32,000 nucleotides of DNA from contig NC_010655.1 of the NCBI RefSeq assembly GCF_000020225.1, positions 2,400,001 to 2,432,000 of the forward strand, read 5' to 3'. The translations under genes were made by a program, and so were the position numbers. The notes under the pieces are model-generated. The model worked only from the letters and a program-made list of their open reading frames with translations. It was not told where the DNA came from and made no database searches. The stretch comes from Akkermansia muciniphila ATCC BAA-835. Its GTDB lineage: Bacteria > Verrucomicrobiota > Verrucomicrobiia > Verrucomicrobiales > Akkermansiaceae. Of this stretch, positions 1 through 32,000 are shown piece by piece. How positions within the stretch are numbered: position 1 is the first letter of the stretch; every line of letters begins with the position of its first letter.

Positions 1-1071
1 GAAGTTGTTCACGCCGTCACGGAGCTGCTGCACATAGGCATGCTGATCCGTGGAGCCCTTGTTGCCGTACACGGAAATGCCCTGGCAGACTTCGTTGCCC
101 TCCAGGTCCAGCCGCTTGCCGAGGGATTCCATAATGAGCTGCTGGAGGTATTTGGAGAAGAGCACCAGGGCATCCTTATAAGGGAGAACCACCATATCCT
201 TTTCCCCCTTGCCGCCGGTGGCCTTGTACCAGGCCAGCGCCAGTTTCATGGAGGCGTTGCATTTCACGCAGTCCCGGCGGGTCTTTTCGTCCATCAGGCG
301 CGCGCCTTCCAGCAGATCATCCACGTTCACGCCCTGAAGCACGGCGGGAACCAGCCCTACCACGGACATGACGGAGGTGCGGCCGCCCACCCAGTCTTCC
401 ATCGGGAAACGCCTGAGCCAGCCTTCCGCCTCAGCCGTTTTGTCCAGCCGGGAACCCGTTCCCGTGACGGCGACCGCCTGGGGTGCGAATTCCAGCCCGT
501 TCTTCCTGAAGAAGTCCTGGGCCACCAGCATGCCGTTGCGGGTTTCCGGCGTGCCGCCAGATTTGGAAATGACAATGACAAGCGTTTCTTCCAGAGGGAG
601 GGATTCCAGCACCCGGTACATGCCGTCCGGATCCGTGTTGTCCAGAAAGAACATGTCCAGCCCTGCCGCCGGAATGGCATCCGCCACCAGCTCCGGGCCA
701 AGAGCGGAACCGCCGATGCCGATGACGAGGGCGGCGGAATATTGTTCCGCGCGGGGAGGCGTTATTTTGCCGTCCAGAACGTCCCGTCCGAAGGCTTTGA
801 CGTCCGCCAGGGGGCCGTCAATGGCGGCTTTCAATTCCGGCGTGGGAGCCAGGGAGGAGTTGCGCAGCCAGTAGTGCCCCACCATGCGTTTTTCATCCGG
901 ATTGGCGATGGCGCCGGATTCCAGCGCCTTCATGTCGGCAAACGCCCTGTCTATCCGTCCCTGCATGGAAGACAGGAATGCGTCGTCCAGCGGAAGTTTT
1001 GAAAAATCAAGGGAAATGCCCAGTTCAGGGTAGCGAACGAGTTGTTTTGCGTATAAGCTCATGATGGTCAT
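1..1071 (-). CDS. pgi: Glucose-6-phosphate isomerase, partial (C-terminus lies beyond the left edge)
   Basis: Absent from the supplied ORF track because its stop codon is outside the window. My own reverse-strand translation from the ATG at 1071 reads [77 protein letters not shown]... and reaches ...[13 protein letters not shown] at base 1. The [14 protein letters not shown] and [13 protein letters not shown] motifs are PGI hallmarks. The 40-1002 plus-strand ORF is its antisense shadow. Confidence 0.9.
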
Positions 1072-1086
1072 GGATTGGAAAAAGGG

Positions 1087-2175
1087 TTACCGGAGTTTTT
1101 TCAGGATGCTTTTGGCCTGCACGTCGCCCTGGTCCGCCGCTTTCTGGAACCATTCCCGGGCTTTGGCCATGTCCTTGGGCAGGCCGAAACCGGTCTGATA
1201 CATCACGCCCAGGTTGTATTGCTCCGAGGCATAGCCTTCCGCAGCCGCCCGGCGGCGCGTGCGGGACTGTTCCCTGGCTTCCGCAGCGGTAAGGCCCAGA
1301 ACCCGCGCCGCGTCCGGCCACGCGGCTCCGAATCTGGAAGCGGAAGGGGCATAGCCGGCGGCTCCGGCCTTGCGGTGCATTTCCTCCGCTTTTTTCTTAT
1401 CCCTCTTCACGCCGTATTTGCCCTGGTCATACAGGAACGCCATGCCCCAGTAGCCACGGGGGCAGCCCAACTCCGCCGCCTGCTGGAAGCATTCAAAGGC
1501 ATCTTTATATTTTTTGGAACCCATGGCGCGCACGGCGTCGGAAATATGGAGTTCCGCCTCCTTCAAGCCTAGGAATTCCGGAATAGCCGCCCATTCCCTT
1601 TTCAGTTCCTCCCTGTCCCTTTTGGACTTGGGAGGCATGCCGGACGGACCGGAAAAACGGAAAAGGGGGAAGTAACCCTCCATGGCTCCCATGTTGCCCA
1701 GGCCAGACATCAGAAAAACGCCGGGAGAGACCTTCCACATGTGCATGTACTGGATGCGGCCTTCCTGAAGGGATTCCCTGGCCACCCACTCCGGCATGTT
1801 CGCCGGTTCCCCGAATTGTTCCGTCAGGCCCACCAGAAGAGCCTTATAGGCGGATTTCAGCCTGGTCTCATATTCGGAACCACGGTATTTGCTCCGGGAG
1901 TAGAGGACAACGGCCCTCAAGCCGCCGGAGGGGTCATAGTCAAAGTTCAGGGAAAAAGTCTGGCCGCCTATGGACTGCCTGGTTTTAAACACGCCGTTGA
2001 GCCCGGTGCGTGAAAGGAGGGCGTCCGTGGGCGGCCCTTCAAGCTGCTTGCTCCGCCTCAGGGTTTTCAGCACCTGGTCCTTGTCCATCCCCACCTCCAG
2101 TCCCTCATAAAGGGCGGCAAGCAAAGGGGAACATGTGAGAGCGAAGAGTCCAGCAACATAGGCTAGTTTTTTCAT
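1087..2175 (-). CDS. Secreted Sel1-like repeat (SLR/TPR-like) protein
   Basis: 362-aa ORF with an ATG start and an N-terminal signal peptide (MKKLAYVAGLFALTCSPLLAA). The C-terminal half has Sel1 repeats (AAELGCPRGYWGMAFLYDQGKYGVKRDKKKAEEMHRKAGAAG; AAEGYASEQYNLGVMYQTGFGLPKDMAKAREWFQKAADQGD). It ends 15 nt upstream of the pgi start. Confidence 0.8.
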   Translation of the reverse strand: MKKLAYVAGLFALTCSPLLAALYEGLEVGMDKDQVLKTLRRSKQLEGPPTDALLSRTGLNGVFKTRQSIGGQTFSLNFDYDPSGGLRAVVLYSRSKYRGSEYETRLKSAYKALLVGLTEQFGEPANMPEWVARESLQEGRIQYMHMWKVSPGVFLMSGLGNMGAMEGYFPLFRFSGPSGMPPKSKRDREELKREWAAIPEFLGLKEAELHISDAVRAMGSKKYKDAFECFQQAAELGCPRGYWGMAFLYDQGKYGVKRDKKKAEEMHRKAGAAGYAPSASRFGAAWPDAARVLGLTAAEAREQSRTRRRAAAEGYASEQYNLGVMYQTGFGLPKDMAKAREWFQKAADQGDVQAKSILKKLR

Positions 2176-2270
2176 AGAAAAAGCAATTGGGCGGTTTTCT
2201 ACCAGACCGGAAGAGTTTTCAAAAGGATAAAATGCGTCAGCGATGCAGAGGAAAATTTTTCATAAAATAT

Positions 2271-3209
2271 TCATTTCCAGTCTACCCACAGTCTTTTCAA
2301 ATAATCCTCCCCGGAGAAATCCGGGGGCATGGGGTCATGAGTCAGGCGGAAACCGGGAACGGCACGGGCCACCATCCTGCGGAAGTCCTCGTGGCCCAGC
2401 TTGCGGCAGTTGCTGGTGCACAGCATCCAGCCGCCCGGTTCCAGGCATTCGCGAGCCAGCGCCACCAGCTCCCCGTAGTGGGATTCCACCCGGAACACCT
2501 TTCCGCGGTCATCCCGGGAAAACGTGGGAGGGTCCAGAATAATGCCGTGAAAGGTGCGGCCCTGCCTGGCGAACCGTTCCAGCCAGCGGCGCGCGTCCCC
2601 CTTGCAGAAATACTGGGCGGAGGGCTCAATGCCGTTCAGCATGAAATTTTCCCTGGCCCAGTCCAGGCACGGCTGCGCCAGATCCAGCGTGGTTGTCTGC
2701 GCTCCGCCCAGGGCCGCATAAACGGAAAAGGCTCCCGTATAGGCAAAAGTATTCAGCACCCTCATGCCCGGAGCGCTTTTTTCCCTCACCCGGCGGCGGT
2801 GGTCGCGCTGATCCAGAAAAATTCCCTGGGAATAACCGGCGGACATGTCTATTTTAAAACGCACTCCCTGCTCCAAGGCCGTAAATTGCAGGGGAAGGAG
2901 CGGCCCGGCGATCTGGACGGGCGCGTCTTTCTGGTTTTGTTCCAGTTTTTTGTGGAATACGGGCATGCCCGTATCCCGGAGTTCGCTTTCCAGGTCCGCA
3001 GGAATGGAACAGCCGCGTGTGGAGACGAGAAGACGATCCGCCATCTGATCCACAAAGACACCGGGGATTCCATCCCCCACCCCGTCCATGACCCGGAACA
3101 TATCCGTATCCGGCGGAATCAATTCCCTGTTGCGTTCCACGCAATAATGATAATTTCTCTCCACGGCAGAGCAAAGAGTAACGGATGAAGAACGTTCCCG
3201 CAATGTCAA
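2271..3209 (-). CDS. Class I SAM-dependent rRNA methyltransferase (RlmI/RlmK-like, COG1092/PF10672 type)
   Basis: 312-aa ORF. Motifs: FRVMDGVGDGIPGVFVDQMADRLLV, VLNTFAYTGAFSVYAALGGA (SAM pocket) and IILDPPTFS (catalytic DPPxF). The track start at 3209 is a TTG, so the true start is uncertain (somewhere in 3140-3209). Confidence 0.85.
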   Translation of the reverse strand: MTLRERSSSVTLCSAVERNYHYCVERNRELIPPDTDMFRVMDGVGDGIPGVFVDQMADRLLVSTRGCSIPADLESELRDTGMPVFHKKLEQNQKDAPVQIAGPLLPLQFTALEQGVRFKIDMSAGYSQGIFLDQRDHRRRVREKSAPGMRVLNTFAYTGAFSVYAALGGAQTTTLDLAQPCLDWARENFMLNGIEPSAQYFCKGDARRWLERFARQGRTFHGIILDPPTFSRDDRGKVFRVESHYGELVALARECLEPGGWMLCTSNCRKLGHEDFRRMVARAVPGFRLTHDPMPPDFSGEDYLKRLWVDWK

Positions 3210-3440
3210 AGAAGCAGGAGCCTCATTTCCTCCGGAGCAAGAGTTCCGCCAGGGAAAAACGGTTATTCGGACGGCCCTCCTTCATCAACAGAGACATTAA
3301 AAAAATCGCCTGCAAGGCTAGACCTTGCAGGCAACAACATTTTTTACTGCCGGAAAAGAGGTTCTCAAGCTCTTCGGCGGCGAACCATCAGGGCCGCCAG
3401 CCCCAGCAGACTCAGGGACGCCGTAGCAGGTTCCGGCACG
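2926..3440. repeat. Direct repeat, left-flank copy 1 (partner 4621-5125)
   Basis: By-eye alignment to 4621-5125 gives about 12 substitutions plus one 10-nt gap (caccggggat, present only in copy 1) over ~515 bp. The repeat covers the methyltransferase 5' end, the intergenic region with its terminator hairpin, and the last ~25 codons (PEP-CTERM tail) of the downstream gene. Confidence 0.9.
3299..3332 (-). terminator. Rho-independent terminator of PEP-CTERM gene A
   Basis: Perfect 10-bp stem gcctgcaagg/ccttgcaggc (3308-3317 / 3323-3332) with a 5-nt loop. On the minus strand it is followed by a 7-U run (A-run 3299-3305). It lies 33 nt downstream of the stop at 3365. Confidence 0.75.
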
Positions 3441-4138
3441 GCAAGACTCCTGGTTGCAGCAACAATTTCTTCAGGGGTCGCTACGCCCGGCGTAATGCCC
3501 ATGCCCGTTACATAGTCCGTGTTAACAAGCACAGTTTGATAGTTTTGGGATGTCGTCAAATCGGTGTAGGCAAAATTCCGACCATTATTGCATGGCACTC
3601 CATTACCCTTGTCATCAACTACTTTTGTTCCCTTTGCTCCGTCTGACTGGACAGCCGCCACGAGAGTAAGGGTGACGTAATCAGTCTCTTCCACGGTGTA
3701 GGAAAGATTCGCCAAACTCTCCAGAGAAAGGTAAGCAGAAGCACCAGGACTCCACACAGATCCCTGGTAGGCAAACTTAAGACCATCCGCCGTCAACATC
3801 AAGCCTATGGAACCGGAAGTTGAGTTTTCGCTTATTCTTAAATCAACCAGCAAAATGTTGAAAAAATCTGCTTCATGTATGGCGCTCCGCATAGCCGAGA
3901 GATTCAGGCTGAGCGTGATGGAGGAAGGATGACGCTCCCCACCGGTGGTAACTGCGGAAGAAATGGCACCTGCAGCAAACCCGTTGACGCTGTCATCTTC
4001 CGGAGAAGAGTAGGAGATATCCCCACCAGAAAAATTCTGCGACAGATCCGTAAAAAATGTAGTAGCGGCAACAGCACTGCCTTGAAGAAGCCCCCCCAAT
4101 AAGAGAGAGATAAAAGTTGAAAACTTCATATGCGACAT
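3365..4138 (-). CDS. PEP-CTERM sorting-domain protein A (secreted or cell-surface, no recognisable catalytic domain)
   Basis: 257-aa ORF with a signal peptide (MKFSTFISLLLGGLLQGSAVAA if started at the second ATG, 4129). The C-terminus VPEPATASLSLLGLAALMVRRRRA has the PEP motif, a TM helix and an Arg cluster, i.e. an exosortase sorting signal. The body is Ser/Thr/Gly/Asn-rich. Confidence 0.8.
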   Translation of the reverse strand: MSHMKFSTFISLLLGGLLQGSAVAATTFFTDLSQNFSGGDISYSSPEDDSVNGFAAGAISSAVTTGGERHPSSITLSLNLSAMRSAIHEADFFNILLVDLRISENSTSGSIGLMLTADGLKFAYQGSVWSPGASAYLSLESLANLSYTVEETDYVTLTLVAAVQSDGAKGTKVVDDKGNGVPCNNGRNFAYTDLTTSQNYQTVLVNTDYVTGMGITPGVATPEEIVAATRSLAVPEPATASLSLLGLAALMVRRRRA

Positions 4139-4141
4139 TGT

Positions 4142-4157
4142 GCGGATTAACTATCCG
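4142..4157. repeat. Inverted repeat, left arm of invertible segment A
   Basis: gcggattaactatccg is the exact reverse complement of 4370-4385. It has an internal dyad, CGGA-ttaacta-TCCG, around an asymmetric 7-bp core. Confidence 0.9.
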
Positions 4158-4369
4158 TTGGGAAAAAACAGGTATTGCACAATGTTCTCAAAAAATGATG
4201 AACAAATATCGTAATTAATTGAAAATCAAATTATATCTATTATATATCATGGAATTTGAAATAAACTCGTCCAAAAAACATTCACAGATATTTTCTACGA
4301 TTTGCCAATCTGTTTTTTCTGTCTGTGAATCTGCGTAAATTCCTTTTTTTTAAAAAAATAGTTTGACAG

Positions 4370-4385
4370 CGGATAGTTAATCCGC
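4370..4385. repeat. Inverted repeat, right arm of invertible segment A
   Basis: cggatagttaatccgc is the reverse complement of 4142-4157. A perfect TTGACA hexamer (4363-4368) lies just inside it. Confidence 0.9.
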
Positions 4386-4603
4386 TCACAAAAAAAGAGG
4401 CCGGATTTTTCATTCGGCTTCTCACAGGTCATTACACTGACCAACAACGATTTCCGCTTATTCAGCATACTGTTCGTTAAGAGCTTCCATGATTTCCCTG
4501 GAAGCTTCCGGAATGTTGGTGCCCGGTCCGAAGATGGCCACAGCTCCGTGTTCCTTCAGGAAGTCATAGTCCCGGACGGGAATAACGCTGCCACAGAAGA
4601 CCA
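4370..4603. repeat. Direct repeat, right-flank copy 1 (partner 6015-6250)
   Basis: Co-linear with 6015-6250: the IR arm, the terminator hairpin (degenerate here), then the 3' end of mutB. The coding part is near-identical, while the short stretch between the hairpin and the stop codon is more diverged and has small indels. Confidence 0.85.
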
Positions 4604-4612
4604 ATGATGTTC
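4458..4612 (-). pseudogene. Relic 3' fragment of methylmalonyl-CoA mutase large subunit (duplication remnant)
   Basis: The reverse strand translates to [47 protein letters not shown]. The intact mutB C-terminus at 6105-6250 reads [47 protein letters not shown]. There is no upstream coding continuation. The adjacent terminator copy (4397-4421) has two stem-disrupting substitutions. Confidence 0.85.
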
Positions 4613-4620
4613 AGAACGTT

Positions 4621-4894
4621 TCTTTCTGGTTTTGTTCCAGTTTTTTGTGGAATACGGGCATGCCCGTATCCCGGAGTTCGCTTTCCAGGTCCGCAGGAAT
4701 GGAACAGCCGCGCGTAGAGACGAGAAGACGATCCGCCATCTGATCCACAAAGATCCATCCCCCGCCCCGTCCATGACCCGGAACATACCCGTATCCGGCG
4801 GAATCAATTCCCTGTTGCGTTCCACGCAATGATGATCATTTCTCTCTACGGCAGAGCAAAGAGTAACGGATGAAGAACGTTCCCGCAATGTCAA
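4621..4894 (-). pseudogene. Relic 5' fragment of the RlmI/RlmK-like methyltransferase (frameshifted duplication remnant)
   Basis: The first ~45 codons match gene 2271-3209 (MTLRERSSSVTLCSAVERNDHHCVERNRELIPPDTGMFRVMDGAGDG vs ...NYHYCVERNRELIPPDTDMFRVMDGVGDG). A 10-nt deletion then shifts the frame. The fragment is truncated at 4621, where it abuts the mutB relic. Confidence 0.9.
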
Positions 4895-4983
4895 AGAAGC
4901 AGGAGCCTCATTTCCTCCGGAGCAAGAGTTCCGCCAGGGAAAAACGGTTATTCGGACGGCCCTCCTTCATCAACAGAGACATT

Positions 4984-5017
4984 AAAAAAATCGCCTGCAA
5001 GGCTAGACCTTGCAGGC
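4984..5017 (-). terminator. Rho-independent terminator of PEP-CTERM gene B (duplicate of 3299-3332)
   Basis: Same 10-bp stem (4993-5002 / 5008-5017), 5-nt loop and 7-U run (A-run 4984-4990), 33 nt downstream of the stop at 5050. Confidence 0.75.
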
Positions 5018-5049
5018 AACAACATTTTTTACTGCCGGAAAAGAGGTTC

Positions 5050-5754
5050 TCAAGCTCTTCGGCGGCGAGCCATCAGGGCCGTCAGCCCCAGCAGACTCAG
5101 GGACGCCGTGGCCGGTTCCGGAACGCTGGCTGTTTCTCCAGAAATAGCCAGAGCATTGAACGTAGGCGTGTGGGAGGAACCCGGAGTATTCACCGTCAGA
5201 ATAATTTCGCCATCTTCATTGGCAATAACGTCACTAATGGTGTACCCCGTGGGAGTCCGGGCCTGAATTGTCTGAGAGTTCGCACCTATGGAAGGAGCCG
5301 CGCTGTCGTAGGTATTGGAAGTCACCAGGGAATTCCAGGCACCGGCCCCCTCAAAAGGACACCCGGTAACAAGGGCAATCTGGTAGGAAGCACCAGCCAC
5401 CAGACCGGAAATAGTCAGGGAAAGAGAAGCTCCTTTGGGGCCGGAGATAAAGGTCTGCCAAGAGTTTCCGAAAGAGATCTGGTTTTCCATAAAAGAATCC
5501 AATCCCTGTGTATCAAAAGAAGTTCCGGAGGAAACCCAGTCCCCAGAAGCGGCGGAAGAAGTAGAACCCAGATTAGCGGAAGAGGCTGCCGTAGCCAGGG
5601 TTGCAACAAATCCGGAACCGGAATCGGTTACAGAAACAGTCTTGGCGGGAGTTTCCGGAAGCAAAGAACTGTTAAAATCAAATAATACAGTAGCAGCACT
5701 CGCGGAAAGCGCGGATACCACAGCCAACATGGAAATAGAGGCGATTCTTCTCAT
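5050..5754 (-). CDS. PEP-CTERM sorting-domain protein B (secreted or cell-surface, unrelated body to protein A)
   Basis: 234-aa ORF with an ATG start and a signal peptide (MRRIASISMLAVVSALSASAATV). The C-terminus VPEPATASLSLLGLTALMARRRRA matches protein A, but upstream of that tail I see no similarity to protein A. Confidence 0.8.
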   Translation of the reverse strand: MRRIASISMLAVVSALSASAATVLFDFNSSLLPETPAKTVSVTDSGSGFVATLATAASSANLGSTSSAASGDWVSSGTSFDTQGLDSFMENQISFGNSWQTFISGPKGASLSLTISGLVAGASYQIALVTGCPFEGAGAWNSLVTSNTYDSAAPSIGANSQTIQARTPTGYTISDVIANEDGEIILTVNTPGSSHTPTFNALAISGETASVPEPATASLSLLGLTALMARRRRA

Positions 5755-5791
5755 AAATAGCAGGTAAACAGCAACTGATTTCAGTCAGTAA

Positions 5792-5809
5792 CGGATTGAC
5801 TATCCGGTG
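5792..5809. repeat. Inverted repeat, left arm of invertible segment B
   Basis: cggattgactatccggtg is the exact reverse complement of 6013-6030. It differs from the A-site core by one base (ttGacta vs ttAacta). Confidence 0.9.
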
Positions 5810-6012
5810 TCAAATTATTTTTTAAAAAAAAGAGGGGGTTATGCGGACGGAACAGATGAAAAAACGGAGTATAGAAAAAATAATAAATAAAAATATCTCC
5901 AAAAATATTGGTTGCGACGTTTATTTTAAATAAATAATATGCTATTTATTATCAATAATTTGAAGTCGATAATAGCTGCTACTCCTGAATATTTTCAATG
6001 TCCGCTTTTTTT

Positions 6013-6030
6013 CACCGGATAGTCAATCCG
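6013..6030. repeat. Inverted repeat, right arm of invertible segment B
   Basis: caccggatagtcaatccg is the reverse complement of 5792-5809. It sits 5 nt from the mutB terminator. Confidence 0.9.
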
Positions 6031-6250
6031 CTCACAAAAAAGAGGCCGGATTTTTCATCCGGCCTCTCGCAACAGGTATTTACCTGATAAACAGGAAATT
6101 CCGTTTAGTCAGCGTACTGTTCGTTAAGAGCTTCCATGATTTCCCTGGAAGCTTCCGGAATGTTGGTGCCCGGGCCGAAGATGGCCACAGCTCCGTGTTC
6201 CTTCAGGAAGTCATAGTCCTGGGCGGGAATAACGCCGCCGCAGAAGACCA
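6015..6250. repeat. Direct repeat, right-flank copy 2 (partner 4370-4603)
   Basis: See 4370-4603. This copy holds the intact terminator and the functional mutB 3' end. Confidence 0.85.
6036..6066 (-). terminator. Rho-independent terminator of the mutA-mutB operon
   Basis: 9-bp stem gaggccgga/tccggcctc (6042-6050 / 6058-6066) with a 7-nt loop. On the minus strand it is followed by a U-run (A-run 6036-6041). It lies 39 nt downstream of the mutB stop. Confidence 0.75.
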
Positions 6251-8249
6251 GGATATCCGGACGGCCCTGCTTGGCAAGTTCCTCCACCAGGGCGGGAAGG
6301 AGAACCTTGTGGCCGGCGGCCAGAGAGCTCATGCCGATCATGTGCACGTCGTTTTCAATCGCCATTTTGGCAGTTTCCTCCGGCGTCTGGAAGAGCGGGC
6401 CCACGTCCACGTCAAAACCGAGGTCGGCATAGGCGGAGGAGACCACCTTGGCGCCGCGGTCATGGCCGTCCTGGCCCATTTTGGCGACAAGGATGCGGGG
6501 ACGACGCCCCGTGCGTTCGGCGAAGTCATCCGTCATCTTGCGGACTTCCTCCACCAGCGGATCTTGACCATAGGATTGAGCGTACACGCCGGTAATGAGT
6601 TTGATTGGTGCTTTATGACGCCCGAAGTGTTTTTCCAGGGCGGAGGAGATTTCACCCAGGGAGGCGCGGGCCTTGGCCGCCTTGATGGCAAGGTCAAGGA
6701 GATTGCCTTCCCCCGTGCGGGCGCATTCGGACAGGGCTTCCAGCGCGGCTTCGCACGCGGCGGAGTCCCGTTCCGCGCGCAGTTTCTGCAGGCGGGCGAT
6801 CTGGGCTTCCCGGACGGTGGTGTTGTCCACTTCCAGAATATCGATCTGGGCTTCCTGTTCCAGACGGTATTTGTTAACGCCGATGATGGGTTCCTTTCCG
6901 GAGTCAATGGCGGCCTGGCGGCGCGCTGCGGCTTCTTCAATGCGCATCTTGGGCAGCCCGGTTTCAATGGCCTTGGCCATGCCTCCGAGTTTTTCCACTT
7001 CCTGAAGGTGGGCCCAGCCCTTGCGAATGAGCTCATTGGTCAGGTATTCCACATAGTAGGAACCGCCCCACGGGTCGATTACCTTGCAGATGGTGGTTTC
7101 ATCCTGAAGATGAAGCTGGGTGTTGCGGGCGATGCGGGCGGAGAAGTCCGTCGGCAGGGCAATCGCTTCGTCCAGGGAGTTCGTGTGCAGGGACTGCGTA
7201 TGGCCGCAGGCAGCGGCTAGGGCCTCAATGCAGGTGCGGGTGACGTTGTTGAACGGGTCCTGTTCCGTGAGGGACCAGCCGGAAGTCTGGGAGTGCGTGC
7301 GCAAGGCCAGGGACTTCGGGTTCTTGGGATTGAACTGCTTGATGAGTTTGGCCCACAGCACGCGGGCGGCGCGCATTTTGGCCACTTCCATGAAGTAATT
7401 CTTGCCCTGGGCCCAGAAGAAGGAAAGACGCGGCGCGAAGGCGTCAATGTCAATGCCCGCCTTGATCCCGGTGCGGACATATTCTAGGCCGTCCGCAAGG
7501 GTGTAGGCCATTTCCAGGTCCGCCGTAGCGCCGGCCTCCTGCATGTGGTAGCCGGAGATGGAAATGGAGTTAAACTTGGGCATGTACTTGGAGGTGAACT
7601 CAAAGATGTCCGCAATAATCCTCATGGAGGGATCAGGCGGGTAAATGTAGGTGTTGCGCACCATGTATTCCTTGAGAATGTCATTCTGGATCGTGCCGGA
7701 GAGCTGGTCCAGCGTGCAGCCCTGTTCCTGGGCGGCGACGATGTAGAAGGCCAGCACGGGCAACACGGCGCCGTTCATGGTCATGGAAACGGACATTTTG
7801 TCCAGGGGAATGCCCTTGAAGAGGATTTCCATGTCCAGAATGGAGTCCACGGCCACGCCGGCCTTGCCCACGTCACCCACCACGCGGGGGTGATCGGAGT
7901 CATAGCCGCGGTGCGTCGCCAGGTCAAAGGCAATGGAAAGGCCCTTCTGGCCCGCCGCCAGGTTGCGGCGGTAGAAGGCATTGGATTCCTCAGCCGTGGA
8001 AAAGCCGGCGTACTGGCGCACCGTCCAGGGGCGCGCCACATACATGGTGGCATACGGTCCGCGGAGGTTGGGAGCCACACCGGCCGTAAAGTCCAGGTGC
8101 AGGCAGTCGTCGTACACGCTTTCCGAGTAGGTGGGCGGCACGGGAATTTGTTCATTGGTCATCCAGGTTTCCGTTTCGGAAGCCGGGGACGGGGCACCAG
8201 CCTTGATTTCAGGATAGGAGGCGGATGCAAAATCAGGAATATTGCTCAT
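6105..8249 (-). CDS. mutB: Methylmalonyl-CoA mutase large (alpha, catalytic) subunit
   Basis: 714 aa. It has the canonical MCM alpha motifs ([51 protein letters not shown]) and a C-terminal B12-binding domain with DxHxxG ([12 protein letters not shown]). Confidence 0.95.
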
Positions 8250-8272
8250 TGGGTGGAATAGGTTGGTGGTTA

Positions 8273-10327
8273 TTAAAGGCCGATTTTGTTTTGAATGGCT
8301 TCAACGGTGTTGTAGCAGTTGGCCTTGACGTGGATGAAGATGTCCACGCCGGCTTCCTTGAATGCTTCCACATAGTCGGCCGGATAACCGGCAAGGGCCA
8401 CCATCATGTCCGGTCTGGTCTCCCTGAGAGCCTTGCAGAAGGCGGGGACGATTTCCGGATAAGTGTCATCCGTGGAGCAGATGACGCACACGGCGCAGCC
8501 GCTTTCCGCAGCTGCCCTGGCCGCGTCTTCCGGAGTTTGGAAGCCGGCCGGATAAACCACATCCAGACCGCCGGCGCGCAGGAAGTCGCGGGAGAAGTCC
8601 GCGCGGGCCTTGTGCTGGCGGAGCGGCCCCATGTTGGCGAAGAAGACCATCGGGCGGGAACCCTTTTCTGCCACCCAGGCGTCAGCCTTGGCGAGCAGGG
8701 ATTCAAAACGTTCCGCCAGGCGGCGCTTCGGCAGGGCTTCCATTTCCAGGGGTTCGCCGCACTTGCAGTCAGCGCCGGCCACCAGGGCCTTGTTGATAAG
8801 GCAGGTGGAAAAGCCTTCTTCGGCGGCCTTGCAGGCGGAGTCCACGCTCATTTCCACGACCGGGAGCTGAATATCCGCATTCTTGCAGCAGCCGTGGCCC
8901 TTGTGGGCGGAACAGCAGGAGCCTTCCGGAACTTCCAGCTTTTTCTCCGCCAGGTTGACATACTGGTTGACGCCCACGATGGACTGCCGGCGCTGGTCCG
9001 CCAGCTCGTAACGCCTGGCGGCGGTGGCGTTCACCTTCTTCTGGATGCTGCCGGCTTTGAGGGCCTTGACGATGCCGCCTTCCTTTTCGATGCCCTGGAA
9101 GAATTCCCATATCTTCCGGGAGGCTTCATCCGTCAGGTTTTCCAGGTACCAGGAACCGCCGGCGGGGTCAACGACCTTGTCCAGATTGCATTCGCCCAGC
9201 AGAATCAGCGGGCAGTTGCGGGCAATGCGGCGAGAGAATTCGTCCGGCATGCGCACGGCAGCGTCAAAGGGAAGAACGTCAATACTGTCCACGCCGCCCA
9301 TGATGGCGGAGAACGCCTGGGCGGAGCCGCGCAGCAGGTTGACCCAGGGATCCACCTTGGAGAGGGTCCAGAAGGAGGTGCGGGCATGGAGCTTGATTTT
9401 GGCAGCTTCCTCGCTGCCGCCGCATTCTTTTACGATGATGGCCCAAAGTTCGCGCAGAGCGCGGATTTTGGCGATTTCCAGGAACAGGTTGGCGCCGATG
9501 GAAACCGTAAAGCGCATGTGCGCCGCAGTTTCATCCACGGAGAGGCCGCGTTCCTCCATGGCGCGCAGGTAGGCCACGGCAGTGGACAGCATGGCGCCCA
9601 CTTCCTCAAAGGCGGAAGCTCCGGAGTCCGCGTAAGGCAGCCCGCTGACGCCGATGGTCTGGAAGCCGGGAGCGTTGGCAACAGCCCATTTGGTCATCAC
9701 GGCCATCTGGTCATAGTAGGCGCAGATGCCCTTCCCCCCGCAAAGGGAGCCCTTCATCACAGCTTTCCCCACCGGGTCATACAGAACGCCGCCCTTGAGG
9801 TCCGCCGTCTTGACGCCGGCGGCCTTGCAGGTGTTCAGGAACATGGAGAGGGTTCCCAGGCCGCAGGAACCGGGAGTGACATATACGGGAAGCCCGTCCA
9901 GCCGGACGCCCCTGAGGGCCGCATCCCAGTCAGCCTGCTTGCGCAGCTTCAGGCCGCATTTGCAGTTGAGCTGAACGTTTACGGCGGTCAGGCCGCGGTC
10001 CAGGTCATGCAGAAGCTTGGCGTTGAAGTCTTCCGGAGAGGAAGCGGGAATGCTCTGGGCGATTTCGCAGGGCTTTTCCATATAGCCCAGGGCGCGCGTT
10101 CCGCGGCGGTACGGAAATTGCCCGGCAGGCATTACCGGGGAATGTTCATCCCATTTGTTATAGATGGGATGCAGGGTAATTCCCTCCACAAGCTTGGTAA
10201 AAAGCTTTTTGTCAAAATCAGCCCCTTTCAGGGCAGCGACTGCTGCCTCGCGCCATTCGGCGTATGTGGCTGGTGCGAATTCTCCGAAATCAATTTCCGG
10301 AGCCGTTGTTTTATTTCCCTGTTGCAT
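8273..10327 (-). CDS. mutA: Methylmalonyl-CoA mutase small (beta) subunit
   Basis: 684 aa with an MCM fold ([24 protein letters not shown]). The C-terminal Rossmann-like domain lacks the DxHxxG cobalamin ligand ([17 protein letters not shown]), as expected for a beta subunit. It ends 23 nt upstream of mutB, matching the mutA-mutB gene order in propionibacteria. Confidence 0.9.
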
Positions 10328-10492
10328 GGCGAAGTCAATGGGTAAGGCCTAATATGTTGGTTTTTAACTATGCGCAAACCAGGCCAAGTTTAAAGCGCAA
10401 CATTATTTTAGGAAATCAAAGTGTAAAGTCCAGCGAGAAAAATACTCCCGTCCGCCCGCAAATGCGAATTTGCTGCATCACGCGAGGCAAAC

Positions 10493-10521
10493 TTGCAAAA
10501 ACGCTGTCCATGGCGTAAATA
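10493..10521 (+). promoter_or_regulatory. Candidate sigma70-type promoter of the 10533-17741 operon
   Basis: TTGCAA (10493-10498), a 17-nt spacer, then TAAATA (10516-10521). This would give a 5' UTR of only a few nt before the ATG at 10533. The -10 lacks the terminal T, so this is a weak call. Confidence 0.25.
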
Positions 10522-10532
10522 CGGGAATAAGC

Positions 10533-13163
10533 ATGCCCCCTTCTACTACCGTCAAACTCCCTCCCCAGCTGGTCCGGCAGCTCCGAACTTTCCGGCGCCG
10601 CCTCAGAACGGCGAAGATGCTGGAAGCCGTATGCCTTGCAGGCATTGCCGTCATTCTTTCCTACGCGCTCCTGTACCTTTCCGACAGATTGTGGGAGACG
10701 CCCCCCGCCGTCGGCTGGCTCCTGTTTTTCATCGCCGTGTCCGGCCTGGCGGTGTTTATTCCCTGGTGGAGTTTCCGGTGGGTGTGGCAGAGGCGCACGG
10801 AATCCCAGCTGGCGCGGCTGATTTCCCGGACGGACGCGGCCCTGGGGGATCGTCTCCTGGGCGTCATCGAACTGGATTCCGAAAAGCACGGCCGCCAATA
10901 CGGTTCCGAAAAACTGAAAGAGGCGGCCATGGAGCAGGTGGCCCGCGAAGTGTCCGCCCGGGACCTGACGGCTAACATCCCCCGGCCCAGCCACAGAAAG
11001 CTGTTCGTCCTGCTGACGGTTCTCGCCGCATGCACGGCGGCCGTATGTGCGGTAAGCCCGGAAGCGGCAGGGAATGCCCTGAAACGCTGGGTCCGCCCGT
11101 TCAATCCTCCGGAACGCTATACGTTCACCCAGCTGGCCCCCACCCCGGATTCCCTGGTCATTCCCCTGGGAGAGAGCTGCCTGTATGAGATCCGGCTGGC
11201 GGAGGGAACCAAAACCCGCCCGCAGACGGCAGAGTATTTTTTCCGCAACAGGGTGAGCCAGCAGGCGCCTCTTGCGGACGGCACATACAAGATCCACATC
11301 CCCCCCATGCAACAGGCGGACAACCTGGAGTTTTTTGCAGGGGATGCCGTGCGACGGCTGAACATCATCCCGAAGGGGCGCCCTTCCCTGCTGGGGGCCG
11401 AAGCCGGCGTGGCCTATCCTGCCTATATGGCGCGCGCCAACGGCAGGGAAGCCATGAGAGCAGGAGTTATTTCCGCCCCGGAAGGCTCTACGCTGACGTT
11501 GAAGGTGTCCGCCTCCCAGCGCCTGCAGTCTGCGGAGGACGCGCAGGGCCAGCCGCTCCGGGTGGACGGAAGCAGCGTCATCATTCCGAACATCCTTTTG
11601 GAGAAAGAGCCCAGGGAAATAGAGCTTGACTGGATGGACAGCGACGGGCTGGCTGCTTCCCGGCCCGTGAAGATACGACTGGAACCCATTGAAGACAAAC
11701 AGCCTTCAATTTACCTGAGAGGCGGCGAAAACGACCGCTACGTGCTGGAGGATACCAGCATTGAACTGGAGGTAGAGGCGGCGGACGATTTCGGCCTCCG
11801 GGAAATGGGGGTGGAATGGCAGGGTGAAAAATCCTTTTACGACGGCAATGAGGGTGAAAACGGGGCCTCAGCTCCAAAACCGGCCGGTGCGGACAAACCG
11901 GCGCCCGGCCTCCGCGGGGAGAAAGTGCTGGCGGACGGACAGCCCACGCAGACCGGGCTGAAAGGAACATTCCTGTTCCAGGCCAGGGCGCTGAAGTTAT
12001 CTCCCCAGCGCGTCGTCATCCGCGGGTTTACGCAGGATTACAAACCGGGAGGCAGGCGCGTTTATTCGGAACCCATGATTATTTTCGTCCTTTCCAAGTC
12101 CGAGCACGCCCAGATGATCCGCAATGAACTGGAACGCATCACCAGCGAGCTGGAAGGCATGATCCGCCGCATGGACGCCATGGCGGACGAGGCAAAACGG
12201 CTGAAAGGAATGGAAAGCGGCAAATTGAAAGATGCGGAGTCCCAGGAACGCCTGCACGCCCTGGCCGATGAAGAGCAGGCCAACAGGCGCGAGTTGGGAG
12301 ACTTGCTCAACCGCTCGGAAAGCCTGTTTAAGGAAGCCTCCCGCAATTCCCAGATAGACCCGGCCGGCATGAAGGAATTCATGAAAGGAATTTCCATGCT
12401 CAAACCCATTCCCGACGGGCCCATGAAGATGGCCCAGAAGCAGTTCCGGGATTCCGCCTCCGAGAGCCGCTCCGAGCAGGAAAGCAGGAAGGACCTGAAC
12501 GACGGGGAGAATTCCCATTCCGAAGCCACACAGGCGCTGAAAGACACCATGAACCAGCTCTCCAAGTCCGCGCAGGACATGGAGGCCAGCACATTCGTGG
12601 CACGGCTCAGGCAGGCCGCATCCAAGGAGGATTCCATCGCCCATGCACTGGCCGGCCAGATCAACACCATTGCGGGCATGACCATGGAGGAGCTTGACCC
12701 TTCCACCAGGCGTGAAATGGAAACCATCGCCACCCTTCAAAACGCCTCCACGCAGGACATAGGCTGGATTCTGGAAGACCTCAGCTATTACAAGTCACGC
12801 ACCGGGGAGCGCATTTACAGCGACCTGTACAACCAGATGAACGCTTTCTCCCTCCGGGATAAGCTGGACCTGGTGCACGGCAATATCCTGAACGCAATCA
12901 CGGCCCGCTCCATTGACGAGTCCCGCCTGTATGCCTCCACCCTGCGCCATTGGGCCAAATTGATAGACGACTATAAGAAGAGCCGCCGCGGCGGCGGGGG
13001 AGGAGGAGGCGGCGGGGGAGGCAGCCAGTCCTCCATTTCCGATGCCGAGTTTGAATTCATGCTGAAACTCATCCGCATGATCCAACAGGAACAGGATATC
13101 CGCATGCGCACCCGCGCCGCCGAACAGGAACACCGCAAAAAATTTACCCTACCTGCCCCATGA
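10533..13163 (+). CDS. Large membrane-anchored coiled-coil protein of unknown function (DUF4175-like architecture)
   Basis: The track ORF begins at 10470. I prefer the ATG at 10533 (MPPSTTVKLPPQLVRQLR...). The protein has two N-terminal TM helices (AVCLAGIAVILSYALLYL; WLLFFIAVSGLAVFIPWW), a beta-rich middle with a DDFGL motif, a long charged coiled coil, an 11-residue poly-Gly run and a helical tail. The DUF4175/TIGR02302 resemblance is from memory and unverified. Confidence 0.7.
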   Translation: MPPSTTVKLPPQLVRQLRTFRRRLRTAKMLEAVCLAGIAVILSYALLYLSDRLWETPPAVGWLLFFIAVSGLAVFIPWWSFRWVWQRRTESQLARLISRTDAALGDRLLGVIELDSEKHGRQYGSEKLKEAAMEQVAREVSARDLTANIPRPSHRKLFVLLTVLAACTAAVCAVSPEAAGNALKRWVRPFNPPERYTFTQLAPTPDSLVIPLGESCLYEIRLAEGTKTRPQTAEYFFRNRVSQQAPLADGTYKIHIPPMQQADNLEFFAGDAVRRLNIIPKGRPSLLGAEAGVAYPAYMARANGREAMRAGVISAPEGSTLTLKVSASQRLQSAEDAQGQPLRVDGSSVIIPNILLEKEPREIELDWMDSDGLAASRPVKIRLEPIEDKQPSIYLRGGENDRYVLEDTSIELEVEAADDFGLREMGVEWQGEKSFYDGNEGENGASAPKPAGADKPAPGLRGEKVLADGQPTQTGLKGTFLFQARALKLSPQRVVIRGFTQDYKPGGRRVYSEPMIIFVLSKSEHAQMIRNELERITSELEGMIRRMDAMADEAKRLKGMESGKLKDAESQERLHALADEEQANRRELGDLLNRSESLFKEASRNSQIDPAGMKEFMKGISMLKPIPDGPMKMAQKQFRDSASESRSEQESRKDLNDGENSHSEATQALKDTMNQLSKSAQDMEASTFVARLRQAASKEDSIAHALAGQINTIAGMTMEELDPSTRREMETIATLQNASTQDIGWILEDLSYYKSRTGERIYSDLYNQMNAFSLRDKLDLVHGNILNAITARSIDESRLYASTLRHWAKLIDDYKKSRRGGGGGGGGGGGSQSSISDAEFEFMLKLIRMIQQEQDIRMRTRAAEQEHRKKFTLPAP

Positions 13164-13813
13164 ATACCGCCAATTTCCCAGCCATGATTCTGGCACTTTC
13201 CCTGCCCTGCGCCGCCGCTCCGGCCCCTGCTCCGGAATATTCCGCCAAGCACAAGGAAACGGCATCCAAACTGGCAGTACAACAGGACGAGCTCCAGGCG
13301 GACACTTCCGACCTTATCCTGGGAGAAACCAATGAGGAAGTAGTGGAACTGCTGAAAAAATGCCGCCATGCCATGAATGACGCCGTGGACCTGCTGGAAG
13401 TTTACAATACCGGAGGCCAGACGCTGGCCGCGCAGTCGGATGTGATTGAATTGATTTACCAGGCAGCCAAGGCCAAGATGACCGGGGCCGACGGCCAGCC
13501 CAAGCCGGGAGGAAGAGCTCTTATGGACATGCTGCGCCAACTGCTCGGCATGGATCATGACGCCCAGTCCGCAGAACAGCAGGAAGGGGATGAAAAAGGG
13601 CAGGAAGGTTCCCAGAAAGGCAGCGGCAACAATTCCGGACGCGGAACGAATGGAAAATCCAATATGGCCTCCTCCCAGGATAAAGGCGTTTCCAATCCGG
13701 ACACGGCTGTGGAAACGCGTTCCGTTCCCAAATCCACCGGCATGTCCGCAGACGACATGCCTTCCGAATTCCGCAAGGCGCTGGACGCCTACAACAAGAC
13801 TTTACAGAGGTAA
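13160..13813 (+). CDS. Secreted acidic, low-complexity protein of unknown function
   Basis: 217 aa. Its ATG overlaps the upstream stop (ATGA at 13160-13163). It has a signal peptide (MNTANFPAMILALSLPCAAAPAPA), a helical N-terminal half and a Gly/Ser/Gln/Glu-rich disordered C-terminal half. Confidence 0.6.
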   Translation: MNTANFPAMILALSLPCAAAPAPAPEYSAKHKETASKLAVQQDELQADTSDLILGETNEEVVELLKKCRHAMNDAVDLLEVYNTGGQTLAAQSDVIELIYQAAKAKMTGADGQPKPGGRALMDMLRQLLGMDHDAQSAEQQEGDEKGQEGSQKGSGNNSGRGTNGKSNMASSQDKGVSNPDTAVETRSVPKSTGMSADDMPSEFRKALDAYNKTLQR

Positions 13814-13868
13814 AACGCCCCTCTCCGGACACAGCCCTTTCACGCATGAACAGCAACTTCCCGTTTCC

Positions 13869-14870
13869 ATGAAAAATCCCCGCCTCCTGCTTACCGCTTT
13901 CTTGACCTGCTGCATGACGGCCGCACCGCAAAACGCAGCGGCCCAATCCCCCATGAGAACGTCTTCTTCCGTGCCTCCCCAGGTGGAACTGATGTATGTG
14001 AAGGGACTACGCTATCTTCAGAATGCCCAGAAAACGGATGGAACCTATGATGGAACTTACGGGAGGGAGCCCGGCATCATCGGCTTTTGCCTTATGTCCG
14101 TGCTGGCTCACGGAGACGATCCGAACGCGGGGCCGTACGCCACCATGGTGCGCCGCTGCGTAGATTACATCCTGTCCAAGCAGAACAAGGTATCCGGCTA
14201 CATTGGGGATTCCATGTACAACCACGGCTTCGCCACTCTCGCCCTGGCGGAAGCCTACGGCATGGTGCGGGACGACCGCATAGGCCCCGCCCTCCGCAAG
14301 GCCGTAGCTCTGACACTGACCGCCCAGAAAAAAAACAAAACGGGAGGCTGGCGCTATTCCCCGGAATCCACGGACGCAGACAGCACGGTGACCGGCTGCC
14401 AGCTTGTCTCCCTGTTCGCGGCGCGCAACGCGGGCATTCCCGTGCCGGACGAGGCTTTTGAACGCGGCCTCAAGTACATGGCTTCCTGCCGCGACAAGAA
14501 AGGCGCCTACGGCTACACCGGGCCGGCGGGTCCCCGCGTCACCCTCACGGCCATCGGTTCCCTGACGCTGTCCCTGGCGCGCCTTAAAACGGACCCGTCC
14601 TTCAAGGATTCCCTGGCCTACCTGAAAAAGCACCTGAATTACCGGGATTCCACTTATCCGTTTTATTTTGAATATTACATGTCACAGGCCCTGTTCCATG
14701 CGGACCAGGAAGTGTGGAAGGAATGGAATTACAAAAATATGCGCTATCTGGGAGCCTCCCAGGCGCCCAACGGGTCCTGGCTTTCCGATCATTCCGCGGC
14801 ATATTCCACTTCCGCCGCCCTGCTTTCCCTTGCGCTTAATTACAGATTTCTACCCATCTATGAACAATAG
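13869..14870 (+). CDS. Secreted prenyltransferase/squalene-oxidase-repeat (alpha-alpha toroid) protein
   Basis: In-frame ATG at 13869 with a signal peptide (MKNPRLLLTAFLTCCMTAAPQNAAAQ). It has recurrent QW-like repeats (QKTDGTYDG, NKTGGWRYSPE, DKKGAYGYTG, APNGSWLSD), typical of the PVC-superphylum prenyltransferase-like family. Confidence 0.75.
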   Translation: MKNPRLLLTAFLTCCMTAAPQNAAAQSPMRTSSSVPPQVELMYVKGLRYLQNAQKTDGTYDGTYGREPGIIGFCLMSVLAHGDDPNAGPYATMVRRCVDYILSKQNKVSGYIGDSMYNHGFATLALAEAYGMVRDDRIGPALRKAVALTLTAQKKNKTGGWRYSPESTDADSTVTGCQLVSLFAARNAGIPVPDEAFERGLKYMASCRDKKGAYGYTGPAGPRVTLTAIGSLTLSLARLKTDPSFKDSLAYLKKHLNYRDSTYPFYFEYYMSQALFHADQEVWKEWNYKNMRYLGASQAPNGSWLSDHSAAYSTSAALLSLALNYRFLPIYEQ

Positions 14871-16302
14871 AATCCGCCTTTCCCTGCTGCTGGCCCCGGC
14901 CTGCCTGCTGACCGCCTGGGCCAATTCCGTCATCGACGTGGTTACGGATAACAATTACCGCCTCCGCGGGGAAATCATTTCTTACGGGAAACAGGGCATC
15001 GTCATCAAGCACCCGGCCATGCGCCAGAACGCCGTCATTCTCCCGTCGGGAATCCGCGCTCTTTACTTTACAGGAACCGCCTCTCCGGATCTTCGCGCCC
15101 GGGACAAAATTTTCATGGCTGCGGGGCACAGGGACATTATCCCGTGCAATATCATTTCCATCACACAGGACAAAGTGCAGTACCGGGACATGCTGGGCCA
15201 TGAACGTTCCGTTCCCCGCAGCCAGGTGGCCGGGTTCCGGCTGAATACGCTGCAGGAAAAGGGCTTCTGGCAGGAACCGCTGATTTTTGACAACAGCTGG
15301 GTTTATTCCGGCAACCGGGAGGAAGACTACCGCACCCAGGCGGGGAGAAAACTGATGAATGCCCTGAAGCCGAAAGTCCAGGGGGACAAGTACCAGTACC
15401 GGCTGGGCAACAATGATTACCCCACCTGGATACCCCTGTACAAGAATATCGGCCTGGATCCTTCCTCCTTCACCTTCCGCACCACCATCACCATGGACGG
15501 CAATAATGACCGCTCCGGCATTGTCTTCTGTTTCGGGGGGAATGAAAATATTCCTTTCCGGTCCAATTCCGGCAGCAACCTGAACAGGCTCATGCTCAGC
15601 ATCTCGCCCGGAAAATGCACCCTGCTCCGGGAACAGAAATCCGGCATCCTCGTGCTGGGGGAAGCGGCCATTCCGGCCCCCATTCTGACGGAGGGCGTGG
15701 ATATTCAATTGACAGCCTCCCGCCAGGGTGGAAACAAGCAGGTTTACGAGCTGTTGATAGGCGATCTGCCGCCCAGACTGATAACAGACCCCAGCCCGCC
15801 GGAACAGCCATTACAGGGAGACGCCTTCGGCCTCCAGATGGAAGGGCACGTGTCCCTGACCATCAGCAAACTGGCCCTTTCCTCCATCACCCTGAGCGCC
15901 AAATCCGTGGCCAAAAACGGGAATGCAGAGACAGACCTTGTCCTGACAAAGGAAGAAGACGCCATTCCGGGTTCCGTCAGCGGTTACGACAGCAAAACCG
16001 GAACGCTGACGCTTTCCACGGACAAGGATTATCCGGGCATTCCCCGTGATTTTTCCATCCCGGCCAAGTATCTGGATACCGTCTTTTTTGCGGAACAGAA
16101 CAGGAAAGACGACTCCCGCCCCCCAGCCCGCCACAGCCTCCAGATGAAGGACGGTTCCCGCCTGCACGGAGATATTCTGAGCATGGATTCCCTGAATATC
16201 ATCCTGCGGCATCCGCAGCTCGGACAGATTTCCCTGCCGCTGAAAAACATCACCCGCGTGGAATTCCTGAATCCCGCCCAGCCATCCCGTTCCACTCCCT
16301 GA
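14860..16302 (+). CDS. Secreted protein of unknown function (paralog of 16314-17741)
   Basis: Preferred ATG at 14860 (MNNRIRLSLLLAPACLLTAWA signal peptide), overlapping the upstream gene by 11 nt. Architecture: two ~40-aa beta repeats, a central jelly-roll-like region (FTFRTTITMDGNNDRSGIVFCFGG), then two more ~40-aa repeats. Confidence 0.7.
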   Translation: MNNRIRLSLLLAPACLLTAWANSVIDVVTDNNYRLRGEIISYGKQGIVIKHPAMRQNAVILPSGIRALYFTGTASPDLRARDKIFMAAGHRDIIPCNIISITQDKVQYRDMLGHERSVPRSQVAGFRLNTLQEKGFWQEPLIFDNSWVYSGNREEDYRTQAGRKLMNALKPKVQGDKYQYRLGNNDYPTWIPLYKNIGLDPSSFTFRTTITMDGNNDRSGIVFCFGGNENIPFRSNSGSNLNRLMLSISPGKCTLLREQKSGILVLGEAAIPAPILTEGVDIQLTASRQGGNKQVYELLIGDLPPRLITDPSPPEQPLQGDAFGLQMEGHVSLTISKLALSSITLSAKSVAKNGNAETDLVLTKEEDAIPGSVSGYDSKTGTLTLSTDKDYPGIPRDFSIPAKYLDTVFFAEQNRKDDSRPPARHSLQMKDGSRLHGDILSMDSLNIILRHPQLGQISLPLKNITRVEFLNPAQPSRSTP

Positions 16303-16313
16303 TTGATCCCGCC

Positions 16314-17741
16314 ATGAAACAGGCAATTACGCTTTTCCTGTGCGCCTGCGCCCTGCCGACCGCTCTCCTTCTGCCCCATGCTCGTGCGGAAGGTGTCATT
16401 ACGCTTAAATCCGGGGAAAAACTGCCGGGCAGCATGGATACGATGAACCGCCCTTACCTAAAGGTCCGTTCCAGCATTCTTTCCAAACCCGTGGATGTCC
16501 ATATGGGAGAGCTTGACGAGCTGTCCTCTTCCCGTCCGCTGGAAATACCGGAACAGTTTTCCATCATCAGGCTGGCCAATGGGGACGAGGTTTACGGCAC
16601 CCTGAAGGCGCTGGATGCGGAAAATCTTCAACTCCAAACCGCTTGGGGCGGCCTGCTTCAGATGGACCGCAAATATGTGCGCCACATCGGGTTCGACTCA
16701 CAAAAAGCCTACCTGCGCAACGCTACGGAATCCCTGCAGGGCTGGGAGTCTTCAGCCAAAAGCACGCTGCCCGAATGCCGCAACGGATACTGGCTCATGC
16801 GCGGCTCCAATAATACGGAACTGCAAACTTCCTTCCCCATGCCACCCCGCCTCCATGTGCAGTTCTCCCTTTACCATACCAATACGTTCCGGATTAATCT
16901 TGCCCTCTGGAAGGATTCCGAATCCGGAAACAGCATCAACCTGGATCTCTCCCTGGAAAAAGCGGAACTTTCCAAGAACAGTTCCGGCCAGTACCGAACG
17001 CTTGGCAGGGTGAAAAGGAACACGGAGCGGAACTGGTATGCCGACAAGAGCGTCAAGCGTTCCGACGTTCATTTTTACGCCGATCCGGAAAAGGGCAATT
17101 ATTACCTGTACGTCAACGGTGAACAGGTAGCCCGGTGGGAGGAAGTCAAAGAGATGGACACTATCTTTGAAAACGAGAGCGGAGACAATGAAGGGGAAGA
17201 TGGAGAAAGCGCCGGGAAATACGAATTCAAACCGGGAAACACTCTTGCCCTGGGAGGTTATGACAGCTTGAACATGGCCGTATTCCATTTGAATGTATTT
17301 GACTGGAATGGAGCCATTCCCCATCTGGAGGAGGAGCTGGACATCATTTCCCGTTACGACCCGACCGCCCCCAGAGACAAGGCCCTGCTGGTAAACGGAG
17401 ACGTGCTCAGGGGAGCCATTTCCCTTCAGGAGGAAGGCTCCATCCGCATCAAGTCCGACCATTATGACGTCACCGTTCCCACCGCCAGGGTACGCGCACT
17501 GGACCAAAAAGGCCATGAAGAGAAGGACCTTCCAGAAGACAGCTCAGACACCCGCGTTTTCCTGACGGACCAGAGCGTCCTTTCCCTGGCCCTGGAAACT
17601 ATCCGGAACGGGGTCATGGAAGGGCGCTCATCCGCAGTCGGCAAGGTCCGGATTCCGCTCCAATCCGTCAGAAAGGTCCAGTTCAACCTGCAAAACCCGG
17701 AGCTGAGGAAGCAGAGGGAAACGCCGTTCCGGTGCAAATAA
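16314..17741 (+). CDS. Secreted protein of unknown function (paralog of 14860-16302)
   Basis: 475 aa with a signal peptide (MKQAITLFLCACALPTALLLPHARA). It has the same repeat / central domain / repeat layout, e.g. IIRLANGDEVYGTLKALDAENLQLQTAWGGLLQMDRKYVRHIGF. It starts 11 nt after the previous stop. Confidence 0.7.
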   Translation: MKQAITLFLCACALPTALLLPHARAEGVITLKSGEKLPGSMDTMNRPYLKVRSSILSKPVDVHMGELDELSSSRPLEIPEQFSIIRLANGDEVYGTLKALDAENLQLQTAWGGLLQMDRKYVRHIGFDSQKAYLRNATESLQGWESSAKSTLPECRNGYWLMRGSNNTELQTSFPMPPRLHVQFSLYHTNTFRINLALWKDSESGNSINLDLSLEKAELSKNSSGQYRTLGRVKRNTERNWYADKSVKRSDVHFYADPEKGNYYLYVNGEQVARWEEVKEMDTIFENESGDNEGEDGESAGKYEFKPGNTLALGGYDSLNMAVFHLNVFDWNGAIPHLEEELDIISRYDPTAPRDKALLVNGDVLRGAISLQEEGSIRIKSDHYDVTVPTARVRALDQKGHEEKDLPEDSSDTRVFLTDQSVLSLALETIRNGVMEGRSSAVGKVRIPLQSVRKVQFNLQNPELRKQRETPFRCK

Positions 17742-17808
17742 AGGCTTCTCCGCCAGGCCGTCCTTTCCGGAGAAAGCCGGCTGCCGGGAAAGCCAGAAGA
17801 AGCATCCG

Positions 17809-18615
17809 TTACCGCTCCTCCATTTCCTCCGCGCGCCGTACGGCACTTTTCACCGCCTGAATCCAGGCATTGCGGAAGCCGCATTCATCCAGCGCATTCA
17901 GGGCGGCAATCGTGGTCCCTCCGGGGGAAGTGACCTCATCCCGGAGCGCCATGGGATGCTTCCCGGTCCGTTCCAGCATCAGGGAAGCCCCCCGCATGGT
18001 TTCCGCAGCCAGCCCCAAAGCGGTTTTCCTGGACAATCCCATGGCTACCCCTGCGTCCGCAAGCGCATCCAGAGCCGTAAACATGTAGGCAGGACCGCAA
18101 CCGGAAATGGCGGAAACGGCATTCATCCCGGATTCCGCCACCTTGTAAACGGAGCCGCAGCCGGAAAGCAGCATCCGGGCAGCCTCTTCATCTTCATCTT
18201 TTACGCCGTTTCCCGTACTGTAGGCGATGACGCCGGCCAGCACCATGCACGGGGTATTGGGCATGGCGCGTATAATGCGCGTTCCGTCGCTGGCACAGGC
18301 TTCCATATCATCCAGGGAAACGGCGGCTGCGATAGAAATCAGAAGGGGAAGCTCCGCCCCCCGTTCGGAAAGAGAGGAAATGAGCGGAAGGACGCCGTGC
18401 GGCTTCACGGCCAGAATCAGGACTTCCACGGCGTCCGCCGCATCCGCCTCCGAGGCAGCTTCATGAACTCCGGGGTATTCCTCCTGCAGGGCCTGCACGT
18501 TTTCATGATGATGATCGTACACCCAAACTTCCTCCGGAACCGCTGCTCCGGATTTCAGCATGCCCCGCAACAGGGCGCCTCCCATTTTTCCAAGTCCGAT
18601 GATACCTGTTTTCAT
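17809..18615 (-). CDS. proC: Pyrroline-5-carboxylate reductase
   Basis: Preferred start MKTGIIGLGKMGGALL (ATG at 18615). The track ORF extends to 18672. Motifs: RAMPNTP, SGCGPAYMF and VTSPGGTT. Confidence 0.9.
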   Translation of the reverse strand: MKTGIIGLGKMGGALLRGMLKSGAAVPEEVWVYDHHHENVQALQEEYPGVHEAASEADAADAVEVLILAVKPHGVLPLISSLSERGAELPLLISIAAAVSLDDMEACASDGTRIIRAMPNTPCMVLAGVIAYSTGNGVKDEDEEAARMLLSGCGSVYKVAESGMNAVSAISGCGPAYMFTALDALADAGVAMGLSRKTALGLAAETMRGASLMLERTGKHPMALRDEVTSPGGTTIAALNALDECGFRNAWIQAVKSAVRRAEEMEER

Positions 18616-18685
18616 GGTTGATAATTTTTTACAGTCAACATATAAGCGATTTATAGAAAATGGAAATGCCAATTAAGGCCCATGG

Positions 18686-19348
18686 TTATGGACGAGAATG
18701 CGTCATTTCCGCGTTTGTTCCCTCCGGCCCTGTTATCAACGTCTCTGGCTGGACCTGCGGTTGGGATTTTGCGTACTGGGCCGCGTTGCAGAAACAGCCC
18801 TCAATATGGTCGTTGACAAACCCGGTTGCCTGGAAAAACGCATAACAGATCGTCGGACCGAAAAACCTGAATCCCCGCCTTTTCATGTCCCTGCTCATGG
18901 CTTCCGACTCCGGAGAAACAGCGGGAATCTGAGCCAGAGCGCTGAAATGGTTAACAACGGGCTGATGATTGGGGAAAAACGACAAGACGTACCGGTAAAA
19001 ACTGCCGAATTCTTCCTGAACGGCCATAAACAGTTTCGCATTATTGACAGCGCTGTTGATTTTCAAACGGTTTTTGACAATTCCATCAAATCGCATCAAC
19101 CGTTCCACATCTTCTGCCGTCATCCGCGCCACTTTCTCCACATCAAAGCCATGGAAGGCTCTCCGGTATCCTTCGCGCTTCCGGAGGATAGTAAGCCAGG
19201 ATAATCCCGCCTGGGCGCTCTCCAGCACCAGAAATTCAAATAGGGTTTTGTCATCGGAAACAGGCCTGCCCCATTCTTCATCATGGTATTTTATGTAAAG
19301 TTCATCGGTTCCGGCCCAGCCGCAACGCGCATTGATGATATCCTTCAT
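18686..19348 (-). CDS. tag: DNA-3-methyladenine glycosylase I
   Basis: From the ATG at 19348: MKDIINARCGWAGTDELYIKYHDEEWGRPVSDDKTLFEFLVLESAQAGLSWLTIL..., a classic Tag N-terminus with zinc-site residues, plus a ~30-aa C-terminal extension. The rest of the 426-aa track ORF overlaps the permease gene and is not credible. Confidence 0.9.
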   Translation of the reverse strand: MKDIINARCGWAGTDELYIKYHDEEWGRPVSDDKTLFEFLVLESAQAGLSWLTILRKREGYRRAFHGFDVEKVARMTAEDVERLMRFDGIVKNRLKINSAVNNAKLFMAVQEEFGSFYRYVLSFFPNHQPVVNHFSALAQIPAVSPESEAMSRDMKRRGFRFFGPTICYAFFQATGFVNDHIEGCFCNAAQYAKSQPQVQPETLITGPEGTNAEMTHSRP

Positions 19349-19359
19349 ACGGTTGCGCC

Positions 19360-20286
19360 TTAGAATTCCTTTTTCCTGAACAGCCACGCCGCCAGCGTCA
19401 TGTGAAAGACGAAGTATCCCAGCGTAATCAGGGCCAGGGTTCCGAACAGGGAAAGGGGAATAAGCCGTCCGTTCAGGGCGGAATCCGTCACGGAATAAAT
19501 CTGGAAATTCGGAAAAACCAGGGAAAAGAGCCTGCTGCCCGCCACCTCCCACCAGGAAAGGCCATCCGTGCCGGATCCCACCCACAGGGAAAGAGCCTGC
19601 GTCTGGAACAGTCCCGCCAGATAGATCATGAACGTCAGCAGCGCGCTGATAATGGTGCCGTTCGTCACGCAGGACATCAACAGCGTGAGGGAGGAAAGCA
19701 CGACAAACTCGCACATCATCACGCCCAGCCCCGTCTGCACGTTCCAGGTAGCTCCCTGGAGGCGGATCCTGTCCAGGTACGGCTGCATTTCCTCCAACGT
19801 ATAACGGCCTTTCAGCGAGGCTATCTGCTCCGCCACCACCGTATCCGTCCGCATCCACAGCACCAGCGTCATTACGGCATCCATCAGCAGAACGGCAACC
19901 AGGGTCAGGGCCAGCACCCCCAGAACCTTCCCCATCAGATAGTCGATGCGCGGCACCGGTTTGCAAAGGATAGTGTATAGAATACGGTCCTCCGCATCCC
20001 TGGGAATAATCAGGGCCGTGGCCGCCACGCAGAAAAAGAGGCCGAACACCCGCATGGCGCCGTAGGCGGAGTTTTTCAGCAGCACGAGTTCATTGATTCC
20101 CCCGGTTTCAGGTCCCAGCACCGCGCTCAGGCGGAAGGAACTCAGAGCCAGCAACGCCACGGCGAAGAGCCCAAGAAAGAGAAACACCTTCATGCGCACC
20201 AGCTGCGTAAAGGTGGTACCGGCGATTACGGCCATGCGCCCGGGCGAAGGTATATAACCGGAGGTAATCCATGCCATGCGGATCAT
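19360..20286 (-). CDS. ABC-2 type transporter permease
   Basis: 308 aa with about six TM helices. The layout includes a long loop after TM1 and an IPRDAEDRILYTILCKPVPRIDYLMGK motif, as in ABC-2/NosY-like permeases. It ends 11 nt upstream of tag. No ATPase gene is adjacent. Confidence 0.7.
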   Translation of the reverse strand: MIRMAWITSGYIPSPGRMAVIAGTTFTQLVRMKVFLFLGLFAVALLALSSFRLSAVLGPETGGINELVLLKNSAYGAMRVFGLFFCVAATALIIPRDAEDRILYTILCKPVPRIDYLMGKVLGVLALTLVAVLLMDAVMTLVLWMRTDTVVAEQIASLKGRYTLEEMQPYLDRIRLQGATWNVQTGLGVMMCEFVVLSSLTLLMSCVTNGTIISALLTFMIYLAGLFQTQALSLWVGSGTDGLSWWEVAGSRLFSLVFPNFQIYSVTDSALNGRLIPLSLFGTLALITLGYFVFHMTLAAWLFRKKEF

Positions 20287-20385
20287 CTTGCCGTATTCCG
20301 GAGCAAATAAAAGAGCTTTTTATTTCATGTGCTGAACTCCTTCCGCCTTGAAGAAGCGCTTCTCCCGTGTTCTCATGGAGCGCGT

Positions 20386-21333
20386 ATGAGTTTACGATCC
20401 CAGCTGGAAGAACTGCTCCCGGAACTTTTGCCTTCCGATCCGACCCAGGCCATTAAGGGAACAGAACTCATCCGCCTGGTGCGCCTGAGGCTGGGAGAGG
20501 AATATTCGGACGCATCCCTGCGCTACCATTTTTCTTTCATGGCTTCCGAGCCGGATTCGGAAATCGCCAAGGTGGAACGCGGCCAGGGCTATTACAGGCG
20601 CATGAGGGAACGGGACGGGCAGCGCGCTCCCAGAGGGCTTTTGCCCCTGTTCCTCGGGGAAAACGAACCGGACGCCCTGAACTGCCGCGCCAAGGCGCTG
20701 GCCCTGGCCGTGCGCCAGTACGATACCACGGGCCGCGGCGTTTTCGTGTTCAGTACCAGTGAAACCGGAACTTCCTGGGTAAAACCGGATCTGGCCGTTG
20801 TGGAATGGCCGGAGGGGGAATGGGAGGGAAACGCGCTTGTTTTTGACAAAAGCGCACTTCAGCGCCGCCGCATGATCGGGGCACCCATGATGGGCATCCG
20901 CAGCGTCTGCGTAGCCCGCATGCCCGGTGGAGAAGACGGCAGAAGGGAATTTTTCAGGACTCTGGCCACGTCCCGCTGGGCACAGTGCGGAGAACTGGTC
21001 ATTGTGGGGGAACTGCCGGATGATTCCGAATGCGCCGCCCTCCGCGGGCTGGCCGCCGAGTTCGGCGTAGGAGTGCTTTGCCTGGAAATTGCGGACGAAC
21101 GCCTGGGAGAACTCCCCGGCGCGGAGGAAATTTTCAAAGCCGGAGATGAAGAATGCGCCGCCCTGCTGGCGGAACTCACACCCGTACGGCTGGCCGCCGG
21201 AAGGCTGAAGACGCTGGAGGCAGATACGGGGGAAACCCTGGGCGGGGAATTCGGAGCCCTGTTCGACTGGCTGGCCGCCTGCCTGGAACGCGGCAGCGTG
21301 GAAGAATATGAATTCCGCGTCTCCTGTTACTGA
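20386..21333 (+). CDS. Hypothetical cytoplasmic protein with an N-terminal winged-helix-like domain
   Basis: Preferred ATG at 20386 (MSLRSQLEELLPELL...); the track start at 20329 is a GTG. The N-terminal ~70 aa (…IKGTELIRLVRLRLGEEYSDASLRYHFSFMAS…IAKVERGQGYYRR) resemble Mrr_N/HARE-type wHTH domains. That call is pattern recall only, and I do not recognise the rest. Confidence 0.55.
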   Translation: MSLRSQLEELLPELLPSDPTQAIKGTELIRLVRLRLGEEYSDASLRYHFSFMASEPDSEIAKVERGQGYYRRMRERDGQRAPRGLLPLFLGENEPDALNCRAKALALAVRQYDTTGRGVFVFSTSETGTSWVKPDLAVVEWPEGEWEGNALVFDKSALQRRRMIGAPMMGIRSVCVARMPGGEDGRREFFRTLATSRWAQCGELVIVGELPDDSECAALRGLAAEFGVGVLCLEIADERLGELPGAEEIFKAGDEECAALLAELTPVRLAAGRLKTLEADTGETLGGEFGALFDWLAACLERGSVEEYEFRVSCY

Positions 21334-21412
21334 ATGCGGCGGAGAGATTCTTGACAGAACTTGCGTATTAAATTAAAGATTTTCCCGGCTCCAACCCGCC
21401 CTTCCCCCTGAC

Positions 21413-22462
21413 ATGGAACAAGAAACACTGGTTTACCCGCTTGCGGACAATACTGTTCTGCAAGACAAATATACGATATTGAGCGTGCTGAACGCCGGCG
21501 GCTTCGGCATCACGTACCTGGCTCTGGACAACCCCGGTTCCCGGTATGTCGTCATCAAGGAATGCATGCCGGACGCCTACGCCTGCCGGGATATGGAAAC
21601 CGGCGTTGTCCATCCCCGGAACGAACAGACCGCCGTCAATTTTTCCCAGAGCGTTTCCAATTCCCGGCAGGAGGCTTCCGTCCTGTCCCAGCTCAACCAT
21701 CCCGGCATTGTCCAGGTGTTTGACATGTTTGACGCCAACGGCACCTGCTATTACGTCATGGAGAATATCCAGGGACAGACCCTGTTCGACCTGATGACCA
21801 CCATGCACGCCACCGGGCAAACCATGGAACCGGCCCAGGCCACGGATCTTCTGTTCCGCCTGCTGGACATCCTGCACTACCTTCACTCCATGGGTGTGTA
21901 CCATTGCGACATCAAGCCGAGCAACATCTTCATCCAGCCGGACGGAACGCCCAAGCTCATCGACTTCGGCGCCGTGCGCACCAAGACCCTCCAGCATCAG
22001 GGGCTCGTCCAGATCACGCCCGGCTATACCCCGCCGGAATTCTACCCCGGACGCCGGAGCGAAATAGGTCCCTGGTGCGATATGTACGAACTGGGCGCCA
22101 CGTTCTACGAATTGCTCACGGGCCAGGTTCCCCATCCTGCGGACCAGCGTTCCGTGGTGGACCGCAACCCGAAAGTGACTAGTTACGCGGCCCTGCGGAA
22201 AACTTATCCCATGAACTTCCTTTCCGGAATTGACAAAGCCCTGTCGCCGGACGAACGCAACCGCTTCCATTCCGCCAAGGCATGGAATGACTATATCAAC
22301 GCCATGGCGGCGGCAGGCACCCTGCAGGCCGGCGGAGTATCGAGGAAGGCTCTTCCCCAGGCCAGGAAAAAATCTTCCGCAGGCACGGCTTTCCTCATCA
22401 TCCTGCTCATCGCAACGGCAATCGGCTGGGTATGCTGGAAACAGGGTCTGCTTAACTTCTGA
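21413..22462 (+). CDS. Hanks-type Ser/Thr protein kinase, C-terminally membrane-anchored
   Basis: 349 aa with GGFGITY (G-loop), VVIKE, HCDIKPSNIF, DFG and TPGYTPPEF motifs. There is a single C-terminal TM helix (AFLIILLIATAIGWVCW) and essentially no extracellular domain. Confidence 0.85.
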   Translation: MEQETLVYPLADNTVLQDKYTILSVLNAGGFGITYLALDNPGSRYVVIKECMPDAYACRDMETGVVHPRNEQTAVNFSQSVSNSRQEASVLSQLNHPGIVQVFDMFDANGTCYYVMENIQGQTLFDLMTTMHATGQTMEPAQATDLLFRLLDILHYLHSMGVYHCDIKPSNIFIQPDGTPKLIDFGAVRTKTLQHQGLVQITPGYTPPEFYPGRRSEIGPWCDMYELGATFYELLTGQVPHPADQRSVVDRNPKVTSYAALRKTYPMNFLSGIDKALSPDERNRFHSAKAWNDYINAMAAAGTLQAGGVSRKALPQARKKSSAGTAFLIILLIATAIGWVCWKQGLLNF

Positions 22463-22590
22463 TTCCGGCCGCTTTCCGGCGGAAACATTGAAGGGTGATG
22501 TCCGCAAAGACACGCCCCCCCCAACGCAACAAGGGCTGAACCTGACGGTCCAGCCCTTGCCAATCCGGAATTGAACGGGAGAACCAGCCT

Positions 22591-24054
22591 TTACAGGCTT
22601 TCCCCGAAGTCCCGGCGGTATTTGGCCGCCAGTTTTTCAGGCCAGTCGCTCTTGGCGCGGAGCTTGCCCATGAAGAAGCGCAGGACGGGCGGTTCCTCCA
22701 CAAATTCCAGGCCGCCAATCAAATCGCGGTTGTCATAGAGCCACTTCATGCGGTCCGCCACATATTTCACCTGGGATAACGTGAAAACACGGCGCGGGAA
22801 GGCCAGGCGGAGCAGTTCCACATCCGCCAGAATGTCCTTGCCTTTTTCGTCGCGGACGCTGGAAAGCGTGCCGCGTTCCATGCCGCGCACGCCGGAGGCG
22901 ATGAAGAAAGCCGCCGCCAGAGCCCCGGCGGGATAGTCCTCCTGCGGGATATGGGGCAGGAAACGCCCTGCGTCAATATGGGCGCCCAGACCGCCAGCGG
23001 GGGTTACGCAGGGAATGCCCATGTCCACCATCTGGCCGATGAAATATTCAATGAAGGAGGGGCTCTGGGAAATCACAGTCAAATCCGTGGTTTCATACAG
23101 GCCTACGGCCATGGCCTCAATTTCCCGCACGGAGATGCCGCCATAAGTCAAAAAGCCTTCAAAGAGGGGAACGAGATGCTCCATTTTCTTGGCAATGGCC
23201 CGGTCGTTCGTGCAGATGCCGCCGCCGCGGGAGGAGGAAACCTTGCGGGCGGAAAAATACACCAGATCCGCCAGTCCGCACATGGTCTTCAGGATGTCCG
23301 CGCAGGACGCATCCCTGAACTCGTCTTCACGCATCTTGATGAAGTAGGCGTTTTCCCCGATCAGGGAGGCGTCCAGCACCAGCATGATGCCGAATTCATC
23401 GCAAATGCCGCGGATTTCCCGCATGTTGGCAATGGAGAAGGGCTGGCCGCCAATCAGGTTGGTTGAGGCTTCCATGCGCACGAAGGGGATTTTGCCCGCC
23501 CCGTGACGGGCAATGCAGTCCCGCAGCTTGCCGGGGTCCAGATTGCCCTTGAAGGGATTGGTGCTGACCGGATTGACGGCTTCATCAGCCACCAGTTCCT
23601 CAATCTTGCCGCCGTTCAGGTCAATATGGGCGTGCGTGGTGGTGAAATGGTAGTTCATTGGAACCACGTCCCCGGGCTTCACGAAGGTGCGGGCAATGAT
23701 GTTTTCACAGGCGCGCCCCTGGTGGGCGGGCAGAAGGTATTCCTTGCCGAAGACATCCCGGACAGCCTGCTTCAGGCGGTCAAAGCTCTGGGAACCGGCA
23801 TAGGCGTCATCCGCCCGGAACATGGCGGCGATCTGGTTGTCGCTCATGGCGTTGACGCCGGAATCCGTCAGCATGTCCAGATAGACATCGTTCGTGCTGA
23901 GCTGGAAGGTGTTGAACCCGGCTTCCCGTGCGGCTTCCAGGCGGCGTTCCACGGGGACAAGATGCAGCTTCTGCACCACGCGGACTTTATGCAGTTCCAG
24001 GGGAATTTGTTCCCCATTGTAAAATTTGACAACGTTGGATGGTTCTGAATTCAT
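22591..24054 (-). CDS. Beta-eliminating lyase family enzyme (tryptophanase / tyrosine phenol-lyase type, PLP-dependent)
   Basis: Preferred ATG at 24054 (MNSEPSNVVKFYNGEQIPLELHKVRVV...). It aligns by eye along its length with E. coli TnaA (LDMLTDSGVNAMS, PAHQGRACE, NAYFIKMRE, PLP-lysine context FSARKVSS, LLRLAFPRRVFT). I cannot decide Trp vs Tyr specificity by eye. Confidence 0.85.
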   Translation of the reverse strand: MNSEPSNVVKFYNGEQIPLELHKVRVVQKLHLVPVERRLEAAREAGFNTFQLSTNDVYLDMLTDSGVNAMSDNQIAAMFRADDAYAGSQSFDRLKQAVRDVFGKEYLLPAHQGRACENIIARTFVKPGDVVPMNYHFTTTHAHIDLNGGKIEELVADEAVNPVSTNPFKGNLDPGKLRDCIARHGAGKIPFVRMEASTNLIGGQPFSIANMREIRGICDEFGIMLVLDASLIGENAYFIKMREDEFRDASCADILKTMCGLADLVYFSARKVSSSRGGGICTNDRAIAKKMEHLVPLFEGFLTYGGISVREIEAMAVGLYETTDLTVISQSPSFIEYFIGQMVDMGIPCVTPAGGLGAHIDAGRFLPHIPQEDYPAGALAAAFFIASGVRGMERGTLSSVRDEKGKDILADVELLRLAFPRRVFTLSQVKYVADRMKWLYDNRDLIGGLEFVEEPPVLRFFMGKLRAKSDWPEKLAAKYRRDFGESL

Positions 24055-24207
24055 AAAATAAAAGGTAAACAAAAGTGTAGCAGAATGAATCTTTTCCGCA
24101 ACATAAAAGGACAAACGGCCTTTTTTTGCCTCCCGCCGTAAAGGCAGGAATGACGCTGGAAGGAAAAATGTGGAACTTTCCGGAGGGAGTTTCTAGCGTG
24201 GCTCCCT

Positions 24208-24801
24208 ATGAAAAAATACTGGAAATTGATTCAACAGCACCTGAGCGTGGATGCGGACGGCATCCCCGGCCCCAAGACGGCGCTGGCCCTGCTGGACAGG
24301 CTGGGCATCCGCCAACCGGAACAATCCTGGCCCAGCCAGGAGGAAGTGCGCTCCGGGAAATCCGTCTTCGGCCGTGCGGGTGATGAAAGCAACATGACCA
24401 GCATCAAGCTGCCTTATATCATGCGGCTGGCGTGGGAAACAAACACGACCGTTTCCACCATGCGCTGCCACAAGCTGGTGGCGGAACCGCTCGTCCGCAT
24501 CTTCCAGGCTACTCTGGACCATTACGGCATGGAGAAAATCAGGGAACTGGGGCTGGACCTGTACGGCGGCTGCTTCAACAACCGCTCCATCATCGGCGGA
24601 AAGGCCACATCCATGCACGCCTGGGGAATCGCCGTGGACATAGACCCGGACAGAAACGGCCTGAACATCCCCGCGCCGAAAGCGGTATTGTCCGGACCGG
24701 AGTACGCCGCCTTCTGGCAATTCGTGGAAGCGGAGGGGGCCGTATCCCTGGGACGCTCCCGCGACTACGACTGGATGCACTTCCAGTTCTCTACTCTTTG
24801 A
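24208..24801 (+). CDS. M15-family (LAS) zinc peptidoglycan peptidase, endolysin-like
   Basis: 197 aa. It has an N-terminal PG-binding-like fragment (LSVDADGIPGPKTALALL) and an LAS metal site (SMHAWGIAVDID ... DYDWMHFQF). I see no signal peptide. Confidence 0.8.
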   Translation: MKKYWKLIQQHLSVDADGIPGPKTALALLDRLGIRQPEQSWPSQEEVRSGKSVFGRAGDESNMTSIKLPYIMRLAWETNTTVSTMRCHKLVAEPLVRIFQATLDHYGMEKIRELGLDLYGGCFNNRSIIGGKATSMHAWGIAVDIDPDRNGLNIPAPKAVLSGPEYAAFWQFVEAEGAVSLGRSRDYDWMHFQFSTL

Positions 24802-25813
24802 CCGGAGTGGACGCGAACGTCCTCCAGCCCTCCTCCCAGCGGCGGCGGAGGGCTGGCCAGTCCTCACCGTTCCCTCCATGCCCCAGGAAAGAGCGCTTTT
24901 TCAGCTCCCGGAAACTTTCTCCGGGAAGGTGGAGAAGTTCCCCGCGGTCATAGGCATTCTGATCACACATGCCGTTAAAAACGGGAGTCCACTGCCAGCG
25001 GCGCACGCCCAGATAACTTTTGAATGTATCTACCAGTTCCGTCGTGCAGTTGGCGGTGACGGTATGATAATAGCGCGGGCGTTCATGGAGGCTGTTGATT
25101 TTTTCCGCAAACCCCAGAAAGGCCTTTTTCAGGCTTTCCCTGCCGATGTTGATGCGGTACAGGTACATGTCCTCTTTCCGGTAATTGGTGCGCAGGGCGA
25201 ACAGGTCTTCTTCGTCCGCCAGGATGTAAATCACGTTGAATTGCTTGTAAAGGCCAGGGACAGTTCCCTGCTCCACCCCCTCCGGCAGGCGCGTTTCCAC
25301 GGACAAGGCCAGATGCTTCCCATCCTCAAAACCGAAGGACAACATGGTATGGGCCACGAATTCCATCCCATCCCAGTGGCTCACGGCAAAATCCAGCGTA
25401 GCCAGCTTGTCCAGGTCAAAGCGGCGCGTCACATAGCGCGCGTCGAAGTCCCGCTCCGTCCGGTAGATAAAACTGCGCACGTCCTTCACCACGATTTCAT
25501 TTCCGTTGATTTCCACGGAGGGCAGGCGACTCCAGGACGGCTGCCATTCCTTATCGTTCGTCGCCGGTATGCACAGGTAGTACGCCAGCAGCAGGGCCGG
25601 CACTCCCCAGGAAGCGCGCCATAATACGGGCCGTTTTCCGCGGAGGGCGAAGGCGCATGCCATGGCCGCCACGTACAGCCACACCAGCACGGCTCCCCCC
25701 CATACGTTGTAAAAAACCACGCCCGCCGCCCATACGGAGAAACAGAACCACGCCGCCGTCATCAGGATGCGGGCGGCGGCCGGGCACGCGCGGCGCAGGA
25801 AAGTCAAATGCAT
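24791..25813 (-). CDS. DUF4105-like membrane protein
   Basis: 340 aa with three or four N-terminal TM helices followed by a soluble domain containing YHTVTANCTTELV, an NC(T/S)T motif I associate with DUF4105. Its 3' end overlaps the convergent M15 gene by 11 nt. Confidence 0.6.
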   Translation of the reverse strand: MHLTFLRRACPAAARILMTAAWFCFSVWAAGVVFYNVWGGAVLVWLYVAAMACAFALRGKRPVLWRASWGVPALLLAYYLCIPATNDKEWQPSWSRLPSVEINGNEIVVKDVRSFIYRTERDFDARYVTRRFDLDKLATLDFAVSHWDGMEFVAHTMLSFGFEDGKHLALSVETRLPEGVEQGTVPGLYKQFNVIYILADEEDLFALRTNYRKEDMYLYRINIGRESLKKAFLGFAEKINSLHERPRYYHTVTANCTTELVDTFKSYLGVRRWQWTPVFNGMCDQNAYDRGELLHLPGESFRELKKRSFLGHGGNGEDWPALRRRWEEGWRTFASTPVKE

Positions 25814-25828
25814 GGAAAATGAAAAGCA

Positions 25829-25861
25829 GGCCGCGCGCTCCAGCCCATGAAACGCGCGGCC
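25829..25861 (-). terminator. Possible terminator hairpin downstream of pheT
   Basis: 9-bp GC stem ggccgcgcg/cgcgcggcc (25829-25837 / 25853-25861) with a long 15-nt loop, followed on the minus strand by U-rich tgcttttcatttt. The loop length lowers confidence. Confidence 0.35.
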
Positions 25862-25873
25862 CGTTAACGGGGA

Positions 25874-28393
25874 TTACCTGAAGGAAAGGCCCTTCACTTT
25901 GTCCGTCAGGGCTTTCAGCACGCGCTGGTGCGCTGCATCCACTTCCGCGGCCGTGAGGGTCTTGGCCGGATCCCTGTACAGGAAGGTATAGGCAATGGAT
26001 TTGCGGTCCGCCGGCAGCTTTTCGCCGGAGGGGTCCGTGAACACGTCAAAGCAGAAATAACTGACAAGCAGTTTTTCCCGTGCGGATTCCACGGCCTTGA
26101 CAATGTCCGCATTGGGCGTGGAGAGGGGCAGTTCCATGGCCGCATCGCGGGAAGAACCGGGAAACTGGGGCAATTCCGCAGCCTTCACGGGCGCGGTCAG
26201 GATTTCCTGCATTTTGCGGAGATCCAGTTCCGCCACGTACACGGGCTGACCCAGGCCCAGCTCCCGGCAACGCGCCAGGGACAGGCGGGCGAAATAGCCG
26301 CAGGCTTTCCCGTCCAGCTGTACGTCCGCCCCCAGGGCGGCCTGTTCGCGCGGTCTGGCAGGCGTGAGCGTAAAACGGTGGCCCGGCGCCAGAGCCGCCA
26401 TCACGGCCAGCAGATCCTCAAAGGAGGCCTGCTCCGGCCTGGGATCCGCCCAGGAACGCGCCGTGCGGTCCCCGGAAACCAGGATACCCAGGGTATCCGT
26501 TTCAATGTCCCTGCCCTTGCCGCCGCCCGTATTGCGGAAGACGCGTCCAAGTTCAAAGAAGCGCAGGCCGGAAACGCCCTGGTTGCTGTTGCGCACGGCG
26601 GCGGCAATCAGGCCGGGCGTATGGGCGGGGCGCAGCACGGAGTGATCCTCGCTGAGCGGCAGGGATACGCGGATGAGGTCACCGTCCTGAAGGGGGCGCA
26701 GAGGCAAAGCGTCCTTCACCTGGGCGATGGTGCCGTCCGCGGATTCGGAGGCGATGAGCTTGATGGTCTGGGTTTCATAAAATCCCAGGGCCGCCAGCTT
26801 GCGGCGCAGCTCCATCTGGAAGTTATAGGCCACATCTACCGGGGATTCCGCCACGAAGGGGCCGGAGAAGCGGGACGGTATGCCGTCCAGGCCGAAAACG
26901 CGCACGATTTCCTCCAGAAGGTCGCACGGGCGCGTGAGATCCAGGCGGTGGGGGGGGATCAGCCAGCATTCCGGTGAATCCGGAACCTGCTTCAGGCCCA
27001 GCGCCGTCAGGATGCGAGTCCCTTCCTCATGAGAAATGGAACCGCCGGAAATCTGATCCAGCGCTTTCCAGGGAAGTTGTACAAAGCCCAGTTCATTAGT
27101 CACCGTGGCGCCCTTCCCCTGCTTCAGGGAAGCGAACACGGAAACGGGGCCGTCCGCCCCTCCGCAGGAAGGCATGGAAGCATGAGCCGGATTAGGAACG
27201 GGAGAACCGGCCACATACGTTGGGGAGGCCGTTCCGCCCGCCAGCTGAAGAATCAGTTCCACGGCGCGCACGGAACCGCGCAGGACATTCCAGGCGGAAG
27301 TGCCGCGTTCAAAGCGGTAGGAAGAGTCGGAGGACAGGGCCAGCCTGCGGGACGTGGCGCGGACGGAGGAGGGCTTGAACCAGGCGGACTCCAGAATGAT
27401 ATCCGTAGTGGCGTCCGTCACGCCGCTTTCCTCCCCACCCATCACGCCGCCGATGGCGAGCGCCTTGCCGGACTGGTCCGCAACAACCAGATCCGTGCAG
27501 TTAAGCGTGTATTCCTGCCCGTCCAGGGCCTTGATGGTTTCCCCTTCATAAGCGGTGCGGGTGACGATGCCGCCCTGCACTTTCGCCGCGTCAAAGGCAT
27601 GGAGGGGCGTTCCCAGTTCATGCAGGACGAAGTTGGTAATATCCACGATGTTGTTGATGGGGCGCAGGCCGACGGCTACCAGGCGTTCCTTCAGCCATTC
27701 CGGGCTTTCCTGCACTTTCACGCCGCTGATTTTTACGGCGGTGTAGTACGGGTTCAGCTCCGGCTGGTCCAGCCGCACGAAGTCTCCGGCAGGTTCCAGC
27801 GCCACTCCGGCGTCGTCAATGGAAACAGGCCTGTACCCCCGGCCGGAGATAGCGGCCAGTTCATACGCCATGCCGTTGTGGGAAAGCAAATCCGGCCGGT
27901 TGGGCGTTACTTCCACTTCCACCAGGGTATCCGCCTTGACAACCTGGGAAATCGGCGTACCGGGTTCCAGTTCCTGAGGGAGAATCCAGAGACCGTGCTC
28001 CTTGTCGGGAAGCCCCAGCTCGGAGGCGGAACAGAGCATGCCGCGGGACTCCACGCCGCGCAGCTTGCCCACCTTGATTTCAACGTTGCCGGGCAGCACC
28101 GCTCCCGGCAGGGCGCAGGGGACCTTGTCCCCCACCTTGTAGTTCTGAGCGCCGCACACAATCTGGTGCAGCGTGCCGTCGCCCACGTCCACCTGGCAGA
28201 CTTTCAGCCGGTCCGCCTGGGGATGCTGTTCCGCGGAAGCCACGCGGGCCACCACCACGTATGGGGAATCCACGCCCTGCTGGCGGATGTCTTCCACCTC
28301 AATGCCGGCAAAAGTCAGCATGTCAGACATTTCATCCACGCTCAGGCCGGACAGGTCAATGTACTGGGAAAGCCAGTTAAGGGAAATCTTCAT
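25874..28393 (-). CDS. pheT: Phenylalanine--tRNA ligase beta subunit
   Basis: 839 aa. N-terminus MKISLNWLSQYIDLSGLSVDEMSDMLTFAGIEVE, followed by tRNA-binding, B3/4, B5 and FDX-ACB domain order. It starts 20 nt after pheS. Confidence 0.95.
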   Translation of the reverse strand: MKISLNWLSQYIDLSGLSVDEMSDMLTFAGIEVEDIRQQGVDSPYVVVARVASAEQHPQADRLKVCQVDVGDGTLHQIVCGAQNYKVGDKVPCALPGAVLPGNVEIKVGKLRGVESRGMLCSASELGLPDKEHGLWILPQELEPGTPISQVVKADTLVEVEVTPNRPDLLSHNGMAYELAAISGRGYRPVSIDDAGVALEPAGDFVRLDQPELNPYYTAVKISGVKVQESPEWLKERLVAVGLRPINNIVDITNFVLHELGTPLHAFDAAKVQGGIVTRTAYEGETIKALDGQEYTLNCTDLVVADQSGKALAIGGVMGGEESGVTDATTDIILESAWFKPSSVRATSRRLALSSDSSYRFERGTSAWNVLRGSVRAVELILQLAGGTASPTYVAGSPVPNPAHASMPSCGGADGPVSVFASLKQGKGATVTNELGFVQLPWKALDQISGGSISHEEGTRILTALGLKQVPDSPECWLIPPHRLDLTRPCDLLEEIVRVFGLDGIPSRFSGPFVAESPVDVAYNFQMELRRKLAALGFYETQTIKLIASESADGTIAQVKDALPLRPLQDGDLIRVSLPLSEDHSVLRPAHTPGLIAAAVRNSNQGVSGLRFFELGRVFRNTGGGKGRDIETDTLGILVSGDRTARSWADPRPEQASFEDLLAVMAALAPGHRFTLTPARPREQAALGADVQLDGKACGYFARLSLARCRELGLGQPVYVAELDLRKMQEILTAPVKAAELPQFPGSSRDAAMELPLSTPNADIVKAVESAREKLLVSYFCFDVFTDPSGEKLPADRKSIAYTFLYRDPAKTLTAAEVDAAHQRVLKALTDKVKGLSFR

Positions 28394-28413
28394 AACGGGA
28401 AAACAGGTAAAAA

Positions 28414-29439
28414 TTATTGGAATTGGGCAAGGAAGCGCACATCATTCTCAATCAGGGCGCGAATGTCCCTGATGCCCCAGCGGATCATCGCCAGGCGGTC
28501 CAGGCCGATGCCGAAGGCAAAGCCGGTCAGCCCCGTGTAGCGGGCCTGCGCTCCGGGGTCCAGGCCCAGTTCGCGGTCCACGGCTTCAAAAACATTGGGA
28601 TCCACCATGCCGCAGCCGGCAATCTCCACCCAGCGGGGGGCCTGGCCGTCCACCTTCAGCTTGACGTCAATTTCAAAGCTGGGTTCCGTGAACGGGAAGA
28701 AATGGGGGCGGAAGCGCACCTCCGTTCCGGAACCGAAAAGGGCGCGCAGAAAATATTCCAGCGTTCCTTTCAGGTCGCCCACGGAAACGTCCGTATCCAC
28801 ATACAGGCCTTCAAGCTGATTGAAGGCGGAAAGGTGCGTGGCGTCAATTTCGTCGCGGCGGTAGGCGGAACCGGGAGCGATGACACGCACGGGCGGCAGC
28901 TGCTTTTCCATGGAGCGGATCTGCACGGAAGACGTGTGCGTACGCAGAAGCTTGCCGGAATCAAAGTAAAATGTATCCTTCTCATTGCGGGCCGGGTGAT
29001 CTTCCGGCGTGTTCAGCGCGTCAAAGCAGTGGAACTCGTCCTCAATCTCCGGGCCGTCCGCCAGGGCAAAGCCCATGTGGCGCAGAATGCGGACGGCTTC
29101 ATCCCTAACGATGGTGAGGGGGTGCAGACCGCCAGGCGGCAGGGAGCGGGCCGGAAGCGTCAGGTCCACACCGGCCACGGCGGCCTTGTCCGCCTGGGCC
29201 TGCACTTCCTCCAGCTTGGCGTCCAGAGCTTCCGTAATGGCCTTGCGGGCCTCGTTAAGCAACTGGCCGACAGCGGGCTTTTCCTCTCTGGGAACGTCCT
29301 TCATGCCCGTCTGGGCCAGGGTCAGTTCCCCTTTTTTGCCGAGGATGGCCACGCGCGCGTCTTCCACGCCGCGCCTGTCAGACGCCTGGGCGATGCGTGC
29401 CAGGGCGTCCCGTTGGATGCGTACAATCTCTTCCTTCAT
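28414..29439 (-). CDS. pheS: Phenylalanine--tRNA ligase alpha subunit
   Basis: 341 aa with class II aaRS motifs (HPLTIV, FRPHFFPFTEPSFEIDV, GFAFGIGLDRLAMI). Confidence 0.95.
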   Translation of the reverse strand: MKEEIVRIQRDALARIAQASDRRGVEDARVAILGKKGELTLAQTGMKDVPREEKPAVGQLLNEARKAITEALDAKLEEVQAQADKAAVAGVDLTLPARSLPPGGLHPLTIVRDEAVRILRHMGFALADGPEIEDEFHCFDALNTPEDHPARNEKDTFYFDSGKLLRTHTSSVQIRSMEKQLPPVRVIAPGSAYRRDEIDATHLSAFNQLEGLYVDTDVSVGDLKGTLEYFLRALFGSGTEVRFRPHFFPFTEPSFEIDVKLKVDGQAPRWVEIAGCGMVDPNVFEAVDRELGLDPGAQARYTGLTGFAFGIGLDRLAMIRWGIRDIRALIENDVRFLAQFQ

Positions 29440-29456
29440 AAAATTTGACGGGCAAG

Positions 29457-29485
29457 AGCTTACCCGTCCCCCCCGCCAGCGTCAA
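29457..29485 (-). promoter_or_regulatory. Candidate sigma70-type promoter of pheST
   Basis: On the minus strand: TTGACG (29485-29480), a 17-nt spacer, then TAAGCT (29462-29457). The predicted start site is ~10 nt before the pheS ATG (29439), implying a very short leader. Confidence 0.3.
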
Positions 29486-29605
29486 GCCCTTCGGGCCGCG
29501 GGGAGGTCACTCAAAAGAAAATGGCGGACCCCGGAAAGGGGGGAAAAGAACAATGAACCTCTCTTCCTAGTCACTAATCCTTAACCATTAAATCTCCCCA
29601 GCAAA

Positions 29606-30790
29606 TTACACGTATCCCGGCCGGGCGGACATGCGGCCGGAAACCATGCCGAGCACGCAGAAAAAGGTATAAACCAGGCAGAACGGCAAAAAGGAGCCGC
29701 CCTGATGCAGGAAGGAGGTAAACAGCAGGCTCAACAGGGCGCCCATGGTAAAGCCTATTCCCTGGGACATGCCGGAAAGCCTGATTGATTCGGAAGGGGT
29801 CCGGGCCCGTTCCACCATCAGCGCCATTCCGCGGCTGAATACGGTTCCCGTCGCCAGACCGAACAGAATAGCCATCCAGAGAGCCCAGTCCGGAGGGAGA
29901 TACAGGATGCCCCAGCAGGAAAGGGCCGCCAATGCCATGGCCATCACGATGAGGAGCCCCCGGCCGCCCGTAGCCTTTTCCAGCACGTGTGCGGAAAGCG
30001 TGGCGGGCAGCTGGGCGAACATGGCCACGGAAAGGATGAACCCGGCATCCTCATAGCTCATGCCCCGCTGCCTCAGAAAGATGGGAATCCAAGTATAAAA
30101 GAAATAGGCCGCCCCAACGCGGCTCAAGTAAAAAACGGTAACCTGCCATGCTTTGCCGCTGCGCAGCAGGTTGTGACCGGAAGCCGCCGGATCGCTTTGA
30201 AACACGCCGGCCGGGTGCCTGAGAAAATAAGCGCCCCATACCAGCATTCCCAGCAGAATGGGGATAATCCAGACCCCCAGGCCGAAACGCCAGCCTCCCA
30301 GCATGTTGGAAATGGGAACGGACAATCCGGAAGCCGCAGCGCTGCCCACGCCGATCATGGCGCTGTAAACCCCCATCATGGCGGAAGCATGGTCAGGAAA
30401 CTGGTGCTTAATCAGTCCGGGAATGGCCGCCCCGGCAATTCCCATGCCCAGCCCCATCAGAACCATGCCGCCGTATAACCCCGCTACGCCGTCCCAGCTG
30501 CGCCAGAAAATTCCGGCCACCGCCAGAAGCTGGAACCAGAAAATGATTTTCCACGGCGTCATCCAGCGCGCCACGCGTGGAGAAATGGGAGCCGCCACCC
30601 CCAGCACAAAGACGGGCAACAGGGCGAACAGCCCTGAATTTTCCAGGGAAAGCCCCATATCCCTTTCAATCGTTCCCAGCAGCGGATCGGGAGAATCAAA
30701 CCCGGTACGCAAATTGAAGCACACGATTAAAAAGGCGACAAACAGCAGCATCTTTCCCCTGATGCCTCCGGAAGTCCCTGCCTTATCCAT
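29606..30790 (-). CDS. MFS transporter (CynX/NimT-like)
   Basis: 394 aa with 12 predicted TM helices. The N-terminal FNLRTGFDSPDPLLGTIERDMGLS signature resembles the cyanate-permease family. Confidence 0.8.
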   Translation of the reverse strand: MDKAGTSGGIRGKMLLFVAFLIVCFNLRTGFDSPDPLLGTIERDMGLSLENSGLFALLPVFVLGVAAPISPRVARWMTPWKIIFWFQLLAVAGIFWRSWDGVAGLYGGMVLMGLGMGIAGAAIPGLIKHQFPDHASAMMGVYSAMIGVGSAAASGLSVPISNMLGGWRFGLGVWIIPILLGMLVWGAYFLRHPAGVFQSDPAASGHNLLRSGKAWQVTVFYLSRVGAAYFFYTWIPIFLRQRGMSYEDAGFILSVAMFAQLPATLSAHVLEKATGGRGLLIVMAMALAALSCWGILYLPPDWALWMAILFGLATGTVFSRGMALMVERARTPSESIRLSGMSQGIGFTMGALLSLLFTSFLHQGGSFLPFCLVYTFFCVLGMVSGRMSARPGYV

Positions 30791-30927
30791 CCCATGTTAT
30801 ACATCCTTGCCCCCGCCCCTGTTCAAAAGTAACAGCCTTCCGGCTGTCAGCGGTCCGGAAACACGGCATGACGGAAAGACCATCAGGGGAAACAATCTCC
30901 CTGCGGTTTTCCATCCCCCCTGCCATG

Positions 30928-30960
30928 AAAAAGCGCCGCCGTCCCGGAGAACGGCGGCGC
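30928..30960 (-). terminator. Rho-independent terminator of the M60-like peptidase gene
   Basis: Perfect 10-bp stem gcgccgccgt/acggcggcgc (30933-30942 / 30951-30960) with an 8-nt loop. On the minus strand it is followed by a 5-U run (A-run 30928-30932). It lies 26 nt downstream of the stop at 30986. Confidence 0.65.
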
Positions 30961-30985
30961 CCGAACACGCTAACCTCTTAAGCTT

Positions 30986-32000
30986 TCATTTGGCAGGGCG
31001 TTTGCCGTACACCAGCGTCCGCCTGCCGTCCCAGGAAACGGCTTCAATCCGCGTAGAACCTTCCGGATAGGGAACCGTGGTGGAGGAATTATCCCTGGAA
31101 TCTGTCCCCACCATGGTGATGCGGACCATTTCCCTGTCTTTGTATGTTTCAAAGACGACGGCGTTTTTCCACACGTCATGGGAAACAACGCGCCTGTTGC
31201 CCTGCTCCGTAACGCCCTGGTTGTAAACGCCGCGGACAGGCAGTCGGTTCTTATATGCTTCCGCGCTGTTGACGGAAATATAGTAAATGACGGGGCTTTC
31301 CGGCTTTTTGTACTTCCTGGCGTAGGCAATCAGGTTCTTGCAGTCGGCCTCCGTGATGGTCATGCGGGCGCAGGTGTAGTCGTCCAATTCCTGGTCAATG
31401 GGCTTGAGCATGCCCGTTTTCCGGAAAAAATCCGTCAGGTCCTGTCTGGCGGCGTCGCAGGCGTTCTTCATGAACGCAAGCTGGAGCTCGCCGTCCTTCT
31501 TGCCCCTGGTATCCATCTTGATGGCCTTATAAAAGATATCCGGATAAAAGTCGGGATTACCCTTCCCGGCTACCTTGAAATACAGCTCAAGCTGCCACAG
31601 GGGGGCCAGCTTGACAAAATGGTCGTGCACCATCGGACGGTTATCCCCGCCGGAACGCTTGTCCGGCCCGCTCTGGACAAGCCAGTTTTCCCCCTTCAAA
31701 ATGCCGTTGTTCAGATAGGCGTTGAAGCGTCCGCCAATCATGTTGCCGTCCCCGCCGTTGATGCGTTCATGCTCCAGGCGCATGCTGGAGGGATTCAGCA
31801 TGTAATTCACGTAAGCGGAGTAAATGTTATTGGTCACTTCTCCGGTGGAGACCCATTTCATGGCGGGGCGCACCTGGTTGACGTGGCCGAACTCATGGGC
31901 AATCCCCCAGGCGCTGCCGGGAATCCTGTCCGGATTGCCGACCTCCTTCATGGTGCCGTTATGAAAGGCGGCCCCCGTGCCGTCCGCGTGCATGAACCCG
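30986..32000 (-). CDS. M60-like (enhancin/gluzincin) metallopeptidase, partial (N-terminus beyond the right edge)
   Basis: The reading frame is open to the window edge. It has an HEXXH zinc motif in the M60 context (SAWGIAHEFGHVNQV ... TGEVTNNIYS) plus a C-terminal beta-rich domain. This family includes mucin O-glycopeptidases. Confidence 0.85.
   Translation of the reverse strand, partial: GFMHADGTGAAFHNGTMKEVGNPDRIPGSAWGIAHEFGHVNQVRPAMKWVSTGEVTNNIYSAYVNYMLNPSSMRLEHERINGGDGNMIGGRFNAYLNNGILKGENWLVQSGPDKRSGGDNRPMVHDHFVKLAPLWQLELYFKVAGKGNPDFYPDIFYKAIKMDTRGKKDGELQLAFMKNACDAARQDLTDFFRKTGMLKPIDQELDDYTCARMTITEADCKNLIAYARKYKKPESPVIYYISVNSAEAYKNRLPVRGVYNQGVTEQGNRRVVSHDVWKNAVVFETYKDREMVRITMVGTDSRDNSSTTVPYPEGSTRIEAVSWDGRRTLVYGKRPAK

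What the first reader, a model, noticed from the sequence alone, without database searches (positions are those of the whole stretch)
2926..6250. ~1.7-kb tandem segmental duplication with near-identical flanks but unrelated PEP-CTERM gene bodies
Unit 1 (2926-~4612) and unit 2 (4621-~6250) share a left flank of ~515 bp (about 12 substitutions and one 10-nt gap by eye) and a right flank of ~235 bp. Between those flanks the coding bodies (3441-4138 vs 5126-5754) show no similarity I can detect, and the switch cores are clearly more diverged than the flanks. The flanks include non-functional gene fragments, which should drift freely, so a simple old duplication followed by divergence fits poorly. 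Two alternatives fit better: capture of a second allele of a hypervariable locus (one homologous crossover plus one illegitimate join), or ongoing gene conversion of the flanks. Either way the locus now holds two switch-controlled, antigenically distinct surface-protein cassettes.
Basis: partly seen in the sequence, partly recalled or inferred. Interest (0 to 1): 0.7.

Follow-up and report, generated by a model that had tools for sequence, protein, structure and literature searches.

The report
Duplicated, switch-controlled surface-protein slots in Akkermansia
Between two housekeeping genes of the gut bacterium Akkermansia muciniphila, an old tandem duplication made two adjacent, independently flipping on/off switches that drive two unrelated surface proteins, and the repeated switch sites also let this module recombine with other switches, including the one for the capsule.

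Summary
Window 2926-3440 matches 4621-5125 with 12 substitutions and one 10-nt gap. Window 4362-4603 matches 6008-6250 at about 90%. Between these flanks the two PEP-CTERM genes share only their last 25 residues, and profile comparison gives at most 0.7% probability of homology.

The window is A. muciniphila, type-strain-like. The repeat is a real and old tandem duplication running from the mutB 3' end to the methyltransferase 5' end. Its junction recurs in many independent assemblies, including complete genomes.

Each unit carries an Akkermansia-type invertible element (IR core CGGAT-N5-ATCCG). Otherwise identical assemblies hold both elements in both orientations, as exact 203-bp and 212-bp inversions.

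- B is the conserved resident of this site across the genus (dN/dS about 0.1).
- A belongs to another protein family and evolves fast (dN/dS 0.69).
- The left flank shows gene conversion: the 155-nt spacer is identical between units here but differs at 15-18 positions plus gaps in two sister strains.
- "Allele capture" is not supported, because every single-A form found is a derived deletion.

Unexpectedly, breakpoints at the IR sites link this module to the cps1 capsule switch 124 kb away in thousands of assemblies. I rate this a new variant of a known kind, interest 0.6.

The parts
2271..3209 (-). Complete RlmI-like SAM-dependent rRNA methyltransferase gene. Its first 284 nt (2926-3209) form the left end of duplication unit 2.
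   Evidence: Pfam Methyltrans_SAM at 1.9e-21. NCBIfam RlmI/RlmK-like hits fall below the equivalog cut-offs.
3210..3364 (-). 155-nt spacer downstream of gene A, containing terminator hairpin 3305-3335. It is 100% identical to 4895-5049.
   Evidence: The identity is strain-specific, which is the mark of gene conversion.
3365..4138 (-). Gene A, a PEP-CTERM surface protein of 257 aa. The true start is probably the ATG at 4129 (254 aa). It belongs to a family unrelated to B.
   Evidence: PF07589 and TIGR02595 score above their cut-offs on residues 233-256. Family searches are. dN/dS against A' is 0.69.
4143..4384 (.). Inverton A. IR cores CGGATTAACTATCCG (4143-4157) and CGGATAGTTAATCCG (4370-4384) flank a 212-bp invertible block (4158-4369). 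In the window the TTGACA end points away from gene A, so A is probably OFF.
   Evidence: An exact inversion is seen between L041 and L042.
4396..4422 (-). Copy of the mutB terminator hairpin.
   Evidence: Repeat D6 and inverted repeat I6; alignment.
4437..4617 (-). Dead fragment made of the mutB 3' end (about the last 160 nt of the coding sequence) plus the spacer after the stop codon. It carries fragment-specific changes, including ..YAE* in place of ..YAD*.
4618..4620 (.). Duplication junction, placed to within +/- 3 nt. It joins the mutB 3' fragment to methyltransferase position 284.
   Evidence: The 70-nt junction probe matches 100% in 15 or more other assemblies and 87% in the A' haplotype.
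4621..4894 (-). Dead fragment of the methyltransferase 5' end. It has 7 substitutions and a frameshifting 10-nt deletion relative to 2926-3209.
4895..5049 (-). 155-nt spacer downstream of gene B, containing terminator hairpin 4990-5020.
5050..5754 (-). Gene B, a PEP-CTERM surface protein of 234 aa. It is the conserved resident of this site in the genus. The predicted fold is a beta-sandwich with weak resemblance to carbohydrate-binding modules.
   Evidence: Orthologues at the same site are in L001 and L062. dN/dS is 0.09-0.10. The AF2 model has pLDDT 79. CBM35/CBM6 matches have E >= 1.2e-3.
5792..6030 (.). Inverton B. IRs at 5792-5809 and 6013-6030 (core CGGATTGACTATCCG / CGGATAGTCAATCCG) flank a 203-bp invertible block (5810-6012). 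In the window the T-run/A-run plus TTGACA end faces gene B, so B is probably ON.
   Evidence: An exact inversion is seen between L032 and L031.
6040..6068 (-). mutB intrinsic terminator.
6105..8249 (-). Complete methylmalonyl-CoA mutase large subunit gene (mutB). Its last approximately 160 nt are the source of the fragment at 4458-4617.
   Evidence: NF006944 at 1287 bits.

Best explanation
The region is the mutB-methyltransferase surface-protein expression site of Akkermansia muciniphila.

Origin. An old tandem duplication copied the interval from about 160 nt before the mutB stop codon to nt 284 of the methyltransferase gene. This made two head-to-tail expression slots. Each slot consists of a terminator, an invertible element of about 240 bp, a PEP-CTERM gene and a second terminator.

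Contents. Slot 1 holds B, the conserved resident of this site. Slot 2 holds A, from an unrelated PEP-CTERM family. One slot therefore had everything between its switch and the shared C-terminal sorting signal replaced. Those two boundaries are the sequences this locus shares with other inverton-controlled PEP-CTERM loci.

Switching. A recombinase encoded elsewhere in the genome flips each element independently by exact inversion between its IRs. The conserved end of each element carries a T-run/A-run and TTGACA abutting the IR. I infer that this end supplies the UP element and -35 box to a -10-like hexamer fixed in the gene-side flank (a split promoter). On that reading the window shows B ON and A OFF.

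Instability. The repeated flanks and repeated IR sites make the array unstable in three ways.
- Flanks are homogenised by gene conversion.
- Units are lost by homologous recombination between a gene and its fragment.
- Recombination between IRs of different invertons gives hybrid switch-gene fusions, an inversion of about 120 kb to the cps1 capsule switch, and relocation of the slot-1 module, with its gene-fragment scar, in front of cps1.

Shown: the duplication, the shared junction, the flipping, the lack of A/B homology, the flank homogenisation and the IR-located breakpoints. Inferred: the promoter logic, the order of events and the enzyme.
For: - Duplication and junction; shared by descent.
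- Fragments are closest to A. muciniphila's own mutB and methyltransferase (95% and 97%) and less similar to those of other species (81-89%).
- A and B are unrelated. A has its own superfamily of 13 clusters.
- B sits at the same site in L001 (94% aa), L062 (74%) and L005 (distant B family). L006 carries a third body type with a B-like signal peptide and tail.
- The IR motif matches the published Akkermansia motif CGGATT..AATCCG (PMC13343947). PEP-CTERM genes are enriched next to this inverton group (PMC11892184).
- Exact inversions. Orientation combinations (TTGACA proximal or distal for B/A) seen are prox/dist, dist/dist and prox/prox.
- A block of about 55 nt (T6-8 A6-8 TA(A/G)TTTGACA + IR) is conserved across the A, A', B and L001 elements.
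- Hexamers lie 16-18 nt beyond TTGACA in the fixed flanks: TATAAG (D233), TATGAA (L062/L006), TAATTG (wza), TACTGA (B), CACAAT (A).
- Gene conversion.
- Loss of a unit by homologous recombination.
- L060, L061 and L111 have a B-type interior, an IR and the A' gene, with the switch point inside the IR.
- cps1 linkage: in 24 of 28 metagenome contigs the A'-type inverton is followed by wza. All of the 24-25 longest contigs read for Wza variant P0193 (581 blocks) and for B variant P0249 (2181 blocks) show ftsK-B-fragments-inverton-wza.
- The native cps1 switch and the breakpoints at the shared AATCCG half-site.
- Contigs joining mutB, an inverton and wza: L077, L078, L084, L087.
Against: - No recombinase gene lies in the window, so the enzyme is unidentified.
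- ON/OFF assignment rests on sequence logic only. The consensus scan is no better than shuffles (6 sites against 3.5 expected), and B's -10 candidate TACTGA is poor.
- The donor of the A body was not found.
- I could find no path using only polarity-respecting site-specific steps that gives the cps1 arrangement without keeping a second switch interior. At least one non-canonical event is needed (notebook).
- It was not tested whether the L060-type mutB locus and the cps1 insertion occur in the same genome.
- A vs A' dS (0.22) exceeds dS between the window and the sister species L001 (0.09-0.15), yet L001 has only B. The age of the duplication and the source of A' are therefore not settled.
- L038 and L040 are short k-mer contigs that cross a 60-nt identical stretch, so they could be assembly walks.
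Confidence: 0.65

Rival explanations
1. Allele capture. A chromosome with a single A cassette and one with a single B cassette recombined, through one homologous crossover and one illegitimate join. The two units are then former alleles, and the flank differences reflect divergence between the parent lineages.
For: - Different cassette types do occupy this site in different genomes and species: B, A/A', D233, the L006 type, and a dead remnant.
- In L055 and L051 the two units carry two deep spacer haplotypes.
- The A-unit spacer shares some states with the sister species L001 rather than with the B-unit spacer.
Against: - No pristine single-A chromosome was found.
- The MutB of L038 and L040 ends with the pseudogene-specific ..YAE*.
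- L060 and L111 carry a B-type switch interior fused at the IR to A'.
- Both fragments are closest to the species' own genes.
- Strain-specific identity of the spacers requires conversion in any case.
Confidence: 0.15
2. Plain duplication followed by divergence. A and B are paralogues that diverged beyond recognition under diversifying selection, while the flanks stayed similar.
For: - A evolves fast (dN/dS 0.69).
- The switch interiors, which were certainly duplicated or are homologous, are already only about 60% alike.
Against: - B-family members stay recognisable down to 29-39% identity in species whose methyltransferase is about 57-79% identical.
- The A body has its own relatives in proteins with a different type of sorting tail.
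- Profile-profile probability is 0.05%.
- B is under purifying selection.
Confidence: 0.07
3. The flanks are alike simply because the duplication is recent. No gene conversion is needed.
For: In the window the flanks are 97.7% (left) and about 90% (right) identical. The left value is close to within-species neutral divergence (dS 0.03-0.05).
Against: - The same junction is present at 87% identity in the A' haplotype.
- Similarity between the two units varies by strain from 0 to 18 differences in 155 nt, with private SNPs shared by both copies.
- Different segments of one flank have very different divergence (0/155 against 7/284 plus a 10-nt gap).
Confidence: 0.08
4. Assembly artefact: collapse or mis-joining of repeats.
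For: Invertons and repeats do break short-read contigs here. Many contigs end at the IRs or at the junction.
Against: The identical architecture appears in several complete genomes and in dozens of independent long contigs.
Confidence: 0.01

Closest known systems
Akkermansia muciniphila invertons (Jiang et al. 2019 motif; 'group 138' of PMC11892184; the cps1 capsule switch of PMC13343947)
   Same: - The same IR motif (CGGAT-N5-ATCCG).
- A similar size, about 200-240 bp.
- Placement directly upstream of surface-structure genes. PEP-CTERM genes are the enriched neighbours of this group.
- Both orientations occur in sequence data.
- No recombinase gene lies next to them.
   Different: - Here two such switches sit in tandem inside a segmental duplication that carries dead fragments of the flanking housekeeping genes.
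- Their IRs act as breakpoints for deletions, for an inversion of about 120 kb, and for moving a gene-plus-switch module in front of cps1.
- I found none of this described for this locus.
Bacteroides fragilis capsular polysaccharide promoter inversions under a global invertase (Mpi), and the large inversions and shufflons of that genome (own knowledge)
   Same: - One recombinase acting in trans on many IR-flanked promoters of surface structures.
- Independent switching gives combinatorial surfaces.
- Cross-recombination between sites can rearrange the chromosome.
   Different: - A different phylum and a different IR.
- The targets here are single small PEP-CTERM proteins as well as a capsule locus.
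- The promoter appears to be split: the -35 on the invertible part and the -10 outside it. This is an inference.
- The enzyme here is unknown.
Salmonella Hin/fljBA-fliC and E. coli fimS invertible switches (own knowledge)
   Same: A short invertible DNA segment carrying promoter elements decides whether an adjacent surface-protein gene is expressed.
   Different: - Those switches encode their own recombinase or lie next to it, and they carry a complete promoter.
- They do not come as tandem duplicated slots with interchangeable gene bodies.
Concerted evolution of tandem duplicates by gene conversion and unequal crossing-over (for example rRNA operons and tuf genes; own knowledge)
   Same: - Copies within a genome are more alike than the same copy between strains.
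- Private substitutions are shared by both copies.
- Copy number changes by recombination between the repeats.
   Different: Only the non-functional flanks are homogenised, with the intact housekeeping genes as likely donors. The functional cores are unrelated and cannot convert each other.

Membership tests
Akkermansia-type inverton (invertible promoter element) | A pair of inverted repeats matching the Akkermansia motif CGGATT..AATCCG, flanking a short segment next to a gene. | tested here: met
   The four core sites are the only ones in the 32 kb, against 0.04 expected by chance. The motif is as quoted in PMC13343947.
Akkermansia-type inverton (invertible promoter element) | Both orientations of the segment exist in sequence data, as exact inversions. 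| tested here: met
   For invB, L032 against L031 shows a 203-bp exact reverse complement. For invA, L041 against L042 shows 212 bp. Other assemblies are covered.
Akkermansia-type inverton (invertible promoter element) | The segment carries a promoter that drives the neighbouring gene in one orientation only. | tested here: inconclusive
   A conserved T-run/A-run plus TTGACA lies at one end, and -10-like hexamers lie in the fixed flanks. The consensus scan is not above chance. No transcript data were available.
Akkermansia-type inverton (invertible promoter element) | A site-specific recombinase that performs the inversion. | not testable with these tools
   No recombinase domain was found in any large ORF of the window. 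The rest of the genome was not available.
PEP-CTERM / exosortase-sorted surface proteins | A C-terminal PEP motif, a hydrophobic helix and a basic cluster. | tested here: met
   PF07589 scores 21.8 and 21.3 bits (cut-off 20.7). TIGR02595 scores 20.4 and 19.8 bits (cut-off 16).. The tails read VPEPATASLSLLGL.ALM.RRRRA.
PEP-CTERM / exosortase-sorted surface proteins | An N-terminal signal peptide, and an exosortase (EpsH-like) in the genome. | not tested
   Hydrophobic N-termini ending AVA/A and SASA/A are visible in the sequences. An EpsH-like gene and 23 PEP-CTERM proteins are reported for MucT in PMC4960237. There is no exosortase in this window.
Tandem segmental duplication with concerted evolution | Head-to-tail repeat units joined by a novel junction that is shared by descent. 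| tested here: met
   The junction probe matches 100% in many assemblies and 87% in the A' haplotype, at the same position.
Tandem segmental duplication with concerted evolution | Copies within a genome are more alike than orthologous copies between genomes. | tested here: met
   Spacer table: window, L033, L042 and L056 against L055 and L051.
Shufflon / multiple-inversion system | Recombination among more than two sites, so that segments are re-sorted and alternative genes become linked to one promoter. | tested here: inconclusive
   Products with breakpoints at non-partner IRs exist: L060 and L111, the cps1 module, and the contigs joining mutB, an inverton and wza. They are fixed differences between genomes. 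They were not shown to interconvert within a clone, and no inversion of gene B between the two local invertons was seen.
Silent-cassette antigenic variation (pilE/pilS or vlsE type) | Promoterless donor cassettes homologous to an expressed gene, copied into it by gene conversion. | tested here: not met
   Both cassettes have their own switch, and their bodies are not homologous.

The most novel reading that the evidence does not exclude
The Akkermansia invertase does more than flip promoters. It also recombines the IR sites of different invertons. A tandem two-switch array can then shed, exchange or export a 'gene plus switch' module. The B module, still carrying the mutB/methyltransferase fragment scar, was moved 124 kb to replace the interior of the cps1 capsule switch. 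As a result, in a large part of the natural A. muciniphila population the capsule is driven by a switch that originated at the mutB locus, and B has lost its own switch interior. Inverton sites would then form a chromosome-wide recombination network that re-wires which surface structures are phase-variable.
Probability: 0.45. Interest if true: 0.75.

Novelty: new variant of a known kind. Interest (0 to 1): 0.6.

Why it matters
A. muciniphila is a leading candidate as a therapeutic gut bacterium, and its surface decides how it meets mucus, phages and the immune system.

This locus shows how a strain can hold two unrelated surface proteins under independent on/off switches. It also shows why strains differ so much here: no cassette, one, two or hybrid forms.

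If switch sites also serve as recombination points between distant loci, three things follow.
- Strain-to-strain differences in capsule phase variation (cps1) may come from which switch sits in front of cps1.
- The orientation of a 120-kb chromosome segment may itself vary.
- Inverton surveys that map reads to a single reference will miss or mis-assign these events.

The dead gene fragments act as a built-in tracer, which makes this history directly testable.

Tried and rejected
- Rfam scan of the whole window gave no hits.
- Pfam on all large ORFs found no recombinase in the window.
- The sigma-70 consensus scan was not above shuffles, so it was not used as evidence.
- The AlphaFold model of A was too poor to use (pLDDT 39), so A and B could not be compared by fold.
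- The B model gave only weak CBM-like matches (E >= 1.2e-3). I treat this as a hint only.
- Jiang et al. 2019 is not held in the library. The inverton coordinate tables of PMC11892184 are not held as text. I could therefore not confirm that these two invertons are already catalogued, nor read the published promoter motif.
- The '254-aa' and '226-aa' neighbours first looked like new alleles. They are only other start-codon calls of A and B.
- The idea that A' was imported from a sampled sister species was rejected, because its fragments are closest to A. muciniphila's own genes.
- I tried to derive the cps1 arrangement from canonical inversion, deletion or integration steps only. Every path keeps an extra switch interior, so the path is left open.

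Full report
**What is in the window.**

All genes in the region lie on the minus strand.
- Sel1-repeat protein, 1087-2175.
- RlmI-like methyltransferase, 2271-3209.
- PEP-CTERM gene A, 3365-4138.
- An inverted-repeat-bounded element, 4143-4384.
- A terminator copy, 4396-4422.
- A dead fragment of the mutB 3' end, 4437-4617.
- A junction at about 4618-4620.
- A dead fragment of the methyltransferase 5' end, 4621-4894.
- A 155-nt spacer, 4895-5049.
- PEP-CTERM gene B, 5050-5754.
- A second inverted-repeat-bounded element, 5792-6030.
- The mutB terminator, 6040-6068.
- mutB, 6105-8249, followed by mutA.

The order is what a tandem duplication of the interval 'mutB 3' end to methyltransferase 5' end' would produce.

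**Checking the observation.**

- Left flank: 12 substitutions plus one 10-nt gap over 515 nt.
- Right flank: about 22 substitutions plus small gaps over about 242 nt.
- Between the flanks nothing aligns.
- The proteins share only the last 25 residues.

I removed signal peptides and sorting tails and ran hhalign, which gave probability 0.7%.

A search of 1.84 billion cluster representatives with the A body alone found 13 related clusters. Most of them have a different kind of PEP-CTERM tail. With this deeper profile the A-versus-B probability fell to 0.05%. A and B therefore belong to two separate protein families and are not diverged copies of each other.

**Which organism, and is the duplication real.**

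- The methyltransferase finds only Akkermansia.
- The exact MutB protein is listed in more than 10,000 blocks of the assembly collection.
- All probe pieces of the locus match 100%, with both switches in the same orientation, in the 2.664-Mb genome CP071807.1. CP042830.1 matches apart from homopolymer indels in its inverted inverton A. Both genomes have the size of the type strain.
- The 70-nt junction probe is 100% identical in more than 15 independent assemblies. It is present at the same position at 87% identity in a diverged haplotype, A'.

The junction is therefore shared by descent and is old. The arrangement is not an assembly artefact.

**The switches.**

- The repeat cores (CGGATAGTTAATCCG and CGGATAGTCAATCCG) occur four times in the window and nowhere else, against 0.04 expected.
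- They fit the Akkermansia inverton motif that later papers quote from Jiang et al. 2019.
- PEP-CTERM genes are the gene family enriched next to that inverton group.
- Otherwise identical assemblies hold each element in either orientation. The differing block is an exact reverse complement of 203 bp for B and 212 bp for A.
- Three of the four orientation combinations occur among two-cassette assemblies, so the two switches flip independently.
- No recombinase is encoded in the window.

The interiors of the A, A', B and sister-species elements are only about 60% alike. All of them keep one block of about 55 nt at one end: T6-8 A6-8 TA(A/G)TTTGACA running into the IR.

In the fixed flank on the gene side, a TA-initial or -10-like hexamer lies 16-18 nt beyond TTGACA for every gene served by such a switch:
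- TATAAG for D233;
- TATGAA for L062 and L006;
- TAATTG for wza;
- TACTGA for B;
- CACAAT for A.

I infer a split promoter, with the UP element and -35 box on the invertible part and the -10 box outside it. The window would then show B ON and A OFF. This is an inference. The generic consensus scan is no better than chance.

**Comparison across genomes.**

At this site I found the following arrangements.
- A single B in the sister species L001 (94% aa) and in L062 (74%).
- A distant B relative in L005.
- A third, unrelated body with a B-like signal peptide and tail in L006.
- No cassette in L004.

Among A. muciniphila genomes with the identical MutB:
- a dead remnant, with the switch deleted and B internally deleted to 57 aa (L048, L049, L050, L054, L057);
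- single B (L053);
- B+A (the window, L052, and L055 with A disrupted);
- B+A' (L051, L112-L118);
- remnant+A with the identical junction (L056).

B is under purifying selection (dN/dS 0.09-0.10). A versus A' gives dN/dS 0.69 with dS 0.22, several times the background between the same genomes.

**Flanks: conversion, not recency.**

The 155-nt spacer has two deep haplotypes.
- In L055 and L051, unit 1 carries one haplotype and unit 2 the other (15-18 mismatches plus 4-5 gaps).
- In the window, L033 and L042, both units carry the first haplotype and are identical. In L042 both copies share a private SNP.
- In L056, both units carry the second haplotype, are identical, and share two private differences.
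- In L033, the methyltransferase fragment has the full-gene sequence without the 10-nt gap.

This is concerted evolution. Within the window, the pattern of 0/155 differences next to 7/284 plus a gap points the same way.

**Allele capture is not supported.**

Cassette A lies next to an intact mutB only in derived forms.
- In L038 and L040, mutB is of the normal type up to about 60-120 nt before its end and then switches to the fragment type. The protein ends ..EQYAE*, while every functional MutB in the genus ends ..EQYAD*. This is the product expected if homologous recombination between mutB and its fragment removed unit 1. A k-mer assembly walk is also possible.
- In L060, L061 and L111, mutB, its own terminator and a B-type switch interior are followed at the gene-side IR by the A' flank and gene. 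The switch point falls within about 10 nt inside the IR. This is the product expected from recombination between the directly oriented gene-side IRs of the two switches in a B+A' array.

**An unplanned result: the capsule locus.**

A scan of metagenome contigs with the A/A'-type spacer returned 28 contigs.

In 24 of them the A'-type switch is followed, after the IR, by TAATTGAG... and then by wza and a Wzy-type capsule locus instead of gene A'. This locus is cps1, which lies at 2.527 Mb between ftsK and four conserved genes and has a published phase-variable switch.

- The native cps1 upstream region (L102-L105) has its own IRs and a 153-nt interior, which is seen in both orientations.
- In the common variant, the ftsK flank runs unchanged to ..CGAATTTCAAATCC. 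It then continues with the 5' UTR of B, gene B, the spacer, the methyltransferase fragment, the junction, the mutB fragment and the A'-type switch (99.5% identical to the one at the mutB locus, and also seen in both orientations). Finally come ..AATCCGC and the normal wza flank. The native 153-nt interior is gone.
- All 24-25 longest contigs read for this Wza variant (581 blocks) and for this B variant (2181 blocks) have this structure. They include contigs of 2.79-2.93 Mb.
- Other contigs join an intact mutB directly to wza through the array or through a single switch (L077, L078, L084, L087). This implies an inversion of the roughly 120 kb between the two loci.
- In L077, L078 and L085, slot 1 holds a fourth gene type, D233, with its own switch.

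The dead mutB and methyltransferase fragments next to cps1 can only have come from the duplication at the mutB locus. So the module moved, and its ends lie in IR half-sites.

I could not find a path made only of canonical, polarity-respecting steps that gives this structure. I also could not test whether it occurs in the same genomes as the L060-type locus.

**Function of the proteins.**

Both have signal-peptide-like N-termini and PEP-CTERM tails scoring above the family cut-offs.

The B model is confident (pLDDT 79) and is a beta-sandwich. Its best matches are carbohydrate-binding modules (CBM35, CBM6), but only weakly (E >= 1.2e-3, TM 0.26-0.48). The A model is unusable.

Many strains carry only the dead remnant at this locus. 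The proteins are therefore dispensable here, which fits variable surface or adhesion factors.

**Comparison with what is known, and verdict.**

Invertons of this type next to PEP-CTERM genes, and the cps1 switch itself, are published.

I found no description of the following in the searchable literature: the tandem duplicated two-switch array, its structural alleles, the flank homogenisation, or the IR-bounded links to cps1. That includes any mention of Amuc_1980-1982.

I file this as a new variant of a known kind. The comparative data make the locus more interesting than the duplication alone.

Noticed in passing
L065 5001-7914 and L066 87-3000: In a more distant Akkermansia, a B-family PEP-CTERM gene (P0052, 59% identical to B) is followed directly by a D12-class DNA methyltransferase and a tyrosine recombinase (Phage_integrase). 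This could be a lead to the invertase, or to a phase-variable methylase.
   Followed up: no
L036 (JXMQ01000020.1, 2133 bp) and L037 (1686 bp): Gene A is followed by the fragment-type methyltransferase 5' end, including the 10-nt deletion, and the contigs start and end in the same repeat. Either conversion ran in the opposite direction and overwrote the start of the functional gene, or the A unit is present more than once.
   Followed up: partly
L048, L049, L050, L054, L057 (about 8146-8456 in each): This is the commonest allele among complete genomes with the identical MutB, and it is a dead remnant. The switch is deleted from inside the distal IR to 20 nt past the proximal IR. B is reduced to a 57-aa ORF made of its first 126 nt plus the sorting tail.
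   Followed up: partly
L077 7136-7837, L078 1003-1704, L085 380-1081: A fourth cassette type, D233, is a 233-aa PEP-CTERM protein that BLASTP aligns weakly (37% identity over 120 aa) to A'. It sits in slot 1 with its own switch. That switch has the best-looking split promoter: GTTGACA, then the IR, then TATAAG.
   Followed up: partly
L058 and L059, 1-230: The closest relative of A outside the species (P0012, 52%) lies next to purA and not at the mutB site. It has its own IR pair (CTAGCGGATTCTAAATCCGCTAG), and the contigs end at that switch.
   Followed up: no
L004 9650-10000: In the GTDB representative labelled A. muciniphila 'Lapin-015', whose methyltransferase is 84% identical, the gap between mutB and the methyltransferase is only about 350 bp. 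It holds a short tandem repeat (translated SIKSIK.../MDFMDF...) and no cassette.
   Followed up: no
L003 8646-9158 and L005 9368-9691: Other species carry a small signal-peptide protein on the opposite strand between the cassette site and the methyltransferase. The C-terminal motif ..SLV/IELD..YYADGH.FPL is conserved. It is absent from the window.
   Followed up: no
L032 / L044 (CP042830.1), inverton A: The inverted copy of inverton A in this complete genome is 8 nt shorter. All the differences are 1-2-nt losses in homopolymer runs, which look like long-read consensus errors and not biology.
   Followed up: partly
window 8225-10345 (+) and 40-1002 (+): Long ORFs run antisense to mutA and at the left edge of the window, with no family hits. 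They are most likely G+C-rich antisense artefacts and not genes.
   Followed up: no
window 24791-25813 (-) and 30986-31993 (-): An Lnb_N-domain protein and a peptidase M60 (enhancin-like, mucin-directed) gene lie in the same window. They are ordinary for a mucin degrader and unrelated to the finding.
   Followed up: no

What the first reader, a model, noticed from the sequence alone, without database searches (positions are those of the whole stretch)
4142..6030. The two switch cores are reverse complements of each other while their flanks are co-linear: a record of inversion in the sequence
The outside flanks of the two units run in the same direction: PEP-CTERM tail and terminator on the left, mutB terminator and mutB 3' end on the right. 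The cores do not. The right inner end of A (4330-4369, tctgcgtaaattccttttttttaaaaaaatagtttgacag) aligns with the reverse complement of the left inner end of B (5810-5850, rc ...ccgcataaccccctcttttttttaaaaaataatttgaca). The left inner end of A (ttgggaaaaaacaggtattg...) aligns with the reverse complement of the right inner end of B (rc gtgaaaaaaagcggacattg...). At least one core has therefore flipped between its IRs since the duplication. That is stronger evidence for a working switch than the IRs alone.
Basis: seen in the sequence. Interest (0 to 1): 0.9.

Follow-up and report, generated by a model that had tools for sequence, protein, structure and literature searches.

The report
Two Akkermansia promoter flip-switches, opposite states
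Two neighbouring invertible DNA switches in front of surface-protein genes of the gut bacterium Akkermansia muciniphila were caught in opposite orientations, and other assemblies show both really flip; this switch family is already published, so the finding is correct but ordinary.

Summary
Core A (4158-4369) and core B (5808-6014) align only as reverse complements: global score 53, against 5 in the forward direction and 4.8 +/- 5.8 for shuffles. The outer flanks are co-linear.

Both segments really invert. In other A. muciniphila assemblies, 100%-identical cores sit in either orientation between unchanged flanks. For A, 6 face mutB and 3 face the gene. For B, 9 face the gene and 4 face mutB. 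Three of the four combinations occur on contigs that span both switches.

These are members of the published A. muciniphila inverton family, with inverted-repeat (IR) motif CGGATT..AATCCG, which is reported as enriched next to PEP-CTERM genes. Each core carries a T/A tract and a perfect TTGACA one base from one IR. In the window, A points away from its gene (OFF) and B points at its gene (ON). No recombinase lies within the 32 kb.

The "duplication" is a true tandem join with its junction at 4603/4617. However, the gene bodies are unrelated and the cores are only 64% alike, so two cassette alleles were joined.

One detail may be new. The IR itself appears to be the promoter spacer, with the -10 element in the fixed flank on the gene side.

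The parts
2926..3260 (-). 5' part of the SAM-dependent methyltransferase gene (2271-3209) plus its upstream region. This is the original of the copy at 4621-4945.
   Evidence: Pfam PF10672. 95% identity to 4621-4945.
3305..3335 (-). Terminator hairpin of PEP-CTERM gene A. It is identical to the one at 4990-5020.
   Evidence: repeat D2, 3300-3440 ~ 4985-5125, 96%.
3365..4138 (-). PEP-CTERM surface-protein gene A (257 aa). A second in-frame ATG at 4129 starts the signal peptide MKFSTF...
   Evidence: ORF list, PF07589, translation.
4142..4157 (+). Switch A, gene-side inverted repeat GCGGATTAACTATCCG.
4158..4369 (.). Switch A invertible core, 212 nt, 23-31% GC in 100-nt windows.
   Evidence: Found flipped at 100% identity in L002 and L003 and near-identical in L133.
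4344..4368 (+). Switch A T8A7 tract (resembling an UP element) followed by the -35-like TTGACA (4363-4368). It points right, away from gene A, so A is read as OFF in this window.
   Evidence: Sequence. This is the most conserved block across diverged cores.
4370..4385 (-). Switch A, far-side inverted repeat.
4386..4603 (-). Copy of the mutB terminator and the last ~170 nt of mutB (a pseudo-fragment). This is the right arm of tandem unit A.
   Evidence: Repeats D1, D4 and D5, 88-92% identity to 6008-6250.
4621..4945 (-). Copy of the methyltransferase 5' part. Together with the piece before it, this marks the tandem-duplication junction at about 4603/4617.
   Evidence: 95% identity to 2926-3260.
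4990..5020 (-). Terminator hairpin of PEP-CTERM gene B.
5050..5754 (-). PEP-CTERM surface-protein gene B (234 aa). The predicted fold is a beta-sandwich.
   Evidence: CBM-like matches are weak only.
5792..5807 (+). Switch B, gene-side inverted repeat CGGATTGACTATCCGG.
5808..6014 (.). Switch B invertible core, 207 nt, 21-39% GC in 100-nt windows.
   Evidence: Found flipped at 100% identity in L007 and L009 and near-identical in L136 and L141.
5808..5831 (-). Switch B -35-like TTGACA (5813-5808 on the minus strand), preceded by a T8A6 tract. It points left, into gene B, so B is read as ON in this window.
   Evidence: Sequence, alignment.
6015..6030 (-). Switch B, far-side inverted repeat.
6040..6068 (-). 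mutB terminator hairpin.
6105..8249 (-). mutB (methylmalonyl-CoA mutase large subunit). This is the fixed right-hand neighbour.
   Evidence: PF01642 and PF02310.

Best explanation
4142-4385 and 5792-6030 are two paralogous promoter invertons of the Akkermansia muciniphila family whose inverted repeats (IRs) read CGGATT..AATCCG. Each sits directly upstream of a minus-strand gene for a PEP-CTERM-sorted surface protein.

A site-specific recombinase encoded elsewhere in the genome (not in this 32 kb) exchanges strands within the 15-16 nt IRs and flips the ~210 nt AT-rich core. One end of each core carries a T/A tract resembling an UP element and a perfect TTGACA, one base from the IR and reading outward. 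When that end faces the gene, the gene is transcribed (ON). When it faces mutB, the gene is silent (OFF). In this window A is OFF and B is ON.

Shown: the IRs; the reverse-complement relation of the cores; precise inversion of both cores in nature; membership of the IR family; and the PEP-CTERM targets.

Inferred: the promoter identity and the ON/OFF assignment; a trans-acting invertase; and that the IR itself is the 16-18 nt promoter spacer, with the -10 in the fixed gene-side flank. Also inferred is that the one-base difference in the asymmetric centre of the site (GTT in A, GTC in B, reading from core outward) keeps the two adjacent switches from recombining with each other.

The tandem arrangement arose by joining two cassette alleles of one hypervariable locus between the methyltransferase gene and mutB.
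For: Inverted repeats and statistics.

Inversion in nature. Unit A has TTGACA facing mutB in the window, L001, L004, L005, L006 and L009, and facing gene A in L002, L003 and L133. Unit B faces gene B in the window, L001-L006, L008 and L142, and faces mutB in L007, L009, L136 and L141. Flipped cores are 100% identical in L002, L003, L007 and L009. The single bases just outside the IRs stay in place (c2 against c3), so the crossover lies inside the IR. Contig L007 ends exactly at the outer edge of switch A's far-side (mutB-fragment-side) IR.

Family membership. The mBio 2026 paper PMC13343947 quotes the Jiang 2019 motif as CGGATT..AATCCG and shows ON/OFF experimentally for the cps1 inverton. Microbiome 2025 PMC11892184 describes inverton group 138, with 32 invertons in ATCC BAA-835, a conserved IR, a promoter-like motif and enrichment next to PEP-CTERM genes.

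Promoter. The T/A tract plus TTGACA next to the IR is the best-conserved block across diverged cores. The same layout, TTGAC[ACGT] 0-1 nt from the IR, occurs in all 11 independent units examined, including a second unrelated IR family.

-10 element in the fixed flank. The best -10 match at 16-18 nt spacing averages 3.6/6 on gene-side flanks, 2.4 on non-gene flanks and 2.0 at random. 'TA' at 17-nt spacing occurs in 11/13 gene-side and 1/8 non-gene flanks (Fisher p=0.002). Within the CGGAT family alone it is 5/7 against 0/7 (p=0.02).

No recombinase domain was found in any large ORF of the window.

Tandem join: 4621-4945 matches 2926-3260 at 95%. Single-unit lineages exist: L130/L157 with gene A only, and L131/L164 with gene B only.
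Against: There are no transcript or transcription-start data, so the ON/OFF assignment rests on promoter-like sequence only.

The predicted -10 for gene B itself is poor (TACTGA, 2/6). The same is true for A' (TAATTG) and P0138 (TAAGGG).

The orientation evidence comes from assemblies (the majority state per sample), not from reads. I could not open the published inverton tables to confirm that these two loci are listed.

The recombinase is unidentified, so its class is a guess from the site geometry.

The non-gene flanks of A/B and of A'/B2 are homologous, so they are not independent data points in the -10 test.
Confidence: 0.85

Rival explanations
1. A frozen relic. The opposite orientation of A and B records one ancient inversion, or two independent insertions of a repeat element in opposite orientation. 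On this view neither segment flips today.
For: Cores A and B are only 64% identical. The gene bodies are unrelated. The A-versus-B comparison alone therefore says nothing about recent events.
Against: Cores that are 100% identical occur in both orientations between identical flanks, in independent isolates and metagenomes, for both A and B. The same family is experimentally phase-variable in this species (PMC13343947; PMC11892184).
Confidence: 0.03
2. Chance or artefact. The reverse-complement similarity would be A/T low-complexity, and the orientation differences between assemblies would be mis-assemblies across inverted repeats.
For: The cores are 21-39% GC in 100-nt windows. Several contigs break in or near the switches.
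Against: The reverse score is 53 against 5 forward, and shuffles never exceed 20.5. The matching ends include non-trivial words such as TCYGCRTAA and TTTGACA. The IRs are 15-16 nt, shorter than assembler k-mers, so orientation is fixed by reads that span them. Flipped copies are exact and their junction bases behave as expected for recombination within the IR.
Confidence: 0.02
3. A real switch, but with a self-contained promoter or some other cis element (for example a terminator or leader) wholly inside the core. On this view the IR is only a recombination site and the fixed flank contributes no -10.
For: This is the textbook design (my own knowledge: fimS, Bacteroides capsule promoters). A sigma-70 scan finds TTGAAA-18-TATTAT inside core B, on the strand that also reads toward gene B. 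The flank -10 of gene B is weak.
Against: The TTGAAA/TATTAT site is not conserved in core A or in other lineages. TTGAC[ACGT] abuts the IR in 11/11 units from two IR families, which leaves no room for a -10 inside the core. -10-like hexamers are enriched just outside the IR on gene sides only.
Confidence: 0.35

Closest known systems
Akkermansia muciniphila intergenic invertons with IR motif CGGATT..AATCCG (Jiang et al. 2019 Science, PhaseFinder; inverton group 138 of Microbiome 2025 PMC11892184; cps1 inverton of mBio 2026 PMC13343947)
   Same: Same species and same IR motif. Similar small size (~240 nt here including the IRs). Intergenic, directly upstream of a surface-structure gene. PEP-CTERM genes are the reported enriched neighbours. 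Both orientations are found in nature. No invertase is reported as linked, and none is found nearby here.
   Different: Nothing fundamental differs. The features specific to this locus are as follows. Two switches lie in tandem 1.65 kb apart and differ by one base in the site centre. The tandem junction is built from mutB and methyltransferase fragments. The IR appears to be used as the promoter spacer; I did not find this stated in the papers I could read, and Jiang 2019 was not readable.
Bacteroides fragilis capsule and other surface-gene promoter invertons, flipped by the global serine invertase Mpi (my own knowledge; Krinos 2001 is cited in PMC13343947)
   Same: Many small promoter invertons share one IR motif, control surface structures of a gut commensal, and are served by an invertase encoded elsewhere.
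   Different: The IR sequence and the phylum differ. The Bacteroidetes-type promoter lies wholly inside the invertible segment. Mpi is a serine recombinase, whereas the 6-3-6 site geometry here fits a tyrosine recombinase better (inference).
E. coli fimS switch (FimB/FimE tyrosine recombinases; my own knowledge)
   Same: A short invertible segment carries a promoter that reads into the adjacent surface-appendage gene, giving ON/OFF phase variation.
   Different: fimS has 9-bp IRs, recombinase genes next to the switch, and a complete promoter inside the element.
Hybrid promoters made by outward-facing -35 boxes at the ends of insertion sequences (my own knowledge)
   Same: A mobile -35 element is brought to the correct distance from a resident -10 element, creating a promoter across the junction.
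   Different: Those arise by transposition and are not reversible. Here the junction would be made and unmade by site-specific inversion.

Membership tests
A. muciniphila CGGATT..AATCCG promoter invertons (Jiang 2019; group 138) | Inverted repeat matching CGGATT..AATCCG. | tested here: met
   CGGATT[A/G]ACTATCCG occurs 4 times in two inverted pairs, against 0.08 expected. The motif is as quoted in PMC13343947.
A. muciniphila CGGATT..AATCCG promoter invertons (Jiang 2019; group 138) | Short intergenic segment between the IRs, next to a surface-structure gene (PEP-CTERM genes are enriched). | tested here: met
   The cores are 212 and 207 nt. The ATG of each PEP-CTERM gene lies 4-37 nt from the IR. 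Enrichment is reported in PMC11892184.
A. muciniphila CGGATT..AATCCG promoter invertons (Jiang 2019; group 138) | Both orientations present in sequence data. | tested here: met
   A shows 6 against 3 and B shows 9 against 4 across assemblies, with the cores 100% identical in four of the seven flipped copies. This is assembly-level evidence, not read-level.
A. muciniphila CGGATT..AATCCG promoter invertons (Jiang 2019; group 138) | Carries a promoter that drives the neighbouring gene in one orientation. | tested here: inconclusive
   A T/A tract plus TTGACA is conserved at one core end, and flank -10-like hexamers are enriched. No expression data are available.
A. muciniphila CGGATT..AATCCG promoter invertons (Jiang 2019; group 138) | These exact loci are listed in the published catalogues. 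| not testable with these tools
   Jiang 2019 is not held. The supplementary tables of PMC11892184 are not held as text.
Recombinase-mediated inversion (tyrosine or serine invertase) | A cognate recombinase gene. | tested here: not met
   No recombinase, integrase or resolvase domain occurs in any large ORF of the 32 kb window, or among the Pfam-annotated called genes of the related loci that list them. It must act in trans. Its identity is unknown.
Simple tandem duplication of one unit | The two copies are alike along their whole length. | tested here: not met
   The flanks are 92-96% alike and the junction at 4603/4617 is clear. The cores are only 64% alike and inverted. The gene bodies are unrelated except for the last 25 aa. 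Single-unit lineages carry either gene A or gene B.

The most novel reading that the evidence does not exclude
These invertons would be split promoters. The invertible core carries only the UP-like tract and the -35 box. The recombination site itself forms the 16-18 nt promoter spacer. The -10 box lies in the fixed DNA, on the gene side only. Inversion would then assemble or dismantle a promoter across the crossover site, rather than turning a complete promoter around.

The same design recurs with a different repeat, ACAGCATT-nnn-AATGCTGT, in related bacteria. There one switch can sit between two divergent surface-protein genes and serve either of them.

For gene A, the predicted transcription start falls on the second ATG, which would give a leaderless mRNA.
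Probability: 0.5. Interest if true: 0.5.

Novelty: already known. Interest (0 to 1): 0.3.

Why it matters
A. muciniphila is a candidate probiotic, and its surface varies from cell to cell. These two switches add two PEP-CTERM surface proteins (one with a weakly carbohydrate-binding-module-like beta-sandwich) to the phase-variable repertoire. In sister strains, a near-identical switch controls a capsule locus instead.

The general point is modest. Comparing paralogous invertons within a single assembly can reveal switching without any read data, and that logic was correct here.

If the split-promoter design is confirmed, it would explain three things: why the repeat length is fixed at about 15-17 nt, why the OFF state is tight, and how RNA polymerase and the invertase might compete for the same DNA. 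It would also offer a compact natural template for synthetic recombinase switches.

Tried and rejected
- **Genome scan, wasted.** I scanned genome contigs with the bare 15-mer CGGATTNACTATCCG. It returned 120 chance hits across all phyla. The only 'Akkermansia' hit (L080) lies inside a GC-rich coding region and is a chance match.
- **PEP-CTERM tail profile searches.** The second returned only gene fragments.
- **Sigma-70 consensus scan.** It proposed TTGAAA-18-TATTAT inside core B. I rejected this as the main promoter because it is not conserved in core A or in other lineages.
- **A -10 box inside the IR, or a -35 box further upstream.** The spacings are impossible (3-8 nt) or the hexamers are not conserved.
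- **Rfam search of 3200-6300.** Nothing came near a gathering score, so there is no known RNA element.
- **Jiang 2019 and the inverton tables of PMC11892184.** Neither could be read.
- **Literature search for natural split-promoter invertons.** Nothing was found in the held library. This is not proof of absence.
- **Recombinase.** None was found in the window, and none among the Pfam-annotated called genes of the fetched loci. L180 has a Y1 transposase gene but no inverton.
Full report
**Anatomy**

The region holds two similar units on the minus-strand gene side.

- Unit A: PEP-CTERM gene A (3365-4138, minus), inverted repeat (IR) pair 4142-4157 / 4370-4385 (GCGGATTAACTATCCG), and a 212-nt AT-rich core between them. 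To the right come a copy of the mutB terminator and the last ~170 nt of mutB (4386-4603).
- Unit B: PEP-CTERM gene B (5050-5754, minus), IR pair 5792-5807 / 6015-6030 (CGGATTGACTATCCGG), and a 207-nt core. To the right come the real mutB terminator and mutB (6105-8249, minus).

The core regions drop to 21-39% GC in 100-nt windows, against roughly 45-65% in the flanking genes. The IR 15-mer occurs exactly four times in the 32 kb, against 0.08 expected.

**Checking the observation**

A global alignment of core A against core B scores 5 forward and 53 as reverse complement. Shuffles of core B give 4.8 +/- 5.8, with a maximum of 20.5.

blastn of 4100-4450 against 5750-6100 shows a forward diagonal outside the right IR and reverse diagonals between the IRs.

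One correction applies. What touches the left IR is the start codon end of each PEP-CTERM gene, and those starts are not alike. The shared PEP-CTERM tail and terminator (3300-3440 ~ 4985-5125, 96%) lie at the far end of the genes.

**Do the cores flip?**

I looked up the exact protein B in public assemblies and obtained nine A. muciniphila loci, including CP024740.1. A metagenome scan with the core-end/IR junction gave 38 more loci, all at this same locus in several lineages.

With flanks aligned, the orientation of TTGACA is as follows:

| Unit | Faces mutB | Faces the gene |
|---|---|---|
| A | window, L001, L004, L005, L006, L009 | L002, L003, L133 |
| B | L007, L009, L136, L141 | window, L001-L006, L008, L142 |

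The flipped cores are 100% identical to the window's in L002, L003, L007 and L009. The single bases just outside the IRs stay with the flanks, so the exchange happens inside the IR. On contigs that span both switches, three of the four combinations occur. A-on/B-off was not seen. Contig L007 ends exactly at the outer edge of one of switch A's IRs, the far-side one next to the mutB fragment.

**What it is**

The IR matches the motif CGGATT..AATCCG. The mBio 2026 capsule paper (PMC13343947) attributes this motif to Jiang et al. 2019. That paper shows experimentally that an inverton with this motif switches the cps1 capsule locus ON and OFF in culture, in mice and in humans.

The Microbiome 2025 survey (PMC11892184) places 32 invertons of A. 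muciniphila ATCC BAA-835 in one IR group (group 138). It reports a promoter-like motif in them and finds PEP-CTERM genes enriched beside them. A long-read survey found that Akkermansia has the most intergenic invertons per genome of any group examined (PMC10028968).

The two switches here are therefore members of a published family in the same species. I could not open the published tables to see whether these exact loci are listed.

**How it probably works**

I aligned diverged versions of the cores: A, a second-lineage A' at about 80% score identity, B and its variants, and a very different 242-nt B2. The conserved parts are the IRs, a short block TCYGCRTAAATTCYT, a T-run/A-run, and TTGACA one base from one IR, reading outward. 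From established knowledge of sigma-70 promoters, a T-run/A-run directly upstream of a perfect -35 box resembles an UP element plus -35.

In the window this end faces mutB in A (OFF for gene A) and faces gene B in B (ON). A -35 box that abuts a 15-16 nt repeat places the -10 box at the outer edge of the repeat, in the fixed flank.

To test this, I fetched paralogous PEP-CTERM loci.

- The P0063 locus has its own inverton (IR CGGATTCATAATCCG). It is polymorphic between assemblies, with L168-171 in one state and L172 flipped.
- The P0138 and P0134 loci have further family members.
- In another genus, homologous genes carry invertons with a different repeat, ACAGCATT-nnn-AATGCTGT.

In all 11 units, TTGAC[ACGT] lies 0-1 nt from the IR. 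The hexamers at 16-18 nt spacing on the gene side are CACAAT (A), TATAAG (B2), TAACAT, TATAGT, TATATT, TATACA and TAGATT. They are poor for B (TACTGA), A' and P0138.

- Mean best match is 3.6/6 on gene sides, 2.4 on non-gene sides and 2.0 at random.
- 'TA' at 17-nt spacing occurs in 11/13 gene-side and 1/8 non-gene flanks (p=0.002).
- Within the CGGAT family alone, it is 5/7 against 0/7 (p=0.02).

This supports a split promoter but does not prove it. Some flanks are homologous to one another, and no transcript data exist.

**Recombination site and enzyme**

Read from core to flank, the sites are CGGATA-GTT-AATCCG (A), CGGATA-GTC-AATCCG (B), CGGATT-CAT-AATCCG, CGGATT-GGC-AATTCG and CGAATT-CCC-AATCCG. 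Each has two 6-nt inverted half-sites around a 3-nt asymmetric centre.

The centre is the same in both repeats of a pair and differs between units. From general knowledge of site-specific recombination, this would favour recombination within a pair and disfavour recombination between neighbouring switches. I infer that this insulates A from B, which differ by one base. In both tandem lineages the two units differ at this base. An odd-length centre fits a tyrosine recombinase better than a serine one, but this is only an inference.

No recombinase domain occurs in the window, so the enzyme acts in trans, as expected for a genome-wide family.

**History of the pair**

4621-4945 is a 95% copy of 2926-3260, the 5' part of the methyltransferase gene left of gene A. 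The layout is therefore: methyltransferase - gene A - switch A - mutB fragment | methyltransferase fragment - gene B - switch B - mutB. This is a textbook tandem junction at 4603/4617.

However, proteins A and B share only their last 25 residues, and the cores are 64% alike. Some lineages have a single unit with gene A (L130, L157, carrying a B-like core). Others have a single unit with gene B (L131, L164). The simplest reading is that two alleles of one hypervariable cassette were joined in tandem.

In a second A. muciniphila lineage, the homologue of switch A sits upstream of a capsule-type operon with Wza-like, Wzc-like, CpsB and sugar-transferase genes, instead of gene A.

**What is switched**

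Both proteins have a signal peptide and a PEP-CTERM anchor. A model of protein B (pLDDT 78) is a beta-sandwich. It has only weak resemblance to carbohydrate-binding modules CBM6/35 (best E 4e-3, TM 0.3-0.47). This is a hint, not an assignment.

**Verdict**

The object is a known kind of switch in a species where it is already documented, so interest is low to moderate. The possibly new points are the split-promoter geometry, the one-base insulation of adjacent switches, and the cassette-like evolution of the locus.

Noticed in passing
window 4621-4945 and 2926-3260: The apparent 342-nt 'insertion' inside the mutB fragment of unit A is a 95% copy of the 5' part of the neighbouring methyltransferase gene. 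This fixes the tandem-duplication junction at about 4603/4617.
   Followed up: yes
L144 2380-7811 (also L143, L152, L155 and about 25 other loci): In a second A. muciniphila lineage, the homologue of switch A (same IR, core about 80% score identity) lies upstream of a capsule-type operon (Poly_export/SLBB Wza-like, Wzz-GNVR-AAA Wzc-like, CpsB, Bac_transf) instead of PEP-CTERM gene A. In 25 of 27 assemblies its TTGACA end faces away from that operon.
   Followed up: partly
L173, L174, L175, L178, L179 (upstream of PEP-CTERM homologues P0061, P0058, P0080, P0117, P0132): A second inverton family has repeats ACAGCATT-nnn-AATGCTGT but the same layout, with TTGAC[ACT] one base from the repeat. In L175 and L178 the switch lies between two divergent genes and could serve either. 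L179 has three sites, with -35-like boxes on both sides of the middle one.
   Followed up: partly
L168-L172, about 60-300 nt upstream of the P0063 gene: Another CGGATT..AATCCG inverton at an unrelated locus, between a PrmA-like methyltransferase gene and a GH77 gene. It is in one orientation in L168-171 and flipped in L172.
   Followed up: partly
window 4344-4358 and 5818-5831; alignment: The T-run/A-run next to TTGACA varies between assemblies (T7A7, T8A6, T9A5, T6A8 as counted by the script). The total length is nearly constant. The boundary shifts rather than the spacing. One lineage (B2) lacks 8 nt of the tract.
   Followed up: no
window 4129-4141 (minus strand): Gene A has two in-frame ATGs, at 4138 and 4129. 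The predicted -10 hexamer CACAAT overlaps the first ATG and lies 7 nt before the second. The ON-state mRNA might therefore be leaderless and start at MKFSTF. B2 in L144 has TATAAG 9 nt before its ATG.
   Followed up: no
L130 and L157: A single-unit lineage has a gene A allele (86-89% identity) preceded by a B-like core (91%), but with the A-type site centre (TAACT). Cores, site centres and genes therefore reassort between lineages.
   Followed up: no
L005 (CP024740.1) 4743-4953 in window orientation: Core B in this complete genome is 28 nt shorter and has many small differences from all other assemblies. It is either a real variant or homopolymer errors in an AT-rich stretch.
   Followed up: no
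L007, L009, L136, L148, L167 contig ends: Many contigs end at or within tens of bases of the switches or the duplicated mutB terminator. L007 ends exactly at the outer edge of one of switch A's inverted repeats (the far-side one, next to the mutB fragment). This is as expected for mixed orientation or repeated flanks.
   Followed up: no
window 5050-5754 (protein B): The predicted structure (pLDDT 78) is a beta-sandwich. Only weak Foldseek matches to carbohydrate-binding modules CBM6/35/36 were found (best E 4e-3). There is no Pfam domain apart from the PEP-CTERM anchor.
   Followed up: partly

What the first reader, a model, noticed from the sequence alone, without database searches (positions are those of the whole stretch)
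4142..6030. Four near-identical recombination sites with dyad arms and an asymmetric 7-bp core, and no recombinase in the window
Each site reads CGGA-N7-TCCG, with an asymmetric centre (TTRACTA) that gives it polarity. This resembles tyrosine-recombinase core sites, although a serine invertase cannot be excluded. The four sites alternate in polarity (4142 forward, 4370 reverse, 5792 forward, 6013 reverse), so exchanges other than the two simple flips are geometrically possible. The 4370 x 5792 pair would invert gene B plus the relic fragments and place gene B next to the A core. Directly oriented pairs (4142 x 5792, or 4370 x 6013) would delete about 1.65 kb. None of the ORFs in this 32 kb looks like an invertase or integrase, so the enzyme must act in trans from elsewhere.
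Basis: partly seen in the sequence, partly recalled or inferred. Interest (0 to 1): 0.6.

Follow-up and report, generated by a model that had tools for sequence, protein, structure and literature searches.

The report
Two linked Akkermansia promoter flip-switches
The four sites are the ends of two neighbouring on/off DNA flip-switches of a kind already described in the gut bacterium Akkermansia muciniphila. The enzyme that flips them is almost certainly one of five related recombinases encoded elsewhere in the genome, and public gut assemblies show that these sites have also swapped partners with the bacterium's capsule switch 120 kb away.

Summary
CGGATTAACTATCCG lies at 4143-4157 and, inverted, at 4370-4384. 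CGGATTGACTATCCG lies at 5792-5806 and, inverted, at 6016-6030.

The sites bound two AT-rich segments of about 240 bp. Each sits upstream of a PEP-CTERM surface-protein gene, inside a 1.65-kb tandem duplication.

The genome is A. muciniphila ATCC BAA-835. The sites belong to its published inverton class (repeat motif CGGATT..AATCCG). I find about 46 such switches genome-wide, with 6-bp arms and a 3-bp centre that always matches within a pair.

In this assembly switch A points away from gene A (OFF) and switch B points at gene B (ON). Gut metagenome contigs carry B, an A-like switch and an allelic switch in both orientations.

The window has no recombinase. The whole genome has no serine or Piv-type enzyme, but it has five paralogous tyrosine recombinases. 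Three of these sit directly behind switches of the same family.

The predicted 4370 x 5792 inversion was not seen. However, A-left and B-left have recombined with the cps1 capsule switch, giving a cassette swap and a 120-kb inversion. Two contigs look like the 1.65-kb deletion product.

The kind is known; the partner-swapping is the new part. Earlier notes of this scan had already flagged the recombinases next to switches elsewhere in this genome.

The parts
4142..4157 (+). Site A-left: G+CGGATT-AAC-TATCCG, next to the start of gene A
   Evidence: In natural strains this is the breakpoint joined to the cps1 flank.
4158..4369 (+). Interior of switch A, 23-31% GC. It carries a T/A run plus TTGACA at 4363-4368, reading rightwards across site A-right. 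That is away from gene A and into a terminator, so the state is OFF.
   Evidence: A 90%-identical copy is found in both orientations in L120-L124.
4370..4385 (-). Site A-right: CGGATA-GTT-AATCCG+C, the reverse complement of A-left
5792..5809 (+). Site B-left: CGGATT-GAC-TATCCG+GTG, 37 nt upstream of the gene B ATG
   Evidence: In L120, L122, L123 and L124 this is the breakpoint joined to the ftsK-side flank of the cps1 switch.
5807..6015 (-). Interior of switch B, 21-30% GC. TTGACA lies on the minus strand at 5813-5808 and reads across site B-left into gene B, so the state is ON. The interior is the reverse complement of the switch A layout.
   Evidence: It is found precisely inverted at 99% identity in L048, L049 and L113.
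6013..6030 (-). Site B-right: CAC+CGGATA-GTC-AATCCG
3365..4138 (-). Gene A: a secreted PEP-CTERM protein of 257 aa. The more likely start is the ATG at 4129.
   Evidence: (PF07589)
5050..5754 (-). Gene B: a secreted PEP-CTERM protein of 234 aa. It resembles gene A only in the 25-aa sorting tail.
4391..4603 (-). Copy of the mutase terminator plus a relic of the 3' end of the methylmalonyl-CoA mutase gene. This is the left part of the duplication junction.
   Evidence: 4437-4603 matches 6084-6250 at 92%
4604..5049 (-). Relic of the first ~290 nt of the methyltransferase gene plus its upstream spacer, including the terminator of gene B at 4990-5020
   Evidence: 4695-5053 matches 3000-3368 at 97-98%; 'mid' matches methyltransferase nt 211-288
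6036..6071 (-). Terminator hairpin of the intact mutase gene. It contains the chance look-alike CGGATTTTTCATCCG.

Best explanation
The four sites are the boundary repeats of two adjacent invertible promoters (invertons). They belong to the family already described in Akkermansia muciniphila.

Each switch carries an outward-reading TTGACA promoter element one base inside one repeat. Flipping the ~240-bp segment points that element either at a PEP-CTERM surface-protein gene (ON) or into a terminator (OFF). In this assembly A is OFF and B is ON.

The two units arose by a 1.65-kb tandem duplication of the methyltransferase-mutase spacer. That is why all four sites share the same variant arm.

Flipping is catalysed in trans by one or more of five paralogous tyrosine recombinases encoded elsewhere (gene starts at about 710, 1333, 2007, 2031 and 2437 kb). 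The normal reaction requires the two partner sites to have the same 3-bp centre. A has AAC and B has GAC, so A x B exchange should be rare.

Rare exchange between non-partner sites nevertheless happens on evolutionary time. It has moved the A switch, the relics and gene B into the cps1 capsule switch in some strains.

Shown here: the sites, the flips, the family, the absence of other recombinase types and the natural rearrangements. Inferred: which enzyme acts, where it cuts, and that the enzyme rather than host repair made the non-partner joints.
For: Identity of the genome: it is a single 2,664,102-bp contig. My ORF for wza falls at exactly 2,526,716-2,527,498, as in Table 1 of PMC13343947.

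Known class: the motif CGGATT..AATCCG is quoted from Jiang et al. 2019 in PMC13343947. 'Inverton group 138' has 32 members in this strain and is enriched near PEP-CTERM genes (PMC11892184).

Family in this genome: 46 pairs spaced 145-460 bp. The centre matches in 46 of 46 pairs, while the arms carry 29 mismatches in 552 positions. A TCAAAA-N7-TTGAC module lies just inside one repeat in most pairs.

Opposite states of A and B: the interiors align only as reverse complements while the flanks are co-linear.

Natural flips: the B interior is inverted at 99% identity in L048, L049 and L113. The gene-C allele is ON-like in 10 contigs and OFF-like in 5. The A-like switch is flipped in L122 relative to L120, L121, L123 and L124.

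Enzyme: the genome has no PF00239 hit and no PF01548 hit, and 8 PF00589 hits. Five of these are paralogs at 38-52% identity with Arg, Lys, Arg, His and Tyr conserved. Family switches lie directly upstream of three of them, promoter facing the gene. The relative G033 has 32 exact sites, only one member of this recombinase family, and no serine recombinase.

Non-partner exchange: L120 and L123 read G000 2520023-2526121(+) | 2405797-2404142(-) | 2526286-2532381(+). L121 joins 2411916-2404142(-) to 2526286(+). All breakpoints lie inside the 15-bp sites.
Against: Orientation evidence therefore comes from assembled contigs of other strains, not from one population.

I could not verify that these two particular switches are listed in a published catalogue, because the supplementary tables are not held.

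None of the five recombinases is tied to these sites by more than family-level association. All 61 sampled genomes of the genus have the family, whether or not they are rich in this exact motif. The housekeeping XerC/D-like pair cannot be formally excluded.

Centres are shared among different switches: 20 classes for 46 pairs, which is not more diverse than chance. The centre alone therefore cannot be what keeps switches apart.

The natural exchanges joined sites with different centres, so a centre mismatch is not an absolute barrier.

No convincing -10 element was found at a fixed distance. The promoter layout remains a model.
Confidence: 0.8

Rival explanations
1. The joints between non-partner sites were made by host illegitimate or microhomology-mediated recombination at the short shared arms, not by the site-specific recombinase. 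This covers the cps1 swap, the 120-kb inversion and the gene A plus B-type switch chimera. Under this reading the four sites only ever undergo the two simple flips.
For: The shared sequence at the joints is only the 6-bp arm. The centres of the parents differ and one parent's centre is kept whole. A clear microhomology (GTCA) deletion that removed a switch exists at this same locus in L046-type contigs. No reciprocal product was found, meaning no cps1 switch interior next to the methyltransferase in any of 79 loci. All five rearranged contigs may descend from one or two events.
Against: At least three independent breakpoints fall inside 15-bp recombinase sites out of a 2.66-Mb genome: A-left with cps1-right, B-left with cps1-left, and the gene A chimera. 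After the move the A-like switch keeps matched AAC/GTT repeats and is found in both orientations. A joint on one side of the centre is what a single strand exchange followed by resolution of the junction would leave.
Confidence: 0.3
2. The switches are flipped by the housekeeping XerC/XerD-like pair (303 and 320 aa), not by the five-member family.
For: XerC/D-like genes are present in G000 and in G033. The sites are short palindromes with a small centre, loosely like dif.
Against: Three of the five paralogs sit immediately behind switches of this very family. The family is universal in the genus. Established knowledge says Xer pairs act at a single dif site under FtsK control and are not known to run dozens of promoter switches.
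Confidence: 0.05
3. The palindromes are operator sites for a DNA-binding regulator, or transcription terminators. Under this reading the segments do not invert.
For: Each site is a dyad, as operators are. One look-alike at 6047-6061 really is a terminator stem.
Against: The same segment occurs precisely inverted between unchanged flanks in independent assemblies. The two window copies are themselves in opposite orientation. A member of the family has been shown to flip by PCR and long reads (PMC13343947).
Confidence: 0.01
4. A serine invertase or a Piv/IS110-type invertase acts on the sites. The 3-bp centre would then hold the crossover dinucleotide.
For: A very short variable centre that must match between partners is also typical of serine-recombinase sites.
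Against: The 100%-complete single-contig genome has no PF00239 hit and no PF01548 hit. Both searches ring in control genomes. G030 and G033 are both rich in the motif and also lack serine recombinases.
Confidence: 0.03

Closest known systems
Akkermansia muciniphila invertons. Repeat motif CGGATT..AATCCG of Jiang et al. 2019 (Science 363:181, as quoted in PMC13343947); 'inverton group 138' of PMC11892184; the cps1 capsule inverton of PMC13343947.
   Same: Same organism, same repeat motif, same size range and same internal promoter-like motif. They share the association with PEP-CTERM genes, and both orientations are seen in sequence data.
   Different: Here two switches stand in tandem with near-identical sites that carry a shared variant arm (TATCCG). 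Their sites have exchanged with the cps1 switch in other strains. None of the papers I could read names the invertase or reports exchange between different invertons.
Bacteroides fragilis capsule and surface-protein promoter invertons, served globally by the serine invertase Mpi and locally by Tsr tyrosine invertases (from established knowledge)
   Same: Many promoter switches in one gut commensal share a repeat consensus. They are flipped in trans by a few enzymes and control surface structures.
   Different: The candidate enzymes here are tyrosine recombinases only, since the genome holds no serine recombinase. The repeat is a 15-bp palindrome with a 3-bp variable centre. Three of the candidate enzymes are themselves behind switches.
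E. coli fimS switch with FimB/FimE (from established knowledge; the off-target Fim inversions paper PMC6458436 was listed but not read)
   Same: A short invertible promoter segment flipped by paralogous tyrosine recombinases, controlling a surface structure.
   Different: fimS is a single switch with its enzymes encoded next door. Here there are about 46 switches with enzymes mostly far away.
Recombinase-mediated cassette exchange with heterospecific spacers (Cre/lox, Flp/FRT variants; from established knowledge)
   Same: Sites share binding arms but differ in a short central spacer. The spacer must match for efficient exchange, and two site pairs flanking a segment allow that segment to be swapped.
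   Different: The natural swap seen here joined sites with unlike centres. The crossover lies on one side of the centre, so it is not a clean spacer-matched exchange.

Membership tests
Akkermansia inverton class (Jiang 2019 motif / group 138) | Inverted repeats matching CGGATT..AATCCG | tested here: met
   All four sites match, with one A-to-T change in one arm. The same variant arm occurs in four other family members.
Akkermansia inverton class (Jiang 2019 motif / group 138) | Short intergenic invertible segment (about 150-460 bp) with an internal promoter motif next to a surface-protein gene | tested here: met
   The segments are 242 and 239 bp. A T/A run plus TTGACA lies one base inside a repeat. 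The neighbouring genes are PEP-CTERM genes.
Akkermansia inverton class (Jiang 2019 motif / group 138) | Both orientations present in sequence data | tested here: met
   Switch B is inverted at 99% identity in L048, L049 and L113. The A-like switch is flipped in L122. The allelic gene-C switch splits 10:5 between orientations. These are different strains, not one population.
Akkermansia inverton class (Jiang 2019 motif / group 138) | Listed in a published catalogue at these coordinates | not testable with these tools
   The supplementary tables of PMC11892184 and PMC10028968 are not held, and Jiang 2019 is not held.
Tyrosine-recombinase core site | Two inverted binding arms around a short asymmetric overlap that is identical in the two partner sites | tested here: met
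   The 6-bp arms are conserved. The centre is identical in 46 of 46 pairs, against 29 arm mismatches in 552 positions.
Tyrosine-recombinase core site | Cleavage 6-8 bp apart with a 3'-phosphotyrosine link | not testable with these tools
   This needs biochemistry.
Tyrosine-recombinase core site | A cognate tyrosine recombinase with an intact catalytic set | tested here: inconclusive
   Five paralogs keep Arg, Lys, Arg, His and Tyr, but all have Asp where XerA and XerD have the first His of HxxR. None has been shown to act on these sites.
Shufflon-type multiple inversion system | Several sites in alternating orientation that recombine in all pairwise combinations | tested here: not met
   No locus among the 79 shows the 4370 x 5792 inversion. 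Gene B and the relics are always co-linear. The A and B centres differ.
Serine-invertase (Hin/Gin/Mpi) switch | A serine recombinase encoded in the genome | tested here: not met
   There is no PF00239 hit in a complete genome, and the controls ring.

The most novel reading that the evidence does not exclude
The ~90 look-alike sites of the Akkermansia switch family form one recombination network. Besides flipping, the shared tyrosine recombinases would occasionally exchange between different switches. That would reassort promoters, surface-protein cassettes and even the capsule switch, and would create 100-kb inversions. The 3-bp centre would act as a leaky address label, and three of the five enzymes would themselves be phase-variable. 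This would be a natural, genome-wide cassette-exchange system that rewires which surface genes are switchable.
Probability: 0.3. Interest if true: 0.75.

Novelty: new member of a known kind. Interest (0 to 1): 0.45.

Why it matters
Akkermansia muciniphila is being developed as a probiotic, and its surface and capsule variation affects colonisation. The class of switch is published, but none of the papers I could read names the enzyme that flips it.

This locus offers three things:
- A short, testable list of five candidate recombinases. One, with its gene start at about 2007 kb, is the best conserved among the four near relatives that have a close counterpart (G035, G007, G030, G060). A fifth motif-rich relative, G033, has a single member of the family.
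- A simple rule: the 3-bp centres of the two partner sites always match.
- Natural strains in which the capsule switch has been replaced by the switch from this window. That shows switch sites can rewire the genome, not only toggle genes.

If the enzyme makes those joints, strain differences in capsule control and large inversions in this species would have a common cause.

Tried and rejected
- Published coordinates for these two switches could not be found. The supplements are not held and Jiang 2019 is not held.
- I tested whether the recombinase family tracks the exact motif across the genus. It does not discriminate: all 61 genomes have the family, but only 8 are rich in the exact motif.
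- I tested whether centres are kept unique between switches, as an 'address code'. They are not: 20 classes for 46 pairs, fewer than the ~25 expected by chance.
- I looked for the reciprocal product of the cps1 swap, meaning the cps1 switch interior next to the methyltransferase. It was absent from all 79 loci.
- I looked for a species representative with the swapped layout. None was found among the 61 genomes searched.
- The simple sigma-70 scan does not call the TTGACA elements, because no good -10 follows at 16-18 nt.
- The operator or terminator reading of the palindromes was rejected because of the precise inversions.
- The three one-mismatch sites at 512, 927 and 1874 kb are not rRNA-linked as I first guessed. 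They are other family switches that share the AAC centre.
Full report
**What is there**

The window holds exactly four matches to CGGATTRACTATCCG. They lie at 4143-4157 (+), 4370-4384 (-), 5792-5806 (+) and 6016-6030 (-), against 0.08 expected from shuffles.

Each pair brackets an AT-rich segment of 242 or 239 bp with 21-31% GC, in a region that is otherwise 45-65% GC. To the left of each segment lies a minus-strand gene: 3365-4138 (gene A) and 5050-5754 (gene B). Both products end in a PEP-CTERM sorting motif. They resemble each other only in that 25-residue tail.

**The duplication**

Three stretches are repeated in tandem:
- 3000-3368 recurs at 4695-5053 at 97-98% identity.
- 4437-4603 recurs at 6084-6250 at 92%.
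- The right-hand flank of each switch (CTCACAAAAAA plus a hairpin) is also shared.

The repeated pieces are the 5' end of the methyltransferase gene (2271-3209) and the 3' end of the methylmalonyl-CoA mutase gene (6105-8249). This is a tandem duplication of about 1.65 kb spanning the spacer between those two genes. A related species, G035, has an empty spacer there.

**Opposite states**

The two interiors align well only when one is reverse-complemented. A 40-nt arm at 4345-4384 is 90% complementary to 5792-5831. The outer flanks, by contrast, align directly.

In switch A, a T/A run and TTGACA (4363-4368) read rightwards across site A-right into a terminator copy, away from gene A. In switch B the same module (5813-5808, minus strand) reads across site B-left into gene B. 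On this model A is OFF and B is ON. The position of the -10 element and the transcription start are not established.

**It is a known kind**

The genome is a single 2,664,102-bp contig. An ORF I called independently for the capsule export gene falls at 2,526,716-2,527,498. These are exactly the coordinates of amuc_2077 in Table 1 of PMC13343947. The genome is therefore A. muciniphila ATCC BAA-835.

That paper quotes the repeat motif 'CGGATT..AATCCG' of Jiang et al. 2019. It shows by PCR and long reads that one member, the cps1 switch, flips. PMC11892184 groups 32 invertons of this strain as 'group 138'. It finds them enriched near PEP-CTERM genes and links no invertase to them.

**The family in this genome**

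I scanned for sites with at most two arm mismatches to CGGATT-NNN-AATCCG and paired neighbours 120-500 bp apart using the arms only. This gave 46 pairs whose 3-bp centres are exact reverse complements. The other 14 neighbour pairs are cross-pairings of adjacent switches, terminator look-alikes or weak sites.

Within the 46 pairs the arms carry 29 mismatches in 552 positions, and the centres carry none in 138. The centres differ between switches (20 classes), but no more than chance would give. Matching within a pair therefore looks required, while uniqueness is not enforced.

Most members carry TCAAAA-N7-TTGAC just inside one repeat.

The four window sites share the arm variant TATCCG, as expected from the duplication. 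Their centres differ: AAC in both A repeats and GAC in both B repeats. One base has therefore changed in both repeats of one switch since the duplication. That fits a position lying inside the exchanged region, though this is inference.

**Natural flips**

I used the methyltransferase as an anchor and fetched 79 related loci from gut metagenomes. I mapped the window's parts onto them. The locus is highly polymorphic.
- Six contigs, such as L046, have no switch. They carry a remnant left by a GTCA-microhomology deletion.
- Some contigs have a single unit with gene B, in which the B interior is 99% identical but precisely inverted between unchanged sites and flanks (L048, L049, L113).
- Some contigs have a single unit with a third gene ('C'). 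Its switch has the GAC centre and is ON-like in ten contigs and OFF-like in five.
- Some contigs have single units with gene A or a relative of it.

These are different strains, but they show inversion exactly at the sites.

**The enzyme**

Whole-genome profile searches find no serine recombinase and no IS110/Piv enzyme. Both searches ring in control genomes. There are eight tyrosine-recombinase hits, none in the window.
- Two are Xer-like.
- One 417-aa protein stands apart.
- Five are paralogs of 356-382 aa at 38-52% identity.

The five match only the general Phage_integrase model. They keep Arg, Lys, Arg, His and the Tyr nucleophile. All have Asp where XerA has the first His of HxxR.

Family switches lie directly upstream of three of them, each with the promoter module facing the gene: 710770-710930, 1332963-1333165 and 2436887-2437046. 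The last of these genes starts 5 kb beyond the window's end. The other two paralogs have no switch upstream.

Five near relatives rich in the exact motif were compared (G035, G007, G030, G060, G033). The switch-less paralog with its gene start at about 2007 kb is the best conserved, at 95%, 90% and 78% in G035, G007 and G030. G033 has 32 exact sites, no serine recombinase, and a single member of the family.

This supports a few trans-acting tyrosine invertases serving many switches. It does not say which one serves A and B.

**Exchanges other than the simple flips**

The predicted 4370 x 5792 inversion was not seen. Gene B and the relics are co-linear in every locus.

L051 and L114 carry gene A (98-99%) joined through an AAC site to the B interior (99%). 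In L051 the far repeat is B-type and carries an extra base. This hybrid, centre-mismatched switch is what a 4143 x 5792 deletion would leave. It is consistent with that event but not proof of it.

The clearest case involves a third switch. In L120, L122, L123 and L124 the block equal to window 4142-5797 lies, inverted, between G000 2520023-2526121 and 2526286-2532381. That block holds the A interior, site A-right, the relics and gene B. In these contigs it replaces the interior of the switch at 2526110-2526291.

That switch sits between ftsK and amuc_2077. It is the published cps1 capsule switch.

L121 carries only one of the two joints. It links 2411916-2404142 (reverse) to 2526286 onward (forward). 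This is the signature of a 120-kb inversion between A-left and cps1-right.

Both joints fall inside the 15-bp sites. Each keeps one parent's centre whole, with the crossover in an arm. At its new place the A-like switch still has matched AAC/GTT repeats. It faces cps1 in L122 and faces away in the others.

Five independent assemblies share these joints, two of them on contigs of 70-81 kb. The sites are far too short to cause misassembly.

I found no reciprocal product and no species representative with this layout. I found no paper reporting such exchange in Akkermansia.

**Reading**

The two simple flips are the routine reaction. The centre difference between A and B (AAC against GAC) should make A x B exchange rare.

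Exchange between non-partner sites is nevertheless recorded in the population. A joint on one side of the centre is what a single strand exchange by a tyrosine recombinase would leave, if the junction were then resolved without crossing unlike centres. Host microhomology repair is the main rival.

**Verdict**

The object is a new, doubled member of a known class. The candidate enzymes and the partner-swapping with the capsule switch are the parts worth following.

Earlier notes of this scan had independently flagged the recombinases next to switches at 710 and 1333 kb, and the cps1 switch. I re-derived each of these here.

Noticed in passing
L014:970-2040 (G000 2437064-2438134), 5 kb beyond the window's end: A tyrosine recombinase of the five-member family lies directly behind its own family switch (2436887-2437046), with the promoter module facing the gene. 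The same holds for the paralogs at 710 kb and 1333 kb. Three of the five candidate invertases may therefore be phase-variable themselves.
   Followed up: partly
alignment A3 (five paralogs), column of Asp292 in L014:970-2040: All five paralogs have Asp where XerA and XerD have the first His of the HxxR motif. The other catalytic residues are conserved.
   Followed up: partly
L120:6087-7761, L122, L123, L124 (metagenome contigs); G000 2526110-2526291: In these strains the interior of the published cps1 capsule switch is replaced by gene B, the relics and an A-like switch. The capsule operon would therefore be under a different invertible promoter, and gene B and ftsK stand back to back across a single site.
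   Followed up: partly
L046:6590-6860 and the five other switch-less contigs (L047, L050, L052, L056, L060): This allele has lost the switch and most of the PEP-CTERM gene. The switch deletion joins at a GTCA microhomology and keeps half of the right-hand site. What remains is a mini-ORF with a signal peptide and a sorting tail.
   Followed up: partly
L017:1960-2090 (related species G035, empty spacer): A run of about 13 tandem copies of the 9-bp unit TTCATGGAC sits where A. muciniphila has the PEP-CTERM cassettes.
   Followed up: no
G033 (a relative in the genus), L128:1450-2511: This genome has 32 exact CGGATT-NNN-AATCCG sites but only one member of the recombinase family, and that gene has no switch upstream. 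It would be a clean system for testing the enzyme.
   Followed up: partly
window 3365-4138 versus 5050-5754; L120-L124, L051, L053: PEP-CTERM gene bodies and switch interiors are reassorted among strains, with the boundary exactly at the gene-side repeat. Gene B occurs with GAC, TGA and TGG switches. Gene A occurs with A-type and B-type interiors.
   Followed up: partly
genome-wide family sites, e.g. G000 1947920, 1512390, 1237920: Many family sites have the arm variant CGAATT / AATTCG. This contains RAATTY, the motif reported as variably methylated in A. muciniphila (PMC11741434). Whether methylation touches switch sites was not examined.
   Followed up: no
window 6047-6061: CGGATTTTTCATCCG matches the loose CGGA-N7-TCCG pattern, but it is the stem of the mutase terminator and not a fifth site.
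   Followed up: yes

What the first reader, a model, noticed from the sequence alone, without database searches (positions are those of the whole stretch)
5792..6030. Second IR-bounded AT-rich 203-bp segment upstream of PEP-CTERM gene B
Seen directly: cggattgactatccggtg (5792-5809) and its exact reverse complement (6013-6030) bracket the other AT-rich stretch, 37 nt upstream of the gene B ATG. The 15-bp core (CGGA-TTGACTA-TCCG) differs by a single base from the A site (TTAACTA). That suggests the same unseen recombinase would act on both.
Basis: partly seen in the sequence, partly recalled or inferred. Interest (0 to 1): 0.8.

Follow-up and report, generated by a model that had tools for sequence, protein, structure and literature searches.

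The report
Known Akkermansia invertible promoter switch
This is a real flip-flop DNA switch in front of a surface-protein gene of the gut bacterium Akkermansia, and public assemblies hold it in both orientations, but it belongs to a family of Akkermansia switches already published.

Summary
CGGATTGACTATCCGGTG (5792-5809) and its reverse complement (6013-6030) bracket a 203-nt, 27% G+C segment that ends 37 nt before the ATG of PEP-CTERM gene B.

It is a working inverton. Public Akkermansia muciniphila assemblies with an identical gene B have identical flanks (59/59 on each side). In two of them the 239-bp segment is the exact reverse complement (239/239). The sister switch A (4143-4384) is flipped in two others. 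A and B switch independently.

Related Akkermansia species keep the same site layout, CGRATT-NNN-WATCCG. The centre is identical within a pair and differs between switches.

The family is published: the IR motif CGGATT..AATCCG (Jiang 2019), 32 invertons in the type strain enriched near PEP-CTERM genes (Yan 2025), and the experimentally tested cps1 switch (mBio 2026).

My added inference is a split promoter. One inner end always carries TTGAC[A/T] 1-3 nt from the core. The core serves as the spacer, and the -10 lies in the fixed flank beside the gene. On that reading B is ON-oriented and A is OFF-oriented in this window.

No recombinase is encoded in the window, and its identity remains unknown.

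The parts
5792..5809 (.). Gene-proximal inverted repeat of switch B (18 nt exact). The 15-bp core is 5792-5806, CGGATT-GAC-TATCCG.
6013..6030 (.). Gene-distal inverted repeat of switch B. The core is 6016-6030.
5810..6012 (.). Invertible AT-rich interior of switch B (203 nt). Found as the exact reverse complement in L007 and L009, and in the flipped orientation in the single-copy strains L160-L162.
5808..5813 (-). TTGACA, a -35-like hexamer 1 nt from the core, pointing at gene B in the window's state.
   Evidence: the hexamer sits at one inner end in all 8 invertons compared
5814..5835 (-). T-run/A-run (cctcttttttttaaaaaataat on the minus strand) just upstream of TTGACA, resembling an UP element. 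It is the best conserved interior block across species.
   Evidence: the UP-element reading is inference
5785..5790 (-). TACTGA in the fixed flank, 17 nt downstream of TTGACA. Candidate -10 for gene B; a weak match.
   Evidence: inference from the geometry found
5050..5754 (-). Gene B: a 234-aa secreted protein with a PEP-CTERM anchor. The model has a beta-sandwich body that weakly resembles carbohydrate-binding modules.
4990..5020 (-). Terminator-like hairpin after gene B (a duplicate lies at 3305-3335 after gene A).
6040..6068 (-). Terminator-like hairpin of the methylmalonyl-CoA mutase gene, immediately outside the distal repeat.
4143..4384 (.). Sister switch A: cores CGGATTAACTATCCG at 4143-4157 and 4370-4384. 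Its interior is inverted relative to B. TTGACA at 4363-4368 on the plus strand points away from gene A.
4137..4142 (-). CACAAT in the fixed flank of gene A, 7 nt before ATG 4129. In the flipped state it would pair as TTGACA-16-CACAAT, a geometry typical of leaderless transcripts.
   Evidence: inference
3365..4129 (-). Gene A: a 254-aa PEP-CTERM protein that shares only its last 25 residues with B.
2926..4603 (.). Copy 1 of the ~1.65-1.69-kb tandem duplication: 5' part of the methyltransferase gene, PEP-CTERM gene, switch, terminator, 3' end of the mutase gene.
4621..6250 (.). Copy 2 of the tandem duplication, which contains gene B and switch B.

Best explanation
Region 5792-6030 is an invertible promoter switch (inverton) of the Akkermansia family already described. 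A site-specific recombinase encoded outside this 32-kb window pairs the two 15-bp cores (CGGATT-GAC-TATCCG), exchanges strands within them and flips the 203-nt AT-rich interior. That inversion happens is shown. How it changes expression is inferred, as follows. The interior carries at one end only an A/T-tract plus a consensus -35 hexamer (TTGACA) 1 nt from the core. The 15-bp core forms the 16-17-bp promoter spacer, and the -10 lies in the fixed DNA next to the gene. When the TTGACA end faces gene B, as in this window, a promoter is assembled and the PEP-CTERM surface protein is transcribed. When flipped, a poor -35 (TTTTCA) without the A/T-tract takes its place and the TTGACA end faces the mutase terminator. 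Switch A works the same way and is in the opposite state here, with TTGACA facing away from gene A. A and B switch independently. Their single-base difference in the core centre (GAC versus AAC) may stop the recombinase from pairing an A site with a B site.
For: Inversion. In assemblies with a 100% identical gene B, both 59-nt flanks are 59/59 identical. The 239-bp segment is 239/239 identical to the window's reverse complement in L007 and L009, and the 242-bp A segment is flipped in L002 and L003. The state combinations seen are A as in the window with B as in the window (L001, L004, L005, L006), A flipped only (L002, L003) and B flipped only (L009). In the single-copy strains L160-L162 the inverton is flipped relative to the window's B. 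L163 and L170, from related species, carry the core centre GCC on both arms and sit in opposite orientations. L164 holds two paralogous invertons in opposite states on one contig. Contigs end at or just inside the repeats: L007 at the A core, L165 23 nt inside two invertons, L166 and L168 at a core. Within the window, A and B interiors match better when one is inverted (68% versus 59%), although their flanks are direct repeats.

Family. The IR motif CGGATT..AATCCG, 32 invertons in A. muciniphila ATCC BAA-835, enrichment near PEP-CTERM genes and an experimentally tested cps1 switch are all published.

Split promoter. All 8 invertons compared have TTGAC[A/T] (TTGTCA in L163) 1-3 nt from one core, reading outward, against a chance of about 0.008 per inverton. 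In-silico flipping gives TTGACT-17-GATAAT (L164), TTGACT-17-TATATT (L167), TTGACA-16-CACAAT followed by 7 nt and the ATG (window A), and TTGTCA-17-TATGAA (L163/L170). The T-run/A-run plus TTGACA is the most conserved interior block. A -10-like hexamer 6-7 nt before the ATG is also seen at PPDK, dnaK and groES in these genomes.
Against: No reads were available, so heterogeneity within this strain is not shown. No transcript data exist for either state. The -10 candidate for gene B itself is weak: TACTGA here and TACTTA in L160, both lacking the usual final T. Five of the eight flank hexamers lack that T. In strain L173 the B inverton has TTTTAC in place of TTGACA. The AT-rich interior holds other promoter-like hexamer pairs on both strands. 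The recombinase is unidentified. Whether the published Akkermansia promoter motif is this same TTGACA element could not be checked, because Jiang 2019 is not held.
Confidence: 0.85

Rival explanations
1. It is the same inverton, but the promoter lies wholly inside the interior on the other strand. It would read out through the other repeat, so in this window B is OFF and A is ON.
For: The consensus scan finds TTTAAA-16-TATTAT at 5925-5952 and ATGAAA-17-AATAAT at 5856-5884 on the plus strand of B. A block GTTTAKTTNAAAT followed by a -10-like hexamer is shared by A, B and L163 on that strand (read by eye). That orientation is the one seen in the common single-copy strains L160-L162.
Against: The block is lost in L170. 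It is not found at a fixed place in L164, L167, L174 or L175, whereas the outward TTGAC[A/T] next to one core is present in all 8. Promoter-like hits are expected by chance in 27% G+C DNA: 7 found against 3.1 expected.
Confidence: 0.2
2. It is a miniature transposable element (MITE or IS remnant) with terminal inverted repeats that landed upstream of the gene and has no switching role.
For: It is short, AT-rich and bounded by terminal inverted repeats, and two copies lie 1.65 kb apart.
Against: There is no target-site duplication: the flanks are ...cagtaa|CGG and CCG|ctcaca.... The two copies arise from a tandem duplication of the whole locus. The element sits at the syntenic place in other species with different repeat sequences. 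It is found precisely inverted in situ.
Confidence: 0.03
3. The inversion is real but acts after initiation. A fixed upstream promoter would read through the segment, and one orientation would form a terminator or a structured leader, as in the Clostridioides difficile cwpV switch.
For: The segment lies between the mutase terminator and gene B on the same strand, so read-through from the mutase operon is conceivable.
Against: A strong terminator-like hairpin (12-bp stem, T-run) lies between the mutase gene and the switch. No orientation-specific hairpin followed by a T-run was seen in the interior (and reading). No Rfam family matches. This model does not explain the conserved outward TTGACA.
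Confidence: 0.05

Closest known systems
Akkermansia muciniphila invertons (Jiang et al. 2019 Science, PhaseFinder; Yan et al. 2025 Microbiome, inverton group 138; cps1 capsule inverton, mBio 2026, PMC13343947)
   Same: Same organism group. Same repeat motif (CGGATT..AATCCG as quoted). Same size class: the one published coordinate set is a 191-bp inverton with 17-nt repeats. Same class of neighbouring gene, PEP-CTERM sorting-domain proteins. Both orientations are found in sequence data.
   Different: This strain carries the locus as a tandem duplication with two independently set switches. The inner arm here is TATCCG rather than AATCCG. I could not confirm that this exact locus is in the published tables, which are not held. 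The split-promoter reading and the partner-matched variable centre are my inferences, not statements from those papers.
Bacteroides fragilis invertible promoters of capsule loci served by the global serine invertase Mpi (from established knowledge; Bacteroides capsule switches are cited)
   Same: Many short promoter switches scattered round the genome in front of surface-structure genes. They share a repeat motif and are apparently flipped by an enzyme encoded elsewhere.
   Different: The repeat sequence is different. The Bacteroides promoters are described as lying wholly inside the invertible segment, with the Bacteroidetes TAnnTTTG -7 motif. Here only a -35-like element appears to be carried. 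The Akkermansia enzyme is unknown.
E. coli fimS switch (FimB/FimE tyrosine recombinases; established knowledge)
   Same: A few-hundred-bp invertible segment bounded by short inverted repeats that turns a surface-structure gene on and off.
   Different: The fim recombinases are encoded next to the switch, the repeats are 9 bp, and the promoter is entirely within the segment. No recombinase gene lies within 32 kb here.
Heterospecific lox/FRT sites with spacer variants (established knowledge of tyrosine recombinases)
   Same: Conserved inverted arms flank a central stretch that must match between the two partners. Here the centre is identical within each pair and differs between switches: GAC, AAC, GCC, GGA, AAG, AGG, CTA (GGA is from the single L169 site).
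   Different: Here this is only a sequence pattern. Neither the class of enzyme nor the position of strand exchange has been determined.

Membership tests
Published Akkermansia inverton family (Jiang 2019 motif; Yan 2025 group 138) | Inverted repeats matching the motif CGGATT..AATCCG | tested here: met
   The cores are CGGATTGACTATCCG and CGGATAGTCAATCCG. The motif is as quoted in PMC13343947. The inner arm is TATCCG, one base off AATCCG.
Published Akkermansia inverton family (Jiang 2019 motif; Yan 2025 group 138) | Both orientations of the segment occur in sequence data, between unchanged flanks | tested here: met
   239/239 identity to the reverse complement in L007 and L009, with flanks 59/59. 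This comes from assemblies of different samples, not from reads of one culture.
Published Akkermansia inverton family (Jiang 2019 motif; Yan 2025 group 138) | Intergenic position next to a gene it could regulate, typically a PEP-CTERM protein | tested here: met
   The switch ends 37 nt upstream of gene B, which has a PEP-CTERM domain. The enrichment is reported.
Published Akkermansia inverton family (Jiang 2019 motif; Yan 2025 group 138) | Carries the published Akkermansia promoter motif | not testable with these tools
   The motif is shown only in figures of papers or tables that are not held. I found an outward TTGAC[A/T] plus an A/T-tract instead.
Published Akkermansia inverton family (Jiang 2019 motif; Yan 2025 group 138) | This exact locus is listed in the published catalogues | not testable with these tools
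   The supplementary tables are not held as text.
Tyrosine-recombinase inversion systems (Fim-like, Xer-like) | A tyrosine recombinase gene linked to the switch | tested here: not met
   No Phage_integrase domain was found in the window's larger ORFs scanned against Pfam. A XerD-like gene lies between two invertons in L164. Its A. muciniphila-type orthologue has no inverton within 10 kb, and the family is conserved as far as Luteolibacter.
Tyrosine-recombinase inversion systems (Fim-like, Xer-like) | Core site with inverted arms around a 6-8-bp overlap region that is identical in both partners | tested here: inconclusive
   The layout is 6-3-6 (CGRATT-NNN-WATCCG) with the centre matched between partners. 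An odd-length dyad fits a 7-nt stagger (TTGACTA), but the cleavage positions are unknown.
Serine invertase systems (Hin/Gin/Mpi) | A serine recombinase gene nearby, and sites about 26 bp long with two-fold symmetry about a central dinucleotide | tested here: not met
   No resolvase domain was found in the window's scanned ORFs. The dyad axis passes through a base (position 8 of 15), not between two bases. A distant global enzyme is not excluded.
MITE / IS remnant | Target-site duplication and many dispersed copies | tested here: not met
   The flanks show no duplication. In the Akkermansia loci held, the motif occurs only as inverted pairs at PEP-CTERM gene starts, and there are none in the 20.9 kb of L176.

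The most novel reading that the evidence does not exclude
The Akkermansia switches are split promoters with heterospecific sites. The invertible DNA carries only an A/T-tract and the -35. The recombination core itself is the promoter spacer. The -10, and for some genes a leaderless start codon 7-9 nt further on, is fixed beside the gene. The central trinucleotide of the core is matched within each pair but differs between switches, so one genome-wide recombinase could serve about 30 switches without recombining one with another. That would include the two direct-repeat neighbours A and B, which would otherwise delete gene B. If the published promoter motif does not already describe this, it would be a new design principle for invertons.
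Probability: 0.3. Interest if true: 0.55.

Novelty: already known. Interest (0 to 1): 0.3.

Why it matters
Akkermansia muciniphila is being developed as a therapeutic gut bacterium, and its surface proteins and capsule shape colonisation and immune contact. This locus shows that a single strain can present either, both or neither of two unrelated PEP-CTERM surface proteins by flipping two neighbouring switches. Genome annotations and strain comparisons that ignore orientation will therefore misjudge what is expressed. The phenomenon itself is published, so the finding confirms rather than discovers. Two questions it leaves open are testable: which enzyme flips these sites, and whether the promoter is split across the recombination site.

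Tried and rejected
The listed rows were single-site matches in unrelated organisms, which I take to be chance hits. The one hit labelled Akkermansia (L080) is an unpaired site inside a coding region. The scan says nothing about the regulon.

2. The metagenome scan with a loosened paired pattern returned 30 stretches. All belong to an unrelated self-palindromic repeat, GTAGGGG-CGGATTCNATATCCG-CCC, and none are Akkermansia.

3. Two viral-contig scans found nothing.

4. Jiang et al. 2019 is not held, and the inverton tables of Yan et al. are not held as text. I could not check whether this locus is listed or see the published promoter logo.

5. The XerD-like recombinase next to a D12 methyltransferase, lying between two invertons in L164, looked promising. 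I rejected it as more than a weak candidate. The same gene pair in an A. muciniphila-type contig has no inverton within 10 kb, and the family is conserved in non-gut Verrucomicrobia.

6. A 30-codon ORF inside the B interior (called in L007) is not conserved in A (read), so I treat it as spurious.

7. Rfam gave no credible match.

8. The fold search for gene B gave only weak similarity to carbohydrate-binding beta-sandwiches (best E = 0.002). This is a lead, not an assignment.

Full report
**Observation.** An exact 18-nt inverted repeat, cggattgactatccggtg at 5792-5809 and its reverse complement at 6013-6030, encloses 203 nt of about 27% G+C in a region of 55-60% G+C. The repeat ends 37 nt upstream of the ATG (5754, minus strand) of a 234-aa ORF with a PEP-CTERM sorting signal. 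A sister element lies at 4143-4384, in front of a second PEP-CTERM gene, and its 15-bp core differs at one base. Allowing up to two mismatches, the motif CGGATTRACTATCCG has four matches in the 32-kb window. All four are exact and form two inverted pairs, against 0.08 expected by chance.

**Setting.** The window is Akkermansia muciniphila-like DNA. A look-up of the exact gene B protein returned A. muciniphila genomes and human-gut assemblies. Gene B lies between the methylmalonyl-CoA mutase genes (6105-10327, minus strand) and a SAM-dependent methyltransferase gene. In this strain the locus is a tandem duplication of about 1.65-1.69 kb. Each copy holds the 5' part of the methyltransferase gene, a PEP-CTERM gene, the switch, a terminator and the 3' end of the mutase gene. 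The two PEP-CTERM proteins share only their last 25 residues, at 88% identity. Most strains sampled have a single copy of the locus.

**It inverts.** Nine public contigs encode an identical gene B.
- In L007 and L009 the 239-bp segment is 239/239 identical to the window's reverse complement, while 59 nt on each side are 59/59 identical in direct orientation.
- The 242-bp A segment behaves the same way in L002 and L003.
- The state combinations seen show that the two switches are set independently: both as in the window (L001, L004, L005, L006), A flipped alone (L002, L003) and B flipped alone (L009).
- In the single-copy strains L160-L162 the inverton is flipped relative to the window's B.
- Within the window, the interiors of A and B align better when one is inverted (68% versus 59%), although their flanks are direct repeats. 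One of them has therefore flipped since the duplication.
- Contigs of related loci end at or just inside the repeats: L007 at the A core, L165 23 nt inside two invertons, L166 and L168 at a core. I read this as the pattern expected when both orientations are present in one sample; that reading is inference.

**Conservation.** Orthologues and paralogues of gene B in other Akkermansia species have an inverton at the same place, with different repeat sequences and the same layout. Written from the outside inwards, the core is CGRATT-NNN-WATCCG.
- The centre is GAC (B), AAC (A), GCC (L163, L170), AAG and AGG (L164) or CTA (L175). A single site seen in L169 has GGA.
- More distant homologues use AGCATT-NNN-AATGCT (L167, L168, L174).
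- The centre is always identical between the two partners of a switch.
- L163 and L170 are in opposite orientations, and so are the two invertons of L164. The inner flanks are swapped and the outer flanks are fixed.

**How it probably controls the gene (inference).**
- Every one of the eight invertons compared has TTGAC[A/T] (TTGTCA in L163) 1-3 nt from the core, at one end only and reading outward. Chance is about 0.008 per inverton.
- In A, B and their orthologues this hexamer is preceded by a T-run/A-run that is the best conserved part of the interior. It resembles an UP element, a comparison that rests on established knowledge of E. coli promoters.
- With the 15-bp core as a 16-17-bp spacer, the -10 falls in the fixed flank next to the gene. 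The pairings are TTGACT-17-GATAAT (L164), TTGACT-17-TATATT (L167), TTGTCA-17-TATGAA followed 9 nt later by the ATG (L163, L170), and TTGACA-16-CACAAT followed 7 nt later by the ATG (window A after flipping).
- A -10-like hexamer 6-7 nt before the ATG is also seen at PPDK, dnaK and groES in these genomes. Leaderless starts are therefore plausible in this genus.
- On this model the window's B is ON-oriented (TTGACA at 5813-5808, minus strand) and A is OFF-oriented (TTGACA at 4363-4368, plus strand, facing the terminator).
- I give this assignment about 0.6. The -10 for B itself is weak (TACTGA), and several flank hexamers lack the usual final T.
- The rival is a complete internal promoter on the other strand, such as TTTAAA-16-TATTAT at 5925-5952. 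It would reverse the assignment, but it is less conserved across the relatives.

**The enzyme.** No recombinase domain was found in the window's larger ORFs scanned against Pfam. A XerD-like gene paired with a D12 methyltransferase sits between the two invertons of L164. The same gene pair in an A. muciniphila-type contig has no inverton within 10 kb, and the family extends to Luteolibacter. I treat it as a weak candidate only. Two features of the site fit a tyrosine recombinase better than a Hin-type serine invertase: the dyad axis falls on a base rather than between two bases, and the centre is matched between partners. This is inference only. I found no paper that names the Akkermansia invertase.

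**What is already known.**
- PMC13343947 and PMC11892184 attribute an A. muciniphila IR motif and a promoter motif to Jiang et al. 2019.
- Yan et al. 2025 found 32 invertons of that group in ATCC BAA-835, enriched near PEP-CTERM sorting-domain proteins, with orientation changing across mouse generations.
- Long-read work found Akkermansia to have the highest number of intergenic invertons per genome, 5.55.
- The cps1 inverton has been tied experimentally to capsule ON and OFF states.
- The outer-membrane proteome study found 9 of 23 PEP-CTERM proteins, some only on glucose or only on mucin. That would fit phase-variable expression.

**Verdict.** The finding is a correct blind rediscovery of a known kind of element. 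What may be new is the tandem pair of independently set switches, the split-promoter geometry and the partner-matched variable centre. None of these could be checked against the primary catalogue.

**Other checks.** No Rfam family matches the region. There is no target-site duplication and the motif is not dispersed, which argues against a MITE. The gene B protein models as a beta-sandwich (mean pLDDT 77) with only weak similarity to carbohydrate-binding modules.

Noticed in passing
window 2926-4603 and 4621-6250: Tandem duplication of the whole switch-plus-gene cassette. It left a 167-nt fragment of the mutase 3' end (4437-4603) fused to a fragment of the methyltransferase 5' end (4621 onward). 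The two PEP-CTERM genes share only the last 25 codons, so the gene body was replaced rather than diverged.
   Followed up: partly
L130-L159 (metagenome contigs): An unrelated dispersed repeat, GTAGGGG-CGGATTC[C/A/T]ATATCCG-CCC, which is itself a palindrome, often occurs in several copies per contig. It matched my loosened paired pattern by accident.
   Followed up: no
L164 4780-4952 and 8453-8625: Two paralogous invertons (centres AAG and AGG) in opposite states flank a D12 DNA methyltransferase and a XerD-like tyrosine recombinase. The upstream 300-aa gene end is also duplicated. The second PEP-CTERM gene looks truncated.
   Followed up: partly
L174 3097-3318: An inverton lies between two divergently oriented paralogous genes whose first 24 nt are identical (2287-3009 minus strand, 3406-4167 plus strand). 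The outward TTGACA could serve one gene or the other, giving an either/or toggle. A third copy of the repeat lies inside it.
   Followed up: no
L173 8087-8325: In strain LN831787.1 the B inverton has TTTTAC where other strains have TTGACA. It also carries an extra 18-nt internal inverted repeat (AAAATTATTTTTTTAAAA) near both ends.
   Followed up: no
L005 3753-3963; L161 5460-5474: Strain CP024740.1 has a 28-bp deletion in the B interior. L161 has a mutated distal core (CGGGTT...), which might lock the switch.
   Followed up: no
L160 10649, L175 3624 and 1617 (upstream regions): PPDK, dnaK and groES have a -10-like hexamer 6-7 nt before the ATG and no Shine-Dalgarno sequence, which suggests leaderless transcripts in Akkermansia.
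   Followed up: no
L160-L162 5737-6435: The gene B orthologue is an intact 232-codon ORF, but the collection's gene call starts 264 nt downstream and gives 144 aa. Its anchor reads PES instead of PEP.
   Followed up: partly
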